This document shows, one piece after another, positions 1 through 64,000 of a stretch of 64,000 nucleotides of DNA. Within the stretch, counting starts at the first letter, position 1; the number at the start of each line of letters is the position of its first letter. The DNA lies in assembly GCA_907165135.1 (NCBI GenBank), contig OU015566.1:10974001-11038000 (forward strand), in the 5' to 3' direction. The notes beneath the pieces are model-generated. The model ran no database searches. It saw nothing but the letters and a program-made list of their open reading frames with translations, and was not told the DNA's origin. Made by a program: the position numbers and the translations under genes. This DNA comes from Oikopleura dioica. Its lineage: Eukaryota > Animalia > Chordata.

Positions 1-51
1 CCGTTCCAATTATCAATTTTAGATAAATGAGATCGTGAGACGTCTGAAAAT

Positions 52-3000
52 ATGGTCGGGAATGAGCAGATTCTATATGATCGAATCGTTATCCCACAAG
101 AATGGGAGAGCGAGACCACTGAGCGAAAAATTGAACCCGACAAAACGGTCCTGATATCTGTCGCAGGAACTCTAGCGCGAATCTTCTCTAATTTCAACAT
201 CTTCAGCACGTCTGATACTCTAACAGTAAGTCTTTCTTTTTGAATTCTTCAATATCAATTTTCAGCTCCCATCAACGCTAGTTAAATTCATCTCTTCCTG
301 TAACCCATGGCAAGTCTCTCGCTCTCCATGTGGCGAATTCCTCCTTATCATCCAACGAACCCATCTCGAGCTTCGATCATCCGCTGACGATTTTGAATCA
401 TGTCGACGTTGCCAAATTCCAAAGGACAAAAACCCAGAGTGGCGGAAAGTCTTTTGGTCCGGCCGAGCTTGGAACAAGGGCCAAGGCGCATTTGCGCTGA
501 CTCATTCTTCCGGGAAGATCTTTCTCTTCTCCCACGATCTTGTCATTGAAGGACGACTAGATAAACCGACGATGAACACGACTGCGGTGTTGAGCGATTC
601 GCTGGCTGGGGTTTTCTTTCCAGAAATTTATCCTGGAAGAGTTTTCGCGGTTTATCGAAATAGCGAATTCGTTGTTTTTGAGATGGATAAAAAAGGAAGA
701 TCCAGTATTGTGACCGAGGGGAGTTTAGGAGAGGGCAGCATAGTTATTGATATTTTATGACGAGTAAAGAATTATATTTATAAATAGCAATCAGAAAATT
801 CTCTCTGACCATCCATCCTTCATAAATTTAAACAAAGAGACGAAGCGAACGAAGCTTCGAATTGAAAATTCATATACTAAGCAATCCAATTCAAATTACT
901 AGCCTAGTAAAAGATCAGACATTTGGCGTTGAACATGCTATCTGGTCTGACGAGCATCAACTCCTCATCACCGTCGGAGGATCAAACGAAAGACAAGATA
1001 AGTTCTCTGGAACTGTGGCTTGGAGAATCGTTGACGATGAGACTTACGGAATTAATTTTTCCCGAGCAGCGCCGATTGTTGAAGGCTCAAAATTTTTGAC
1101 AAAAGTCGGGGGAACTCTCAGGAGTTTCTTGGGCGCAGCCGATATCCCTTGCTCGTATAATGTGTCCATATCTCCGGATCACTCAAAGGTAAGAGAAGAA
1201 GGCTTGAGTGATGATTTTGTAAACGCAAGATTACGTAAAGCTCCGTTTTGTGACAGTCATAATTGACATGTTGCTACTTATAAATGGAATAAACACTTGT
1301 TTGAAATAATTAAAATCCAATTATAAACAACGTCTGACTTTATGTAATCCAATCATTTCTTTTTTTATGCATTTTCATATATAATTATCAAAGGTGATCG
1401 TCACATCACTCGCAGGAGAGATTCTTCTCTTCTCTCTTCCCAATCTTTCACCAATTGGAAGCTGGAAGGTCGACGAATTTCCTTTTGCAAAAGAACTTCA
1501 CCCCGATCGAGCATGCTCTGTCCTTCTTGATAATGAAGTTCCCAGCGCACTCCAAACCATTCCGACGTCTATCACGTGGTGGGATGATGAGCATGTTATT
1601 TTGTCGAGGATCTGCGGGACTATTTCGATCCACTCGTTGGTTGACGATCTCGGGCTTGTTTCAGAAGTAGAGTGGGCCAGTCCATGGGCGTCCCTGTCTG
1701 ATGCCAAAGGAGGATCTGTTCTTGGACTGGAGTGCTCGATAAATGTGGAAAATAATTCAAAAGTGAGGGCTCCACGGTGACATTCTCATACCCACACTAC
1801 TAGTTATAGCAAATGCTATAAGAATTCTTATTTACTCATACACTTGGTGAAAACTTATTGACCTGATGTTTAATTTTTAAATCTGGCATCATTTTAGTAA
1901 CGGTGATAGAATAATAATTAAAGTTATTTTTCTATTTTCGGTGCGTTCATTTCATTAGCCTGTGAACAGATGATGATATTTTTATAAAGAAACATCCGTC
2001 CGTTGGATCATCTTTGCTGAATCTTACAAAGAGCTTCTTGTTCTATTTGACTGATTTGGAAGCGTTTCAGGTAAGAAAAGATTGAGTGTTTCAATAAAAA
2101 TTAAATCAATTGATTCAGGACGACAACTCTAGCTATGACATGGTAACCCGTGAATATTCCCTCTTTCGAGTCGATCGAACAACTCCTCAACAAATGTACA
2201 ATCGACTAATTGACGTAAATGACTTCCAAACAGCCCTGGCCGTGGCTGATCAGTTCGATCTGGACCCTGATCTTGTTTTTCAAAAACGCTGGGAGACGTC
2301 TGACCATGGACCTCAAGCAATTGAAGATTTCCTGAGTAGAATTCGTTGCCGAAAATACATTCTCAGCCAGATCTACTCCAAAATCCCAGCGAGTCCTGCT
2401 TCAATCATCAGTTTGCTCGAATATGGTCTCAGAGGAACTGATATCGATGTTCTGGAAAAACTCGGAAACGAAGAAAGCGATGAATTTTTTCCTTGGATTC
2501 CGGAAACAAATATCGACTACACGGAAGATGATTCCGTCGAAGATCTCGATTACAGACGAAGAGTTCTCTCAAAATTCGACTTTTCAAAGCTCAACAAAGA
2601 GCAAGTTTCCCTGCTGAAAGAAAGAATGACGATTCAGCGTTACCTTTCCCGCTTGCGAACCTTTGAAGATCTCAACCCTCGGTCACCGGATGGACCTTTC
2701 TTATCAGAACAATACAGACGATTTCGCGATGTAGATTTAATCGAGTACGCGTCACTGTGTTCAAGAAAGGGCGACGCGCGCAGCTTAGAAATCCTCTTTC
2801 GACATCATAATGAGCTTGTTCCACATCGCTTGGCACTTCTTTCGTCGTTTCCTGAAAGTTTGAGTCTTGATACGTATAAGCATCTTTTACCGAAGATCAA
2901 CCCAGCAACTTCTCAGCCGATTCCTATCAAGCATTCTGAAGCTGTTTCTTTCAATTGGTGTAATTCTGAGCTTTTGACGCGATATTTTGAAAAGCCCAAA

Positions 3001-6000
3001 TCTGGTGATTTTCTTTATGATCAATTTTTCCCATCTCTCAAACCAACAGAAGAACTAACAACAGAAGAAATCGCTGATTGGTATTGCTCCAGGGCTGAAG
3101 AGATCGAAGCAAGAACTGGTATCATTGAGCTTTCCCTTGAAATGCTCAACATCGCTGCTGAAAATTCTATCCCAAGATGTTTTCTGGATAACAAACTTGC
3201 TTCTTACAAGCTTGATTTCAAAGATCTAGCAGAGTTTGTCTATGTTTGGGAGATTCACCACGACGTCTCTCTTGCCAGCTTCAAGACTTTATCCACAAGA
3301 GCGAAAATCAACATAATTCTCAGTCGAATCAATGACCACGAAACTGATAAGGGTCTCTCGCTAATAAAAGCATTAATGGACGATGAAGAAATAAAAGAAT
3401 CAGGCTCAAGAATGACGATTTTGAAGGAAATAATCGAAAATGACGGTCTTTGGTTCACCGAACTTGTTTTGGAAAAGAAATTTTTGACAGTACAAGACGA
3501 AGTTTTCGAGCTTATCATCTTCTTAGCCTTTATGGATTCGCGGCAGATCTCACAGAAATTAGAAATGATCCTTAATCATGTTCCAGAAGAGCTAACGAAG
3601 AACCAAGAGTTCCAAATTGCCGAGATTCGTGGCATTTTAGAGTGTCAAAAGATCATCTCAAAATGGGGCGGAGCTGATTATACATTGTACGATTTGTCCG
3701 AACGCTCAAAGAGTACATCAAACAGCGTTGTCGAAAATCTCTTCAACCTTCTTGTGAATAAAACCCGTAACAACAGAGAACCAGAAAGCATCGATCAAAG
3801 GGTCTGGATTGAACTCTTTGAAGATATTCTTTCTTTGAGGAGCAAGCTTTTCCAGCGTCTTTCGATCAAATCTACGATCCAGACATTTGTTCATCACTTG
3901 CTCACCTTTGCTGGGAAAGATAACCGATACATCGGGTTCGTTGAACCGTTTTTATGCCAAACAAAATCATTTGAAAAAGATCTCGTCATCGAGGACGACT
4001 ATCTTTTATCTGAAGAGTATCCAAAGATATACATCTTGTGTTTTGAGGACTCTGCTGAGACAGTCATTCAAGCTGCAGATGATTATCTTGTGAGTGCATC
4101 GGACGTCAATGATCCTTACATTCTCACTTCTCTTCGGATTCTTAATCTCATTGACGTCGAGGAAGAATCTGGCATTTTTGATCGAGTCTCTTCAAATGTC
4201 GCTGGTCTTCAGGAACGTGATTATATAAATCTACGTTTTCTGTATTTCATTTCCCAGTATCAATCACCATGAAAGATCCTTCAATTCCTTTCCAAGAAAG
4301 GTACCAGGCTTCTACCTCACGTGATCATCAACGATGCCCGCAAAAATCCGCGAAAGCTCATGAGCGCGATTTCTACTGAATCTCCTTGGAGTCCCAACGA
4401 TGCTACGCTTTTCATTTCACTTCTGTCGAATATTTCAAAAGATCACAAAAATATTGAAGAAGAACTATTCGTTCTATCAGCACAAGAATCGCTCAAGAAT
4501 CAGTTTTGGGATTTCCTGGAAGAATTTGCATTTGAAATCGCGAATGGAAGAATTGAGAGCTACGCCGCGGCTGATTTCTGCTTTGAAGTCGGTAAAAACG
4601 CACATAGATGCGTCAAGCATCGAAATGAAATATTAATGCACGCGCTCAACTTCTGTGACGACAGCAAAATTGAAGAGATCCTGGATTTAATCGACCAGGA
4701 GGTTGATGACGAGTTGTTTACGTCTGCCGTGGATGTGTTCCAGTCTTTGATTCCTTCCGCCGCTTTGAATACGATTTCCAACACGGTAATCGGCGTCAAG
4801 CGTTTAGGTTCGTCTGGAGTCGATGACGAGGGGGCCGACGTAGAAAATTTGCCGAAGAAGAAGATCAGGCGCTCGACGATAACTGACAAAAAAGGGAATG
4901 GGTATAACCATGAATCATCAGATTTTTTCAAACCGGATATTCGCAGAAAATAATTAAATCTTTTGAAATATACCCTTTATAATAGAGAAGGAGCTATTCC
5001 TTGAAGCAATCAAAGACCTCTCAGATCCCGCTAAATTTTCAATCGCTCTTTGTTGTTACTCAGCTTCCGCGTTAGAAGAAGTTCCTGATTCCGAGGAAAC
5101 GCTCCAGTTGAAAGCGTATTTCGCAGCTGAAAGCGATCCCAAGTCAACCGAGTCGGTCTCAGATGTTATTCTCCGTAAGATTGCATATATTCCTATAATT
5201 TGTATTTCTAATAACAATTAAGGCTCCCCGGAAAACGATGAATACAAAGCGCTTGCAAAATTCATCCAGGGCGACTCATTATCCTATTATGGCGTGGATG
5301 CAGAGCAATTTGCCGCTGATCCGGAATACCGTAGAGATACGATTTTGGGGCTCGCTGAAACTGAAGATCCCGACCAATACAAGTTCGCGATGGATTTGGC
5401 TTCGGAAAATGATGTAGACACTTTTGATATGGCGATGAGTTTCTTAGAGAATGCGCTGATCAATGGAGAAGTATCAGAAATAAACATGCAGAAATACGCT
5501 GAAATGGCGAAGGATAAGCGATTCAAAGAACGACTTGAGGGATATTGCTGGAAAAATATTAAAGGAAGTGACCACGGTCGACTAGAAACCTATTTTGATC
5601 TTCGGAAGCTGTATTCATCCGACACTCTCAAAGAAGAAGAATTATTCTACGCTCTTCAATCAGTTTGCTTAGAAAGATTCGATCTGAAGAAAATACTCAA
5701 TAGTGGAATCGATTCAATCGTCGAAACATTCAAAACAGTGGAGGGAGAACCTCCTTCGCTCTTCATAGAAGTCGATCAAATTTTGAAACATTTTGAGATC
5801 TCGAGTGATAAGATCTTCGCGAGGAGAATGTTAAAGAAATACATTCAAGAAGGATTTATCGCTGAAGATTTGTTGGAACTCAGAAATTATTTGGGAGACG
5901 ATGAATATGTAGTCAGATGTTTCATGGAAGTAGTCAGCAACAATCTCAAAACTGAAGATTTGGAAAATGAGATGTTTTTCGCAAAAGACTTCATTATGAA

Positions 6001-9000
6001 TCTTTTATTGGAAGATGAGTGGATACGAGAAAGAAGTGAGAAGCTAAAAACACTCCTCAACACTCCCAGTGATTATGACGTGTCGGATTTAATTAAACCG
6101 TATCTTGATGGATCTGACGTAACTGATGTTCTACTCTCAAAATTCAACTGGCAGAAAGATTATCTCGAGCTCACATCCCATTTCAGCTGTGACGTTGAAA
6201 ATATTGTTGGTAACCTTGTAAAAACGTCACTACACGGCCCAGTAGAGCTTGAAGAACTCGCGCATATTCTCAGGTAGTTTTATAGCAGAAGATATAGATC
6301 GCTCAATTTTAGATGCGATTGAATCTTTTTCCTTTGATTGAATTATTTATTCTCATTTGAAGGTCTGACGAAGCACTTTTCACGACCTCCGTTTGCCGTA
6401 AATTTTCTGAAAAAGCTCCGAAGATCGAACTCTTCTTGTCCGCCTGCTCCAAACTTCAACATCTTTTTTCGTCCCTTTCCGACCCCGAGTCCCTTCTACT
6501 CTCGTACATTGATGAATTTGAATCGTGCCCATCGTCAAATGAAATAATTATCTCCAAAAATATCCAACAAGCAGAAGAGATCAAGTCCCTCGTCAATGAC
6601 GATAACTCGGATCGATTTGGTTGTGTAGTCGCACGATGTTCCTTCTTTATCCGCTTCCATGAGTATTTATTGACAGTCAATTTGGAAGACTCCTCGAATA
6701 CTATTGGGGAAAATATCAATCAAAAACTGGCATTTGTTTATGACAAAATTGATGGTTATAAATATGACGAGCTGAATAAATACCTGTCTTTTAAACTAGA
6801 GTCAGTACCTTCTGAAGCGGAGCGAATCTCGAAGAATAAAGCTCTGGTGGAAAGCCTCAAAGATCTAGATGAAATTGTAGATGCAAAAAAGCTCATCGAA
6901 GGAGAAGGCATCTCTAATCTGGTGGATCTAACCTTGTCCTCGGTTTACATCATTGATGACTCTGTTGAAGTTCTTGATTTGTACTCTCCTGATCATTTTG
7001 TGAAACAATGGGCGCAAGAAAAAGGAACGACCATTTCGCCGGGTGATATCAAAAGGCTGGTTGAGCACTTGGATCAGGAAACTAGAATCGATATCGCAAA
7101 AGATCTCGCCGTGAAAAGCGAAGTAGACATTGACTCAGCAGACAGCATCAAGAAGCACATTTTTACGCTAAAAATCTGTTATCATTTGTCCGAAGACACC
7201 GAGAGTGCTCAAGATTTCAGAGCTCAAGGAAAGAATCTATCACTTTTCCTGCAAGAGCCCCTCTGTTACTACCATTTGCAAGCAAAAAAGACGATTTATG
7301 CCACCATCGATTGTGAAGAAAAGCTTTTGGCCGCTCTCCGAAGTCTCAAAGACTCTGAAAAATGGCTCGATTTACTCAATCAACTATCGTCTTTCATCTC
7401 GGAAGTGAGCTTGGCGACTCTCGTACGGCCAGAAATAGCCTCTTCATTATCTTCAAAGGGAGATTTTTTCCATCAACTTTCTGCTTTCAAAGAAGCTGGC
7501 TTCAGCAAGTCTGAAGTTTCTTCTTGGATTGCCTCGACCTTTGAAAATGATACACCGGCAGTGGAAGTTTTTATATCAGCCTGCGTAGGAATACCAGAAC
7601 TACTTCAAATGGTTCCGGAAAAGCGTAAAAATCAGCTGATAGATGGCTTCACGGATAATCTTGTTCAGCGTGAAATCAAGGATGAGATTACATTTCATCG
7701 TGACCTGGCTCTCGCGAAATCTTTGCTGGAACAAATTTGTCCTGCTAAGAAAGGAAAAGTTTCTATTCTTTATGAATAATTTTAAAATAACCATCGTATC
7801 GATATTTAAATTCCTAGGAGTGTTCAACTCAGCACGATAATTATTTGATAAAACAAGAGCAATGGTGTATTTCTCATAATTATTTTCATATCAAAACTTA
7901 TTAAAGAGCTTCAAAAACTCGTGTTTATCATGGATCTGCTGTCGACTATTCTTGCCGATGACGACAACGCCCATATTTCTGAAGTAAATTCTTTAAAAAC
8001 AAGCTTCATCGATGGTCAGCCAAGTCTTGAAAATATTGCGAAACTGGCAAAATTCTGTAGTGCGTCTCAATGGATTGAGTTTGTGAAAGAAGTAATTTCT
8101 GAGAACGAAGATCTTTCTTTGAAAATTATTATTCATTACGTCGTGAAGGTGAACATTGAAAATTTACAGGAAAGCGATTGAAAGCTTTTAATTATCTTTT
8201 TTTTTGTACTTTGTATACAGGAATTCCCGTACGTATATCGGTTTTACTGATCGCATCTCAGGAACTTAGTAAACTCCTCGATGGTTTATCGCTTATCAAC
8301 TCATCTTTTGAAGAAGACAAAAAGATGAAAGAATTGATCAACACTGGTCTCGCCCGTTCTATCGAGATCAAGACCTACGAGCTTGATATTTACTTGTTCG
8401 TTCTTCAGAAGTTCCCTATAGCACTTGAATGCGTTGAAGATTACTCAGTTTACGATACCATGATTTCGATGATTCAAAATCCACCTGACTTGACTTCGAA
8501 CTCAACGACGCAAGCGCTGGAAAATCTTCAAAAGCTGAAGAAAGTCTTAAAACGCGCTGGCAGACCACTCGATATTGTTTCCAAGTGGATAAATATTTTC
8601 CGCCTTTTATCATCTGATCCAATGCAAGACTTGCTCTTTATCAATTGTTGCGTCGTCGAAGAGATCTTTGAAAGGTTTTTGGCGAATGAATCCGTCCTTG
8701 ATCTGATTCTAAAACAGAGAGAAACTCTCGAGGAGCAAGATTATTGGGACAGTGTTGTGTCTCTCCTGGTGGAAATTGATCGTGATTATGAAACTTCTTT
8801 CAATGCCGAAGAAAGTCCTGAGCAACCAGAGATTTCTATCTGCTTACCAAAACTTGAAATGACAGAGGTAAACAATGAAGAAGAGGAAGGATGGAATGAG
8901 GACGACAGCGATCTCGACCTTCCTGACGATGATGAGATGTTGGAGGGTCAGGAAGAGGACTTCGAAGAAAAGGATAAATCTTATCATGAAATGGAAACGG

Positions 9001-11111
9001 CTGATGCTGTTCCATTAGATCAAGAAGTTGACCTGAATGTGGAACACCAAAATATCGCAGCGGAATGCGAATCATCAAAACGAATATCCGAAGAAGAGGA
9101 AGACGAGAATGAGGGGTGGAACAACGGCGAAGAAAGTGATCTCGATTTACCAGATGAGAACGAAGAACTCCCGGAGTCTGAAATAAATCTCGCAGAAGAG
9201 AGATCAGAGGGAGAAAGTCAAGCACCATCAGATGAAAAAGAATCTGAAAACGTCCAAGAAAGGCTGCCTTCGGAAGAGAATGATCAATCTAAAGAAGTAA
9301 TACCAGAAGAAAATCAGTCAACAGGGCGACCGGATTGGAATGAAGATGAGAGCGATATCGAGCTTCCTTCAGATCACGAAGATGATCAAACTCCACCTCT
9401 ATCGGACTTGCAAACTGAAAATGTCGTAGCTTTTCAAGATGATGCCACGGAAAATCAGGAGCATCCAGCTTGCCATGAAGAGGACCAAAATCTTCCTGTT
9501 TCCACTGAAGACGAAAAGTTGACAGAGAAAACTGGATGGGAAAACGAGGAAAGAAACATCGATCTTCCTTCGGATAAGAAGAGTGAGCATCACTCACTTT
9601 TGCCAGAAGACCCTGTTCAGATGAAATCAGACATCCAGGATGAAACCAAGGAGATTGAGCCCATGGATAAGCCAAGCAGTGATAAATATTGCAATAAAGA
9701 TCAAGATGAATCAAGTACTGAAGACGTTCCAATGACTGATGATCAAGAGGCTGTTGAGTCAGAAACTGGCTGGGCGAATGAAGAGAGTGATATCGATCTA
9801 CCATCCGATTCTGAGGTCGGGGAAATTACAGATAGCCTTCCCGAAACTGTCCCTGTCTCCTCAGACTTTTCTTCCGTGCCAGTTATGGAAATTGTCGAAA
9901 GATCAGCATCTGAGGTCTCCTCTGAGAATGCTGGTTGGAATAATAATGAAAGTGATCTCGAGATCCCTTCTGATTCCGAGGATGAATCTCAAGCTACTAT
10001 TCCGGACACTCTGATAGACGAACTCCCAGTAACGAAGTCTGAACAGCCTCCTAAAGATAGCGAAGTTGATCTCCCATCAGATGATGTACAAGATGAGCAC
10101 GACGCGAGTATATGCATAGATGAAAAATCCGCTGTCACAGAGGATCAGCTACCCGTGAAAACAAATGACCGCCCATCAATCACTCCCGTATCTGATTCAA
10201 GCTCCAACCAAGGGTGGGACAACGAAGAAAGCGATCTAGATCTTCCATCTGATGACGAAGATGAGTGTCAGAGTCCTCGTGAAGCCGAAATCGTCAGCAA
10301 AACTGATGACATCAAAGATGAAGAAAAGTCTGGTTGGGATAATGACGAAGAAAGCGACCTGGATCTACCGTCTGGTGATGAAGGCGACTCTCAAATTGCT
10401 TTAGCAGAAGCACCAGTTATTGGAAACGCGCATTCCGAGATATTATCACAAAGTTTGGTGTCAGCCGAAAGAGATGACGTTGAAAAAGAAGGCTGGCAAC
10501 ATGACGACGAAAGCGATCTGGATCTCCCATCAGATTCAGATGTTGATGACGGAGGGCCTGAAGTTAAATCGCCAAGTCCTGAAGGCTGGGGCGAAGACGG
10601 CAGCGATTTGGATCTCGGGTCAAATGAGCCTCCCTCCCCTTCACCTGATGATAATAAATCTCCAGAGCCAGAAGGATGGAATCAAGAAAATGACCTCGAT
10701 CTTGATGAAGACAATTCAGATGAGGAAAATGAGGGTTGGGAAGATGATGATTTGGATATTGAAGACGATGAAGTGGAAGAGCAACAAAATACCCAAGACT
10801 TGGAAGGACTTATTGTAAGATATCACAGTGCTTTGAGAAATCCTGACTCAGAACAAGATGTTAAAGGACTTCTTACAGGGATGGTTTTCGATAATGATAT
10901 TTTATATTTTTATAGCCCAGACAGAACTATCATCGGCAATAAATTATAATTTATGACATCTAATCGAAAACATCAATAAGCACTCCGAGACAATGGTGAA
11001 TTTCAAAAGGCGTCTATACTTATTCTACGGTTACGAAACACACACCCTGCTTTTCTGAACCAATCTGCTCTCCGTGCTGCTGATATTTGGGAACAAGACA
11101 TGGATCTTTAA
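52..11111 (+). CDS. NBAS: NBAS/Sec39 (NRZ tethering complex subunit), multi-exon
   Basis: The N-terminus EQILYDRIVIPQEWESET and exon 2 LPSTLVKF...ELRSSADDF...CQIPKDKNPEWRKVFW match the vertebrate NBAS N-terminus. DAEQFAADPEYRRDTILGLAET at 5297 is a conserved NBAS motif. The last exon FQKASILILRLRNTHPAF...SALRAADIW matches the NBAS C-terminus; stop at 11109-11111. Confidence 0.93.
8880..10770 (+). repeat. Coding array of acidic Trp motifs GW-x(3-5)-(S)DLDLP(SD) within NBAS
   Basis: ORF 8178..10949 contains 12 Trp-bearing copies (e.g. EGWNEDDSDLDLPDD, TGWANEESDIDLPSD, QGWDNEESDLDLPSD, EGWEDDDLDIEDD) and one Trp-less copy (DSEVDLPSDD). Confidence 0.95.
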
Positions 11112-11245
11112 AAATACTGTAGAAATTTTTAACACTGTGCAATATTTAAAAATGCTAAACCTGCAATTTTTTTTGGTGACGCTGAACTGATAAAATATTT
11201 AATAATAAACAATCCAAAATTCCAAATGCACCTGTTTTTAGAAAC

Positions 11246-12372
11246 ATGGCGACAGAAGGTCTCAAAATAGCTCTTAATTCGCTCATACTGATACTAGAAA
11301 ATAGTATCGATGAATTTCCCCGTGGGCAACTTTCTCCGGAGCTTTTACGGCAAGCAAAGACTGATAATTTTTCCGTTCTAAAGGTATACTAATTTCCCAT
11401 TATATTGAATGTCCATTAAACTTCTAGCCATTTACGCAAATTCTTGAGCAAATTTCGCAGTTCCTGACAAAGAAAAATCTCAAGAGACTTACTGACGAAA
11501 TGAGCGTCGCGGAGCCCGATTGGAATTCACCGTCCGCGCTTTTGACGCTTTTTGCAATCATAAGTAACCCGTCCTTTGTTATTCAAGTTTTGAAATTCTT
11601 TTAGTTCATAAATTCAATATTGTGGAAGAGGCTTTCCGATTCTCGTCAAATACGTCAGATGCACTCAAGCGGGCAGTTGTTATTGAATCGAATAAGAAAC
11701 GTACTACTAATGTAACGAATCCTACACCCGATTCGGTTCTTTTTACCGTCGGGAAGATACGAAAATTGGCGGCAATGCTTGACGCCTCACAATATCCACC
11801 ACTTCCGCAGAATTTAAGGTTAGTCGATGTCGTATTTTTTAGATAAAATAACAATGATAGTCATTTATCATACGAAGAATTTATCCTTTCCCAAACCCCA
11901 AAAGCGGTTGAAAAACTCGACCAAACTCTTTCGAAGGGACTGATCGTTGTCAAAAATTATTTCATTTGGAAGGAAAGAGAGGATTATTTCTGGGCCTGGA
12001 TCATGCAATCCGTCAACTACGATCACTTCAATCGCTCAACTTTCGCTGGAAATCCACGAGTACATGACGATGCTAAGTTCCAGTGGGCAAGGTAATCATC
12101 AGACTATTTTTTAAACTCAAGCAATTTTCAGGACAGAAAAGCTTTTAGGTGCATTTGAAAAGGTACCAGCGCCGAAGTTCAAACCAGATCGACTAAAAGC
12201 CACAACGCAATTGAGCCTTGCCATGTCTCTCCAACTCAGCAAGGCATCAAATCAAATCCCAACATCTTCAAAAAAGCTTCAAGACGAAATTCAGCAACTT
12301 GAAAAAGATGCACAAAAAGTGCTAAATCAGAAAGTCAAAAAACTGCCCAAAGATATCATTCCTGTTTTTTAA
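11246..12372 (+). CDS. TEDC1: Tubulin epsilon and delta complex protein 1-like (C14orf80/DUF4509), 5 exons
   Basis: Hand-spliced: LSPELLRQAKTDN resembles TEDC1 PSPEIFRRAKFDR. HLSYEEFIL...YFIWKEREDYFWAWIMQSV resembles HLSFLETHL...LAWRRSELVFWRWMDTV. ATG at 11246, 4 nt after a tttttag acceptor. Confidence 0.62.
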
Positions 12373-12437
12373 GATCTGTTAATTCAATAAACTATTTTAT
12401 TTTTAAAAACTTTATTTTGAATAGCCTCAGATAATCA

Positions 12438-13045
12438 TGTTTATTAAGAATGAGCGCTATTTAAAATTATGAAAAACAATTTATTAAAACTCCAGGTTCT
12501 TGTTGCATTGGGCGTTTTCTTATCGACATGGAAGGCATTCCCAGAGCACAGCTTACGATTTCCGAAAAAATTCGAGGCCAATACTGTCTTATCGTCATTT
12601 ATTGAAGCAAGCAACTTTCCGGAATATGCTCTGCCGCCACTATTCAGTTTTCTTATTCGACCTGTTTTGGTATTCCTCGTTATTTTCAGCTCGACATTAT
12701 CTTTGGAGCTTTCTTGCATGGCGTTTTGTTATTTATTTGTAAATTTTGCTTTCCTGCAAAGTCTTCAACAGCCCTCATCAATATATTGCCTCTCGCTTTT
12801 CTTTCTTAAGAATATATTTTACTTCATTGGGGCCGATGGGCCGTTATCTTGGGGTCTCACGACTCTTATTTTTGCTGAAACTTCAGGTAAGAAAACTATT
12901 ATATGCATTGTTTTACAGTTGATTATTTAGTTTTATTGAGCAATCTTGTTCAACCAACTGGCTTGATCTTCATCCCATTATGTCTATATTTGATAAAAAC
13001 AACGTGCACTGGAAGGAAATTATCCAGAAAATTGGCAAGGTACGA
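12438..13045 (+). CDS. Uncharacterised hydrophobic/membrane protein (exon structure uncertain)
   Basis: Hydrophobic ORF 12469..12930 with apparent splice sites, directly downstream of the TEDC1-like gene; no recognised motif. Confidence 0.3.
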
Positions 13046-13126
13046 CGTCTATGTTTTAATAAAATAATTCATTCGGACTTTATTGTCAATAATGTTTTTG
13101 AAAGAAAGTTTCAACTGATTCGAAAA

Positions 13127-13800
13127 GATGATTTTAAAAAAAATTTCGCGGGCCCGGAAATCGTCAAAAAACTTCTTGTCTAGTTTTGTAGAGCTCGTCG
13201 AGACGAGTCGAATGATATATAAAACTCCTGACAGTTTCAAGATTTTCCGCCAAAAAAAGTGATAAGAAGGTGTCTTATCAAAAATTTTCTGACCGGCGCC
13301 GTTTTTGTTCTAGAAAAGCTGAGGTGATGCTTGACCCCGGAAAATGATCCTCATGGTCTGTTCTATTCCGGCAAAAAATTTCAGCTCGTCCTCACATATC
13401 CTGCTGTGCTTATCAGCGAAAAATCAAAAAATTAGTGCATTTTGTTGTCGCTGCACGTTCCTAGTTTCGGGCCCATTTACAGTCCCATTTTCCTTGGAAA
13501 ATGAAATTTAACGATAAACTCGGCTGGGCATATGATAACGAGCTGAAATTTTTTGCCGGAATAGAACAGACCATGAGGATCATTTTCCGGGGTCAAGCAT
13601 CACCTCAGCTTTTCTAGAACAAAAACGGCGCTGGTCAGAAAATTTTTGATAAGACACCTTCTTATCACATTTTTTGGCGGAAAATCTTAAAACTGTCAGG
13701 AGTTTTATATGTCATTCGACTCGTCTCGACGAGCTCTACAAAACAAGACAAGAAGTTTTTTGACGAGTTCCAGGCCCGCAAAATTTTTTTTGAAATCATC
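13127..13800. mobile_element. Foldback/MITE-like element with ~263-bp inverted arms
   Basis: 13127-13389 is a near-perfect reverse complement of 13538-13800 with a 148-bp spacer; flanked by aaaa on both sides. Confidence 0.85.
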
Positions 13801-13930
13801 AAAAAGCATACTGTTTTATTTGAAAGTACAGTTAATTCATGAACTTAATTTCATGAAAGAGATTCTTCTCTTTCTTAGTAAAAAAAACTAATTACAAAAA
13901 AGATAATTGGTAGAATAGTAGTTAAAATGA

Positions 13931-15188
13931 TTATGCCTCTTCGAATCCACAAAAGGAAACCGCGATGGCGTTGTAGAAAGGATCCTGGAGGTATGGGTCG
14001 AGGAATTCAGCGGCTAGGCTAGTCCAGGCTTCGACTTCACCTCCAAACTGTGATATATGTTGAAAGTGCTCGTAAAAATATCGGGTCCAGTAGCTATAGA
14101 ATGTGTCGGTGAAAGTCTGTCCCCAGATAGCTTCAGCAACTGAATTTATTGTCAGCCTAAAAATTGACAAGATATTTCTTACTGTATCTCTCGCTGATCT
14201 CTGCCACCTGGAAGAGAACATCAAAATGGTAGAGGACTCTATAGAAATTGCGCATCATCTGGTGGGCCAAGCCGAAGGGGCCGACCTTTTTAAGACAAGC
14301 GTTTCTGAGTGGCTCCTTGTAGACGATTGTATCCTTAGATCAGATAAAAAGAGCTGGAAGATATTTTTAACTCACAATATTAAGGATCTCGTTGTAGTAT
14401 CTCTCTCCTAATTTCCATGCCTCCATCTCATTCTCATAAACGTAGAGGCCTGCCTCGATAAATTCCCAGGCGAGTTGGGCGTAGTCGATGAGCTGCTCGA
14501 CGGTGTTTCGGCCGTTGCTTATTCCAGCGTTGTATTGCTTGAAAGCTGATCGAAGCGCTCTCATGGAGTTCAAGTATGCGTTAGAAGCCTTCAAATTTGA
14601 GTGGAAATTGATTATTTTGATTGATTCTTACGTCGTTGAAGTCAGTCTGCGCTTCAAAAGCAGTAGCGGCGTCTTGGGCATTCTGGAAATGTTTGTCAGC
14701 AACACTTGTCATGAGAGCGCCAAGATCAACTCCATCAAAGTTTCCAACTGGGAAATTGATGAAGTAGTTAGACATCTCAGTTCGAGAGAAAGTGATGCCA
14801 CTCATGCAGCCAGCGAGGGATGCATAGAGGTCCTGGGTGTTTTGGTCGTTGGCGACTCGGGTTTTAAAGTTGTCGATGTTGGTGTAAAGAGCGTTGTTGT
14901 TGGTGGTAGTGCTGATGCCGGTGAAAGTGGCAGTCATGCAGGAAGCAACGGCAAAGTCGTCGATGTACTCGAGAAACGAGAAACCTGTGTTCTCAGTAAC
15001 GAGATCTGGCCATCCATAGTCCTTGAAAAGCTCGCGAACCATGTTAGCGGCACCATCTTATGAGTCTGTTTGACTGTGGTTGTTGTATAAATCTTACCTT
15101 GGAAGTCCAAATGTAGCACAGCATTGTTGTACGTTGGGGACCTATTGGCCGAGGCAAGAGTGGCCAACGCAGTAGTAGAAATCTTCGT
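13931..15188 (-). CDS. Orphan secreted protein, tandem copy A (start codon is ACG; possibly a pseudogene)
   Basis: Exons are collinear with copy B (ORFs 14581..15042, 14367..14594, 13931..14224). The signal-peptide exon begins ACG AAG ATT TCT where copy B has ATG AAG CTC TCT. Confidence 0.65.
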
Positions 15189-15260
15189 AGCTGAGAAAAT
15201 CTTGACTTAGTGGATCTTAATCTGGTCACAGCGAAATGGAATTCAACTTTCTGGCAGGTC

Positions 15261-15269
15261 CTTTTTATA
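15261..15269 (-). promoter_or_regulatory. TATA box of copy A
   Basis: TATAAAAAG on the minus strand, at the position homologous to the copy B TATA. Confidence 0.6.
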
Positions 15270-15752
15270 GCTTCGGAACTAGAATCGGAAAAGGACATTT
15301 CAAAAGTAGTCAAGGCGATTTTTTTGTTACGCTCGGACTGCGGAACTGTTCCTTTGTTGCTGAATCCGAATAAATCAGGCTGGTTCCTGAGAGTCATACT
15401 AAAGCGAATACCGTTATCGTTCTCGGACTACGATGAATACGAAAATTATTCTGGTCTTGTTATCTATTAACTGACGAGGTGTCAGACCTCAAGTCTGTCA
15501 TTAGTGTTCTATATTTGAGAGTTCTTTGATAATATGAGTTATATCGGATTAATTGAATCAAAACTTGGGCAAAATCAAATGCTTTTTAAAAAGACTGTTT
15601 TATTTGAAAAAAATGTCTTAGTCAGTCATATTTCTGAATAGTCAGTCAGTCGTCATCCCAAGCACAGTTAATTCATGAACTTAAAACAGTTTTGTTACTA
15701 AATAAGATTTACAAAGGAAAATGTATATTCGGTTGAACAGTAATTACAAGGA

Positions 15753-17008
15753 TTACGCTTCTTCGAATCCGCAGACGGATACCGCGATGGTGTTGTAGAA
15801 CGTATCTTGGAGGTAGGGGTCGAGGAAGGTGGCAGCAAGGTTAGTCCAGGCTTCGACTTCACCACCGTACTGGGAGAAATCGTAGAAGTACTGGTAGAAG
15901 TACTGGCTCCAGTAGTTGTGGAAAGTTTCGGTAAAAGTCTGTCCCCAGATGGCTTCAGCGACTGAAAAATCGTTAGGTGACACAATTTTTTAAAGCTCTT
16001 ACTGTATCGTTCGCTGAGTTCAGCCCACTGGAAGAGAACATCAGCATGGTAGAGGATGCTGAAAAAATTGACCATCATCTGGTGAACCATTCCAAAGGGA
16101 CCGACCTTCTGGAGGCAAGCGTTGATGAGTGGCTGTTTGTAGACGATAGTATCCTAGATCATATTTAATAGAGATCAAAAGAAGTTTTTGCATACAATAT
16201 TGATGATCTCATCGTAAAGTCTCTCTCCGAATTGCCATGCTTCCATCTCATTTTCATAAACATAAAGACCGGCCTCGATGAACTCCCAGGCGAGCTGGGC
16301 GTAGTCGGTGAGCTGCTCAGCGGTGTTTCGGCTGTTGCTGATTCCAGAGTTGTATTGCTTGAAAGCTGATCGGAGAGCTCGCATGGAGTTCAAGTATGCA
16401 TTAGAAGCCTTGAAATAGGAATGAAAATTTGTAATTTTGATCAACTCTTACGTTGGTGTAGTCAGTCTGCGCCTCATAAGCAGTAGCGGCATCTTGAGCA
16501 CTCTGGAAATGTTTGTCAGCAACACTTGTCATGAGAGCGCCAAGATCAACTCCATCAAAGTTTCCAACTGGGAAATTGATGAAGTAGTTAGACATCTCAG
16601 TTCGGGAGAAAGTGATGCCACTCATGCAGCCCGCGAGGGACGCGTAGAGGTCCTGAGTGTTTCGGTCGTTGGCAACTCGGGTCTTGAAGTTGTCGATGTT
16701 GGTGTAGAGAGCGTTATTGTCGGTGGTAGTGCTGATGCCGGTAAAGGTGGAGGTCATGCAGTAAGCAACGTTGAAGTCGTTGATGTTTTCAAGGAAAGAG
16801 AAGCCAGTGTTCTCGGTGACAAGATCTGGCCATCCGTAATCCTTGAAAAGCTCGCGAACCATGTTAGCAGCGCCATCTTTTGAGCTAGTTAGATATTTGT
16901 TGAGGTTGAAGTCTTACCGTGGAAGTCCAAATGCAAGAGAGCATTATTGTAGGTTGCGGACATCTGGGCCGAAGCAACAGCAGCCATGGCGGCGGTAGAG
17001 AGCTTCAT
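15753..17008 (-). CDS. Orphan secreted protein, tandem copy B
   Basis: MKLSTAAMAAVASAQ signal-peptide-like start at 17008; exons from ORFs 16401..16862, 16175..16444 and 15753..15983 ending CGFEEA*. Confidence 0.78.
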
Positions 17009-17087
17009 ATCTGTGAAAAAGTTATCTAACTCTAAGTTGATCTGAATCTGGCAACAGCAGAATGGAATTTAACTTTCTGGCAGGTCG

Positions 17088-17095
17088 TTTTTATA
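17088..17095 (-). promoter_or_regulatory. TATA box of copy B
   Basis: TATAAAAA on the minus strand within a promoter block conserved between both copies. Confidence 0.6.
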
Positions 17096-17348
17096 GCTTC
17101 GGAAATCAAATCGGAAAACAACTTTTCAAAAGTAGTCAAGGCGATTTTTTGTTCTGCGCCGACTGCGGAAAAGTTCCATTGTTGCCGAATGGGAATTAAT
17201 CGACTGGTTACTGAGAGTGTTGTTAAAGCGATTACGCTGCCTCCGGTGATTGTACTCAATGCCTTATCTTTACGAATTATATTTGAATAGCCGATTTATT
17301 TTCGGTTGCCCAGCGCAATTATAGACATCGCTACTAATGACGTTTTAG

Positions 17349-19706
17349 TCGTTATGCGACGATCTCTTGTATTCTGTATGCTGTATTACCAAAGTCCTTA
17401 TCTATCAATTTACCTTCATCTCTTCTCGATATTGCATTGCCTTACCCAACCCAGACCGACGATATCTCAAAACTACCTCTTTTTATCCTGAATTCAATCG
17501 TCGTCGCAAAAGGAGCTCAGAAACTGTCACAAAATAACGCTGTCAAATGGTTCAATCCTTGCTTCCTTATTTTATGCCTTGGATCTTTTTCTTCACTCCA
17601 ACATTTGGCGGAGAACGAACCGAGTTTTTATCTTCAAAAGGCTTTTACGTTGGAATCTGACCTGAAATCATGGAAGAGAGTCGCAATATATCACATTTTG
17701 GCCGACGAGGAGTTCAGGAAAGCTTTCAATAATTATTCAATTCAAGTTATAGCCTTTATTTTATACAGTGAAAACCCAAAATTTGCCCACCCAAAATTTG
17801 GCCGCTTTTTGTCAAAATCCGCTTTTTTTGGAACCTAAAGTCAACCCGAAATTTGGCCGCTTTTTTGAAAATAAAAAAATTTTCATCAGAATTGGGCTCA
17901 AATGATGCTAATCCGATCATTTTTAGCTTTTAAAAACTGTTTTAGTCATTAAAAATGACGAAATTCTCATAAGAATGTCTTTAAACAAGCAAAAATTTGA
18001 CTAAAATTCATCAAAAATGTGAAAATCATGCCGATTTTCGAAAATTTCGAAACTTTGCCTTTTGAAGGGGAAACTTGGCTACCCGGCAAAAAAACCCAAA
18101 ATTTGGCCGCTTTTTTCGGAAATTTATATCTGAAAACCGGCCAATTTTCGGGTTTTCACTGTACTTGAATTATAACTTATTGGTCATTTTTATCTGAATT
18201 TTCTATGAGAAAGTAAGTACTTTCCGCCGACCGGAAATCGTTCTGTAGAAAATCATCCTTTGCCTATTATTTAAAGCGCTTCCAAAGACGACAGGAAATA
18301 ATTACCTTCCGCAAACAAGCAGCTAGTTCAGAGAATTATCTTCAAGACGCGTTCGCTGCGATTAGGAATGAGTACCACGCAACTGGTTGGGCATTGTTCT
18401 CAATTTCAAAGTCGCCTGAGAAAGTATTTTGGGCGGAGAAGCTTCTTCCTGATCATTATGATCATATTCGATCTCATTTTTCTTCGAAGAAGGAAATATC
18501 AAAGCTTCTGAAGATTTTGGAGAAGAAAGAAATGTATTCGGAAGCTCTTCAGGTTCTTCAAGAATCGGACTTGGAGAGTAGAATGCCATGGGATAAGGTT
18601 AAGTTTCACCTGAAACTGAGACAGCCGATGGATGCGATGAAAGTACTCATGAGTCTTGTGACCAAAGATCCAGAAAATTTGAGAGCAAGAGCTTATACAG
18701 GAAAGTTGAAGATCATTTTTTAAAGAAATTATCGTTTTGTAATGATAAATATTATCTTCAATCTCACAAAGCGGCTATTCTATTCAAAATCGGAAACTCA
18801 GAAAACACCATCAACGCTTCAATCGAACACTTGACTTCCCTAATCGAGAGCGATGATTTCTCTCTTGCGCACCATTTCCTAGGGAAAGTCTATCTTTCCC
18901 AAAATACTGAAGATTTCCAAAAAGCAAAAATCCATCTGGAGAAGTCGATCGCTTTCCGGCCGAACAATAGAAGAGTTCAATATGATTTGGGAAGAACATA
19001 TTTGGCTCTGGGAGAGTTGGAAAATTTGAAGAAGCTGCTTCCGAAATTGTATGAAATAACAGAGCTTGAGGAGAATGGGACTATTGAAGATGGTATGTAA
19101 CAATGTTTATGAAATAGAATTAATTGTTCTTTGAAGAGGATATGGCTGAGTTAAGCGAACGCTTTGACTGGGGTCGTCTTTGGCTTCTGATAGCGTCAAC
19201 GGAATCAAAGCTCAAGAATTGGAAAGCAACTCATGATGCTTATCGTCTGGCTAGTTTTAGACTCGAGGGCTCTCAAGCCATTTGGAGCCAGCTCGGACAA
19301 TGTCTTACCATGATTGATGCATTAGAACTTGCAAAAGCGCAGGATTGCATTGAGCAGATGATTTCCGAAGTGCCTGGAAATTTTGAAGAGAAGCTTTTGG
19401 AACTGAAGGATTTAGTGCAGCGAATGCAAAAAGTTGCGGAGTCGAAGAAATCGATAAATCAAAAGGAAAACAATCAAGATTATCAAGATCCAGATCCACC
19501 GGCTGAAAAAGCTCAGATGGCTACCAGACAGGAAGATCCGGCTCATGACGAAGCAGAAATGAAGGCGAGAATGAGGGTAATATTTGTAACTTTTCAATTT
19601 CGCAATTGTCCCTTTTCAGGCACTTTTTGAACGAACTCAAAAGCAGCAGAAGACATCGTCGCTGATGGACGAGCTGACTGAGTTAAAATCGACACTTCAT
19701 GGGTAA
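17349..19706 (+). CDS. TPR-repeat protein (5' end unresolved)
   Basis: TPR-like helices, e.g. SLAHHFLGKVYL...AKIHLEKSIAFRPNNRRVQYDLGRTYLALG and WLLIASTESKLKNWKATHDAYRLA; last exon ends STLHG* at 19704-19706. Confidence 0.7.
17766..18161. mobile_element. Tc1/mariner-type MITE
   Basis: TA|CAGTGAAAACCC...GGGTTTTCACTG|TA; internal repeats of aaatttggccgctttttt; lies in an intron of the TPR gene. Confidence 0.88.
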
Positions 19707-19966
19707 AAAGTCCCTTTAGACTTATTTTTATGCGAATTGTAGGGAAGTAAAGAGTATGGCAGAGACCGAAGTCCTGGCCTATCAAACTGCGGCGATTTCG
19801 AAACTGAACAAAATAAAAGAGCTGCTGAAAAATAATGTTGAAAATGAATAAATGGCCAATTTCTATTCCTTATTAAAATTGGCCAATGTATTGAGTCCTA
19901 TGAACTGTATTTATTTGAACAAAAGCAGCATGCAGTAATATTCAGTAAAACCTTGTTATCGTGAGC

Positions 19967-22217
19967 TTATTCGGTATTTTCTTTCGGCTTAGTATCGGTG
20001 TCTTGTTCGGAGACAGCTAATTGTTGCTCCGTATTGGCGATTACAGTCTGTTTTGAGCTTGAAGTTGTGCTTGCGACTTCGGGATCAACTTCTGGTGTAG
20101 CTTCTTCATTTTCTGTTGAAAGGACTTCATCTTCGTGGTTATCGTTGACGATTATTTCTTCCTCTGGATTTTCTTCATCTTGTTGTTTGGGCACCGCATC
20201 TCTGTTGCAACAAATGCAATTGAATTTGAGCAAAGCTTCGTTTGTCAGTCCTTTTTCCTTGTAGACGAAGAAGTCAATGACGAGGAGGATGATGATAAGA
20301 AGGATGATGCAGAGAATGAAAATACCTTAATTTTTATTACTCGGTTATTCATTATTTTTACCTATTTTGAGACCAGAACTCATGCCAAGTGAATCGCCGT
20401 CAGCCGTTGGTCGTATTTTTGGGATAATTTCAACAATATTTGACTCGTACTCGATTCCAAAATCGTCAAGACCGGCAGTGCAAGAATAGTTTCCAGCGCG
20501 GACAACCGCATGATAATGATGATGATCATCTTTTGACAGCTTCTTTTCAGCTAAAATTCAGATGAGCGTCTGTCTGAAACGTATCTACGTACATCTGTAA
20601 AAAGAAAAGTCCGGCAAGGGAGTTCCGTGAGCATGGCAAATAAGCTCAATAATGTCGCCTTCGTAAATTTCTTCAGGGTCTTGCATCAATGTCAGCTCAA
20701 CAGAATCTTCTTCGAGATAAAAAACGTTCACGTAGGCAGTGTCGGAAAACTTTCCCGCTTCGCAGGTGATGGATGCGTCGTCTTCGATTTTGCTGAATAT
20801 TGAGATCAACGAGGAAAACGAATTATTTATGATGCCAACAGAATTCCGATTTTTATGAATATCATGCCTTGAAGAATAAGACAAAAAGAGATAACTTTAT
20901 AAATCAACTCCAGCTGTCGGGAAACTAATAAAACTAAATTGCGGCATTGTAAATATGTCGATTAGTTGTTATCTTTAAAGATTTACGGACATTACTCACA
21001 AAGAATTAGATTTGATTTCGTGACCATCCGCGACTAGCTTCGGCGTCGGAAGAGGGAAACCATCGAAATCGCAAGAGATTTCTGTTGATTCACCTCTTTG
21101 AAGATAGCTTGAAAAATATTTAGTACGAATAAGCTTTACTAGCACATACTTCATTCCCCTGACAAATTTTGTGTTGTCGAAACTGACTTTTGCGTATGTT
21201 GTTGGATACGAAAACTCGATCGTTTCTTTTGTCGTGGCGGAGTATTTCTTCAAAATCGTTGGCGGATCGCTCAAGTCTGTCATCTGAAGAGCATCACATC
21301 TGATGCTCTCTCCATGGATATTTTTACCACCAAAAGCGATCAGTTCTTTTCCAGATATTTGAAGCTCTGCGATTCCGTCTGAGACCTGCGAAATCTTTTT
21401 GAAGCTTCCAATGAGGAACTCTGCCATTTCAACCGCCGGAGATAGGTCGGTTAAGTTGCAGGAAGCGACTGTCTGAAGAGCGTCATCAGAGCTGTCGAGG
21501 ACGGTGTCTTCTGCGGAGACTTGAATCTGGCCCTCTTTCCAAACATGAAGAAAGGTTGATTTATCTCTTTGAAGAGGCTATTTTTATTTCGTTCCCGCAT
21601 TGATTGGTTATATTTCATTCCTGATTAAATTTATGACTCGTTCCTAATAACTTCATCGCAGCTAAAATCGACCTTGACTTCTTTGCCACTGTCGGTCATT
21701 TCTAGTCCACCAAAAGTGACATCAAACTGCAAATCCTCAATACTCATTTGTTCCGCCGTGAGGACACAGCTCTTAATATTTCCGTTGCAGAGAGCCAGCT
21801 GGACCAAGTGAGAAAAATGAATCGCGTTGCCATTGTCGAAGCTGCGAGTGAGGACGTGACCGGACGGAGTAACATGAAATTCGGAAACCGTATCGCCATC
21901 AAAATCCACCGAAAGCCTTGAATTGAAGAATCCACATGTTTTTAAGCCGCCATCAACGCGGATATCAGCGGAGAGTTTGAAATCGTCGCCATTTCGGAGC
22001 AGGGAAAAATGATCGGGGAAATCTATTGAATACGATTTTCACTCAGTTCTCAGATAAACTTCTTTCAGAGAAATTGTAGTGTTAAATAATCATTTCCTAG
22101 AACATCTGCCGAAGTCTTCAGTGGCTCTGGATTCAGTTTGATTTCGACCTTGTCTTTTGGTCCAAAAACAGGTTCCGCCGAAGCTAGGCTCAAAATCAAC
22201 GACCATGGCTTCACCAT
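19967..22217 (-). CDS. Ig-superfamily type I membrane cell-adhesion protein
   Basis: Signal peptide MVKPWSLILSLASA; Ig-like strands (DIIELICHAHGTPLP, EISCDFDGFPLP, GNYSCTAG); TM IGIFILCIILLIILLVIDFF; acidic cytoplasmic tail (ORF 19967..20233). Confidence 0.82.
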
Positions 22218-22539
22218 TCTCTTTCAGAATATTTTCTCACAAAATGAATATCTTCTGAGAAATTCAAGTACCTAAGTATTCTGGTAGGTGGCGACCTTGC
22301 ATTGACATGACTATGCCGCATAGTCTATGCGCTAAAGATTGATGGAAGTCGCTCAATAGGCGTCAAATGATCGTAAAATTAAACTTGTGCGAAGATCAGC
22401 TCTTTTGAGGCATTTGATTTTGAAGACATTGACCTAATAAGGTGACACTCAAAAATCTTTTCAATTTATGAAGGCATTTTTTTATTTTTTTCAATATCAG
22501 TATAATTAGCTTTTTTCAGTCAAAAAAAATTTATTTACG

Positions 22540-23897
22540 TCATAGCGCAAAGTTCTTTTTCTTCATTCTCTGCACAGGTTTCACAATCTTTTTTGGTGAT
22601 CACAATTTTCTCTATTTTTAAATGAGAATAAATGGCTGTTTTTATGACCATGCCTGAAATGAGCAGAGAAGATTTTCATCGACGGATAGAATAGCTGCTG
22701 CGTTATCCATGTTGCCGCAATAGTTTGGCGCGGAGAAAACTGTAACAAGCTGTCGATTCGCGAAGAATTCGTATCCATCTTCTTTGACTTCGTGGGCTCT
22801 AACCATTCAAAATTAGTAAAACGGGATTGATAAATTTGATTGCTACCTGCAGATCAAATCAAAGTCATATTTCTGCAAGAACTCGGCAACCATTTCTGCA
22901 TTGAATCTGTAAGCGCAGCTTCTAGCACTGTTATGCTCCCATCCCTTTGCATCTTTGTCGGGATCCGACCAGAGGAGATCGCAAACAAGACCCTCTCCAG
23001 GAACATCTAAAAAAGCTCAATAAATCAAGAGGTAAAGTAAAGGGACCTGTTGGACGCTCTATTCGTCTGATTTGTTCCATGGTCTCGAGATGGGGGCTCA
23101 GGCCGCCGTGGCAGCAGAAGATCTTGTCATCGATTGTTGCCGCGAGTGGGAGGCAGCTGAAGCAGTCTTGGAATGTTTTCCAGAGCTAGAAATGAAATAA
23201 GGCCGGAAAGAAGTTGATGTTACACCTTGATGTTATATCGTCGTTTACACTCGTCATAGAAACCGTATTGGTAATTGACTTGATCGAACTCATGGTTACC
23301 GCGGAGAAGGAAGAAGTTCTCTGGATATCTTGATGAAAAAATAAATTTTTAAAAACATGAGAAGATTATTACTTGATTTTGTAAGCGAGCAAAAGGCAAA
23401 TTGTTTCGATGGACTGTTTGCCTCGATCGACATAATCGCCCAAGAAAAGGTAGTTTGACTCCGGCGGAAAACCAGCTTTCTCAAAGAGTCGAAGCAAGTC
23501 CGAATACTGGCCGTGGATATCGCCGCAAATTTTCACCGGAGCTTCGATTTCGAGAAGACTTGGCTGATCAAGCAAAACCTCGCGAGACTAGAACATAAGA
23601 ATAACTACCAAGTACAACAAAGTCAGATCTTACTGTTTGACAAAGGCCTCGAATCTCATCGAGGGAAAGATCCACTGCTTTTCCGCCACGAGATTTCAGC
23701 AACCTAGTGATAATCGAATCAAGGTTGATTTCAACATTGGCTGACTCTTCTTCCGGAAGAGATTTTATTTCCGACAGATTTGGGGAGAAATCTGGAAGGC
23801 GTTCGATTTCTGGAGCAAAGGACTCTTCAGAATCAGAAGAATCAGATCCCGAAGAAGAAGTAGAAGCAGGAGACGAAGGTGGTGACGGAGAAGACAT
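22540..23897 (-). CDS. PPP1C: Divergent PP1-type Ser/Thr phosphatase catalytic subunit with Ser/acidic N-terminal extension
   Basis: [59 protein letters not shown] and SAPNYC motifs across the spliced exons. Confidence 0.92.
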
Positions 23898-24761
23898 TTT
23901 TTTAAATTTTTTTTCGCTAAACTGAGAAATGGAGTTTTGCGACGGGCATTTATATAGTGGCCTTTGAACATTCCCAATAGTTCTTCTTCGATCATTCTGG
24001 TCATTTGAAAATTTGTGAGGAATTGAAAGATCAGGAACAGTTGAAGTCGAATTGAATGATTGTTTTCGATAATCGACCACCGATTCGAATACAGATTCGA
24101 ATACAGTCTGCAAATTTCATGCCGTTTCCGGAAATAAGTTTTTCCACTTGTCTGCGCTTCCGACTGGTTCGGTCGTACTGGTGCTCGCGCTGATTGGTTA
24201 GCGCCAAGCAGCCCCGTTCGAGTTTTTCCTTTCGAGTTTAGAGATTTCGATTTTGAGATTATCCACTGCACGAGCGTAGTTTTTAGAGCTGAGAAATATT
24301 TCCCGATCGGTTAGTATACGAGTTAGAGAACCTACTATTTTCATAGAATCCGAAAATGCTTTTGTTTCTGAGAAATAGAAAATAGGGACCACCTGATTTG
24401 GGCTCGAAACATTTTTTTTGAATTTTGATTTTCGAGTCAAAAATAACCAAACTTCATATGAAATTCGCCACTGTATACCCCTCTGCCGTCGGTTTTGCTC
24501 CATTACAGGCATAAACGTCCATGTCTAGGGCCAGCCATGGCGATTTCCGGTGCCGAGCGCAGCGTTTCCCGCTTTTTCCCGGTCTCGCAGTTTTCCGGTT
24601 TCCAGATTCGTTCATTTTTGCCGCAATTTCCCGTTTTCCCGCAAAATCCTGATTTGCCGAATTACTGGGGGCGGTGATGATTTTACCGATTCCTTACCGA
24701 TTTCGATGAGACTTTAACTGACTTGGTGCTTAATTCTAGAGTTAACTAGAAGTCGCGAACT

Positions 24762-25693
24762 ATGTCCGGACGACCGCCGCCAAACATCTCTGGGATGACC
24801 TCCCTCAAGATCGACAACCTTTCCTATCGAACCGATAGTGAGAGTCTCCGACGCAAGTTCTCCAAATATGGAGAAATCGGCGATGTCTACATTCCAAAGG
24901 ACAAATATGGAGGTAAAAACTGTTACAAATATTGTATTCGGGCTAATTCAGTCTTCTTTGCTGAACTGTCCAGTTATTTCCTGCCTGAGAAATGCCGGGA
25001 TCTTCATTGTTGTCAATGACTACTTTCAATCTTCACTAATTTCAAATTTTCAGAGTCCCGAGGATTCGCTTTCGTTCGATTTCACGACAAGCGCGATGCC
25101 GGAGACGCTATCGATCAACTCGATGGTCGAGATATTGACGGAAGGTACAGTATTCAAACTTTCTTTCTCAAGTGTTTGAGCATTGAATTCAGGGAGATCC
25201 GCGTAGACTACGCTCGTCACGAACGACCTAGCTTCGACAAATGGCGCGGGAGCCGACGAGACCGATCTCGAAGCCGCTCTCGAGGTCGACGACGACGAAG
25301 CCGATCCGACTCGCGTGATCGCCGACGAAGACGAAGCCCGTCTCGAAGCCGCTCTCGATCGTAAGTGCTTTCTCTTTAGAAAATTAGCGACCGTCATATT
25401 TTACAATCTTTTCTTCTTTAGTAAATCAGGTGGCGCCGACACTGAGCGCTCAAAAAAGCAAACGTATGTTTAAAAAAGGCCCACTTATTTAACCTTCCAT
25501 CAGATGGAAACAAATCTAACTCTTCTCTAGCCGCTCCCGAAGCCGCTCTAACCGAAGGGATACCCGCAGCCGATCGCGATCCGCCTCCCGAGATCGAGAC
25601 CGACGATCCCGATCGCGATCCGCCCGAAGAGATCGATCTCGTTCTCGATCCCGCTCTGCCCGACGCTCTCGATCTCGCTCTGGCTCGCGATAG
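24762..25693 (+). CDS. SRSF2: SR splicing factor SC35/SRSF2
   Basis: [24 protein letters not shown]...[11 protein letters not shown] / [19 protein letters not shown] followed by an RS domain ending GSR*. Confidence 0.93.
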
Positions 25694-26055
25694 AGCCTTT
25701 CTTCCCCAGCTTGAGAAGATCCTCCCTACTTGAAGAATTTCTCTTCCAGCCCCTTTTTAAAAACTGTTTTAACGCAAACAAAAAAAGAAAAAAATTGTTC
25801 GATGGTCGATGCATAAATCGCGTCCCAGGACACCAAAAAAAAAGTTTTTTTCTCCTCCCTTTTTCATTTCCTCACATGTCCCTTAAAATCTGAGATGAAA
25901 TTTTAAAGACACACGCTGCCGATTTCCCTACATAAGTATTACTGTCCCTCTCATAAATCCTCTCTTCTAGGACTTTTTACTCCTGCCCGTTAAAAATAAA
26001 TTATCCCCAAAAAACGCGCAGCTATTTGTTGATTTCTGATCGCATCTTTCGCAGA

Positions 26056-26789
26056 ATGAATCGAATAATTCTTCACTCTCAAAGCAGATCTTTGTTGGCG
26101 ACTCCAGCCAGGCGATTGATAAAGTCAGATTTGGCGAGGCAGACGGTAATTTGTGCGGGCCTGGTTGGAGTAGGAGATGCCTTGGCGCAGATTTATCAAA
26201 ATGAACGGGATTTGAAGAGGCTGGTTGATATGACTTTGGCAGGGACGTTTCTAGGGCCCTGGTACAAGTGGTGGTATGGAGTGTTGAATAAACGACCGAA
26301 TTTGACTCCGGTAAGGCTTATTTCCAGGACCACTCGGTCAGAAGAGCTTTTCAGTTGATGAAAACAGGATTCGATCTTTCCACAGCTCCATTTCTTCATT
26401 TTACTTTCCTGGCATTCTACGTCCTTATACACGAGAAAAAGATAATCGACTACGAGCGCGGGGTAGAAAATATGATCGAGCTTATAAAATTGGATCTTCT
26501 CCTTTTCTTGCCAATCTGCTACAGCAATTTTAAGGTGACTCAAATGCCCAAGTAAATGAATTAATCTCCTGTTAAGTTTATTCCCCCTGGAATTTGGCAG
26601 ACGGTTTATATCAACGCTATGTACGTCCTGTTTGTCGAGCCAGTTTGTTCGATGATCATCAACGATAATGTTCAAATATTTGATTTCTTTTTCAACCTTT
26701 TGCCTCAGCCAGCCTTTGAGAAGTTTATTGAAACGATTGGTATTAAACCCATGCTAGATTTAATTATTGAAAGAACCCCTGGAAAGTAA
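26056..26789 (+). CDS. Mpv17/PMP22 family protein (MPV17L2-like)
   Basis: GDALAQ...RDLKRLVDMTLAGTFLGPWYKWWY and FIPP..QTVYIN are typical family motifs. Confidence 0.82.
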
Positions 26790-26926
26790 TTATTTCTCTT
26801 TTGACGATTGACCTATTGAAAAACTTAATATTTCGACCTGTACTAACTAGATTATTTCAACTCTTTATTTTTTAACGGAAAAATCAGTAAGCAAGGATAT
26901 TTTTTTAATCTTTCTTCAATTTGAGA

Positions 26927-29900
26927 ATGGGCAGTGAGGGCGAAAGGTACTTTCGCCAGCTGTTCGGCCCGTCAGTCGGACTGCTCTGTTCAAACGATAG
27001 CGAGGAAGTCGTCGGTCGAAATGGCCTTTCAATTACCGAGTTCTTTCAGGTATCGTATCCGCTCCTACGATAACAGAAGGAGACAATAATCATACTAAAT
27101 TAGTATTACTAATAAATTCTAGCCTTTTGCTTGTGTAAATACAGAACTGACATCTCGTGATCCAAATGGTCAGCTTCATGGTCTCTCGAACTTTACCCTC
27201 AACTTTCGAAATATCAAAAATGAGCCTATTCCCGAAGGTAACATTATTAACAACCTATGCATAATTCATTTTCTTTGTAGAAAAGCTAAAAGCAAAGTTG
27301 GACGATATTCTTCAAAACAGCGCGAAAGAAATCAGAAGAGAGCAACACAGATTCGAGAACGAGTCCTACAACTTGAACATAAATGTGGCAACTCCCTGGT
27401 ATCAGAAATATAGAGACACCTATCTTGCTCATTCGCTCATTTATCCTCATGAAAGAATCCGTCACGTGATAAGTAAGTGTTAGAAAGATAGGCCTTTTTC
27501 TCTTGGCTAAAATGAGGCGTATTAGAAGCCCTAAAATTAAGTGATCAACGCTTTTCTATTAACGACTACCGGTATTCAGGTTCTATTCTGGTCGTATCAT
27601 CTGAAAACGCCGACCCAATGGGCGAATTCCGTTCCCTCGCAGAAATCCACCGCCAGCGTCAACTAGAATCCCAAAAAGCGATCGAATACAACCACAAAGA
27701 CCCGGCTCAAAATTTCTGGTTCTCTGAATCGACGAAAATCTGTTTTCTTCTTCTCCACGATGTTCAAAAAGGATCAGAAGCAAAGGCGCAAGAAGTTTTC
27801 GCGAATTTAAAGCAGACATTTGGAGCTTCAAATGCTTACTTGTTGAGAGTGAACTCTGGTGGAAATAATGGAGAGGCGTCTACTGATCCGTGGGGGCAGT
27901 TTTCGGAGAATCAGAAGTTGAGGCTTTGCGATGGAAAAGATCAGGATTCGATTAGGACTTTTGTCAAAGATCTTTCTACAGGTATCAATCACCAATTTTC
28001 TCCATTTCGCTGACTCTAACTTAGGTGCGATCATCCCTCATTTGGAACACGAGTCAAAAAAGCTCTACGAAATCATCCAAAATCGCCGCGCTCTTCATCG
28101 CTCTCTCTTTTCCGCGACGAAGAAGCTTTTCGGGGGGAGCAGTAGCAAATCATCAGTTCAAGAAAAGTTCACGGAAACAGTCGAAGTTCAAATCAGAAGA
28201 TTTGGCGATTTATGCTTCATGCTTCAGCTTTACGAAACAGCCGCGCAGTATTTTTCGACGGCGAAGAGGGACTTGTCCAACGAGCAAAACTGGGTTGAGG
28301 CCACTTCCGCTTCTGAATTTGTCGCAATAGGAAGGGCTTTTGAAAAATATAATCAAATAAAAGATGCGTATTGTAAATAGTTGTATATTGTAAAATGAAA
28401 TCGCGGTAGACATATCAGTTTTTATAAACTTCGAAACGATTTCAAATCCTGGAAAGCACAATTCATGTCTGGTGGAAATCTACGCGCTGCTTTTCCAAAA
28501 CAAGCCGCTGCCTTCGCAATCAATTCGTTCCTTAACTTGGAGAAGAAAGACCTCGCCCTGCGGAGTGCCTTTACTACTCTTGAAGCTGGAAAAGGAGTTG
28601 GTGCTTGGGTTGATACTGCGAAGGACTACCTGCGTTTTTCGAAGGGATTCTCTGCGAATCAAATTGCCATGTTTACGGAGCAAGCTGCGTTGTGTTATTT
28701 GAAGGCCGGACATATAAGGATCGGGATAAAAGTATTTGTTAAAAAAGTTTATTCGTGTAGAGCCCCACCAAGGGGTAATACTTTGATAGAATGTAGGTTA
28801 GGAAGTTATAACATTTCACTAGAGATCTTTTCGTATATTTACTGACATGATTACAAAAGGGGACTCTTATTTATACTCCTTCAATTTCACGCCCTAAAAG
28901 GATATCCTTATCGATAATCTAATTCAGCTCAGTAGGTCATATTTTTACCCTTGATCAGACAATTCGGATTTCAATCCGTCCTTGCCGGTTTCCAGTACAA
29001 ACTCTCCGGAATCCGAACTCTCGCTCTAAGAAACTACAAAAATGCTGTCGACGTTTACGAAGGCCGAGGATGGGACGCTGCTGAACTTCATGTCCACGAA
29101 CTCGCTGGCGAGCTATCTCAATTTCTCGGGCAAAGTGTTGAAGCGGAGAGGTCATACGCTTCTGCCTTGTCACTTGGTTGTGGACAGAACGCGGCGGTTT
29201 TTACGAATTACTTGGCGATGGTGCAATACAACCAGCAATACAAAGGGACGAAGGTCAATTTGCCCTTCCCGAAGATAGACGGAAGCAAGATCGGAGTCGT
29301 TCTCGAGCGCTTCTCAAATGATGCGACGGAAGAGGGAGAAAGCTTAAGATCTGAGGTGCTTCGAATGCGAGAACTCGAAGAAATGTGTTTAAAAGCGGCT
29401 AATGATGGAATCGCTCCTATCACTTTTAAAACATCGATTCCCACCGAAAGAAGAAACCGAAGTACTTTTAATGAAAGGCCGCTGGGAATTTCTAGCACCG
29501 ATAGAGTCCTGATTTCAGTGCCGATCGAGAACACGCTGAATAATTCGCTGCTTCTTACCGACGTCCAGCTAATCGGAGAGGGTGATTTTACCTCAGAATG
29601 CACCGAAAAAGAAGTCATCATCGATCCAAAGCAGACATTCACCGTCCCTTTCACCATCATTCCCGGCGAAAACGCAGAAACGATCAAGATCAAGTCCATC
29701 TCTTACAAAATCACAACGGCGGATGCAGAAGGAACGGCCGTCGTCGAGTCTTCTCAAGAATTTCACATTCAAGGAGAACGACTAAACAAGCTCCAGAAGC
29801 ATCGCAAAGGCACGTTTTACGCTGAAGACCATCGGCTTACCTTCAAAGTTGAGAAAGAAATGCCACTATTGAGCATGAGCGTGGAGAACTTGCCGGAAAG

Positions 29901-31844
29901 GTTAATAAGTGGAGAAATCTATGAGACGAAGATTTCTATCGAAAACAGGGGCATAAAGAATGCTGAGAACTGTTGGCTGAATCACAATCAAGATCGCCTT
30001 TTAAAAATCTCCGAAGGAGCAAACTCCACTGATCCTTCGACCATCGAACTTTCCAGTTATCCATCCCTTGTCTCACTCGGTGACATTCCCGCGAATTCCT
30101 CAAAAACCCTTTCTTTCTTCCTCAAAGCTCCCGCCTCGCAGCAACTCAATTCGCTCGACATCGTTCTTTACTCAAATGGCTCAAAAGAAAGCGCAACGAA
30201 GGAATCGCTTTCTGTCACAATGTCTAGGAAAATTGAAGTTATTGGAATGATTTCGCCTACTGTTCATGTCCTTCCAGCGCCAATTGGAGCTAGAAAGAGG
30301 GTCCTGCAGATTCATTTGGACACTGCCGCGGAGAATTTTACAGCGACTTGTAGGTTTACTACTTCTGGACTTGGAATAATTAGGTAAGAAAGTTGTTGTG
30401 ATAGGCTGACATGTCGGATGAACATCTTTCCGTTTCATCCTCGTACATTTATATCCAGAACAAATAAATCCACGTGAGAATACCTCCCATGGAAATCATA
30501 TTTTGACGCACATGACTATGGAATCTTCAAGATTTGTGCGTTTGAAGCAGATGTGTATGGAATAACATCTTTTGAGGAAGGCGGGGCTACTGGACAATAG
30601 CCCTTGAAATTATCATTTTCCATTGAGTGCGCGGTGTATAAAAACGAAATCCCCCTGATAAAAAAATAAATAATAAAAATGATGATCAATATTTTTATGT
30701 TAGCATCTTTGCTCGTTCATATTGAAGCTTCTTTTCATGCATCTTTTACGCTCGGTCGATTGACTCCGAGAGCAAGATGCATCATTTTCAAGATTGGAGC
30801 AAGTCATGAAAATAGAAACAGAAAACTTCAACGCATGTTCACATCATTTTCCAACGATTTCTGCTTTTAAAAATTGCAATTTCTGCAAATCTTATAATAA
30901 AAATTCAAAATCACAAACACGAGCGTTGAAATTATTTAGCAATCAATGGACTCTCTCTGACACAAAACAGCCTTGTACCGGAATAAGCTGGATGCAAGGC
31001 CAGCGATCCTCGTTCCTCTGTTTCGTCGACCAACAATCAGTGCCTATCGTAACTTCAGTCACAGAAGCAGTCGATGGTCGACGAGCTTATCGACGACAAA
31101 TGACGAAGAAGGTTCATTTTAGTGAAACAGGAACGTGTGATCTTGCAAGACAGTTTTTATCTGAAAGTGTCAGCTACACAGTCCCTGAACCGACTCCGGA
31201 AGATGATGTGATCAAACATCACTGGCTTGATACCTTCGCCAGTGAGAGGATTTCGATAGTCTTGCAGGTAATAAGCTCTCAAATTAAATACTTAGATCTC
31301 CAACCCAATCTCTAGTGGTCTGCAGAACTGATTGTGACTCAAGGAAGCCGCCAATGCATCGGCCAGAGCATCATCCATCTCGATGATATTTTCGCTTTTG
31401 CCAATCAAGAAGAACTCGCCTCGCCCGTGGCTGCTCCAGTACGAGCTTACCTAGATGCCCCTAGTAGAGTAGAACATGACTTTTCCACTGGCCCCGCGAA
31501 AGTCCGCTGCAAAATCATCCTCGAGAACAGCTACAAGGACAAAAACATTGATGTCAAAATGTCGTTTTCGCAGGCGATCGATTCCGCTACAGGTGGTTTG
31601 ATCCTTATTTATTTTTTAACTCCCTTCAGGTGTGAACAACAACGTCTCCTACGCGTGGGTCGGCTATTCTGAGAAGAGACTAACCCTCAAGTCGCAAAAA
31701 ACTGCCGATGTCAAGAACGAAGTCGTCTTTACTACGCCCGGGACTTATGATCTCTCCAAATTTACTGTAACACTTGATGATTCTGAAGTTCCGCTAACTC
31801 TAGCCCAGCATATCATTGTTGTCAGCAATAGTGGCATCAGATGA
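26927..31844 (+). CDS. TRAPPC8: TRAPP III subunit Trs85/TRAPPC8
   Basis: N-terminus LFGPSVGLLCSNDSEE..RNGLSITEFF; TPWYQKYR; VQIRRFGDLCFMLQLYETA; EQAALCYL; VLAGFQY...ALRNYKNAVDVYEGRGW; Ig-like C-terminal region. Confidence 0.9.
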
Positions 31845-32203
31845 TGACATTAAACAGTAGTACCTGTCCCAATAGCCTATTATATTGATTTTAAACAACT
31901 TGCCCATCGAGCGAAATCCATGCTCCGAGGAAATTCTTCATGTCAAAAGATAAAGAACATAGATTTAATCTTATTTTTAAAACCTCATGTTCATTAGTTT
32001 CTTTTCCTTGATTTCCAAGGAATAAATAAAGATTCAATCTAACTTTCCAACCTGCAACAAACACCGTCTGATAAATTCTTCATTCATTTTTCTCCTTTCT
32101 CAATCTTATACTACCCTTAAAATATATATTTATTCACTGTTGTGTGGATATATTCTCAGTTCCAAAACTCTATTCCCCATTTTCATCAATAAAAATTCAA
32201 TAG

Positions 32204-33042
32204 ATGAGTTTTGTCTCCGTTCCGCCTCGATTTCTAGCGTGGCAGATGAATTGCTTCGATCGACCTCCTTCTCAGCTTCATATTCTTCGACCCAGGGGCG
32301 GTGAAGAGCTTATTCTCGACGAAACACAACTGAGAATGATTGTCAACGAGAAGCATCCAAACTCGGGGTTCATTTCTACGCACTTTGCGGCAATAAGTAG
32401 GAACTACAAGACTCTTCGCTACCTTATTCAATTGGGAGCGAAAGTGGATGCATTGGATCAAGTGGGGCAGACGCCGTTGATGAAGGCCTTGAGGTTCAAG
32501 CCTTTGAATAAGGATGCCCAAAGGAATGGCTATCGATCCAGGTTTCCTAACTAGAAGTTCCTATCTCAGGGCAAGTTTGGTCAAAGCCTTTTCACAGAAA
32601 GCAAATGAAATGCATCAAAACCCTCCTGGACGCCGGGACTGATGTCGACCACAAAGACAAGTATAAGTTAACCGCTACTGATCATGCAACGAGAAATGGC
32701 ATTGACTTCTTCCACACCCTGCTCGATAGAAAACTTGAAGAACAAAGCCATCGATTTTCAGATCCTCCCCCTGATACTGATTTTGAAGAAATCCCGATCC
32801 CTTCGGCGAAAGTCGAGATTGAAGAAAAAATGCAAAACTTGAAACTTGAAGAAAATGACCCTTATCGAGACGCTGGTGAAACGCCCGTGCCATCTACGAA
32901 TTACAGTTATAAATATGAAGGCAATACTTTCGACCCTTACGAAGAAGAAATAGTTAAGAATGAAGACACAAGTTTTGAGGAGGTCGATATTGAAGAATTT
33001 GAAAAACGACAGAGTCGTTCGATCTCGGCTAATACAGGTTAA
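32204..33042 (+). CDS. Ankyrin-repeat protein with acidic C-terminal tail
   Basis: THFAAI...LIQLGAKVDALDQVGQTPLMKA and LLDAGTDVDHKDKYKLTATDHA. Confidence 0.85.
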
Positions 33043-33724
33043 TATTGAAAGAATTCTAGCTTTGATGAATTCTAGCTTGTATTTGAGTATTGAGTTTTTA
33101 TTTTCATTTTCGCAAAACATTTTTGAAAGGAAAGAATGAAAAGGTGGATGGTTAAAAAATAAGTGCACCGGCGATATTACATTTTTAGTTTGGGGGATTT
33201 TTATATTCTTGAAATTTTTATGTAAAAACTCTCGCAGTTCATGTAAGCTTCATTTTGATTCTCAAGAAATCGTGAGTGAAAATTTTCATAATTGTGACTG
33301 TGTTTGGTTTTCTTCTGCGCGAAAATTCAGGCCAGCGACACACTACGCGCGTTTTCATGACTTTTCGGATAGCGCTGTGGCGCTATCTAATGTCCTGTAC
33401 AAGAACACGCGCGCAATTGTGCCCTGCGCGGGTGGAATTCTAGTGCTACAGACATCAATAGCGATAAGACTAGGGTTATCTTCGCAAAAAGGCCATTCTC
33501 TTCCCTGTTTTCAGAAGAAAGTGAAGCTCAGAAGACCATAATCTTATCGTAACTAATGACTGCAGAAACGTCTAAAGGGGACATTTTTTGATAGAAAAAG
33601 GGTAGACGGTGTTCCTCGAATGTATGATGAAAGTAGAAATTGAGTAGTTCGGTGACTGGGTAAAGTATTGTCTTGATAATAAAATCAAACTAAGATGCAC
33701 TTGTCAAGATGTTTTTAGCTATAT

Positions 33725-36244
33725 TTAGTAGCTAAATGCGTCGTGGGGATAATTTCTGTATAATATGTTCAGCATGTGGTCAGCAGCGGCGCGACGGGCT
33801 TCTTTCTGGCTCTTGCGCGTCTCTCTCGTTTCCAAATTCAGGGCAGAGATGCTGCATACGCAGGTTACTTCCAATTGCTTGTTCTTTCCTTTGCCGTGGG
33901 TGAGGCCGGTCTGAAAGTAAGAGTACTGTGGAGCCCAGAGTTTGCGCTTCTGGCAGAATTCCTGTAGCAGTGTCACTTGATGGCGAGACTTGGTGCTTCC
34001 AGAGGCTGACTCGCTCGGAGGGCTTAGGCTTGCTTTTTTGGTTTTCCAAAGACAGAAAATACGATTCTCCTTGAAACTCATATAATAAGAGTCATTTTTT
34101 AATATATCTATGTGACATAGACTATGTCCACGAAGTAAACGCTGGTGATCAAAATTGATATAAAAACAAGGAAACCATTCCTGTTAAAATATGACGAGGT
34201 TGGACACTTTGAATAAATTTCTCGCCTCTTAGCAAATGAATCATTCGTATAGCGGCATTCGTTTTCGCCTCAGACTTTTTCATTCCCATCGCAGAGGCAT
34301 GTTTCGCTAATGAACTTGAGATTTCATTTCCCAGACATTTTCTTACCTAAGGAATCAATTCTGACTTTGCAGATAAAAGGCGGGCGTCTCTCCTCTTTCG
34401 ACGAATATATGGGCAGGGAGTCACCTCTCTTCTGAAGATATTCCTGAAGAAATCCAATCGGATTTCTGACCTCATCAAGGTTGACCTTTCGCAGATCACA
34501 GGCGATGCCAGATTCAGGATTGACTTCTGGGTCACTGTTGAGCAGCTGAAGCATCGAAACGGATGCATTCTGGCGTGCCTCTTTCTTTGATAGCGCTGTG
34601 CCCTAGATATGAATGATAAGGACAGAATATGGCTAATTTGATTTTTCGAAGTTCGCCGCATCACCAATTGATGACGGCGTTTGTAAATAAAATTTATAAA
34701 TATTTTCACAAAGCCTAAGATTAATCCTTCCGCCCACAAATTATACCGGATATATTCCGTATCCCCCACGTGATTTATGATCATTTTTTTAACTCCAGTT
34801 TAATCAGTCTGCAAGACTGAGTACACGAAAAGAGCTCATGACAACAAAGTGTCAATGCTCGTCGGAAGAGGCCTCGGACACGTTCTAAACCGCTAAAACA
34901 TTCCGGCCTCTTTATTTATATACATGAAATCACAATGGAGACCGTTGAAGCGAACTCCAAAGATGCCTGCCACCTGGTGGCGCTTCCCTTATCAGTAGTG
35001 GATCGGCTTTCTTTTCCTTTTAGGGGTCACTCATATACACCACTGTATGAGACTTACCTCTGTGATGAGACTGAGCTCCCTTACATGGCAGATTACGCGA
35101 AAAGGAGGACCAGCTGGCAATTCTTCGAATGTTGGCGCCGCCAAAAGTCTCTGTTGAGTATATTCATTCAACTCTTGCAACGGTGTTTTCCCGAAATCAT
35201 TGCGAACAACGGGTTTCTTTGGCGATTTTCTTGGGCTGAAATTTCTGAAGGAACAATGAAGAATTTAAGAGTATCCGGAATCCCACCTAAAATTTGGAAC
35301 GGAATGACATTTGAACTTTTTGAAAGATGGTTTTGTTTGGTTTGTGATAGATGTCGACGTAGACGTCGGTGTGGTTGACCAATTGTCTAGTTGTTGACCC
35401 AAATGTGGTCCGATCCCATTAGGGATCATGGGACTCATGGTCATCGTCTGGTTTGGTGCCAATGGAACAACAGGAAGCTGTGGTGGTATTGGTGTGATCG
35501 GGCTCAGCATTGGTGGTGAAGAAGGAGTGAGCTGTGGTGAACTGGGATTGTTGACATGCATTGCCGTAAAGAATGTTGTGCCGTTCTTCACGTAGCTATG
35601 CACTTTTGCTATCTGTATCGGCTGACTCATTGGTTTATGGTCACCATTTTCAACAATCGGCGTTACTGGAGCTGCTTCTAGTTTCGGTGATTGAGCTGGA
35701 CGGGGCTCACCCCCCTTAGGTGGCGATGGGGGTTTCGCGTCTCTCTTCAATTTACGCGCGCTCCTCCTCGGTAGTTTCGGGGTTGTATGTGTAGGTGTTG
35801 CTGCGCTACGTGGCAACGGCTATTTAGTAGGTTGAGGTCATGATTATTTTTACCTTGAGTTGACATCGTCAGATATTGTCTTCTGGTTCAAATTATGATC
35901 CCGATTTCGCGTTGCATTTGAAGTTGAACTCGAACTATAAATATTTTATTCACGCCGATTATCAAGTTGATTCAAAGATTTCTGCTCATTTTTATAACCT
36001 CGACTTACCCAACAACGGTAGATTGATTTACAATTTTGATGTTTTCTTTTTGTGAGACCCCTGAAGATGCCTTTACCGGCTCAAGTGGTGCACTGATGAG
36101 AGAAATTACCGGTTTTCATGCGTCTGATTATGCTTACCTGAGGACAAATCCATTATCAGGTGCACCCGCTATTTTGAGGCTTTCAAGATCGATGTCCTGA
36201 TCTTCTGTGTTATCGTCCGCCCAAGAGCTAAAGTGGCCAGGCAT
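33725..36244 (-). CDS. Protein with three dsRNA-binding domains and a Pro/Ser-rich disordered N-terminus
   Basis: dsRBD1 KTPLQELNEYTQQR...KKEARQNA; dsRBD2 NPIGFLQEYLQKR...KKSEAKTNAA; dsRBD3 HQVTLLQEFCQKR...SQKEARRAAA, then stop. The start at 36244 (MPGHFSSWADD) is tentative. Confidence 0.82.
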
Positions 36245-36669
36245 TCGATGATGTTTCTTCAAGAGTTCTCCGAATAGAATATTCCATCCACCTTCAATAC
36301 CTCTCTTTTGATTATCTTGGTGTATTTAATCTCTGGGGGAAATACTGGGGATTTTGCGGCCGGATGGAACTGCTGAGACTTTATGCCAAATCTGATTAGC
36401 CGGTAGTCTAATCTCTAGTGGAGGGACACTTGCTCAGTTGCCGCGGGTAGGTCACGTTCTATTTGCGCCGTCCGGACTTACATTTCGAGCACTGAACGGC
36501 TCTTCAGGCAAAAACTTCAAAATTTCCGAAACTTGATCCGTTCAACCTCTTCACTCCCGGCTCATCATTGCCAATATATTAACCATGCGAATGTTTTGTT
36601 TATTTATATTCGATAGTTTTCATAAACAATAGAACTAAAATGTTAGTCTTCGTTGATTTCAATTTTTAG

Positions 36670-37959
36670 AAAAAACTGACAGCAGCTGGGTCAAGGCTGA
36701 CTCCGACTGGAATTCGAAGGATGTGCAAAACCAGGCTGCACAGCTTGTTGAAGCAATGAAAAACTCTGAAGAAATCGAACAGGTGCTTCCAGGTCTTAGT
36801 TCTTACCTACACATGTCGTATAACGGAACTCCGCTTGGTTTTCAAGTACTTCAGTCTCCAATGGCCTTGCGTTACGAATATTTAAGTATGCTCGTTTAAT
36901 ATAAATCGGAAAGAAACTCTTCCTTTAGCGACATTAATTGACCACGGATTTGATGTCAACTTTTTGGATTGCGAGAAACGTCACATCGTCGAGTACTTTC
37001 TTGAAGAGCTTGAATTCGGGACCCAAGAAGATCTCGAATTCATGCAGTTAATTGCCGAAGATACAAGAATTGAATGGAAGAAAAAAGTCTCCGGGGGTGA
37101 AAATTTGTATGAGAAGCTTTGGAAAACACCTGGTCAGAAAGCATACCTCCTTCGAGACGATCTGAATGCACAACTAAGAAACTTGCAAATAAATGGCAAT
37201 CTCCCCTTCAAAGAGCGTCCGATTCCAGCGATGTCACTTACCAAAGGCATTCATGAGCAGATATTTAAGAAAAATCATGAGGCAGTAACGAGCATTCTTA
37301 TTGAAAAGCCTTCTGTGATGGATACAAGAAACTGGAAAAATTATGCAACACCTCTTCACCTTGCTGCGGAGCTACGATTAGATGATACTGTCAGACATAT
37401 GCTGTCTCCCTCCATTTTACAATTCGGCAAAGTAACAATCAATGCAAAAGGTAAGTAGAGAAAGCTTTTCTCATTTTCAGAAGAAATACTTTCAGATTGT
37501 TTCGGCTGTACTCCAATTATGCGCCTTTTTGTCACAACTCCTGCTCATGCCCTTCGCAATGTAGATAATAATATAGCTATTGTTAACTCAAAACTAACCG
37601 CGAGCATTCTTGAACTCTGTAAAATGATGATCGATGTCGAAGGGATTGATGTGAACATTCAAGATCTCGACAAATGCACAGTCCTCCACTACTTCATCGC
37701 ATGTTTCGTTGATTGCCTCGCACTTAGCTGGTTCCAACTTTTCAAAGAGTCTCTTCGAATCGTTGAAGCTTTCATGGAGGCGGGGGCCGACGTTCATATA
37801 ATGAACAACTTCGGTCAGACTCCTCTTTCTATCGCAAAAACAGCGCCAAATCCAAACAAAAACCTCATTCGCATTCTTGAGTCTTACGGAACAAGTAATT
37901 ATAAAGGATCTCCGTGGAGTACTCCTCATAGCTCGCCCCAGAAGAAATCTGGCTGGTAG
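36670..37959 (+). CDS. Ankyrin-repeat protein (5' exon unresolved)
   Basis: ATPLHLAAEL, VNIQDLDKCTVLHY and AGADVHIMNNFGQTPLSIA motifs. Confidence 0.85.
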
Positions 37960-38232
37960 TTAATTTTTTCTACTTTTTACTTTTTGTTTTATTCATTTAT
38001 TTTTTGATCATGATGCTGTTGCCACTGTTTCATAATTGCTGCTTACTAATGACGATTCCATCAACTTATTATGTTATTAAAACTTTAAAGAACAGTATGA
38101 CTTCTTTGTAACAGCGTCTTTCACTATCACATTTACCAACTTACTCTTTTACTTTTCCTTGATATTTCTATTTCTTATTCCCTTTATCGATAAATTCAAA
38201 GTTGCTCATTTCTTATGACATTTTCTTCTCAG

Positions 38233-41200
38233 ATGTCCCTGGAAAGGGGGACCCGAAGTCGGTATGTCGGTGGAGCACCCCCGTCGCACCACAAAATCGC
38301 CGAGCGCTTGACAATTCTCAACAAACGCGCTCCAGGCATGCTTACAAGACTATTCAACCTCAAGAAACAAGTCAACGAGCCAAAAAACAAGCCTGAGTTT
38401 TTCAAAAGAAAAGATGTTCAGCCGTATCTCCAACAAATCAGCAAGAAATTCCCTAATGTAGGGCCAAGTCAGATGAGTTTTCCACAAGTCCAGCAAGGTG
38501 AGTCTTCCTTGATTTCAACTTAGATAACTTTACTTCAATTGCTTTTGGCTATCGGTTTCGATTTGTGTAACGAAATGTAGAACGCTACTTTAGTACTTTC
38601 TTTTCGCGGCTAAAAGTAGACGAACAACCAAGTTCGCCAGATTTATACACGAGCTGAAATTCAATCTAAACCCGTAAGCTTTCGAAAAGCTTCAAAGTTT
38701 CAAAGCTGAGCATAATCAGTTATGTCGCAAAACTTTCACGTGTTTCTCTTTGACCCATATCTACAGTAACTGCTGATAATTTTCATTTTTACAGGTGCTG
38801 ATGAAATCGTGAAACAACTGGAGCCCTACTACACAACTTTTCTGGACATAAAAGTGTTCCGAGACCATGTTTACGAATGTCTGAGGATAATAGACGAGCT
38901 TTTTATGCAGCTCAATATTTCGATAAACTCACATCTGACGATTGGCTACCTGACATTGGTGGAGAATTATGTGAAGATCTGCATTATGCTTTCAAGAGTG
39001 GACGATCGAAAAATGATCATGGGAGTTTACAGGTAGCTCAATTCTTTTCTCTCCGTGGAATAATATTTTGCTCAAGCCACGCGTACGAACATCAAAACAA
39101 CTGCTGCGAAGCAAACTATGTCGAGTTAGCAGAATTCATCCAAGACTACTATGATCCTATCAAGAAGCTTTCCGATGAGTTTACCAGAGATCACCAGCGC
39201 GTGCTCAAGCAAGCGATCGAGAGTTGCGTCAATGTGTACAATGAGAGATCGGCATTTGTGGATAAGTGGAATAAGACGGAGTTTTTGTCGATGATCGCGG
39301 CACCAGCGAAGTCGTTTTTGACGCCGAGTTATTCGCATTTTGATATGACGACTTGTGAGCTCATTCCACTGGAATCACTAGAAACGGTGAGTGAATCAAG
39401 ACATTGACAAATTGACAAAATAATTTAGTGGATATTTTTCTCCTATCTTCTCTGCTACTCTCAATTCAACAGCTCAAAAGAAATCACCGCGATGTGGAAA
39501 CGCGTCATGTCGATGAACTTTACCCTAACCCTCTTCCGAAACGATGTCATCGACGTGATCAAAATGTCAGAATCCACCCTAGAACGAGCAAAAGAAGCGA
39601 AAAAGCTGATCAAGGAAATGGAGTCAACTGCGATCAAGAATTGCGCCGGCACGCATCGCGAGCGCAGAAGATATCTTAGAAATGTTCTAAAAGAGGCGTG
39701 CCTCATTTTCAGGGATCAACCTGGCTTGTTGGGCCCAAGAGCGTTGAATGTCTTTCAAATGTTGGCGACGGCGAGGGATGAAGTCTTATGGGAAAGGGAT
39801 TAACTGCTGTGTAAAACTAAAAGACTTTTTTTTATAGTAGGGGCCATGTAGAATGGGTATTTCACAAAAAAGTGGCCCTCTTATTGGCCAAAAGCGCCTG
39901 TTATTTTTGATAAACTCGGTAAAATTCTCATGAACTCTGTTTCTTACGTCATCAAAAATGTGTAATTTCGCCTTCCATTCGTATTTTTCGTTGCTCTTGT
40001 ATACGACACTTGGTTAAACCCTGGAAAGTCGATTCGGCATTTTCCACGTGATAACCAAAACAAAAAGACGCAAGAGGAGGAATTCAAGGACAAGCAGCTC
40101 GTAGAGATACTGTTTTACATCGAGGACCTGCGCAATTTGATCCTGACGCATCAGAAGATCATCCAAAAGTATTACTGCTCTCTCATGCATCAGTTCAACG
40201 CGCCTGCGCTCAACGAACACTTGAAGGTAAATTCAAATCGAAACAACTGCCCGGGCGGGCGCTGGAAAATGAAAAACAAAGCGAAACCAGAGTTTTAATT
40301 TAGAACTATTCCGTGACTCCAGAAGAAGAGGCGGAAATTTGTTCCTCCTTTGTTCAAATTATGTCGCAGCTCAGTCCAGTACCGATTGATGATAACAGTA
40401 AGTAGAAACTTTATTAGGAAAAAAGCAGCCGTCGTATTCTGAGTTGAATATTTAAATCTGTTTTAGAGATGCCAGATTTACGTGGCTTCCGGTTAGACTG
40501 GTTCCGATTGCAAAGCTATACGTCAGTGGCAAGGCCGAACATGAATCTCATGGAAATGGACAAATTCGCAAAATTTATGAATAACAATTACTTCCACTCC
40601 GAACTCATTGACAATCTGCATGGGTTGCTCGAGTATACTTCTAATTTGTCGTTGTTTTGTTGGTACCAGGATATTTTTCAGAAGAGTTTTATGGACGCTG
40701 TCAAGGAAATAGCTCGAAATGAACAATCATCCAATCAAAATCAAGCTAATTTTCGTACGGCCAATCAAAAAACATTGTTTTTATTTAAAAATTAAATTTA
40801 AAATAGCGCGCAACAATCAAAACTTGCTTGATCGCCATCCAATCAGAAATCGGGAAAATTGTATTTTTTGGATGAAATCTTTTTAAAGCTCTAGAAAGTC
40901 TCGCAGCCGATTTTGCGTGTCTTTGGTTTCAATCTGTTCTCACTTCTCCCACGAGCGGCATGAGCTGTGCCCAGAAGAATTCCAAATCCTTAAAAAATTC
41001 TCGATCGAGCCTGCGAAGAAGTTCTTATCCGAGATGGCCAACGAGGCAAAGAGATTGATGGTGCTGTTGTATAATCAGCATGCATCGCAGTCCGATAAGC
41101 TCCTGCCGTTCATGGCGGCTAGAAAGACTGACCATGAAACTCCAAAGAAGAAGAAAAATCGGAGAAAAGAGCAACGACTTACTAGTCCGGATAGAAATGA

Positions 41201-43498
41201 GCCTGGAGCAGAATCGCATAGAAGGGATAGAACGGTCGTTACGGAGGTGGATAAAATTGACGGAGCCATACAAGTGAGTAATACAAGTGACGCTCTAAAA
41301 ATTTTAAACTGAGTTTTTGAATGACCTTGCACGAATAAAAGTTCCGTAATTAGTATTTTTGAACATGAGTTTTCGGTTTTCTTATCTTATCAGATGATGT
41401 CTAAAAGACGCAGCTATGGTTCTTACTTGGTTTTTTAGGAAATGGCGCTTGCTTTTACTCATTTCCAAACGATTACGATCTGGAATCATATTTTCACGCC
41501 AAAGGAATGAGTTAGAGAATGATTTGGCTTTTGATTTTTCCGCTAGAATCATTTTCGTAACTCATGAAAAAGGAATTTTTTTACGAGCGTCTTGAGCGTG
41601 CCTTTCCTGCAATTATTGTAAAACTGGTCAACGCCGAACCCGAGGTATTCCACCACTTTGCATAAAACATAGACAAGCAGCAAAATACACCTACAACTAG
41701 CGATTGTTTTCAGCTCTGTAATGAAACTTCTCTAGAAATCAACGATCGAGAAGCCGTCGATGATGCTGAATAAACTTTATGGCTTCGTTGATGTTATGCA
41801 ATCAGTAGGGACCCTTATCGACGCCGACGTTAGGCACATAATCTCTGAAGGATCGGTTCAATCGCCTATTTACTAAGCACTTTTCTTATCGAATGGGTTT
41901 TTATTCGCATGACGCTAAAGCTTGAATAAACTTTGGTGAGCCCAATCTTTCAATCTTCTTGAACCTGCCTGAAAAGTGCTCCTGCAACAGACACAAACAA
42001 CAAGTGCTTCTGGCGAAAAAACGATGACCGCTTACTACGCATCCTGGTATCGGGAAGTTCTCCTCCGAAAAGCCACGGATTTCCAGCGGGAAGTCATCTT
42101 TTCGCCGAATAAAGACAGTTTTGCAAATTTTAATCAACAAGAAAGACACATGATGGGAATGATGAATCCGGAAGATTACACCAATCCTCAGGTATTATTT
42201 ATCTACATTTTTTAAAAATAGATATATTGCTTTATTTTTAGTATTTATTAGGAGTTCTGTTCAAAATTAAACGACACCGCATATGCGATATGGAGAGTCT
42301 ATGGCATCATTTTGTCATTATAAATTTTAGAGGATCAGTTTCTCACTTTGACCTGAAACCAGTCAACGTTTTTGTCAAAGCTCTCATTTTAAAAATAATC
42401 TCCTCTTCATTTTATTGTCATTTCCTAAAATCCCGGGAATACCCGTCAAATATTATCTCAGGAACTGCGCGCCCTCGCGGAGCTACTTGGCCCATTTGGA
42501 ATTCGTTTTATCTTGGACAGCTTATCAATCCAGATTTCCCAACAAATCAAGGAGCTCCTCCAGCTCGTCAAGCAAAATCGCAACCATCTTCGCATGCTCA
42601 GAACTTCATTCGAAAATCATGAAAAAATGAATGAAACGACTGCTCAATTGACGGAAAAAGAAACGTTCTTGAGTCGATTGCAAGTGATCGGAGTCATCAT
42701 TGAATTCCAACACTCGCTGCAGCGGGCGCTAGAATATGTGATGGAAAATCGAGTTCCGTATCTGTTGGCGCCGATCAAGGAAATGCACTCGAGCATCAGT
42801 AGTTTTGAAGATTTGGACAAGCAGTTCAGACTTGTCGAGCTTTGCAGAGCGGCCGGTCTTATCGCCGATTTCGATGTGACTCTTTGTAGACATCTTTTTC
42901 AAAATGTTCCGGCTGATCCAAGGAAAGGGTTGACAATTTTACATCAAGCTTTTCGAATTGCTTATTAGCTTCGATTTTTTCAATCCTTTGAAAGCAAAAA
43001 ATATGAAGAATACGAAAACTGCTGCCTACTCCTCGTATTCGCCGCAGTGACGATTCCATTTTTGGCGAAAGACCAGGACTCGGAATATAATCCCGATTTG
43101 GGGGGTCACAAAAATAACACTCACTGTATTGCCAAGGCGATCAATGTAGTTGCGACGGCGCTCTTTATGGTCAACGTCAAGGCCCAAGATGCCAACAGGG
43201 AGGAAGAAATCGGCGCTAGAATGGTCGAGTTTCTTGCGCTAGCGAGTTCAAGTTTGTTGAGAATCGGAAACGAAACTGGTGTTCTTTCCAGAAATCGCGA
43301 TGCTGTCTATTTGCTTATCGGAGATATTGTTAAAAAGTCAAAGGTGAGAAAATGACTTCTTTTTATTAACCTGAATGATTCCTGAAGATCTAAAATTACC
43401 AATTTTTCTAGCACCTGACAATGGACAAACTCGAGACCTGCTTCCCTTACGTTCTTCTCCGCTACAGCTACGCAAGTGTCCAAGATCGCTCTCGCTAA
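38233..43498 (+). CDS. NCKAP1: Nck-associated protein 1 (Nap1/Hem, WAVE complex)
   Basis: HKIAERLTILNKRAPGMLTRLFNLKK; RDQPGLLGPRA; DLRGFRLDWFRLQSYTS; C-terminus LTMDKLETCFPYVLLRYSY. Confidence 0.96.
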
Positions 43499-43990
43499 AA
43501 GACTAAAAAGCACGGCCAAAAGCCCTCACGTCACAAACCCTCCTGAAAAAAAACCTATCACTGCTCTTAAAAAACATTGATTCACCCTTCCTTCCTTCCC
43601 TCGGTTTTCCCCTATCACTGCACTATCCACTCAGAAACAAATGTTCCTCCAAATCATTCAGAATCTTCTAACTCTTCTCTGTCACTTCTTATCAGAGAGA
43701 ATAACACCCGCTGTACATGTCCCTGTCTTATCGAAAATTTCCCTGATAGTATCTTTTCCCCAAAAAGTTGTACTACTAAAAATAAGACAGACTTTTCGCT
43801 TCGCTTTCAATTCCTTCTGTATTCTTTCTTCAAGCTTTTTCGTTTCAAATTTTTCAAATGCTTTATTCAAAAAAATTCTAATTTCAAAATTTTAAATTTC
43901 CGCAATTTCAAAAGTTATAATTAATTTCAGCTAAAGATTCAGATTCTAACTTGCGCAATCATTTCATCTTTTCAGAGATAATCTGAATTT

Positions 43991-44782
43991 ATGTCGAGCG
44001 CAAATTCGCCATTCGTGAAAGGTGAAAAGCGGATTTTCCGTGGTGCGGCAGGCGTGAACTTGGAATCGCGAAATTATGATAATCTTGGAGCGCCAGATGA
44101 TTGGCAAGACGACTTGATATCGATTCTCTTCAGGAAGGCGATATCTTTGGACGAGAATGTTTGTGACTCACTTGGTAAGCAATAAAATGAGAATCTTGAT
44201 CAACCATTTTTCAGATGATTTGGAAGACGCATTTCAAGCGTTTGAAAGTACGCCTGGTCGTTTTGTTAACCCCAACCAGCAAGTTCGGAAAGTGTTCGCT
44301 AGCGATAAGGTCTACGGCGAGTGGGAAGTCGTTGGGGCAGCCACAGAAAGTCCGAGTCAAGGAGAGATCCTCAATTTATCGCAAATTAAAGAAGAACTCC
44401 GAGTCATTGAGGACGATCAAGGACAGGATTCGAAACATATCTGAATGTAGCTTTTTCGGCTTATGAAAGAATGGTTGAATAATCCAGGGAAGAAAAAGAG
44501 GAAGATTTTGATGTAGAAGAAGACGAGGAAGAAATTGATGAGAACTTCAACGAAAAATCACCAGCAAAGACACGAAAAGTAATTATCATCTTGAGAGCCG
44601 TTTGTTTACCCTATTTTCAGACAGTAGAAAAGACGCACAGTCAGAGAGCCACATGGAAAGAAGAACGTGAAATTAGGACAGATTGGCCAGACGATTTGGC
44701 AGAAATGTGCCAATCCTGGTACCTGGCGGGGCAAAAGCTGGGAGTTTTTCTTCAAAAACAAGCCATGAAAAGTTCAAAATAG
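43991..44782 (+). CDS. SMN: Highly divergent survival motor neuron protein, 4 exons
   Basis: DDWQDDLISILFRKAIS aligns without gaps to the SMN Gemin2-binding helix DIWDDTALIKAYDKAVA. The C-terminal LAEMCQSWYLAGQKLGVF aligns to the YG box LGSMLISWYMSGYHTGYY. The domain order is correct. Confidence 0.72.
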
Positions 44783-44889
44783 TGACATAAGTTTGAATTC
44801 TAGCAGAACTGCCGACCCAAGCTGTACATAAGATTTTCCATTTATCAAATCACAAAAGCGAAAGATTTCTAGCATCGTTTTACTTTCAG

Positions 44890-47800
44890 ATGTCAAGACA
44901 GCCGATCTCACTGGATGAGGTATGGAGAGGAACAGACAAAGAGCCCGGTTTGGAGCACTCAATCGAGCGAATTTTCGCCCATGATTTCGAGAAGCAGGCG
45001 TACATGCATGCTTACACAAAGATCTTCAATTATTGCACTTCTTCAAGAAGTTCAACGAACCCAATCGGCAGGAGCGCGACGAACAGAATTGGCTCAAGGA
45101 TTAACAGAAGACCTAACGGAGAAAATGGAGTTAGCTCTTCAAATGATATGTTTATAGGATCGAGATTTAAAACTTCTCTTAAAATTTACTTAACACTAAT
45201 TTTATTTTTCTATAAAGTAGCGTCAGCAATCTAATTATCTGATGGAGGGTCATTAAACAGTTTTTATGAAAAGCCGTAGCGGCTTTTTTGTAAATGGAGC
45301 GGCGAAACGGCTTCTCCAAAATTTCTTTCTAACTCTTTTACTTCCAGCTTTCGATTATTCTACATTTGAGCCATGTTTCTGGCGCATTCCTCTACAAATA
45401 CTTATCATGTTCTGGATGATGTAAATTTTTGAATTTCAAAGTGCCGTACTTTTCCGCGGTACTCAAAAATCATCCAAAAGGAGAAAATTTTAGAGCGCAG
45501 TAACCTAAAATATGTGCACTTGAAATTCCGACGTTTCGCACCCGAACTTTTCAGCATATCTTTTCAATTTTTCAATCTTGATCGAAGGCGGTGAACTCTA
45601 CAAGAAACTGCGCAGCGTCATCGACGACAAGGTCACGTGTGTCTACAACGAGGCGAAAAAGGTCAGCGGAGTGGACATTCTAACTGACTACCACAAGAAC
45701 TGGAAAGACTACAAGTTCTCGATTCGCGTTTTAAACGGCGTCGCTCAATATTTAAACAAGCATTGGGTCCAACGCGAAAAGGAAGAACATGGCGGCCCAG
45801 ACAGCGCGGTTCACGATGTCAGAAGCATGGGCATCGTCGCCTGGAGGGAAAATATGTACAGAAAGAATCTGGAGCCGATGATGGAGCAAATTATGAGGGT
45901 GATTGAGAAGGAAAGAGAAAATGAAGGAAGGAGTTTCTTAAGGGTTTCACCTAGGATCGACAAGTCCCACCCGACACCCGATCGAAAACCGACGTTTTTG
46001 TCGGGTTTTTGTTGGATTCTGCCGACCCTACAAAAACCCGACGCTGAATTTTTGGCGACCCTATAAAATCGGGTTTTTATAGGGTCAATTATCGGATTTT
46101 TGTAGGGTATTTTCGTCGGGTTTCTCTTCGGGTTTACTCATCAGTTTGATTAAAGATTGTACCCGAAATACTGTTAGCCAAAAATTATGTCTATTTTCGC
46201 CATTTTGGACTCATTTTACTTGTCAATTCAGAATTAACTTCAGTGTTGTGAGAACCCGACAAGAACCCGACAAAGACCCGATAAAAACCCGAAAAATACC
46301 CTGCAAAAACCCGAAAAATAGCCTACGAAAATCCGATAAAAACCCGACAAAAACCCGACGAAAACCCGACAAAAACCCGATCGGAAAAATCAGACTTGAA
46401 GAAAATCCGACGAAAACCCGATCCGGATTTCGGGGGCATTTGTCGATCCTAGGGTTTCACAGCCTATATTATATAGGCTATATAGTAGGGTTATATACCT
46501 AGGGCTTGTACCATTTTTAAAATTTTCCGATCATCAAAAAGCATTATGAAAATTCCGAAAAAGCGGACACTTCCCATCATCTACTGCTCAAAACGATTCT
46601 GCAAGAGTCCGTCTGCGAACTCGGCCTGGAGAAGAAAAACAACGAAAAAGACGCTACCGGTCGTCCGGAGCGCGACCTCGGCGTCTACCGCGAAACCTTT
46701 GAAACCCGATTCTTGAAAGAGACGACCCAGTATTACCAAGCTGAGTCGTCAAGTTTTATTGAGAGGTTAGAAACATATTCATTTTTGAAAATTTGTTTTG
46801 AGTACTTAAAATTGAAAAAGGGGTTTCTTATTTGCATTCTTCAGCCACTCGCTGGTCGATTATCTCGTCAAGATTGAGAAGAGGTTTGAAGAGGAGGATC
46901 GACGCGTCAGAAGGTAAGAGGCTGGTCCCTTAAGTTTTGCCATGGGTAAGGGTCCCTTACTAAAGGGATCTAAGTGGAGATTTTCGGAGAAAACCGCAGT
47001 ACATGAACACCTCGGTGGATTCTAATTTGACTATGATAATGGCAGTGGCATTTGGTGTCACCTTAATGCAAATTTAAAAACGATAATGATTGACCCGAGT
47101 TATGTAGTGATGAATCAACGTTTCTTCCTTCTTATTCCAAGAAATCTTATTCGAAGTCATAGTTTGTTATTGAGTAAATACTCTTTCCATTATTTTGTCC
47201 AGCTAAGTACTCGTCTTTTAACCGCACTTGTCCGCAGCCGCGCTCTTATCATCCCCAATTTTCCAGCTTACCTCTTCATCATCATCATCCCTATTTTCAG
47301 CTATCTGGACAGCTCGACAGGTCCGAAAGTGGAGCAGACGCTCGTAAAAGTGCTCATAGAAGCACACATCGCAAGAATTCACGATGAATTCAAACCCATG
47401 GTCGAGCACGAGAAGATCGACGACTTGAAGAGGGTTTTCGCCCTTGTCAACAGAGCAGACAAATTTAGGAGCGAAAGCGATAAGAGCAATAATGTCAGCC
47501 CTTTTCTTGGTAAATAATAAGTATATTTCATCTGACGAATTATATGTTATTGGTGGGAATCGAACCCGTGCCGGTCTTATCCGAATTTTCAGACCCGATG
47601 CGAGATGCTTTCCGCCAACACGTAGTTTCCGAAGGAATCGCTGCTGTTGACGCAATCAAAGAATCCGCCCTGGTCGACCCGAAAAACTACATCGACGCCG
47701 TCCTCACTGTGTATAAAAAATACTCAAAAGTCGTTCTCGACGCCTTTGCGTCCAGGGTTGAACATGTTCACGTTTTGCTAATTTGGAAAATTAGGTCTTA

Positions 47801-50800
47801 TGAATTCCCTTTTGAAATTTTCTCAGAAGACATGATTTTTTGAATGTTGCAATAAACCGCGACATTAATTTTCAACCCTTGAACAGAAAATGACTCTGGC
47901 TTCACAACGCAGCTAGATAGAGCGGCTTCGCATTTTGTGAACAAGTAAGTTGAGCAAAAGAAAATGAAAACAACAGACAATTGTTATCGTAAAAGAGCGA
48001 GTATGACTCTTCCGGAGGACAGTATTTTTTTCTTTGATAAAAACAGCGAGAAGATGAAACTTTGCTATTTATCAAGGAATTATCCTAAAATGCTGCCACA
48101 GAACGTGGTTTAGTTTAGAAGCTAGTAAGTCTTCACGACAAAATTACGCTCGCCGATAAGGATAGGTGGTGGGTAGTTGGGATTCTTGTGGCATTTTCGG
48201 GAGGCGAAATTAACTTATCACAGCTCATATCCGCGCAGGGAGTGCTTACCGCGATTTCGGAAATTATTTCGTGTCTGGTTCCACCAGCAAGTGACTCACT
48301 TCCACGCCCTGTTGCAATAAGTGTATGCTATTAAAATTTCGATGGAAGACGAGTTCTTAGAGGAACTAGAAGAAGTTCATTGATTGATTGAATTTCTGCC
48401 CTTTTGAGATGCAAATTAGGTCATGTTCAAACTTGGAGAAAATTTTTCTCTTTCTAAGAATAACGCAGTTACGCTGGGACCTTTAAACATTAAAGGTTTT
48501 TAAATTTTGGTTCAATATTATCGACTGATATCTCCTACAGATGGGTTGATATTGATTTTAAAAGGAAAAAATCTTCTGTAAAATTGCAGATGAGGCGATA
48601 ACTTTTGATGTTAGAAACGCCGTTTGCGAAACGAGGTCAAGTCGAAGTGCGGAACTGCTTGCGCGATACTCTGATTCTATCTTGAAGAAGAATGCAAAAG
48701 TCGCCTCCGATGACTCGGATAAGGAGGCGGCCATGTCAGAAGTTGTAAGTATTCAAGGCTCGCTTCAAGTCTTTTTGGAAATACAACTCAAGGTCGATGA
48801 GTATTAAAAAGGGAACCGCGGTGTGTTTAGAGCTTGCTAAAATATTTCTTTCTAGGGCAAGGTCATCACTTTTCGATTCAATTTCAAAATTTTTCGAAGC
48901 CAAAGTCGCCGAAAAAGTTGAAAACATAAACTTTATAAATCCTCAATTACAGCTCTAAAAACGGCCTGCTTTGCAAAATGTCGTCTGAAGCGAAAATATC
49001 AAGGGGCGAGTTCTTGGCATTTATTAATTTTTCAGATCACAATCTTCAAGTTTATCAACGAAAAAGATGTCTTCATGGAGTTTTACTCAAAGCTATTTGG
49101 CAACAGATTGGTCAAGGAGATTTCGGCCAGTGAAGACAATGAAGAAACGATGATCAAGAAATTGAAGGTAACTTGTTTATTTATAGCCGATGTTTGAGCG
49201 AATTAAATCTAAAAAAAAATTTTTAGTTATCATTTCATTTTCATGAACCTTTTCATTTGACGATTCATTCTCTGATGCTCCCCCTTATATACCACACGGA
49301 AAATTTTAATCTTTGATTTTAATCAGTCTTGACCTGCTTTTCCGCTCTAATTCCCGTCTATAAATTCTTTTTTTCAGGAAGAATGCGGCCACGAGTACAC
49401 CTCCCGCCTCCAAAAGATGTTCAAAGACATCGTGGTGAGCAGAACTCACACGGAAGAATTCAAAAACCACGCTCGCCAAAGTGGCTCGCTAAAAGGTGCG
49501 TCGTGATTTTGGATTGGTGCGGTTTATATATAGCTCCGTGGCGAAATTTATCCAACTTGTTGCATGGAGCTGGCCGGGATTATTTACCAAACGGAGTTAG
49601 ACATAAAGTTTAGAAGAAAATGTTCTAAACATAGTTTTTTCACATTCTAGCGTAATTCATCCAACCCGTTTTTAGTGGACTTCACCATCAAAGTGTTAAC
49701 CACTGGACATTGGAATTACAAGCCCAGCAATCCCTTTATTCTACCTATCGAGGTACAGTGGCTTTAACGCTTTTATAAATATTTAACTGTCTCATCGCCG
49801 CAGATTCGAACCTGCCAGGAACAGTTTCTTCAACACTACAGCCAAAAACATAGCGGTCGAAAACTAACATGGATTCTTGCACATTCGAGATGTGAGCTCA
49901 AATTCTTCCCAAAGCTGGACCAGTCCAATTTCTTCATTTTTACTGTAAGCAAAATGCAAAAATGAAAGAAAGCATTTCTTGACCAATAAGAAAGGCTAAA
50001 ATTTACTGTCAGCCAATCAGATTTTAGAATTCGTTAAATCATGATTTTAACTTCTTTATTGAGTAATTCCTTGAAAAAGTCACTTTGAGTTCATTTCTCC
50101 GTTGATTTTTATACAACAACGCCCACCTGGATATTACCAACGGCCACGCTTTCAATTTATATAAAACACCTAGTCGTTTTTATTTGTTTGATGGCACTAC
50201 TGGAACTCGATGATCCATCATCTGTCGTGTTACTTTCATGTAACTTTTTTGTCGAAACGTAATACTTAAATATAGACAACGACGCATCAATTGTCAATCT
50301 TGAGCATCTTCAATCAACGGCCCAGCTATACTGTTGACGAAATTCAATCTTTAACTGAGATAGAAACGGAGAACGACTATTTGTACAAGATAATTGCCCA
50401 ATTGCTCAAAACGAAGATCTTGACTTCCTCAGCAGCAGGAAGTGAGCTGCCCAGCGGAAGCCACACAATTTCTGTTAATGAAGCTTACAAGAGGTAAGCT
50501 CTTAACAACTTGACTGAATAGAACTTCTTACGATTCTTACATGCTTCTTTTTTTCGGAAAAATTCAATATTTTCTCCTTTAGCAAAAAGAAGAAAATGAA
50601 CATCTCGCAGCCTATCAAGCAAGAACAACGATCCGAAAGTGACTTGACGGTGAAAAGGGTTGAAGAAGACCGCGGCCTTGCGACGCAGGTAAAATTCGGC
50701 GAAGTTGCGGTCTTTTCTCGGTTTGTTTAGGCGGCGATTGTTAGAATTATGAAAATGCGGCAGCGATTGAACCACAACAACTTGGTCACCGCAGTGGTTG

Positions 50801-51026
50801 AGCAGCTACAAGCACGGTTCACGGCCAGGGTTCCGCTAATCAAGGTAAATTATAGCCTGCAACAGATATTTACAGGAGTAATTCGGGTGCCGAAATTTTA
50901 CCATCTCTAATGAAAAAAATCGAAAAGAACGAACTTTTCTTTTAGAAACAAATCGAAATCCTCGTCGAAAAAGAATACATCGCCCGAGTCGATGGAGAAC
51001 GAGACATGTATGAATACTTGGCCTGA
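44890..51026 (+). CDS. CUL1: Cullin-1-like scaffold (divergent, long introns)
   Basis: YMHAYTKIFNYCT; VLNGVAQYLNKHWV; AELLARYSDSILKK; EKDVFMEFYSK; EYTSRLQKMFKD; HSGRKLTW; AAIVRIMK (neddylation site); IEILVEKEYIARVDGERDMYEYLA*. Confidence 0.92.
45950..46453. mobile_element. MITE with CCTAGG termini and 6-bp TSD (gtttca), internal AAAACCCGA arrays; in CUL1 intron 2
   Basis: gtttca|CCTAGGATCGACAA...TTGTCGATCCTAGG|gtttca; inverted arrays of aaaacccga/tcgggtttt. Confidence 0.9.
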
Positions 51027-51194
51027 ATGCCCCCCAAAACCTACCTCCTAAATTGATACTCTCAACATTATCATGTATTATTCTTCTATTTTTTTTTTCA
51101 ATTCACGGATAGCCCGAAAATTACTTTGAAATAACCCTTTTTTTTATCTATTTTCTGTGCCCAAATTAATAGAAAAATATTTTTAAAGGACAGT

Positions 51195-51940
51195 CCTAGG
51201 TCTAGGATGGGGGGTGATCGTTGGAGATCCGAAATGAGGCGCTCGAGATAAATCACCAATGAGTGGAGCGCGGGTTGTTTGGATCTCCAGAGCGTGGAGA
51301 TCGAAGCTCGATCTCCAAATCAGTCCCAGGGATTTTGTCGATCTCCAATTTTCGGTGATCGGGACCCGAATTTTCTCGACCATGGATTTTTCTCGAATGC
51401 ATTCATATTTTTCAGTAAAAAGGGACTTTTCGGGTCAGTGTCTCAAAAATGTACTAATACAAATGAGTTTGTATTGCTTATTTTCAAGAAGTAATCGGCG
51501 ATAGATTATCGCTCACCAGCCGAGCTCTAAGTCGGCGCTTTAACCTTTGGAAATTTAAACCGAACCAAAATCAAGCAGAGATAGTAAAAAGTACTTATTT
51601 TTATCTTGAATATTAATCCATGCACTTTTTTGACAGAATATTTGAAATCTACTGCGCAAAATTAGTATTCTCTGAGATTTTCAAGGCTATCCGGTCAGTC
51701 GCTTCTGATATCAGTAGGCTGACAGAAGATTGTTTCAAAGTGACTCATCGACTTTGGGGTTTTTGGATCTCTAAGAACTGGAGATCGAGAGTGGTGATCG
51801 ATCACCGCAATTTCAGAGTGGAGATCGCGCGGATCTCCACGCAATTGGAGATCCAAAGAACCCGCGCTCCACTCATTGGTGATTCAACTCGAGCGCTTCA
51901 TTTCGGATCTCCAGCGATCACCCCCGATCCTAGACCTAGG
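51195..51940. mobile_element. MITE with CCTAGG termini, ~115-bp TIRs and 6-bp TSD (gacagt)
   Basis: gacagt|CCTAGGTCTAGGAT...ATCCTAGACCTAGG|gacagt; many GGAGATC/GATCTCC motifs. Confidence 0.92.
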
Positions 51941-53408
51941 GACAGTCTACAATAAAAAAATAGCCTTTGTACTTGTATTTTTCAACTCTGGAATTTTCAC
52001 CCAAAACCGCGATAGTCGTGAAAATACGCTTCGTGAAACAATTCCTGTGCAGTTCAATAAACATTAATTCCAAAGACGGATTATCCGCAGAGCTCACGAA
52101 TGTAACTCCAATTGTTGATTTTCGTGCTCGTAACATTTTGTTAGAAAAATGAAAAATTGCAGAAAAGCTTCGTTCATTTCTTGTGCATGTTAATCGGCTT
52201 TGTCTAGCTTTCTTTTGCAACAGTTTTTAACAGCAAAGCGGGCATTTGAGGCAATTGTAAAGGGAAAATACGGCTAGGTGACAATTGATTGTGAAATTCT
52301 GTCAAATTGGCGAAAGTCTGAGAGCATCACGTTCGATTCAAGAGACTTTTCTTCCTACTGCAATACTGTGAACAAAAAAGGCATCTGCTGGAATTTAGGG
52401 CGTTGAATTTAGGCAGGCTGATCGGGTAGATAGAAGTTCTTTATAAGAGAATCGAGGGTAAGATAAGAGATCAGTTGGTGTCGCTCTCACGGGCAGTTGC
52501 TTAATCTGGATGATATAAAAGGGTTCTAGTTCCCAGTTTTGGTATTAATTTGTATAATGATTTTGCACTCGTTTAATCAAAATCTGATTTAAATTTAGGG
52601 GTAACAACCACACAGATATTTCAAGCTTCAGTTGTCAATTATCATCGTCAGCGGAATCGTTTCTGTTTCGAAGAGAATGTCTAGTTATTATTTCGTCCTG
52701 AATTAAAATGAAAAGCAAAAAGCTGGTTTATTCTTACTTGTATTGCCTCATTCTACTTTTATGTTCCAATAAAAACAGTAATAAAATTGATTTTAAATAA
52801 TCTGCAAAAGTTTCTTTATTCGAAAGTCGCTTAGCCCAGGTTCGCAGTCTCCGTTTCGATAATAGAAAAACATTCATCTCATTTAATGTTCCTCGGGCGC
52901 TGAGAAAATAATTCTAAATGACCGATTTCAAAGCCCTTTCTTTTGCACAATTTTGAGCCAGTTTTACACGTTTTTTAACTTTTTGAACTTGTGATATAAA
53001 CTCAAAAAACGGATAAAAAGGGTTTAGTTTAGGACAACTCATTTTTCTCATCAAACGATGTGGTTAAATCCCCTTTCTTAGCCTCAGTCATATCAAATGT
53101 ACAGAAAGCAAGGTAAGTACAGAAAAGAAATGAACTGAGTTGAATGTGCCTCTGAAATTTCTGATTTTTGGTAGCGCTATTAAAATATTAGAAATGCCAC
53201 GATCTCCAGGGGGCGAGATCTTGCCTGGCCAGGAATTCTGATTTCATTTTGAAAATAATTTGGGAACAGGTGAAGGTCAAACTTGAGAAATTCTAGGAAG
53301 GCAAATTTTACGGCCCAGGATACGAGAGACACTCAAGTTTAGGGACTTATCTAAAAGGGAAGAATAGTCACTAAGAAATGGCTAAATTTTGGTCGGTTTA
53401 ATTGGCTC

Positions 53409-53536
53409 TGGGCTGGGAAACCTGTGCAGAAAACCTGAGTCAGGGATCTCCGCGGCTTATTCTTAAAAGAAAGGCTTTTCATAATAGCTGACTCAGGCAC
53501 TCTGACTCAGATTATCCACACAGGTTTCCAACCCTG
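53409..53536. mobile_element. Small degenerate inverted-repeat element (hAT-like end CAGGGTTGGAAAC)
   Basis: ggaaacctgtg..ctgagtcag at ~53416-53443 pairs with ctgactcag..cacaggtttcc at ~53502-53529; no clear TSD. Confidence 0.45.
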
Positions 53537-54332
53537 GAGTTGGTTTCTGAAGGCAAAAGTCAAGAAAAACGAGTCTCAAACTGAGAATTTTCTGCGAAAG
53601 TCTAGTCTCTTCCGAACAGGAAATTTCTATTTTAGTGGAAACTGTAATTGGTAGAATGGTGGTAGGTGAAATGGATGGTTTGAGACAGCTCCTTGATTCG
53701 TTTTGTGGCTTCTTCGTTGATTTTCGTCATATCATTTCCGTTTTCCACGAAATCTGTATTTTCAGCAAGTCAGCAGGGGGAATGACGAGACGAGATTCAA
53801 GCGCGAATAATTGTATTTGGATTCGAACGTAGCCAAACTATCAAACGAGACTAGACAAGTTCATGCTTGGATAAGACATTCACCGTCAAAACTTGAACTC
53901 AAATTGTGTTATGTAACGCTATCACCGATCCAAAATCACCACCTGAAGGCCATAATTTTAGCGACCGGTTCTCAAATCGTTCACAGGCCGATTTGAAGAG
54001 GCGAATTATTGGAGAAAATTGCCTCCTTCGAAAAAGGGTAGATGATCATTGTCTTTTTTGGATTCGAGCTCTAGAATTCCACGGCTTATGAATAATTTTA
54101 TGAAAGAAGAACCATACTTCAGATTTTTGTTAATGATTTTGGAGTTTTTTTACTGCCTAACACTGGCGATAAATTAATAATATAATCTCTCTATGAAATG
54201 ATTGGCCCCTGTCTATGTTCAATAATTTATTGACAATAAAGGATGTCAAATACCTTAAACGAAAACCTTATGTCCAAAAGATTCGCGAGGAAAAAATCGG
54301 AAGGAAGAGCTCCTCCCAGGATATGTTAAGAC

Positions 54333-55119
54333 CAGGGGTCTAAATATCAGCCGAAATCCTAGTGCGAAAGCGAAGCGAAAGCGAACGTTTTTTTCAATTT
54401 TTTTGCGAAGCGAAAGCGAAGCGAATTCTTCGTCCATGTGCGAAGCGAAAGCGAAGCGAAATATCATTGAAAATTGCGAAAAAAAAGCGAAAATTTTTTC
54501 GCTTTAATTGATACGCATTTTCTGGCAAGAATCTTCAGCAATCAGCAACTCAAAAGCGAAGATGATTTCAAAAACCTATTTTTGCGCAGAAAATTTCAAA
54601 AAAATCTGTTACTGTACTTTTTCAGCTCGTCAATATAAGCCGAATGGTGGGTCTAACTGTTGATAATTCCAAGGTAGTAGTAAACACTATAGCAGGGGTG
54701 ACCATTTGAGCATCGCCGATGCCGCATCGGGCAGTCGGGCAAAACGGACAATTTTCGGGCAAAATGTGTTCGGCGGCCGAACTTCGGCCAGGCATTCGGA
54801 CGGCTCAGCCCCTTAAATTTGGCTGGGCAAAAGCGGGCATTTCGGGCATTTTGGCAAGTTGGGCACTTTCGGGCAATACGGCGATTTCGGGCAGTTGGTC
54901 AAGCCCGCGGCGAGGAAAATTCCTAAATTTCGCATTCTTTACAACTATTTTTGCTCTTTTGATCCTCTTGGCCCTTGATTTCGCGAAAATTTTGGAATTT
55001 TTGCGAAGCGAAAGCGAAGCGAATTCTGCTCTCAAGTGCGAAGCGAAGCGAAAGCGAATTCGCTTCGCTTCGCATCGCTTCGCAATAAAGCGAATTCGCA
55101 CTGCGAATTTAGACCCCTG
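54333..55119. mobile_element. hAT-like non-autonomous element with (GCGAA)n subterminal arrays
   Basis: CAGGGGTCTAAAT...ATTTAGACCCCTG 13-bp TIRs; flanking direct repeat ttaagac (7 bp; 9 bp if the terminal C/G are counted). Confidence 0.88.
54693..54907. mobile_element. Possible nested hAT-like MITE with CGGGCA repeats
   Basis: CAGGGGTGACCA...TGGTCAAGCCCG imperfect ends and repeated (t)cgggca inside the larger element; no TSD found. Confidence 0.4.
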
Positions 55120-55274
55120 TTAAGACCTTATCGCTTCATTTTGACAATAAACTGAACGTATTCTACATGCGGTTAAATTAGCATTAGAAGGCTTGTCTCT
55201 CCAATAACGCTTCTACGTCTGAAATTTTCAGTAAACACCGTCTACCTATTTCAGTAACAGTCTTGGATCAGTAG

Positions 55275-55625
55275 GATTTTGAGAAATTAATACTTTTACG
55301 TTTACTGAAAAGGGTACCACTAACTGACGAGAATATAAAGATAATTTATGGCCCTTTTTACAAGAACATCAGCGTACATCTCATCAGCGGCTTAGAAGAA
55401 TCTCGAGATTCTGAAGAACAGAATCTGGAAAGTCCGAACCAATCAGAGAGCCAACAAGAGTTTGCGCGGCTTCTCACCCAAATTAGGCGCGCCCAGAATG
55501 AGCTACTGAAAAAGTCAGTGCATTTTTCAGTAGCTCAGATTCTCGATCTCCCCTTTGAGCTCAACTTCATGGTATTACGTATTTTTTCTGTAGATCCACA
55601 GAAATACAGGAGCCGCTCTTCTTAA
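55275..55625 (+). CDS. Probable terminal exon of an uncharacterised gene
   Basis: 116-codon open frame starting right after an AG (DFEKLILLRLLKRVPLTDENIKIIYGPFYK...RSRSS*); absent from the ORF track; upstream exons unresolved. Confidence 0.4.
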   Translation, partial: DFEKLILLRLLKRVPLTDENIKIIYGPFYKNISVHLISGLEESRDSEEQNLESPNQSESQQEFARLLTQIRRAQNELLKKSVHFSVAQILDLPFELNFMVLRIFSVDPQKYRSRSS

Positions 55626-55974
55626 TATTAATGATTCATCATTAAATCTATCAGTCAACCTTAACCCCATCTATCGAGTTCTTCATCACCCCCAAGCGAT
55701 CTCTCGCTCCCTCTCTCTCCTCATTTTTCGTGAAGGCTCATTTTCGCGCCCTAGCGCCGCCGCATCAGATGGCGCTGGAGCATCGTTGTTTCCGCGGTAC
55801 CCCACCACCTCGGCAACCGTCAACATCTGGTCCAAGTTTTTTGTATTTTACGCTTTTGAGGGACCTATTTACTACTTTTCCCCGTTTTTTATAATTGTAA
55901 TTGTATAATAAGAGAGAGAACGAACGAAGTAGAAGTCATAAAAGAGAGAGAGAGGAAGGAGAGAAACAGAAGAA

Positions 55975-58900
55975 ATGAAATTTTGGGCACTGGTGCTCGC
56001 ACTGGCCAAAGCCAGAGTCGACATTGGAAGGATAGGCGCAAATAATGCACCCAGTGCCTATCAGCCAGAGTGCCCCCTCAGGATTGGATTGATTTGTTTA
56101 GGCGAAAGATAATTATTTTTATTCAGACCCCATTCAAGAAATTTCAGGTACCGTAGCTATCGGATATTACTTTTTAAAAAAATAAGAAAGGTTATTTATT
56201 GGCACTAGGATACTAGGTATTATTATTATGTGAATAATAGATTTTCATTTATTTCATTAATCGTTTTCCCTTTTTTAGGAGATTTTTTCAATTTTGACCA
56301 TCCTAATAACTATAAAAATGCCTTTAGATTTGAACAATTATGGTTTTTGCAGTGTGTAAACCTCAAAAATATTTCATCTTCTTTAATCTTACATTGCTTT
56401 ATTTCGTTTATTTCAGTTAAAATTGGTGTTTTGACTCGCTGCATTGGAATTTTAATTGCAGCTCGGGATATAAATTGAGTTATTTATTTAGAAGTTCACT
56501 TCAGAATTAGTGTTTTTCATTAATATCGCCGCAGATGCCACACAACTTCTCCAAAAATGCCAATTCAATCGCTTCCTCAAAGTTCAAGAGACCGCGGGCT
56601 TCACTCGCGGCGCCGAAACTCGCGGTCAACCCGTTTCTGGCATTTGTAATGTTTTTATGTAATCTCCGCCTTTTCCAAGCCGTTCACACGTTTCTAAAAA
56701 ACTAGCGGATTTGAGGAAGATCTTCTTTGTTTGATCAAAATTTTGGGTTTGCCAAAAACTTCAATACTGTCGTTCCATCTTGCTAAGATCGCTCTTCCCG
56801 CCATTTCCGGCACTTTTAAAAGTTAAAATAAGTATTTGAGCACGTGTCCCGGCGCCGGAAATTAAGCTACCTTAATCATGTGGCGTTAGTGGTGGAATTA
56901 ACCGACCTCAGACTTACATCATCTTTATTCACAAATCAAACTTATTTTTTTTTTCAATTTAGCGTCGCTTGGTGGCGTCTTTTTCATAATAAAACAGCCA
57001 GTCAGAAATGAATAGCCCTTTTTCAATGAAGATTTTAAATCGAGACGTAAATTCTTTAGTCCATTTTGCCGCAAAACTGAAATTTCGAGACGAAAATCGT
57101 TGGGCACATTTTTTCACTCTAAAACAAGCATTTCTAAATTTTATAATTCACACGAAAAGAGCTAGAAGAAGTAAATTTCAAATTGCTCCAATTTCTTCTC
57201 ACAAGATGGATTGATCTGCCAGATCGATCTGTCATTGCTCGCCCAGTAATCATCGTATTGTAGAAGGTCGTCAGATATCCGAGCGGAATTTCGGAAAGAA
57301 AAAGTTCAAGTTTTCCTTCTTCCGGTTATGTCAAAATTTTGATTTTTTCGATGATAAATTAATCAAAAAATTAATCGCGAAACTTCTTTCTTTTTCATTT
57401 TTTCAAGATTGCTAGAAAAAATAAATTGTATTTTACGTGGTAAACGTCTGAACTTTGCCTCATTTCTTCATCACTTCGCAATTTTTAGGAGCTTACGCGA
57501 ACACGAGGTCGTGTTCTAGTCAACCACTTGGTCACGACTGGGCGGTTAATTAACAAACCCTAAAAATAAGACTCTACTTTCTCTCTCTGTCTTCAACTTG
57601 TTGAACTTTTCCCTCCGTGATTTGGGCCAGACAAATTAATTTATTCTCCTTTCAAAAAGCCCCTCCTTCATGTTTCCAAGCTGGTTCCACGAGTCCAGAT
57701 GTGTCAAACCCGATTAATTACCCAAAAAGAGCCAAAGCAGCTTCTTCTCAACTCAGTCTTGGAACTCGTCAAAAATCAAATTTAGAAATCGTGACTTGAA
57801 ACTATCGAACTATTTGCTTTAAAAATTGAAATCCCATTTTTTTATGCGAAAAAGCTTCCTCAATCCAAAAAGTGCGTGTGCTCAAAATGGACATGCGTAG
57901 AAGAATTCGACTTTGCGACGCTGAAAGAACAGAGCCGCATTTACAGATTATCAGAAGACGAATTCGATGAAAACTTCAGATGCTGGAAGAACTGCTGCAG
58001 GAAATCAGGTAAATCCGCGCGCACACGTAACGTGAGCAAAGAGGTGTTATTCTTTCTTTTTTTGTTTTTTTCTAAATGTCTCTCGCGGCGCGCAACTTGA
58101 GACGAGCAGCTTTGCGGAAACGGGTTAAAAGAGTCCTCACGAATAGCGGATTTTCTTGCGAGTCTAGCGATAATCTCTTTTGACGTAATGCTATTCTATA
58201 AGTTTTAAAAATTACTTCATAAATAAATCACGAGTGAAATTATTATCTCTATGAAATATGGATTTTTTATAACGCTCTGAGTCTCAGAGTCTGATACTTG
58301 TTTCGTTTCCCAAAGGGACTGTAGATTTAGTTAAATGAAATTTGATTTGCTTCTGACATTATTGCGGTTTCTAGACGGAAAATAATAATAATCATATTCT
58401 CTGATACTTTGCTTAAAATTTGTATAAACGCATTCTATAGCATTTGATAAAGTCCGAGTATCCTCTCAAGATTCTTACGATTCCTCCTCTGAACTAGCCA
58501 TGTTCAACCTCTTTTTCACTCAATAAAGTAACCGAAAAAAAGTGATAATTCTTTCATGAGTGTCTTTCTGAATCCTCGCACCTGTATTTTGCCCAAGAAT
58601 GACTTGGAACCAAAACATTATTTCGCAAAGGATGACGCTCTTTTTTAACCAGTTTTACATTGAAAATTTCAGGAGTGAGGGTCTCAACCTGCGACAGAAA
58701 TGTTTGCCAAAAGTGCTGTGGAAGTGAATGTGCCGAAATTAAAAGGTAAATAACACGTCATTTCGCCTGAAAAATAATACTGGAGAGTCGCTCGAAAAGA
58801 GGATCTTCTCTTCCTGAATAAAACTTCCATTTCTATTTTTCGTTCGTGAAATAAGCGTCGGAAGGATAATTGGTTATGACAATAAGGCGATTACCTGTGC

Positions 58901-61261
58901 AAACATCAAAACAGCTTGAGTAACTTTATGTTTTAGTATGTTGCAGTTTAACCGACGCATTCCCACTCAACAGTGCAGCGCTTGCATGGAACAAAAGTGC
59001 GACTTTGCAAAAGGTAACTCAAAAGAAAAGAAACGGGAAAGTTGAAGGGTCAAATACTGAAGTTTGATGTAGTTTTTTTTTTTGGTATGGATCCAGATGG
59101 TGCGGAAATGGAATAACCGTAATTGAATAAAAACAACACGTTTTGGAGTGGGTGGAATTTTTGATGTAAATAAATTAGTGGAGTGCTCGATTGATGTACT
59201 TTCATCAAAGAAGGTGATTTAAACATGACGCTGGATGGTTTTTGGGACAAACAAAAATGAGTTGAATCCACTAAATGATTGTTACTCACACGATTGTTAC
59301 TCACTCTAGAGACGTGCTTTTTTTAAGGTTAAGGAAGTTATTTCTCTTCGTACCTCTTTTTAGACCGGGAACACCATACATATTTGGAATCAGCAGGAAA
59401 TTTTAAGAACTTTGACCGTTTTAGTTTCTCAAATTTCCACTTCCGGTCCGATTCTAGAGCCGGAAGTTGACGAAATTTTTGAGTTTGGGCAACTTGTGAC
59501 CTATCAAATTGATGCTCAGAAGATTTCCTATCATCTGAGATAAGAATCAATGCCGACCGCGGTCAAATCAACCGCTAAAAACTGAAAGAAAAATCACAAA
59601 TTTATGCCTTTTTTCCTTGTTTTGCCGGTCGGTTTGTCCGCGGTTGGGACGGTCTTTTTGAATAATTTGTAGATGTGATGACTCAAAATCTTCTGAGCAT
59701 CAATTTGATGGGTCACAAATTGCCCAAACTCAAAAATGTCGTCAACTTCCGGCTCTAGAATCGGACCGGAAGTGGAAATTTGAGAAACTAAAACGGTCAA
59801 AGTTCTTAAAATTTCCTGCTGATTCCAAATATGTATGGTGTTCCCGGTCTAAAAAGAGGTACGAAGAGAAATAACTTCCTTAACCTTAAAAAAAGCACGT
59901 CAGAGCCGATCAAATGCCTAGTTGTGTATGAATATTGTGACGAGAATCATTTTATTTCATCATTAATTCTTTCAAAGCTAAAAGCCCTACAATTATCGTT
60001 ATTCCCGCATTTATGGTTTCCTTTATACTCCACTTTTTTAACTCTATCTTTCCAAGATAACACATTTATGCAGTAAATGCAGTACAAGTTGCATAATGCC
60101 CCGGTCTCCATCTAACAAGCCCTTAGCATTTCCAACAACAAGCTTTGCCTCCGTTCAGGTCAAATCTATCCCTGGCTGACAAGCGCCGTGGAAAAGTTCA
60201 TTTCCGAACCAACTTTTTATTTTGAAAAACTGAAAATAGCAACTTTAAGTCGACAATAGATAGCTCAGTATTTCCGATCTTTTTTCCCACGTTTCTGCTT
60301 GATTTTTTACTTCTTCGCGCCTTTAGCGGATAATTCTAGCGGCTGTATGACAAGTATCTTTGCCAAAAAGTATTCCCCTCTGCGGGGTCATCTTGGAAGA
60401 GGAGAAATCGGAGTAAATCGGATTTTAGCAACACAAGACAGAAAAAAACGTAACTCAAGCACCCGTAAAATTGTTGTATAATTTGATAAGATGCGATTTT
60501 GAACCTGCCGGTTCTCGATTTCTAAAGTCGACATACAGAACTTCAGAAAAATTTTATTATCCTCTGAAATAGCCACAAACGCCACCGAAGCCGTAATCTT
60601 GGTTGAAAAAATGTGGATTTGGTCGGTTTTTGTTCACGTTACTACTTTTTAAAGCTTTTATCTCCCGATTTCAGATACGAAAAACACTTAAATCTTATAA
60701 TGGATATAATTTTGTAAGCGAAAATTTAACAGTTTTGCTGTTTAGAGTACACATCAATTACGACCACAAGAAGCTGCCGCGGCCTTTTCAATAAATACTC
60801 GACCGGTTTTGAAGGAAACGTTACCTTTCTCGTCGAAGCAGAGCGCGATGTGCGCATCTTTCTTTACGACAAGCCACTTTCGATCGTTAGACAGCATGGA
60901 GATAGAAGAAGGAGAGATACGTAAGTTTCAGAAACCATAAATTGAGAATGTCAGGATTATTTTTACAATTTTATCTGTTCCCTCATGGTGAGATTAATAT
61001 TAAATGTGTGTCATTATTTATCGTGATTATCCCTTCGCTGAGCGCCAATCGCCAATTGAGGCCTATCAATAGTATCTTACAGGTACTTTCAGTGAGATGG
61101 AAGAGATTCCGGAAGAGCTGCGCGAATTCGTGCGCGAGCAGATGGAACTCAACGGAGCTCACTTTGACGTCTTAGATGAGCCTGTCAGGCCAAGTACTTC
61201 TCAAGTGTTGCAGACTGTTTTCACCAGACTCAGAAGACAAGTCCAAGGAACGGATTTTTAG
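55975..61261 (+). CDS. Secreted Cys-rich orphan precursor with basic cleavage sites, many small exons
   Basis: Signal peptide MKFWALVLALAKA; exons KWTCVEE...RCWKNCCRKS, VSTCDRNVCQKCCGSECAEIK, QQCSACMEQKCDFAK, ...HGDRRRRDT, ...FTRLRRQVQGTDF*. Confidence 0.5.
59311..59901. mobile_element. Foldback/MITE-like element with 216-bp inverted arms
   Basis: 59311-59526 is a near-perfect reverse complement of 59686-59901; 159-bp spacer; flanked by aga...aga. Confidence 0.88.
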
Positions 61262-61663
61262 AGCCTCGTTCTCTTCACACTTCATTTGCAAGAGGAGATT
61301 TTATCAATGACACTTAGAAGCATTCGAAAATTATTTCAACGAGTCAGTAACAGTTGAACTAAGGCAGATTTTCGGAGGGTAAAGTGGGAACACTAATTGC
61401 CCTGTAGCAGCTCTTGAATAAACGTGGTGTTGAATTATGTTTTTAAAAGCAGCAAATTCCGCCTCAACGAAAAACCTCAAATTTTCGCGAATTTGTTAGA
61501 ACAATTATTGTGTCACGTGAGGAGAAAATCTCACCTTTTGGATAAGTCGTTTCCGGACTTAGACGACCTCAAGTTGGCCATCAAAGGGAAAAGTTAATGC
61601 GTTCAGCTAAATTTCTTGTTTGTTGCAAATCTCAGCTCAACCACAAATCCTATCTAAGACGCG

Positions 61664-63900
61664 ATGGAGGAAAAGAAACTGGCAAAACAAGAGGCCAGGC
61701 GAGAAGCCAGAAAGGTAAAAATGAAAATAATGCAGCAAATGCAGATAGATTTATTGTATGTGTTAGATGCGTGAAAAGATAGAACAGGAAATATTGTTAG
61801 GAAATAAATTGCTCTGATCAAATTACTTTTCTTTTATAAATGGTGGTACTGTTTAACAGCCACCACAATCGCACCCAGCACAGTCGCAACCACCGCAGTC
61901 ACATCCACCACCACAGTCGCAGCCAGTTGATCCTGGGGCAGTTTTTGATACGATGCAACAGCAGCCCCCGATCAAAGTTGTGAAGAAAACAATGACAGCG
62001 ATTACTACGTAGATAATGTTCTCTGAGCAGAAAATACTCGTGCAGTCATTCTCTTGATCAGTCATTTGGCACTTGATAAACAAAGATTTGCTTATTATAT
62101 TTTTGACGATTTTAAATCTTAGTTCTTACTTGCTCCGAAAACTGCAGATTTGCTTTCTCCTAGGATAGGACCTTCTTGAATTTCGATACCTCCTTTTTTA
62201 TTTAAAATACTAAAAGGGAAAACGAAGAAAATGAAGCAATAGGCAGATTCTCTTCTTGATATTTCCAAATTTTGATATCTCTACTTTTAGGCTGAGCGAA
62301 AAGCAGCTCGATTAGCGGCAAAAGACCAAAAGCTCAACTTTGGTTCGATCAATTCTCAAAGCGAAATCGAGGAAAATATACAATTGGCGATGGACATGAT
62401 CCGTGAAAATTACGCACCAGAAGAAGAAGAGGAGGGAAAAGAAGTCGAAATGCTCGGCGACTTTGTTGAATACGAAGAAGAAGAAGAGGAAGAGGAGGAG
62501 GAGGAAGCCGAATACTCGGAGTACTACGAAGAAGCTGAATTTTTAGATGAAAAAATGAAAAGACGCGCTGAAAAAGAAGCTCTGAGAAAAGAGAAAAGAC
62601 AAATTATTAAGGAATTTAAAGAGGAGCAGAAAAAACTTAAGGAGCTCTCACAACAGTGGAGCAAGGTTAATGTAGCTCTGCAGAATCCTGAGGTTGTCAA
62701 TCAGGCTGAACAGGTTGCAACTGATATGGCGATGGATATGGGAATTGGATCGGCGGCTGACTTTGCGGAAGAAGCAAGTTTGAGCGTCATTTTACGTAAG
62801 TTTATTGGTGGCTGAAGTTTTGTTTAACGCCTCATGATCATCATTTCAAAAGTTGAACGAATTTAGTTTCAGCATCGAAAGTAAAAGCAGATTGCATAAT
62901 TGTTTTACAGTAATCATTTTGTATTGGCAATAGTTTTAATTAAGTTTGCTCATCGAATAGTAGGTGCAAAATGTGAGTTCCAAGGAGTTTCATTTTCTCA
63001 TTATTGTGCCTTCTCTTTGTTTTTACTTAATTTTCCGGCACATCGAATAGTAGATCAAACAATCGCAGGCGAAAGTTTTACGCTATATAATAGAGTTTCA
63101 TTTCATATCTTTATTGTTGTGTTTTTGGAGATTCCGATGCCTTTTTATATGCAATCTTGATCGATAGCGATCAATAAGTCGATGCAGTAATCACGCCGCG
63201 TCCGTGAAAATCTAAAAAGACGGCATCGAATAAGCACATTTCTCGCTGGGACTAGACGTCTGGGAAAAGATCGGCAAATCCTTTGTCTGTGCTTTTTAAT
63301 TTCGCACGTTGATTGTCTCATCCGCTCAAGGATCACCGCGTCGGTTTATCCCATCCAAAATCCACTTGGCCCAAAACGACCCCGTCCTACAATTTCTTGT
63401 TGTAGAAATTTATTTCCTTTATTCAGAATCGCTTGGAATCGCCGCTGAACTGTCCTCAACTTCTGTAACAAATTCCTACAAAGACTTCAAGGATAGAAAA
63501 AGCTCGGGAAAAACCCGCGACTCAGCTGACTGGAGCCGTGCTAACAAATTCCACGGAGTAAACCCAGACCATGTGGCTAATCTCATCGTCAAGAATCATC
63601 TGCAGCAGGCACGGGTTCTTCTTTTTCTTGAGTTTTTCAGGCGTTTTCTCACGTTACTGTAGCAAATAGGAAAGTATTGAAACAAATATAGAACTTTGAA
63701 AAGGCGAAAAAATGCAAGACGTGTCGATCGGTAAGTCTTTTAAATTCTAGGAGCGAGGACAACTCTCTGCAAGGATTCGCAGACGAAGAACGACTTGATG
63801 AGAATCTTCTGACATCCGGATGGATTCAAATCGGATTAGGCAGCGCAAACAATACTGCTTGTGATCTCAAGTCCTGCCAGGCCTCAAGCCAATGGTTAAA
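61664..63900 (+). CDS. Uncharacterised Glu/Lys-rich coiled-coil protein (ends unresolved)
   Basis: MEEKKLAKQEARREARK|AERKAARLAAKDQK joins in frame over a GT-AG intron (61715-62290); poly-Glu exon 62291-62794; further exons near 63426 and 63751. Confidence 0.55.
61853..62065 (-). CDS. 70-aa single-TM microprotein with Cys/Gly-rich tail, nested antisense in an intron
   Basis: MTDQENDCTSIFCSEN-IIYVVIAVIVFFTTLIGG-CCC-IVSKTAPGSTGCDCGGGCDCGGCDCAGCDCGGC*. Confidence 0.6.
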   Translation of the reverse strand: MTDQENDCTSIFCSENIIYVVIAVIVFFTTLIGGCCCIVSKTAPGSTGCDCGGGCDCGGCDCAGCDCGGC

Positions 63901-64000
63901 CATATACATCGTGTTTTCTGTTAAATTAACACGTCAAAAAAGAGCAAAAAATGAGTTTTCACGATCAGCAAAAAAGGCGCTTTTTCGAAAATAACGCCAT

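What the first reader, a model, noticed from the sequence alone, without database searches (positions are those of the whole stretch)
8880..10770. NBAS carries a giant acidic tryptophan-motif array: a candidate expanded COPI-capturing lasso
Seen: a ~630-aa acidic, low-complexity insert lies between the helical body of NBAS and its conserved final helices (LRNTHPAF...ALRAA). It holds 12 copies of GW-x(3-5)-(S)DLDLP(SD), spaced about 20-80 aa apart. Known: acidic singleton-Trp motifs in the yeast Dsl1 lasso and in the alpha-COP linker (human GGWDVEEDLELPPE) bind the alpha-COP C-terminal region in COPI tethering and coat stability. I do not recall vertebrate NBAS having such an array. Inference: this lineage has built a highly multivalent COPI-catching or uncoating tether on the NBAS subunit, possibly suited to very high secretory flux.
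Basis: partly seen in the sequence, partly recalled or inferred. Interest (0 to 1): 0.87.

Follow-up and report, generated by a model that had tools for sequence, protein, structure and literature searches.

The report
Tryptophan-motif lasso in larvacean NBAS
In this larvacean tunicate, NBAS (an ER vesicle-docking subunit) carries a ~650-residue floppy acidic loop with 12 conserved tryptophan motifs shaped like the peptide that COPI coat subunit alpha-COP uses to bind itself, so it may be the COPI-catching "lasso" that animal docking complexes seem to lack.

Summary
Observation confirmed. One 2.66-kb exon (8221-10878, +) of an NBAS/Sec39 gene encodes a ~650-aa acidic segment with no predicted secondary structure. 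It holds 12 copies of G-W-x(3-6)-[DN][LI][DE][LI]-(P-S-D); 0.04 are expected by chance.

The motifs are old and under selection. In three diverged Oikopleura-type lineages, motif columns are 57% invariant, spacers 15% and the helical body 61%. Silent sites differ at about 55% of conserved residues.

The loop replaces a 4-residue inter-helix turn just before the conserved NBAS C-terminal hairpin, so it is a true lasso.

The motif pattern exactly fits the mammalian alpha-COP self-binding tryptophan motif (GGGWDVEEDLELPP, residues 877-890, read from PDB chains). No di-Trp, kinesin-light-chain, clathrin-box or LIR pattern is present.

No array was found in 20 named animal NBAS (vertebrates, amphioxus, urchin, molluscs, most arthropods). 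The array is not unique, however. An unnamed chelicerate-like clade has 5-8 similar motifs, chytrids have 1-3, and every land-plant homologue sampled carries a W-x-x-x-W-E acidic core.

Best reading (0.55): a multivalent COPI-capturing or uncoating loop on NBAS. Binding is untested. No paper linking NBAS to such motifs was found.

The parts
52..11111 (+). NBAS (Sec39-family, NRZ/Dsl1 tethering-complex subunit) gene, many short introns; roughly 3,200 codons by summing the ORF blocks
   Evidence: Collinear tblastn to turtle, amphioxus and urchin NBAS at 260-724, 1394-1774, 2143-4683, 5252-5602 and 10983-11090. The N-terminal ORF at 52-243 starts with the ILY..W motif typical of NBAS N-termini. 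Collinear with the O. dioica scaffold FN653176.1 gene at 38-92% aa identity.
2110..4272 (+). Large exon (ORF limits) encoding the Sec39 domain
   Evidence: Pfam PF08314 Sec39 E 3.6e-10. phmmer found 191 proteins at E<=1e-10; the best full-length hit is Terrapene NBAS.
8174..8220 (+). Inferred 47-nt intron with GC..AG ends, in front of the array exon
   Evidence: Frame change between ORF 7921-8181 and ORF 8178-10949, a poly-T tract followed by TATACAG acceptor, and the same exon layout in L003. Inferred; no read spans it.
8221..10878 (+). Array-bearing exon (886 codons): helical body, then acidic loop, then one helix
   Evidence: Uninterrupted reading frame. A single exon in the annotated O. 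dioica model, with a 728-codon common prefix. AF2 secondary structure gives helices at ORF residues 1-208 and 865-900 and coil at 209-864.
8802..10769 (+). Acidic loop of ~656 residues with no predicted secondary structure (the 'lasso'), net charge about -190
   Evidence: Composition. No secondary structure in the AF2 model, which has low pLDDT throughout. Spacers are 15% invariant with many indels across three lineages.
8889..8930 (+). Motif 1 GWNEDDSDLDLPDD
   Evidence: invariant G-W and SDLDLP in all three lineages
9114..9158 (+). Motif 2 GWNNGEESDLDLPDE
   Evidence: the Trp is lost in the O. dioica reference but the DLDLP tail is kept
9333..9374 (+). Motif 3 DWNEDESDIELPSD (only copy with D before W; lies in a lineage-specific insertion)
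9534..9575 (+). Motif 4 GWENEERNIDLPSD
9768..9809 (+). Motif 5 GWANEESDIDLPSD
   Evidence: absent in the O. dioica reference
9933..9974 (+). Motif 6 GWNNNESDLEIPSD
10050..10082 (+). Trp-less half-site PKDSEVDLPSD; not conserved in the relatives
10212..10253 (+). Motif 7 GWDNEESDLDLPSD
10332..10376 (+). Motif 8 GWDNDEESDLDLPSG
   Evidence: covered by a 100%-identical 164-nt contig (10275-10438) of an oligo-dT marine metatranscriptome
10491..10535 (+). Motif 9 GWQHDDESDLDLPSD
10584..10625 (+). Motif 10 GWGEDGSDLDLGSN
   Evidence: compare the upstream alpha-COP site EGWGEDAELQLDED at 841-856
10674..10712 (+). Motif 11 GWNQENDLDLDED
10734..10769 (+). Motif 12 GWEDDDLDIEDD
10879..10980 (+). Inferred last intron (102 nt, non-canonical GG..AG)
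   Evidence: Joining ..KGLLT to ALRDNGEF.. restores the NBAS C-terminus. The same codon position has a GA..AG intron in L003 and in the annotated O. dioica model, whose protein reads KGLIS|ALRNKGEF.
10981..11111 (+). Last exon: conserved NBAS C-terminal hairpin (..GEFQKASILILRLRNTHPAF..ALRAA..), stop codon at 11109-11111
   Evidence: tblastn to the final 37 residues of urchin NBAS (E 0.013) and turtle NBAS. The ..AG..EAGSLL..THPAL/F.. pattern is shared with about 25 animal NBAS.

Best explanation
The acidic loop is a multivalent COPI-coat-binding 'lasso' carried by the NBAS subunit of the ER-resident NRZ (Dsl1-type) tethering complex. Each of the 12 motifs is a singleton-tryptophan motif: G-W, a few acidic residues, then D-L-D-L-P. 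[quoted passage not shown] The proposed steps are as follows. NBAS is held at the ER through the complex's SNARE contacts. The ~650-residue loop is anchored at both ends in the terminal helical domain and sweeps a large volume. Several motifs at once engage alpha-COP C-terminal domains on an incoming Golgi-derived COPI vesicle, which gives avidity. Because the motifs imitate alpha-COP's own inter-subunit contact, they may also compete with it and loosen the coat before fusion. Shown here: the motifs, their number, their selection, the lack of predicted structure, the loop topology, the pattern match to alpha-COP's motif, and the absence of rival motif patterns. Inferred: the binding itself, the site bound, the position of the loop in the complex, and the effects on capture and uncoating.
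For: (1) There are 12 motifs against 0.04 expected, and every Trp is paired with a DLDL-type tail.
(2) Purifying selection acts on the motifs. Three-lineage invariance is 57% in motif columns, 15% in spacers and 61% in the folded body. Window versus L003 aa identity is 69%, 32% and 66% respectively, while about 55% of conserved residues use a different codon everywhere.
(3) The context looks disordered: 35% D+E and no secondary structure over residues 209-864 in AF2.
(4) The loop replaces a 4-residue, confidently predicted turn (block pLDDT 88) between the last helices of turtle NBAS, so its two ends are adjacent.
[quoted passage not shown] The alpha-COP C-terminal domain has a binding site for the singleton tryptophan motif, used for COPA homo-oligomerisation and ER tethering (PMC10866661).
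(6) A single motif from an NBAS homologue (P0191), searched against 177,635 PDB sequences, returned alpha-COP as 3 of 4 hits, aligned on GGGWDVEEDLELPP at 877-890; the top hit was 6tzt_B. The pattern GW-x(2-6)-[DN][LI][DE][LI], derived only from the window, matches that alpha-COP peptide exactly, including the following Pro. The motif profile scores it 7.4 bits, reached by 35 of 5,000 shuffles.
(7) NBAS homologues of other lineages whose Dsl1/ZW10 is reported to lack a lasso (PMC4868844) also carry Trp-acidic motifs in the C-terminal extension: a WDEGWE-type core in every land-plant homologue sampled (Juncus has the variant WDNDGWE), GWxxDGWD and GW..DLDL in chytrids, and 5-8 SGWD[IV][DE][DE]DL[DE]L in a chelicerate-like clade.
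(8) Rival motif patterns are absent.
Against: No binding data of any kind exist. The similarity to alpha-COP's motif is that of a short linear motif. The E-values are weak (2-9), and the window's own motifs 1, 8 and 10, the whole array and the 31-instance profile did not retrieve alpha-COP from the PDB. The profile score of 7.4 bits is far below the array's own 19-46 bits, and the second alpha-COP site does not stand out. The position of the NBAS C-terminal domain in the NRZ complex is unknown, so 'membrane-distal' is an assumption carried over from yeast Sec39. The conserved S-D-L-D-L-P-S-D tail is more stereotyped than 'any acidic flank', which could mean a different or additional partner. 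Neither this organism's alpha-COP, ZW10 and RINT1 nor other tunicates could be examined. The cross-family survey has no control set of unrelated long proteins.
Confidence: 0.55

Rival explanations
1. The motifs are a real short-linear-motif array but recruit a partner unrelated to COPI. Candidates are Trp-pocket proteins of the GW182/Argonaute/CNOT9 type (NBAS also acts in ER-localised nonsense-mediated decay), SUMO, or another trafficking adaptor.
For: Eleven G-W dipeptides in a disordered region resemble GW-repeat 'hooks' in outline. NBAS has a documented second role in NMD (PMC7397857 listed; PMC4206994). The stereotyped SDLDLPSD tail is not required by the published description 'acidic sequence with a single Trp'. 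Direct PDB searches with the window's motifs gave no alpha-COP hit.
Against: The Trp is embedded in strongly acidic sequence, not G/S/N-rich neutral sequence. The tail is as conserved as the G-W, which fits a bipartite groove-binding motif of about 14 residues. The kinesin-light-chain W-acidic, clathrin-box, LIR and di-Trp patterns are all absent. The only structurally characterised peptide found with the same bipartite shape is alpha-COP's own. The NBAS family repeatedly carries Dsl1-type di-Trp motifs in other lineages.
Confidence: 0.25
2. The loop is mainly a charged spacer, entropic bristle or phospho-regulated acidic domain. On this view the repeated unit is kept for CK2-type phosphorylation or for charge patterning, not for docking to a partner.
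For: Net charge is about -190. 31 of 78 Ser fit S-x-x-[DE]. The spacers evolve freely in length and sequence.
Against: A bristle or a CK2 substrate does not need an invariant Trp and two invariant Leu/Ile at fixed spacing. Trp is the commonest aromatic residue in the segment, and each one is conserved across lineages that differ at about 55% of silent positions.
Confidence: 0.12
3. The segment is not part of the mature NBAS protein, because it is an intron, a retained sequence or an annotation or assembly artefact.
For: RNA runs labelled as the same species laid almost no reads (90-95% alike, none in the array), so no read spans the exon junctions. The flanking introns have non-canonical GC..AG and GG..AG ends.
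Against: The frame is open for 923 codons. Conservation is at the amino-acid level with synonymous divergence. An oligo-dT metatranscriptome contig at 10275-10438 is 100% identical. The annotated O. dioica model has the array as one exon and uses the same last junction. The junction is conserved in three lineages, with G*-AG ends in each.
Confidence: 0.03

Closest known systems
Dsl1 'lasso' of the yeast Dsl1 complex (111-residue disordered acidic loop, Dsl1 residues 378-488)
   Same: A disordered, acidic loop inserted into a helical domain of an ER tethering-complex subunit. It carries Trp motifs in acidic context that bind COPI, including a singleton-Trp motif for alpha-COP.
   Different: It sits on a different subunit (NBAS/Sec39 homologue, not Dsl1/ZW10). 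It is about 6 times longer, with 12 singleton motifs instead of one singleton plus one di-Trp, and has no di-Trp motif. It has a stereotyped DLDLP tail.
Internal singleton tryptophan motif of alpha-COP (mammalian residues 877-890, GGGWDVEEDLELPP; PDB 6tzt, 5a1u, 9qpq)
   Same: The bipartite shape is the same: G-W, four mostly acidic residues, D-L-[DE]-L-P. It fits the pattern derived from the window's 12 copies exactly. The motif is known to bind the alpha-COP C-terminal domain.
   Different: There is one copy in the coat subunit itself (possibly two; a second, weaker site lies at 841-856), against 12 on a tether. The array consensus has Ser before DLDL and P-S-D after it. The profile similarity is modest (7.4 bits).
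delta-COP MHD di-tryptophan motif (ELM LIG_deltaCOP1_diTrp_1; Dsl1, Gcs1, ArfGAP1)
   Same: A Trp-based, acid-flanked COPI ligand used by tethers and ArfGAPs. This type does occur on plant, chytrid, braconid wasp and other NBAS homologues.
   Different: The window's array has no second Trp or Phe within 6 residues of any Trp.
Canonical animal NBAS (vertebrates, amphioxus, sea urchin, molluscs, most arthropods)
   Same: The same gene, with beta-propeller region, Sec39 domain, C-terminal extension and terminal hairpin.
   Different: These have a 4-8-residue turn where the larvacean has ~650 residues. They have no array.
GW182/TNRC6 GW-repeat Argonaute hooks
   Same: Many G-W dipeptides scattered through a long disordered region.
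   Different: The context here is strongly acidic and each Trp has a conserved hydrophobic-acidic tail. No link to Argonaute was tested or is known for NBAS.

Membership tests
NBAS / Sec39 subunit of the NRZ (Dsl1) tethering complex | Central Sec39 domain | tested here: met
   Pfam PF08314 E 3.6e-10 on 2110-4272; 191 homologues at E<=1e-10, with the best full-length ones named NBAS.
NBAS / Sec39 subunit of the NRZ (Dsl1) tethering complex | N-terminal beta-propeller region (Nbas_N) upstream of Sec39, in collinear order | tested here: met
   tblastn hits at 266-460 (E 1.8e-14) and 1394-1774 (E 1e-6) to NBAS residues 48-113 and 310-437. The collinear O. dioica model carries Pfam Nbas_N. Pfam did not hit the window's short exons individually.
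NBAS / Sec39 subunit of the NRZ (Dsl1) tethering complex | Conserved C-terminal hairpin (..AG..EAGSLL..R.THPAL/F..AL..) | tested here: met
   The last exon at 10981-11111 matches the final 37 residues of animal NBAS.
NBAS / Sec39 subunit of the NRZ (Dsl1) tethering complex | Assembly with ZW10, RINT1 and the SNARE Use1/p31 | not testable with these tools
   The partners are not in the window and no interaction data exist.
Singleton tryptophan motif (alpha-COP C-terminal-domain ligand) | Flexible, acidic sequence containing a single Trp | tested here: met
   12 Trp, each in an acidic stretch; no second Trp or Phe within 6 residues; coil over residues 209-864 in the AF2 model.
Singleton tryptophan motif (alpha-COP C-terminal-domain ligand) | Sequence likeness to a structurally defined instance | tested here: met
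   The array-derived pattern matches alpha-COP 877-890 exactly. Profile score is 7.4 bits, reached by 0.7% of shuffles. This is weak as statistics, and the window's own motifs did not retrieve alpha-COP by phmmer.
Singleton tryptophan motif (alpha-COP C-terminal-domain ligand) | Binds the motif pocket of the alpha-COP C-terminal domain | not testable with these tools
   No multimer prediction or binding assay is available here.
delta-COP MHD di-tryptophan motif | W-x(1-6)-[WF] in acidic context | tested here: not met
   No match in the loop; the closest Trp-Trp spacing is 20 residues.
Dsl1 lasso | Loop inserted in the Dsl1/ZW10 subunit | tested here: not met
   The loop is in NBAS. It works like a lasso but is not the Dsl1 lasso.
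Dsl1 lasso | Long disordered acidic loop whose ends are held together by a folded domain | tested here: met
   The insertion point corresponds to a 4-residue turn between two helices in a confident model of turtle NBAS (mean pLDDT 85.5). The loop itself is coil.
Kinesin light chain W-acidic motif / clathrin box / LIR | [LMIVT][DE]W[DE]; L[LIVMF]x[LIVMF][DE]; acidic-[WFY]xx[LIV] | tested here: not met
   No match involves any of the 12 Trp.
GW182-type Argonaute hook | GW/WG repeats in a disordered, mostly neutral G/S/N-rich context that bind Ago or CNOT9 Trp pockets | tested here: inconclusive
   G-W is present 11 times, but in a context of 35% D+E with a conserved DLDLP tail. Binding is not testable.

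The most novel reading that the evidence does not exclude
The COPI-capturing element of lasso-less Dsl1/NRZ complexes lies in general on the C-terminal extension of NBAS. Trp-acidic COPI ligands would then have been gained repeatedly on NBAS: a W-x-x-x-W-E acidic core in land plants, di-Trp and GW..DLDL motifs in chytrids, di-Trp in braconid wasps, singleton arrays in a chelicerate-like clade, and the 12-copy array in larvaceans. This would answer the long-standing question of how ZW10-type complexes without the Dsl1 acidic loop catch COPI vesicles. The larvacean array, which mimics alpha-COP's own coat contact, would act as an uncoating device as well as a tether.
Probability: 0.3. Interest if true: 0.85.

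Novelty: new variant of a known kind. Interest (0 to 1): 0.68.

Why it matters
Reviews state that Dsl1 homologues of aquatic fungi, plants and metazoans all lack the COPI-binding lasso (PMC4868844). They also say that how ZW10 tethers without it, and what the long C-terminal extension of NBAS does, are open questions (PMC4206994). A conserved, 12-fold array of alpha-COP-like tryptophan motifs in that extension gives a concrete, testable candidate for the missing COPI-binding site. Related motifs on the NBAS homologues of plants, chytrids and some arthropods support the same idea. The array is also a natural high-valency reagent for studying coat capture and uncoating. NBAS is a human disease gene (liver failure, SOPH syndrome), so a defined function for its C-terminal region would be of wider interest, although vertebrates themselves lack the array. 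In the public O. dioica annotation the gene is split and the array-bearing part is an 'unnamed protein product'. That may explain why it has gone unnoticed.

Tried and rejected
- **RNA evidence.** The only same-species-label RNA runs laid a handful of reads at 90-95% identity and none in the array, so they appear to come from a diverged lineage. Only one 164-nt metatranscriptome contig supports transcription.
- **PDB sequence searches.** The whole array, motifs 1, 8 and 10, a P0092 motif and the 31-instance profile gave nothing relevant. Only the P0191 motif found alpha-COP.
- **Pfam.** No family for the array, its flanks, P0182 or P0183.
- **ESM Atlas by features.** Best score was 0.65, which is uninformative.
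- **Metagenome scan.** One short locus (L004) covering only motif 1.
- **Literature.** No paper holds Dsl1+lasso+NBAS. Other term sets for NBAS or MIP2 with COPI, tryptophan or acidic motifs, and for an NRZ structure, surfaced nothing relevant among the papers listed. The alpha-COP peptide string was not found in text. Travis et al. 2019, Suckling et al. 2015 and Schmitt 2010 are not held, so I cannot exclude that one of them mentions NBAS motifs.
- **Other tunicates.** None appeared among named hits, so whether the array is confined to larvaceans within tunicates is open.
- **A single ancestral motif in vertebrates.** Tetrapod NBAS has a conserved G-x-W-D-x-E-E-[LIM] at the same loop. In the turtle model that Trp sits in a tight, confident 4-residue turn, so I treat it as probably structural.
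- I dropped them and did not send them elsewhere.
- **Our own earlier findings.** A word search returned nothing on coatomer, ZW10 or NBAS in this genome.

Full report
**What is there**

The + strand of window 52-11111 encodes a very long NBAS (Sec39-family) protein in many exons separated by tiny introns.

- The exon at 2110-4272 hits Pfam Sec39 (E 3.6e-10).
- A search of 1.8 billion representative proteins finds 191 homologues at E<=1e-10. The best full-length ones are named NBAS: Terrapene, Branchiostoma, Strongylocentrotus, Haliotis, Argonauta and others.
- tblastn of turtle, amphioxus and urchin NBAS onto the window is collinear from residue ~48 to the very last residues.
- The array lies in one ORF, 8178-10949.
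- From reading-frame changes, splice signals and two related loci, I place the exon at 8221-10878. A 47-nt GC..AG intron precedes it and a 102-nt GG..AG intron follows it.
- The last exon (10981-11111) encodes the conserved NBAS C-terminal hairpin.

**The observation**

All 12 Trp of the acidic segment sit in the same unit. The consensus is x-E-x-x-G-W-x-x-E-E-S-D-L-D-L-P-S-D. The 12 [DN][LI][DE][LI] tetrapeptides of the segment pair one-to-one with the 12 Trp.

- Shuffling the 640 residues 20,000 times gives a mean of 0.04 such W-tail pairs and never more than 2.
- The segment is 35% Asp+Glu, with a net charge of about -190.
- AlphaFold2 on a shallow three-sequence alignment shows helices at ORF residues 1-208 and 865-900 and no secondary structure in between. 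Confidence is low throughout, so this only agrees with disorder and does not prove it.
- There is no tandem repeat at the DNA level. The motif-coding stretches are 60-85% identical and use different synonymous codons. The copies are therefore old.

**Is it coding and conserved?**

A protein search with the ORF finds two relatives. P0182 comes from a marine metagenome contig (locus L003). P0183 is an 'unnamed protein product' of the Oikopleura dioica reference genome.

The O. dioica scaffold is collinear with the window over the whole gene. Identity falls along the gene: 85-92% in the propeller exons, 81% in the Sec39 exon, 47-70% in the C-terminal extension and about 40% in the array exon. The window therefore comes from a diverged lineage or sister species of O. 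dioica. This agrees with the earlier scan note s1-336578 and with RNA runs of the same species label being only 90-95% alike.

- In the three-way alignment, G-W and S-D-L-D-L-P are invariant at most sites, while the spacers are full of substitutions and indels.
- Motif columns are 57% invariant, spacers 15% and the helical body 61%.
- Between the window and L003, amino-acid identity is 69% in motifs, 32% in spacers and 66% in the body. More than half of the conserved residues use different codons in all three classes.
- P0182 has 11 motifs. The O. dioica reference has about 9.
- The annotated O. dioica model has the array as a single exon and splices ..KGLIS|ALRNKGEF.. through a GA..AG intron, at the same codon as in the window and L003.
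- A 164-nt contig from an oligo-dT marine metatranscriptome matches 10275-10438 perfectly.

Together this makes an intron or artefact very unlikely. Even so, no read here spans the exon junctions.

**Where the loop sits**

A confident model of the last 380 residues of turtle NBAS (mean pLDDT 85.5, 22-sequence alignment) shows an all-helical domain. The position equivalent to the insertion is a 4-residue turn (G-H-W-D) between two helices, just before the terminal hairpin. The ~650-residue larvacean loop therefore leaves and re-enters the fold at nearly the same point. This is a literal lasso, like the Dsl1 lasso, which is an insertion into Dsl1 domain C.

**What the motif resembles**

[quoted passage not shown] A COPA paper describes the singleton-tryptophan-motif binding site on the alpha-COP C-terminal domain and its role in COPA homo-oligomerisation and ER tethering.

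I could not read the primary paper, so I looked for the alpha-COP sequence in the PDB. A 31-residue piece around one motif of the NBAS homologue P0191 was searched against all 177,635 distinct PDB sequences.

- Alpha-COP made up three of the four hits, aligned on GGGWDVEEDLELPP. This lies at residues 877-890 of full-length chains 9qpq_D and 5a1u_C, and at residues 9-28 of 6tzt_B, a construct that joins this motif to the C-terminal domain.
- A weaker second site, EGWGEDAELQLDED, lies at 841-856.
- The pattern derived solely from the window's copies, GW-x(2-6)-[DN][LI][DE][LI], matches that peptide exactly, and a Pro follows as in the array.
- A profile of 31 larvacean motif instances scores it at 7.4 bits, reached by 0.7% of its shuffles. 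The second site does not stand out.

The E-values (2-9) are weak, as expected for a short motif. The window's own motifs did not retrieve alpha-COP. I treat this as 'same shape', not homology. Patterns for the delta-COP di-Trp motif, the kinesin-light-chain W-acidic motif, the clathrin box and LIRs are absent from the Trp sites.

**How general is it?**

No array was found in any of these NBAS sequences: turtle, bird, snake, axolotl, three mammals, amphioxus, sea urchin, abalone, a snail, an octopod, a bryozoan, a soft coral, horseshoe crabs, a scorpion, a cockroach, a damselfly, a millipede and a crab.

The larvacean array is nevertheless not alone.

- An unnamed clade (P0092, P0190, P0191, P0042) has 5-8 copies of SGWD[IV][DE][DE]DL[DE]L in the same C-terminal region. 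Its nearest named relatives are chelicerate NBAS at 35-36% identity.
- A springtail has one copy.
- Chytrid fungi have GW..DLDL singletons and GWxxDGWD di-Trp motifs: Powellomyces, Borealophlyctis, Phlyctochytrium, Dinochytrium, Fimicolochytrium and others.
- Braconid wasps have GWDDNW.
- Another unnamed clade (P0036, P0037) has several W-x-D-W motifs and ends in GW[QD]DW.
- Every land-plant homologue sampled, from liverworts to orchids, has an acidic W-[DG]-E-G-W-E core, or a close variant such as WDNDGWE in Juncus.

These motifs sit at different places in the extension and are of different types, which points to repeated gain. A review notes that Dsl1 homologues of aquatic fungi, plants and metazoans all lack the lasso. 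Another calls ZW10's tethering without the acidic region, and the role of NBAS's C-terminal extension, open questions. I found no paper linking NBAS to such motifs, but three key papers were not readable. The survey has no control protein set.

**Mechanism and verdict**

The most likely reading (0.55) is a multivalent COPI-binding loop on NBAS. Many weak singleton-Trp contacts with alpha-COP C-terminal domains would capture COPI vesicles at the ER. Because the motifs imitate alpha-COP's own inter-subunit contact, they may also promote uncoating.

Rivals are another Trp-pocket partner (0.25), a charged or phospho-regulated spacer (0.12) and an untranslated segment (0.03). The link to the animal's heavy secretion is speculation.

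I class this as a new variant of a known kind: a Dsl1-type lasso, moved to another subunit and expanded 12-fold. It also points to a broader, testable hypothesis about where lasso-less tethering complexes bind COPI.

Noticed in passing
window 8174-8220 and 10879-10980; L003 about 5369-5488; L005 about 12185-12289: The introns flanking the array exon appear to have non-canonical ends: GC..AG (47 nt) and GG..AG (102 nt). The orthologous last intron is GA..AG in two related lineages, so the donor dinucleotide differs between lineages at the same codon.
   Followed up: partly
L005 (O. dioica scaffold FN653176.1), 689-5624, 5625-10000 and 10001-12418: The public O. dioica annotation splits NBAS. 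A 1361-aa model carries Nbas_N and Sec39. About 4.4 kb is left unannotated although it is clearly coding (47-70% aa identity to window exons). The array-bearing part is a 772-aa 'unnamed protein product'.
   Followed up: yes
P0050, P0063, P0086, P0089, P0100, P0112, P0145, P0206, P0207 (land-plant NBAS/MIP2 homologues), about 280 residues from the C-terminus: A conserved acidic multi-Trp motif, W-x(3-4)-W-[DG]-E-G-W-E-x-[FL], is present from liverworts and a lycophyte to monocots and eudicots. It fits the delta-COP di-Trp ligand shape.
   Followed up: partly
P0036, P0037 (locus L002, metagenome scaffold of a compact, intron-poor eukaryote): These NBAS-like proteins have several acidic W-x-D-W motifs (GGWDDWG, SWNDWT, EEWQDWDD) and a C-terminus ending GW[QD]DW. 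The organism is unknown.
   Followed up: no
P0002 residue 2312 and the equivalent in P0197, P0198, P0200, P0208-P0210: Tetrapod NBAS has a conserved G-x-W-D-x-E-E-[LIM] exactly at the loop where the larvacean array is inserted; in a bird it reads GGWDVEE, the same seven residues as in alpha-COP 878-884. In the turtle model the Trp lies in a tight, confident turn, so it may be structural and not a ligand.
   Followed up: partly
window 8836-9228 and 9289-9804, minus strand: The long antisense ORFs (130 and 171 aa) opposite the array are most likely by-products of the GAN-rich coding strand, not genes.
   Followed up: no
window 13931-14224 and 15753-15983, minus strand: Two paralogous ORFs share ..EAIWGQTFT.TF..YW..YFY..GGEVEAWT.LAA.FLDPYLQD.FYN.IAVS.CGFEEA. 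They have no Pfam family and look like a tandemly duplicated gene of unknown function.
   Followed up: partly
window 6300-11600 versus RNA runs X5-X7: RNA-seq runs carrying the same species label match the window at only 90-95%. NBAS protein identity to the O. dioica reference ranges from 92% (propeller) to about 40% (array exon). Both fit deeply diverged cryptic lineages under one species name.
   Followed up: partly

Follow-up and report, generated by a model that had tools for sequence, protein, structure and literature searches.

A probable SMN orthologue of reduced, fission-yeast-like layout in the larvacean Oikopleura dioica

We describe a gene of the larvacean Oikopleura dioica that probably encodes the larvacean orthologue of SMN in a reduced layout resembling that of the fission yeast protein. 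The gene lies in a stretch of genomic DNA of 64,000 nucleotides (the window), and a list of open reading frames with their translations resolves it into four exons separated by short introns and encoding ~212 aa. A helix of the Gemin2-binding type stands near the N-terminus and a YG-box-like helix at the C-terminus. The preliminary description of this DNA had placed both motifs in register with SMN, and both can be read in the translation of the spliced open reading frame. The case for SMN rests on a combination of evidence because controls temper each single match: the two motifs occur in the right order and at the right ends, the protein has the size of an invertebrate SMN, conservation falls on functional columns, and the language-model neighbours are consistent with SMN.

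Gene model, expression and constraint

The features of the gene are collected in Table 1. Compared with the O. dioica-type sequence L001, intron 1 is only 65% identical, against 95% for exon 1. Exon 2 must end 5' of 44430-32 because L001 carries TAG there (TCG in the window). The exon 2 border, at which AAG is followed by G[A/G] with the junction between 44421 and 44422, is common to all five O. dioica-type sequences (the window, L001, L002, L012 and L013). Given this conserved junction, the TAG of L001 and the lack of a GT donor, a GA..AG intron is the most consistent model for intron 2. Alternative junctions (GA at 44432 or GG at 44426, with AG at 44487) would also be compatible with the letters and would shift a few residues of the acidic linker.

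Table 1. Features of the SMN-like gene, in positions of the window.
Feature	Position	Strand	Remarks
Spliced open reading frame	43991-44782	+	ATG at 43991, TAG at 44780-82
Predicted spliced-leader acceptor (tttcag at 43970-75) and 15-nt 5' UTR	43970..43990	+	cag/aga equivalent directly 5' of ATG
Exon 1 (codons 1-61 plus 1 nt)	43991..44174	+	Basic N-terminus, G-E-K-R-I-F-R-G-A-A-G motif, Gemin2-binding-type helix
G-E-K-R-I-F-R-G-A-A-G motif	44021..44053	+	E12, R14, F16, R17, A19 and G21 invariant among larvaceans
Amphipathic helix P-D-D-W-Q-D-D-L-I-S-I-L-F-R-K-A-I-S-L-D, proposed Gemin2-binding helix	44093..44152	+	W codon at 44102-04
Intron 1, GT..AG, 40 nt, phase 1	44175..44214	+	Contains in-frame stop; frame resumes past AG
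Exon 2, linker region with conserved short motif	44215..44421	+	dN/dS 0.03-0.10
Motif S-D-K-V-Y-G-E-W	44301..44324	+	[SH]-D-x-V-Y-G-x-W in every larvacean sampled
Intron 2 (predicted), non-canonical GA..AG, 71 nt, phase 1	44422..44492	+	Exon 2 without in-frame GT donor; junction conserved
Exon 3, linker, low-complexity, acidic then basic	44493..44578	+	68% identity to L001 (poor conservation)
Intron 3, GT..AG, 42 nt	44579..44620	+	In frame and stop-free (99-aa read-through translates without stop); poorly conserved in alignment
Exon 4 including stop codon	44621..44782	+	Ends TAG
YG-box-like C-terminal helix D-D-L-A-E-M-C-Q-S-W-Y-L-A-G-Q-K-L-G-V-F-L-Q-K-Q-A-M	44690..44767	+	S-W-Y at 44714-22; G at 44729-31 and 44741-43

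Transcripts of the orthologous gene were seen in a sister lineage. Identity to the window is ~88% for RNA runs that bear the same species label; these derive from the lineage of metagenome contigs L013/L014, with which they share the N-terminus M-S-T-G-P-F and the helix S-V-L-F-R-T-A-I-T-Q. The reads cover exons 1 and 2, and their differences from the window lie mostly at third codon positions. Upstream of the start codon, reads of this lineage show ...CTAACAG joined to AGAATTGCGAA-ATG. The 40-nt spliced leader of O. dioica ends in CTAACAG (PMC6883708), so the sister-lineage orthologue is a trans-spliced mRNA and the window itself belongs to the O. dioica species complex. An acceptor for the window lineage is predicted from its sequence as given in Table 1.

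Over the whole comparison with L001, dN/dS is 0.064 at a dS of 0.31. Exon 1 differs from that of L001 by 10 nt and a single amino-acid change (dN/dS 0.03). Calculated per block from the window, L001, L002, L012 and L013, whose synonymous divergence is near saturation (C-terminal dS ~0.8-2), dN/dS is 0.02-0.08 for the N-terminus, 0.03-0.10 for the middle and 0.01-0.04 for the C-terminal helix. Strong purifying selection acts on each of the three conserved modules. It is very improbable that the gene model is an artefact, that is, unrelated open reading frame fragments stitched together, or a pseudogene. Intron 2 has no GT donor and the junctions in this lineage are predicted from sequence, as an artefact would have it, but exon order and frames are kept, at dN/dS far below 1, in five O. 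dioica-type lineages, the intron 2 junction is itself conserved, and the transcript is present in the sister lineage.

When exon 1 was scanned with HMMER against 1.8 billion representative proteins, seven matches were returned, with relatives at E 1e-27 to 5e-5. Six of them, 88% to 40% identical, are short exon-1 open reading frames from genomic or metagenomic contigs; in the seventh, the match is short and the protein, of 1,249 aa, is unrelated. No spliced full-length protein with this N-terminus was found in a library that stands for ~15 billion predicted proteins and that may lack annotated O. dioica gene sets. The gene is apparently missing from public protein sets, and our literature search found no paper that mentions Oikopleura together with SMN. 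The preliminary description had spoken of a cryptic SMN orthologue. What stands is that the gene is real and constrained, that its sister-lineage orthologue is transcribed, that the product has the end-to-end layout of SMN and that the library lacks its spliced protein; its identity as SMN is probable, not proven.

Further orthologues were collected from the contigs of the exon-1 matches, from a scan of JGI metagenomes and from a word search with the C-terminal alignment. Whole or near-whole genes were recovered for L002, L005 and L012-L016, and orthologues are present in at least five more distant larvacean lineages. The blocks conserved in all larvaceans are G-E-x-R-[VI]-F-R-x-A-x-G and P-x-x-W-x-D-x-[IL]-x-x-x-[LM]-F at the N-terminus, [SH]-D-x-V-Y-G-x-W in the middle and, near the stop codon, L-x-[DE]-[LM]-C-Q-[SA]-W-[YF]-x-A-G-[QK]-[KN]-L-G-[VIY]-[YFL]. 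A cullin gene lies downstream in the window, L002, L005, L006, L012, L013/L014 and L015-L018; it is directly downstream in four distant lineages, which are all of those whose contigs extend far enough. Nckap1 lies upstream of the gene in the window and in L002.

This neighbourhood bears on the possibility that the gene is a divergent SMN paralogue, or a fragment-like derivative, with a different or reduced role beside a canonical SMN elsewhere in the genome. A redundant copy could more easily tolerate a missing Tudor domain and degenerate tyrosine and glycine motifs. Against this stand the very strong purifying selection on both end helices and the cullin adjacency kept across deep larvacean lineages, which fits an old, single and essential gene; moreover, eukaryotic genomes other than human are stated to hold a single SMN copy only (PMC8287954). 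We regard a paralogue as improbable, and an SMN orthologue as the better account of the gene.

Likeness of the two terminal helices to SMN

Protein searches, folding and family scans were run with exon pieces singly and not with the whole spliced protein. Human SMN peptides were confirmed against PDB chains 4GLI, 5XJL and 2LEH, human numbering was checked against the residue names in PMC8287954 and PMC3462613, and canonical mini-profiles were built from peptides of PDB entries. In a Pfam scan at E up to 10, whose filters drop most matches above E ~0.1, four window pieces matched no family and hence none of SMN_G2-BD (PF20636), SMN_Tudor (PF06003) or SMN_YG-box (PF20635). The sole Pfam match among ten orthologue pieces, Kdo at E 0.088, is unrelated, and the 166-aa open reading frame of L016 had no Pfam match at E <=0.01. 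No SMN chain was returned from the PDB, either by phmmer with the N and C pieces or, at E <=10, by profiles of the two larvacean termini. Matches of one larvacean profile (A2) to 'Pizza' designed propellers in the PDB were rejected as an artefact of summed 7-bit repeat matches. With BLASTP against human SMN peptides, the N-terminus reached 13.5 bits and the C-terminus had no match.

These results were calibrated on proven SMN proteins. The human YG box scores 16.5 and 13.2 bits against the YG box of S. pombe (7BB3, 4RG5), where noise reaches 13.5 bits (human YG box against the unrelated TorT chain); for the human Gemin2-binding helix the scores are 18.2 bits with the fly and 15.1 bits with the yeast counterpart. 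The preliminary description had named the lack of a profile match to SMN as its refutation beforehand. No Pfam SMN match was obtained in the window or orthologue pieces, so by that standard the idea is refuted, but the calibration indicates that such a match is too strict a criterion for YG boxes, because proven orthologues are barely visible to HMMER in helices this short. Formal membership of the SMN family is not established.

The C-terminal helix provides the stronger of the two likenesses. Eight of its columns are invariant in eight larvacean sequences, namely C, Q, W, A, G, L and G at human positions 264, 265, 267, 270, 271, 274 and 275, together with a lysine at 280. A profile of the eight C-termini aligned with the human YG box in the predicted register at 12.6 bits, a score that was reached by none of 20,000 and one of 10,000 composition-matched shuffles (1/30,000 overall). 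Profiles of the O. dioica lineages alone and of the other larvaceans alone scored 10.6 bits (2/20,000 shuffles) and 12.8 bits (0/20,000 shuffles), respectively, against the human box, and the larvacean profiles gave P 0.0007-0.01 against the S. pombe box. In the reverse test with a human and S. pombe YG mini-profile, every larvacean C piece reached P <=0.006, and the score of the window piece was equalled by none of 5,000 shuffles. Two controls set the scale for these values. With the same mini-profile the C piece ranked second (E 0.27) of the window's 1,625 stop-to-stop segments, so the match is suggestive and not unique even at window scale. The larvacean C profile also gave P 0.005 against the human Tudor domain, an off-diagonal comparison, so P values near 0.005 are not compelling alone.

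Structural and language-model comparisons were made with the same piece. AlphaFold2 modelled the 53-aa C piece as one helix over residues 22-51, with block-mean pLDDT of 93-96 over residues 31-50; Foldseek found no counterpart to this model in the PDB, which is unsurprising for a lone helix. In the language-model Atlas, the C pieces of the window and of L005, which are 31% identical, adjoin the same SMN_YG-box clusters at 0.87, sharing 175-187 of 256 features with their neighbours, and scores <0.9 are treated as leads only. A strict YG box is defined by GxxxGxxxG with an interleaved YxxxYxxxY, a small-residue s-motif and the preceding L260/M263 (PMC8287954). By this definition the protein keeps two of three glycines, one of three tyrosines and two of three s-motif residues, as well as L260 and M263. 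More distant orthologues are more canonical: L005 reads G-Y-Y at 275-277, and P0010 and P0011 read I-Y, with Y277 kept. On sequence comparison, the larvacean C-helix is about as similar to the solved YG boxes as they are to one another.

The N-terminal helix offers weaker evidence for a link to SMN. W38, D40 and F47 are invariant in seven aligned larvacean sequences. In human SMN, L39, A42, Y43, A46 and V47 are buried in Gemin2, D36 faces Gemin2 and W34 is invariant (PMC3462613). Human W34, D36, L39, A42, Y43, A46 and V47 correspond to W, D, I, L, F, A and I in the larvacean protein, all identical or conservative, and the human invariant D35 is Q and D44 is R. The larvacean N profile aligned in register with the human, fly and S. 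pombe Gemin2-binding peptides at P 0.014, 0.0014 and 0.0023, respectively. Taken alone, the window N piece was at noise (P ~0.1) with a mini-profile of human, fly and S. pombe peptides and was absent from the top six of 1,625 stop-to-stop segments. The orthologue P0006, which reads W-D-D, scored 9.4 bits with the canonical mini-profile (1/5,000). The N piece as query gave no usable match in the Atlas. The G-E-K-R-I-F-R-G-A-A-G motif upstream of the helix presumably resembles the vertebrate SMN motif V-L-F-R-R-G-T-G, and we treat this likeness as a lead only; a sub-profile of the F-R-x-A-x-G motif gave no alignment with human SMN residues 10-32.

The results for the two helices also bear on a reading in which this is a larvacean-specific small protein unrelated to SMN, whose helices are alike by chance or convergence, for example a dimeric GxxxG adaptor. 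Helices of the GxxxG type are common, no curated or PDB profile retrieves SMN, the window N piece does not rise above noise, and in the window control the C piece is surpassed by a segment derived from a repeat. Chance likeness would nevertheless have to account for two separate motifs that are correctly ordered and placed at the proper ends of a protein whose size is SMN-like, and for larvacean conservation at those columns that are important in SMN (W34, D36, Y43 and A46; L260, W267, G271 and G275). It would also have to explain why distant orthologues look more canonical (G-Y-Y in L005, W-D-D in P0006) and why the language-model neighbours of two orthologues are SMN_YG-box clusters. We consider an unrelated protein unlikely, although less so than a paralogue, and favour an orthologue of SMN.

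The middle region and the sites of spinal muscular atrophy mutations

No Tudor domain was matched by Pfam in the window or orthologue pieces. The human SMN Tudor domain scored -1.5 bits with a profile of the middle region (P 0.45), a value that indicates no similarity, and AlphaFold2 modelled this region at pLDDT 57 without strands or a predicted fold. A Tudor domain, which in animal SMN proteins binds methylated Sm tails, is not detectable, as in fission yeast SMN. The conserved element of the linker is its short motif, in which the D, V, Y, G and W columns are invariant in 11 larvacean sequences.

The preliminary description had mapped seven substitutions onto human SMN, and all seven are as claimed there. 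With the register anchored on S266-W267-Y268, they are S262E, Y272Q, H273K, T274L, Y276V, Y277F and G279Q; S270 is A, and L260, M263, S266, W267, Y268, G271 and G275 are kept. The further claim, that these are substitutions of the type found in spinal muscular atrophy (SMA), is overstated. The sites are correctly mapped, and Y272Q, T274L and the loss of the third glycine are unusual, but positions 262, 273, 277 and 279 vary or tolerate change in proven SMN proteins. Substitutions at S262, H273 and G279 still permit higher-order oligomers, position 273 is usually tyrosine in lower organisms, and position 277 requires a large hydrophobic side chain, as provided by F or L (PMC8287954). Fission yeast SMN has alanine at 277 and leucine at 276. 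Of the determinants described in PMC8287954, the larvacean protein retains L260, M263, W267, Y268, G271, the central G275 and small residues at 266 and 270. The real departures, common to all sampled larvaceans, are Y272 to Q/K, T274 to L and the lost third glycine. Judged from the residues present, only the first of the three Tyr-Gly contacts would be intact in O. dioica.

Two mutational results bear on the state of assembly: G275S is monomeric (PMC8287954), and yeast T138I, which corresponds to human position 274, impairs oligomerisation where human T274I does so only moderately. The residues of the larvacean helix point in opposite directions, in that F277 suggests higher-order assembly and L274 suggests the reverse. 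Dimers and larger assemblies cannot be told apart from the sequence, and the low-order oligomer put forward in the preliminary description does not follow from it.

Comparison with known SMN proteins and possible function

The closest known parallel is S. pombe SMN (Smn1; 4RG5, 7BB3), a protein of 152 residues without a Tudor domain (PMC10470402). It has the same layout, in which a long flexible linker joins a Gemin2-binding helix to a YG helix at the C-terminus, and it likewise has an aliphatic residue at 276 (L in yeast, V here) and F at the position of human Y43. The two are similarly distant from the human YG box, at 13-16 bits for yeast and at the score given above for the larvacean profile. 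Unlike the larvacean protein, the yeast protein keeps three glycines and the central tyrosine (S-W-Y-Y-A-G-Y-Y-T-G-L-A-E-G). In the larvacean protein, position 272 is instead Q/K, position 274 is L and the third glycine is absent; this protein differs further in the invariant C-Q before S-W-Y and in the linker motif.

Human SMN (294 aa; 4GLI, 5XJL, 2LEH) has the same order of modules. Identical residues are W34, D36, K45, A46, L260, M263, S266, W267, Y268, G271 and G275, and conservative changes are L39I, Y43F, V47I, M269L, S270A and Y277F. The larvacean protein differs from it in D35Q and D44R and, in the C-helix, at positions 262, 272, 273, 274, 276 and 279 as listed above. It has neither the Tudor domain nor the proline-rich region, in place of which it has an acidic and basic linker, and its F-R-x-x-x-G motif is separated from the helix by ~9 more residues. 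Drosophila SMN (226 aa; 4V98) is similar in size to the larvacean protein and, like it, differs from vertebrates in the YG box at position 273 and near 278-281 (PMC8287954); unlike it, the fly protein keeps the Tudor domain, the W-D-D triplet and the central tyrosine (dmY203).

If the protein is SMN, its N-terminal helix would bury I43, L46, F47, A50 and I51 (human L39, A42, Y43, A46 and V47) in Gemin2, and Gemin2 would hold the Sm pentamer. Pairing of the C-terminal helix would rely on the retained hydrophobic extension (L260, M263 and W267), on Y268/G271 as the first Tyr-Gly pair and on G275 in the centre. Of the canonical zipper, Tyr-Gly pairs two and three would be lost, with Q272, V276 and Q279 in their place, and the small-residue face would keep S266 and A270, with L at 274 and a large hydrophobic residue (F) still at 277. 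Whether larvaceans run snRNP assembly with this minimal SMN is, in our estimate, about evenly balanced. Such a protein would have no Tudor domain and would have lost two of three Tyr-Gly contacts; it would keep Y268/G271 and G275, together with the lineage-invariant Cys-Gln and the new linker motif [SH]-D-x-V-Y-G-x-W.

A Tudor domain and an entire YG zipper are present in the animal SMN proteins that have been studied (human, fly and worm), and metazoan viability reportedly requires higher-order oligomers (PMC8287954). A minimal larvacean SMN would be a natural experiment on which residues of the YG box and of the SMA sites are dispensable in an animal, and a Tudor-less chordate SMN with Q, L and Q at 272, 274 and 279 would reveal the extent to which the zipper tolerates rebuilding. 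It would supply structural work with naturally compensated variants at SMA sites. Capture of Sm proteins would in that case not depend on recognition of dimethyl-arginine by a Tudor domain. It would also raise the question of whether larvacean snRNP assembly was simplified alongside unusual splicing; the connection drawn in the preliminary description between a remodelled SMN and the unusual spliceosome of this lineage is speculation. Should the link to SMN prove wrong, the gene would still encode a conserved larvacean protein.

The gene itself appears to carry a GA-AG intron, which is the sole fact here that touches the unusual spliceosome of the lineage. This intron may have helped to hide an essential gene from public protein sets.

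Genomic neighbourhood of the SMN-like gene

The SMN-like gene has a cullin gene as its downstream neighbour in all larvacean contigs of sufficient length (window 42513-46066; contigs L002, L005, L006, and L012-L018), and this adjacency extends to lineages with only ~30-45% identity in the aligned pieces. Upstream, Nckap1 was found in both the window and L002, a contig from another O. dioica-type lineage. Beyond the cullin exons, a reverse-strand segment within a repeat-rich stretch scored 8.0 bits with the human and yeast YG mini-profile, slightly above the SMN-like candidate itself; this segment looks like a low-complexity chance match.

Features of the SMN-like gene and the control match to the YG mini-profile
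Feature	Window position	Strand	Remarks
[SH]-D-x-V-Y-G-x-W motif	44301-44324	+	also in contigs L005, L009, L010, L011, L015, and L016
Intron 2	44422-44492	+	GT donor absent; aligned place compared in L001, L002, L012, and L013
Intron 3	44579-44620	+	42 nt, in frame, stop-free
Cys-Gln pair	44708-44713	+	human SMN positions 264-265; present in all C-terminal orthologues
Mini-profile match	46194-46322	-	8.0 bits

Intron structure

When the window was aligned with the four O. dioica-type contigs compared at intron 2, the AAG|GA junction was found to be conserved, with GG instead of GA in L001. This conservation points to a putative non-canonical GA-AG or GG-AG intron kept across O. dioica lineages. 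The absence of a spliced protein model of the SMN-like gene from protein libraries may be explained by this intron. Retention of intron 3 would lengthen the protein by 14 residues, placed immediately ahead of the C-terminal helix region, and leave the frame intact. Intron positions differ among larvacean lineages, as seen on comparing the window with the orthologues in L016 (2242-3132) and L015 (641-3210). In L016 an intron separates the F-R motif from the helix and none is present from the helix to the V-Y-G-x-W motif; in L015 ~1.8 kb separates the middle exon from the last exon.

Conserved motifs

The Cys-Gln pair is invariant in all eight larvacean sequences, immediately N-terminal of S/A-W-Y/F, whereas human SMN carries Leu-Ile at these positions. 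Its Cys is located on the Tyr-motif face of the C-terminal helix. The short [SH]-D-x-V-Y-G-x-W motif is likewise invariant in all larvacean orthologues, although its surroundings are otherwise fast-evolving and predicted to be disordered; it is a candidate binding motif.

Divergence within O. dioica

Three RNA runs carrying the O. dioica species label (X4-X6) show ~88% identity to the window in exons and match the JGI metagenome contigs L013/L014 rather than the window. Between lineages, synonymous sites have diverged almost to saturation, a pattern consistent with cryptic species inside O. dioica.
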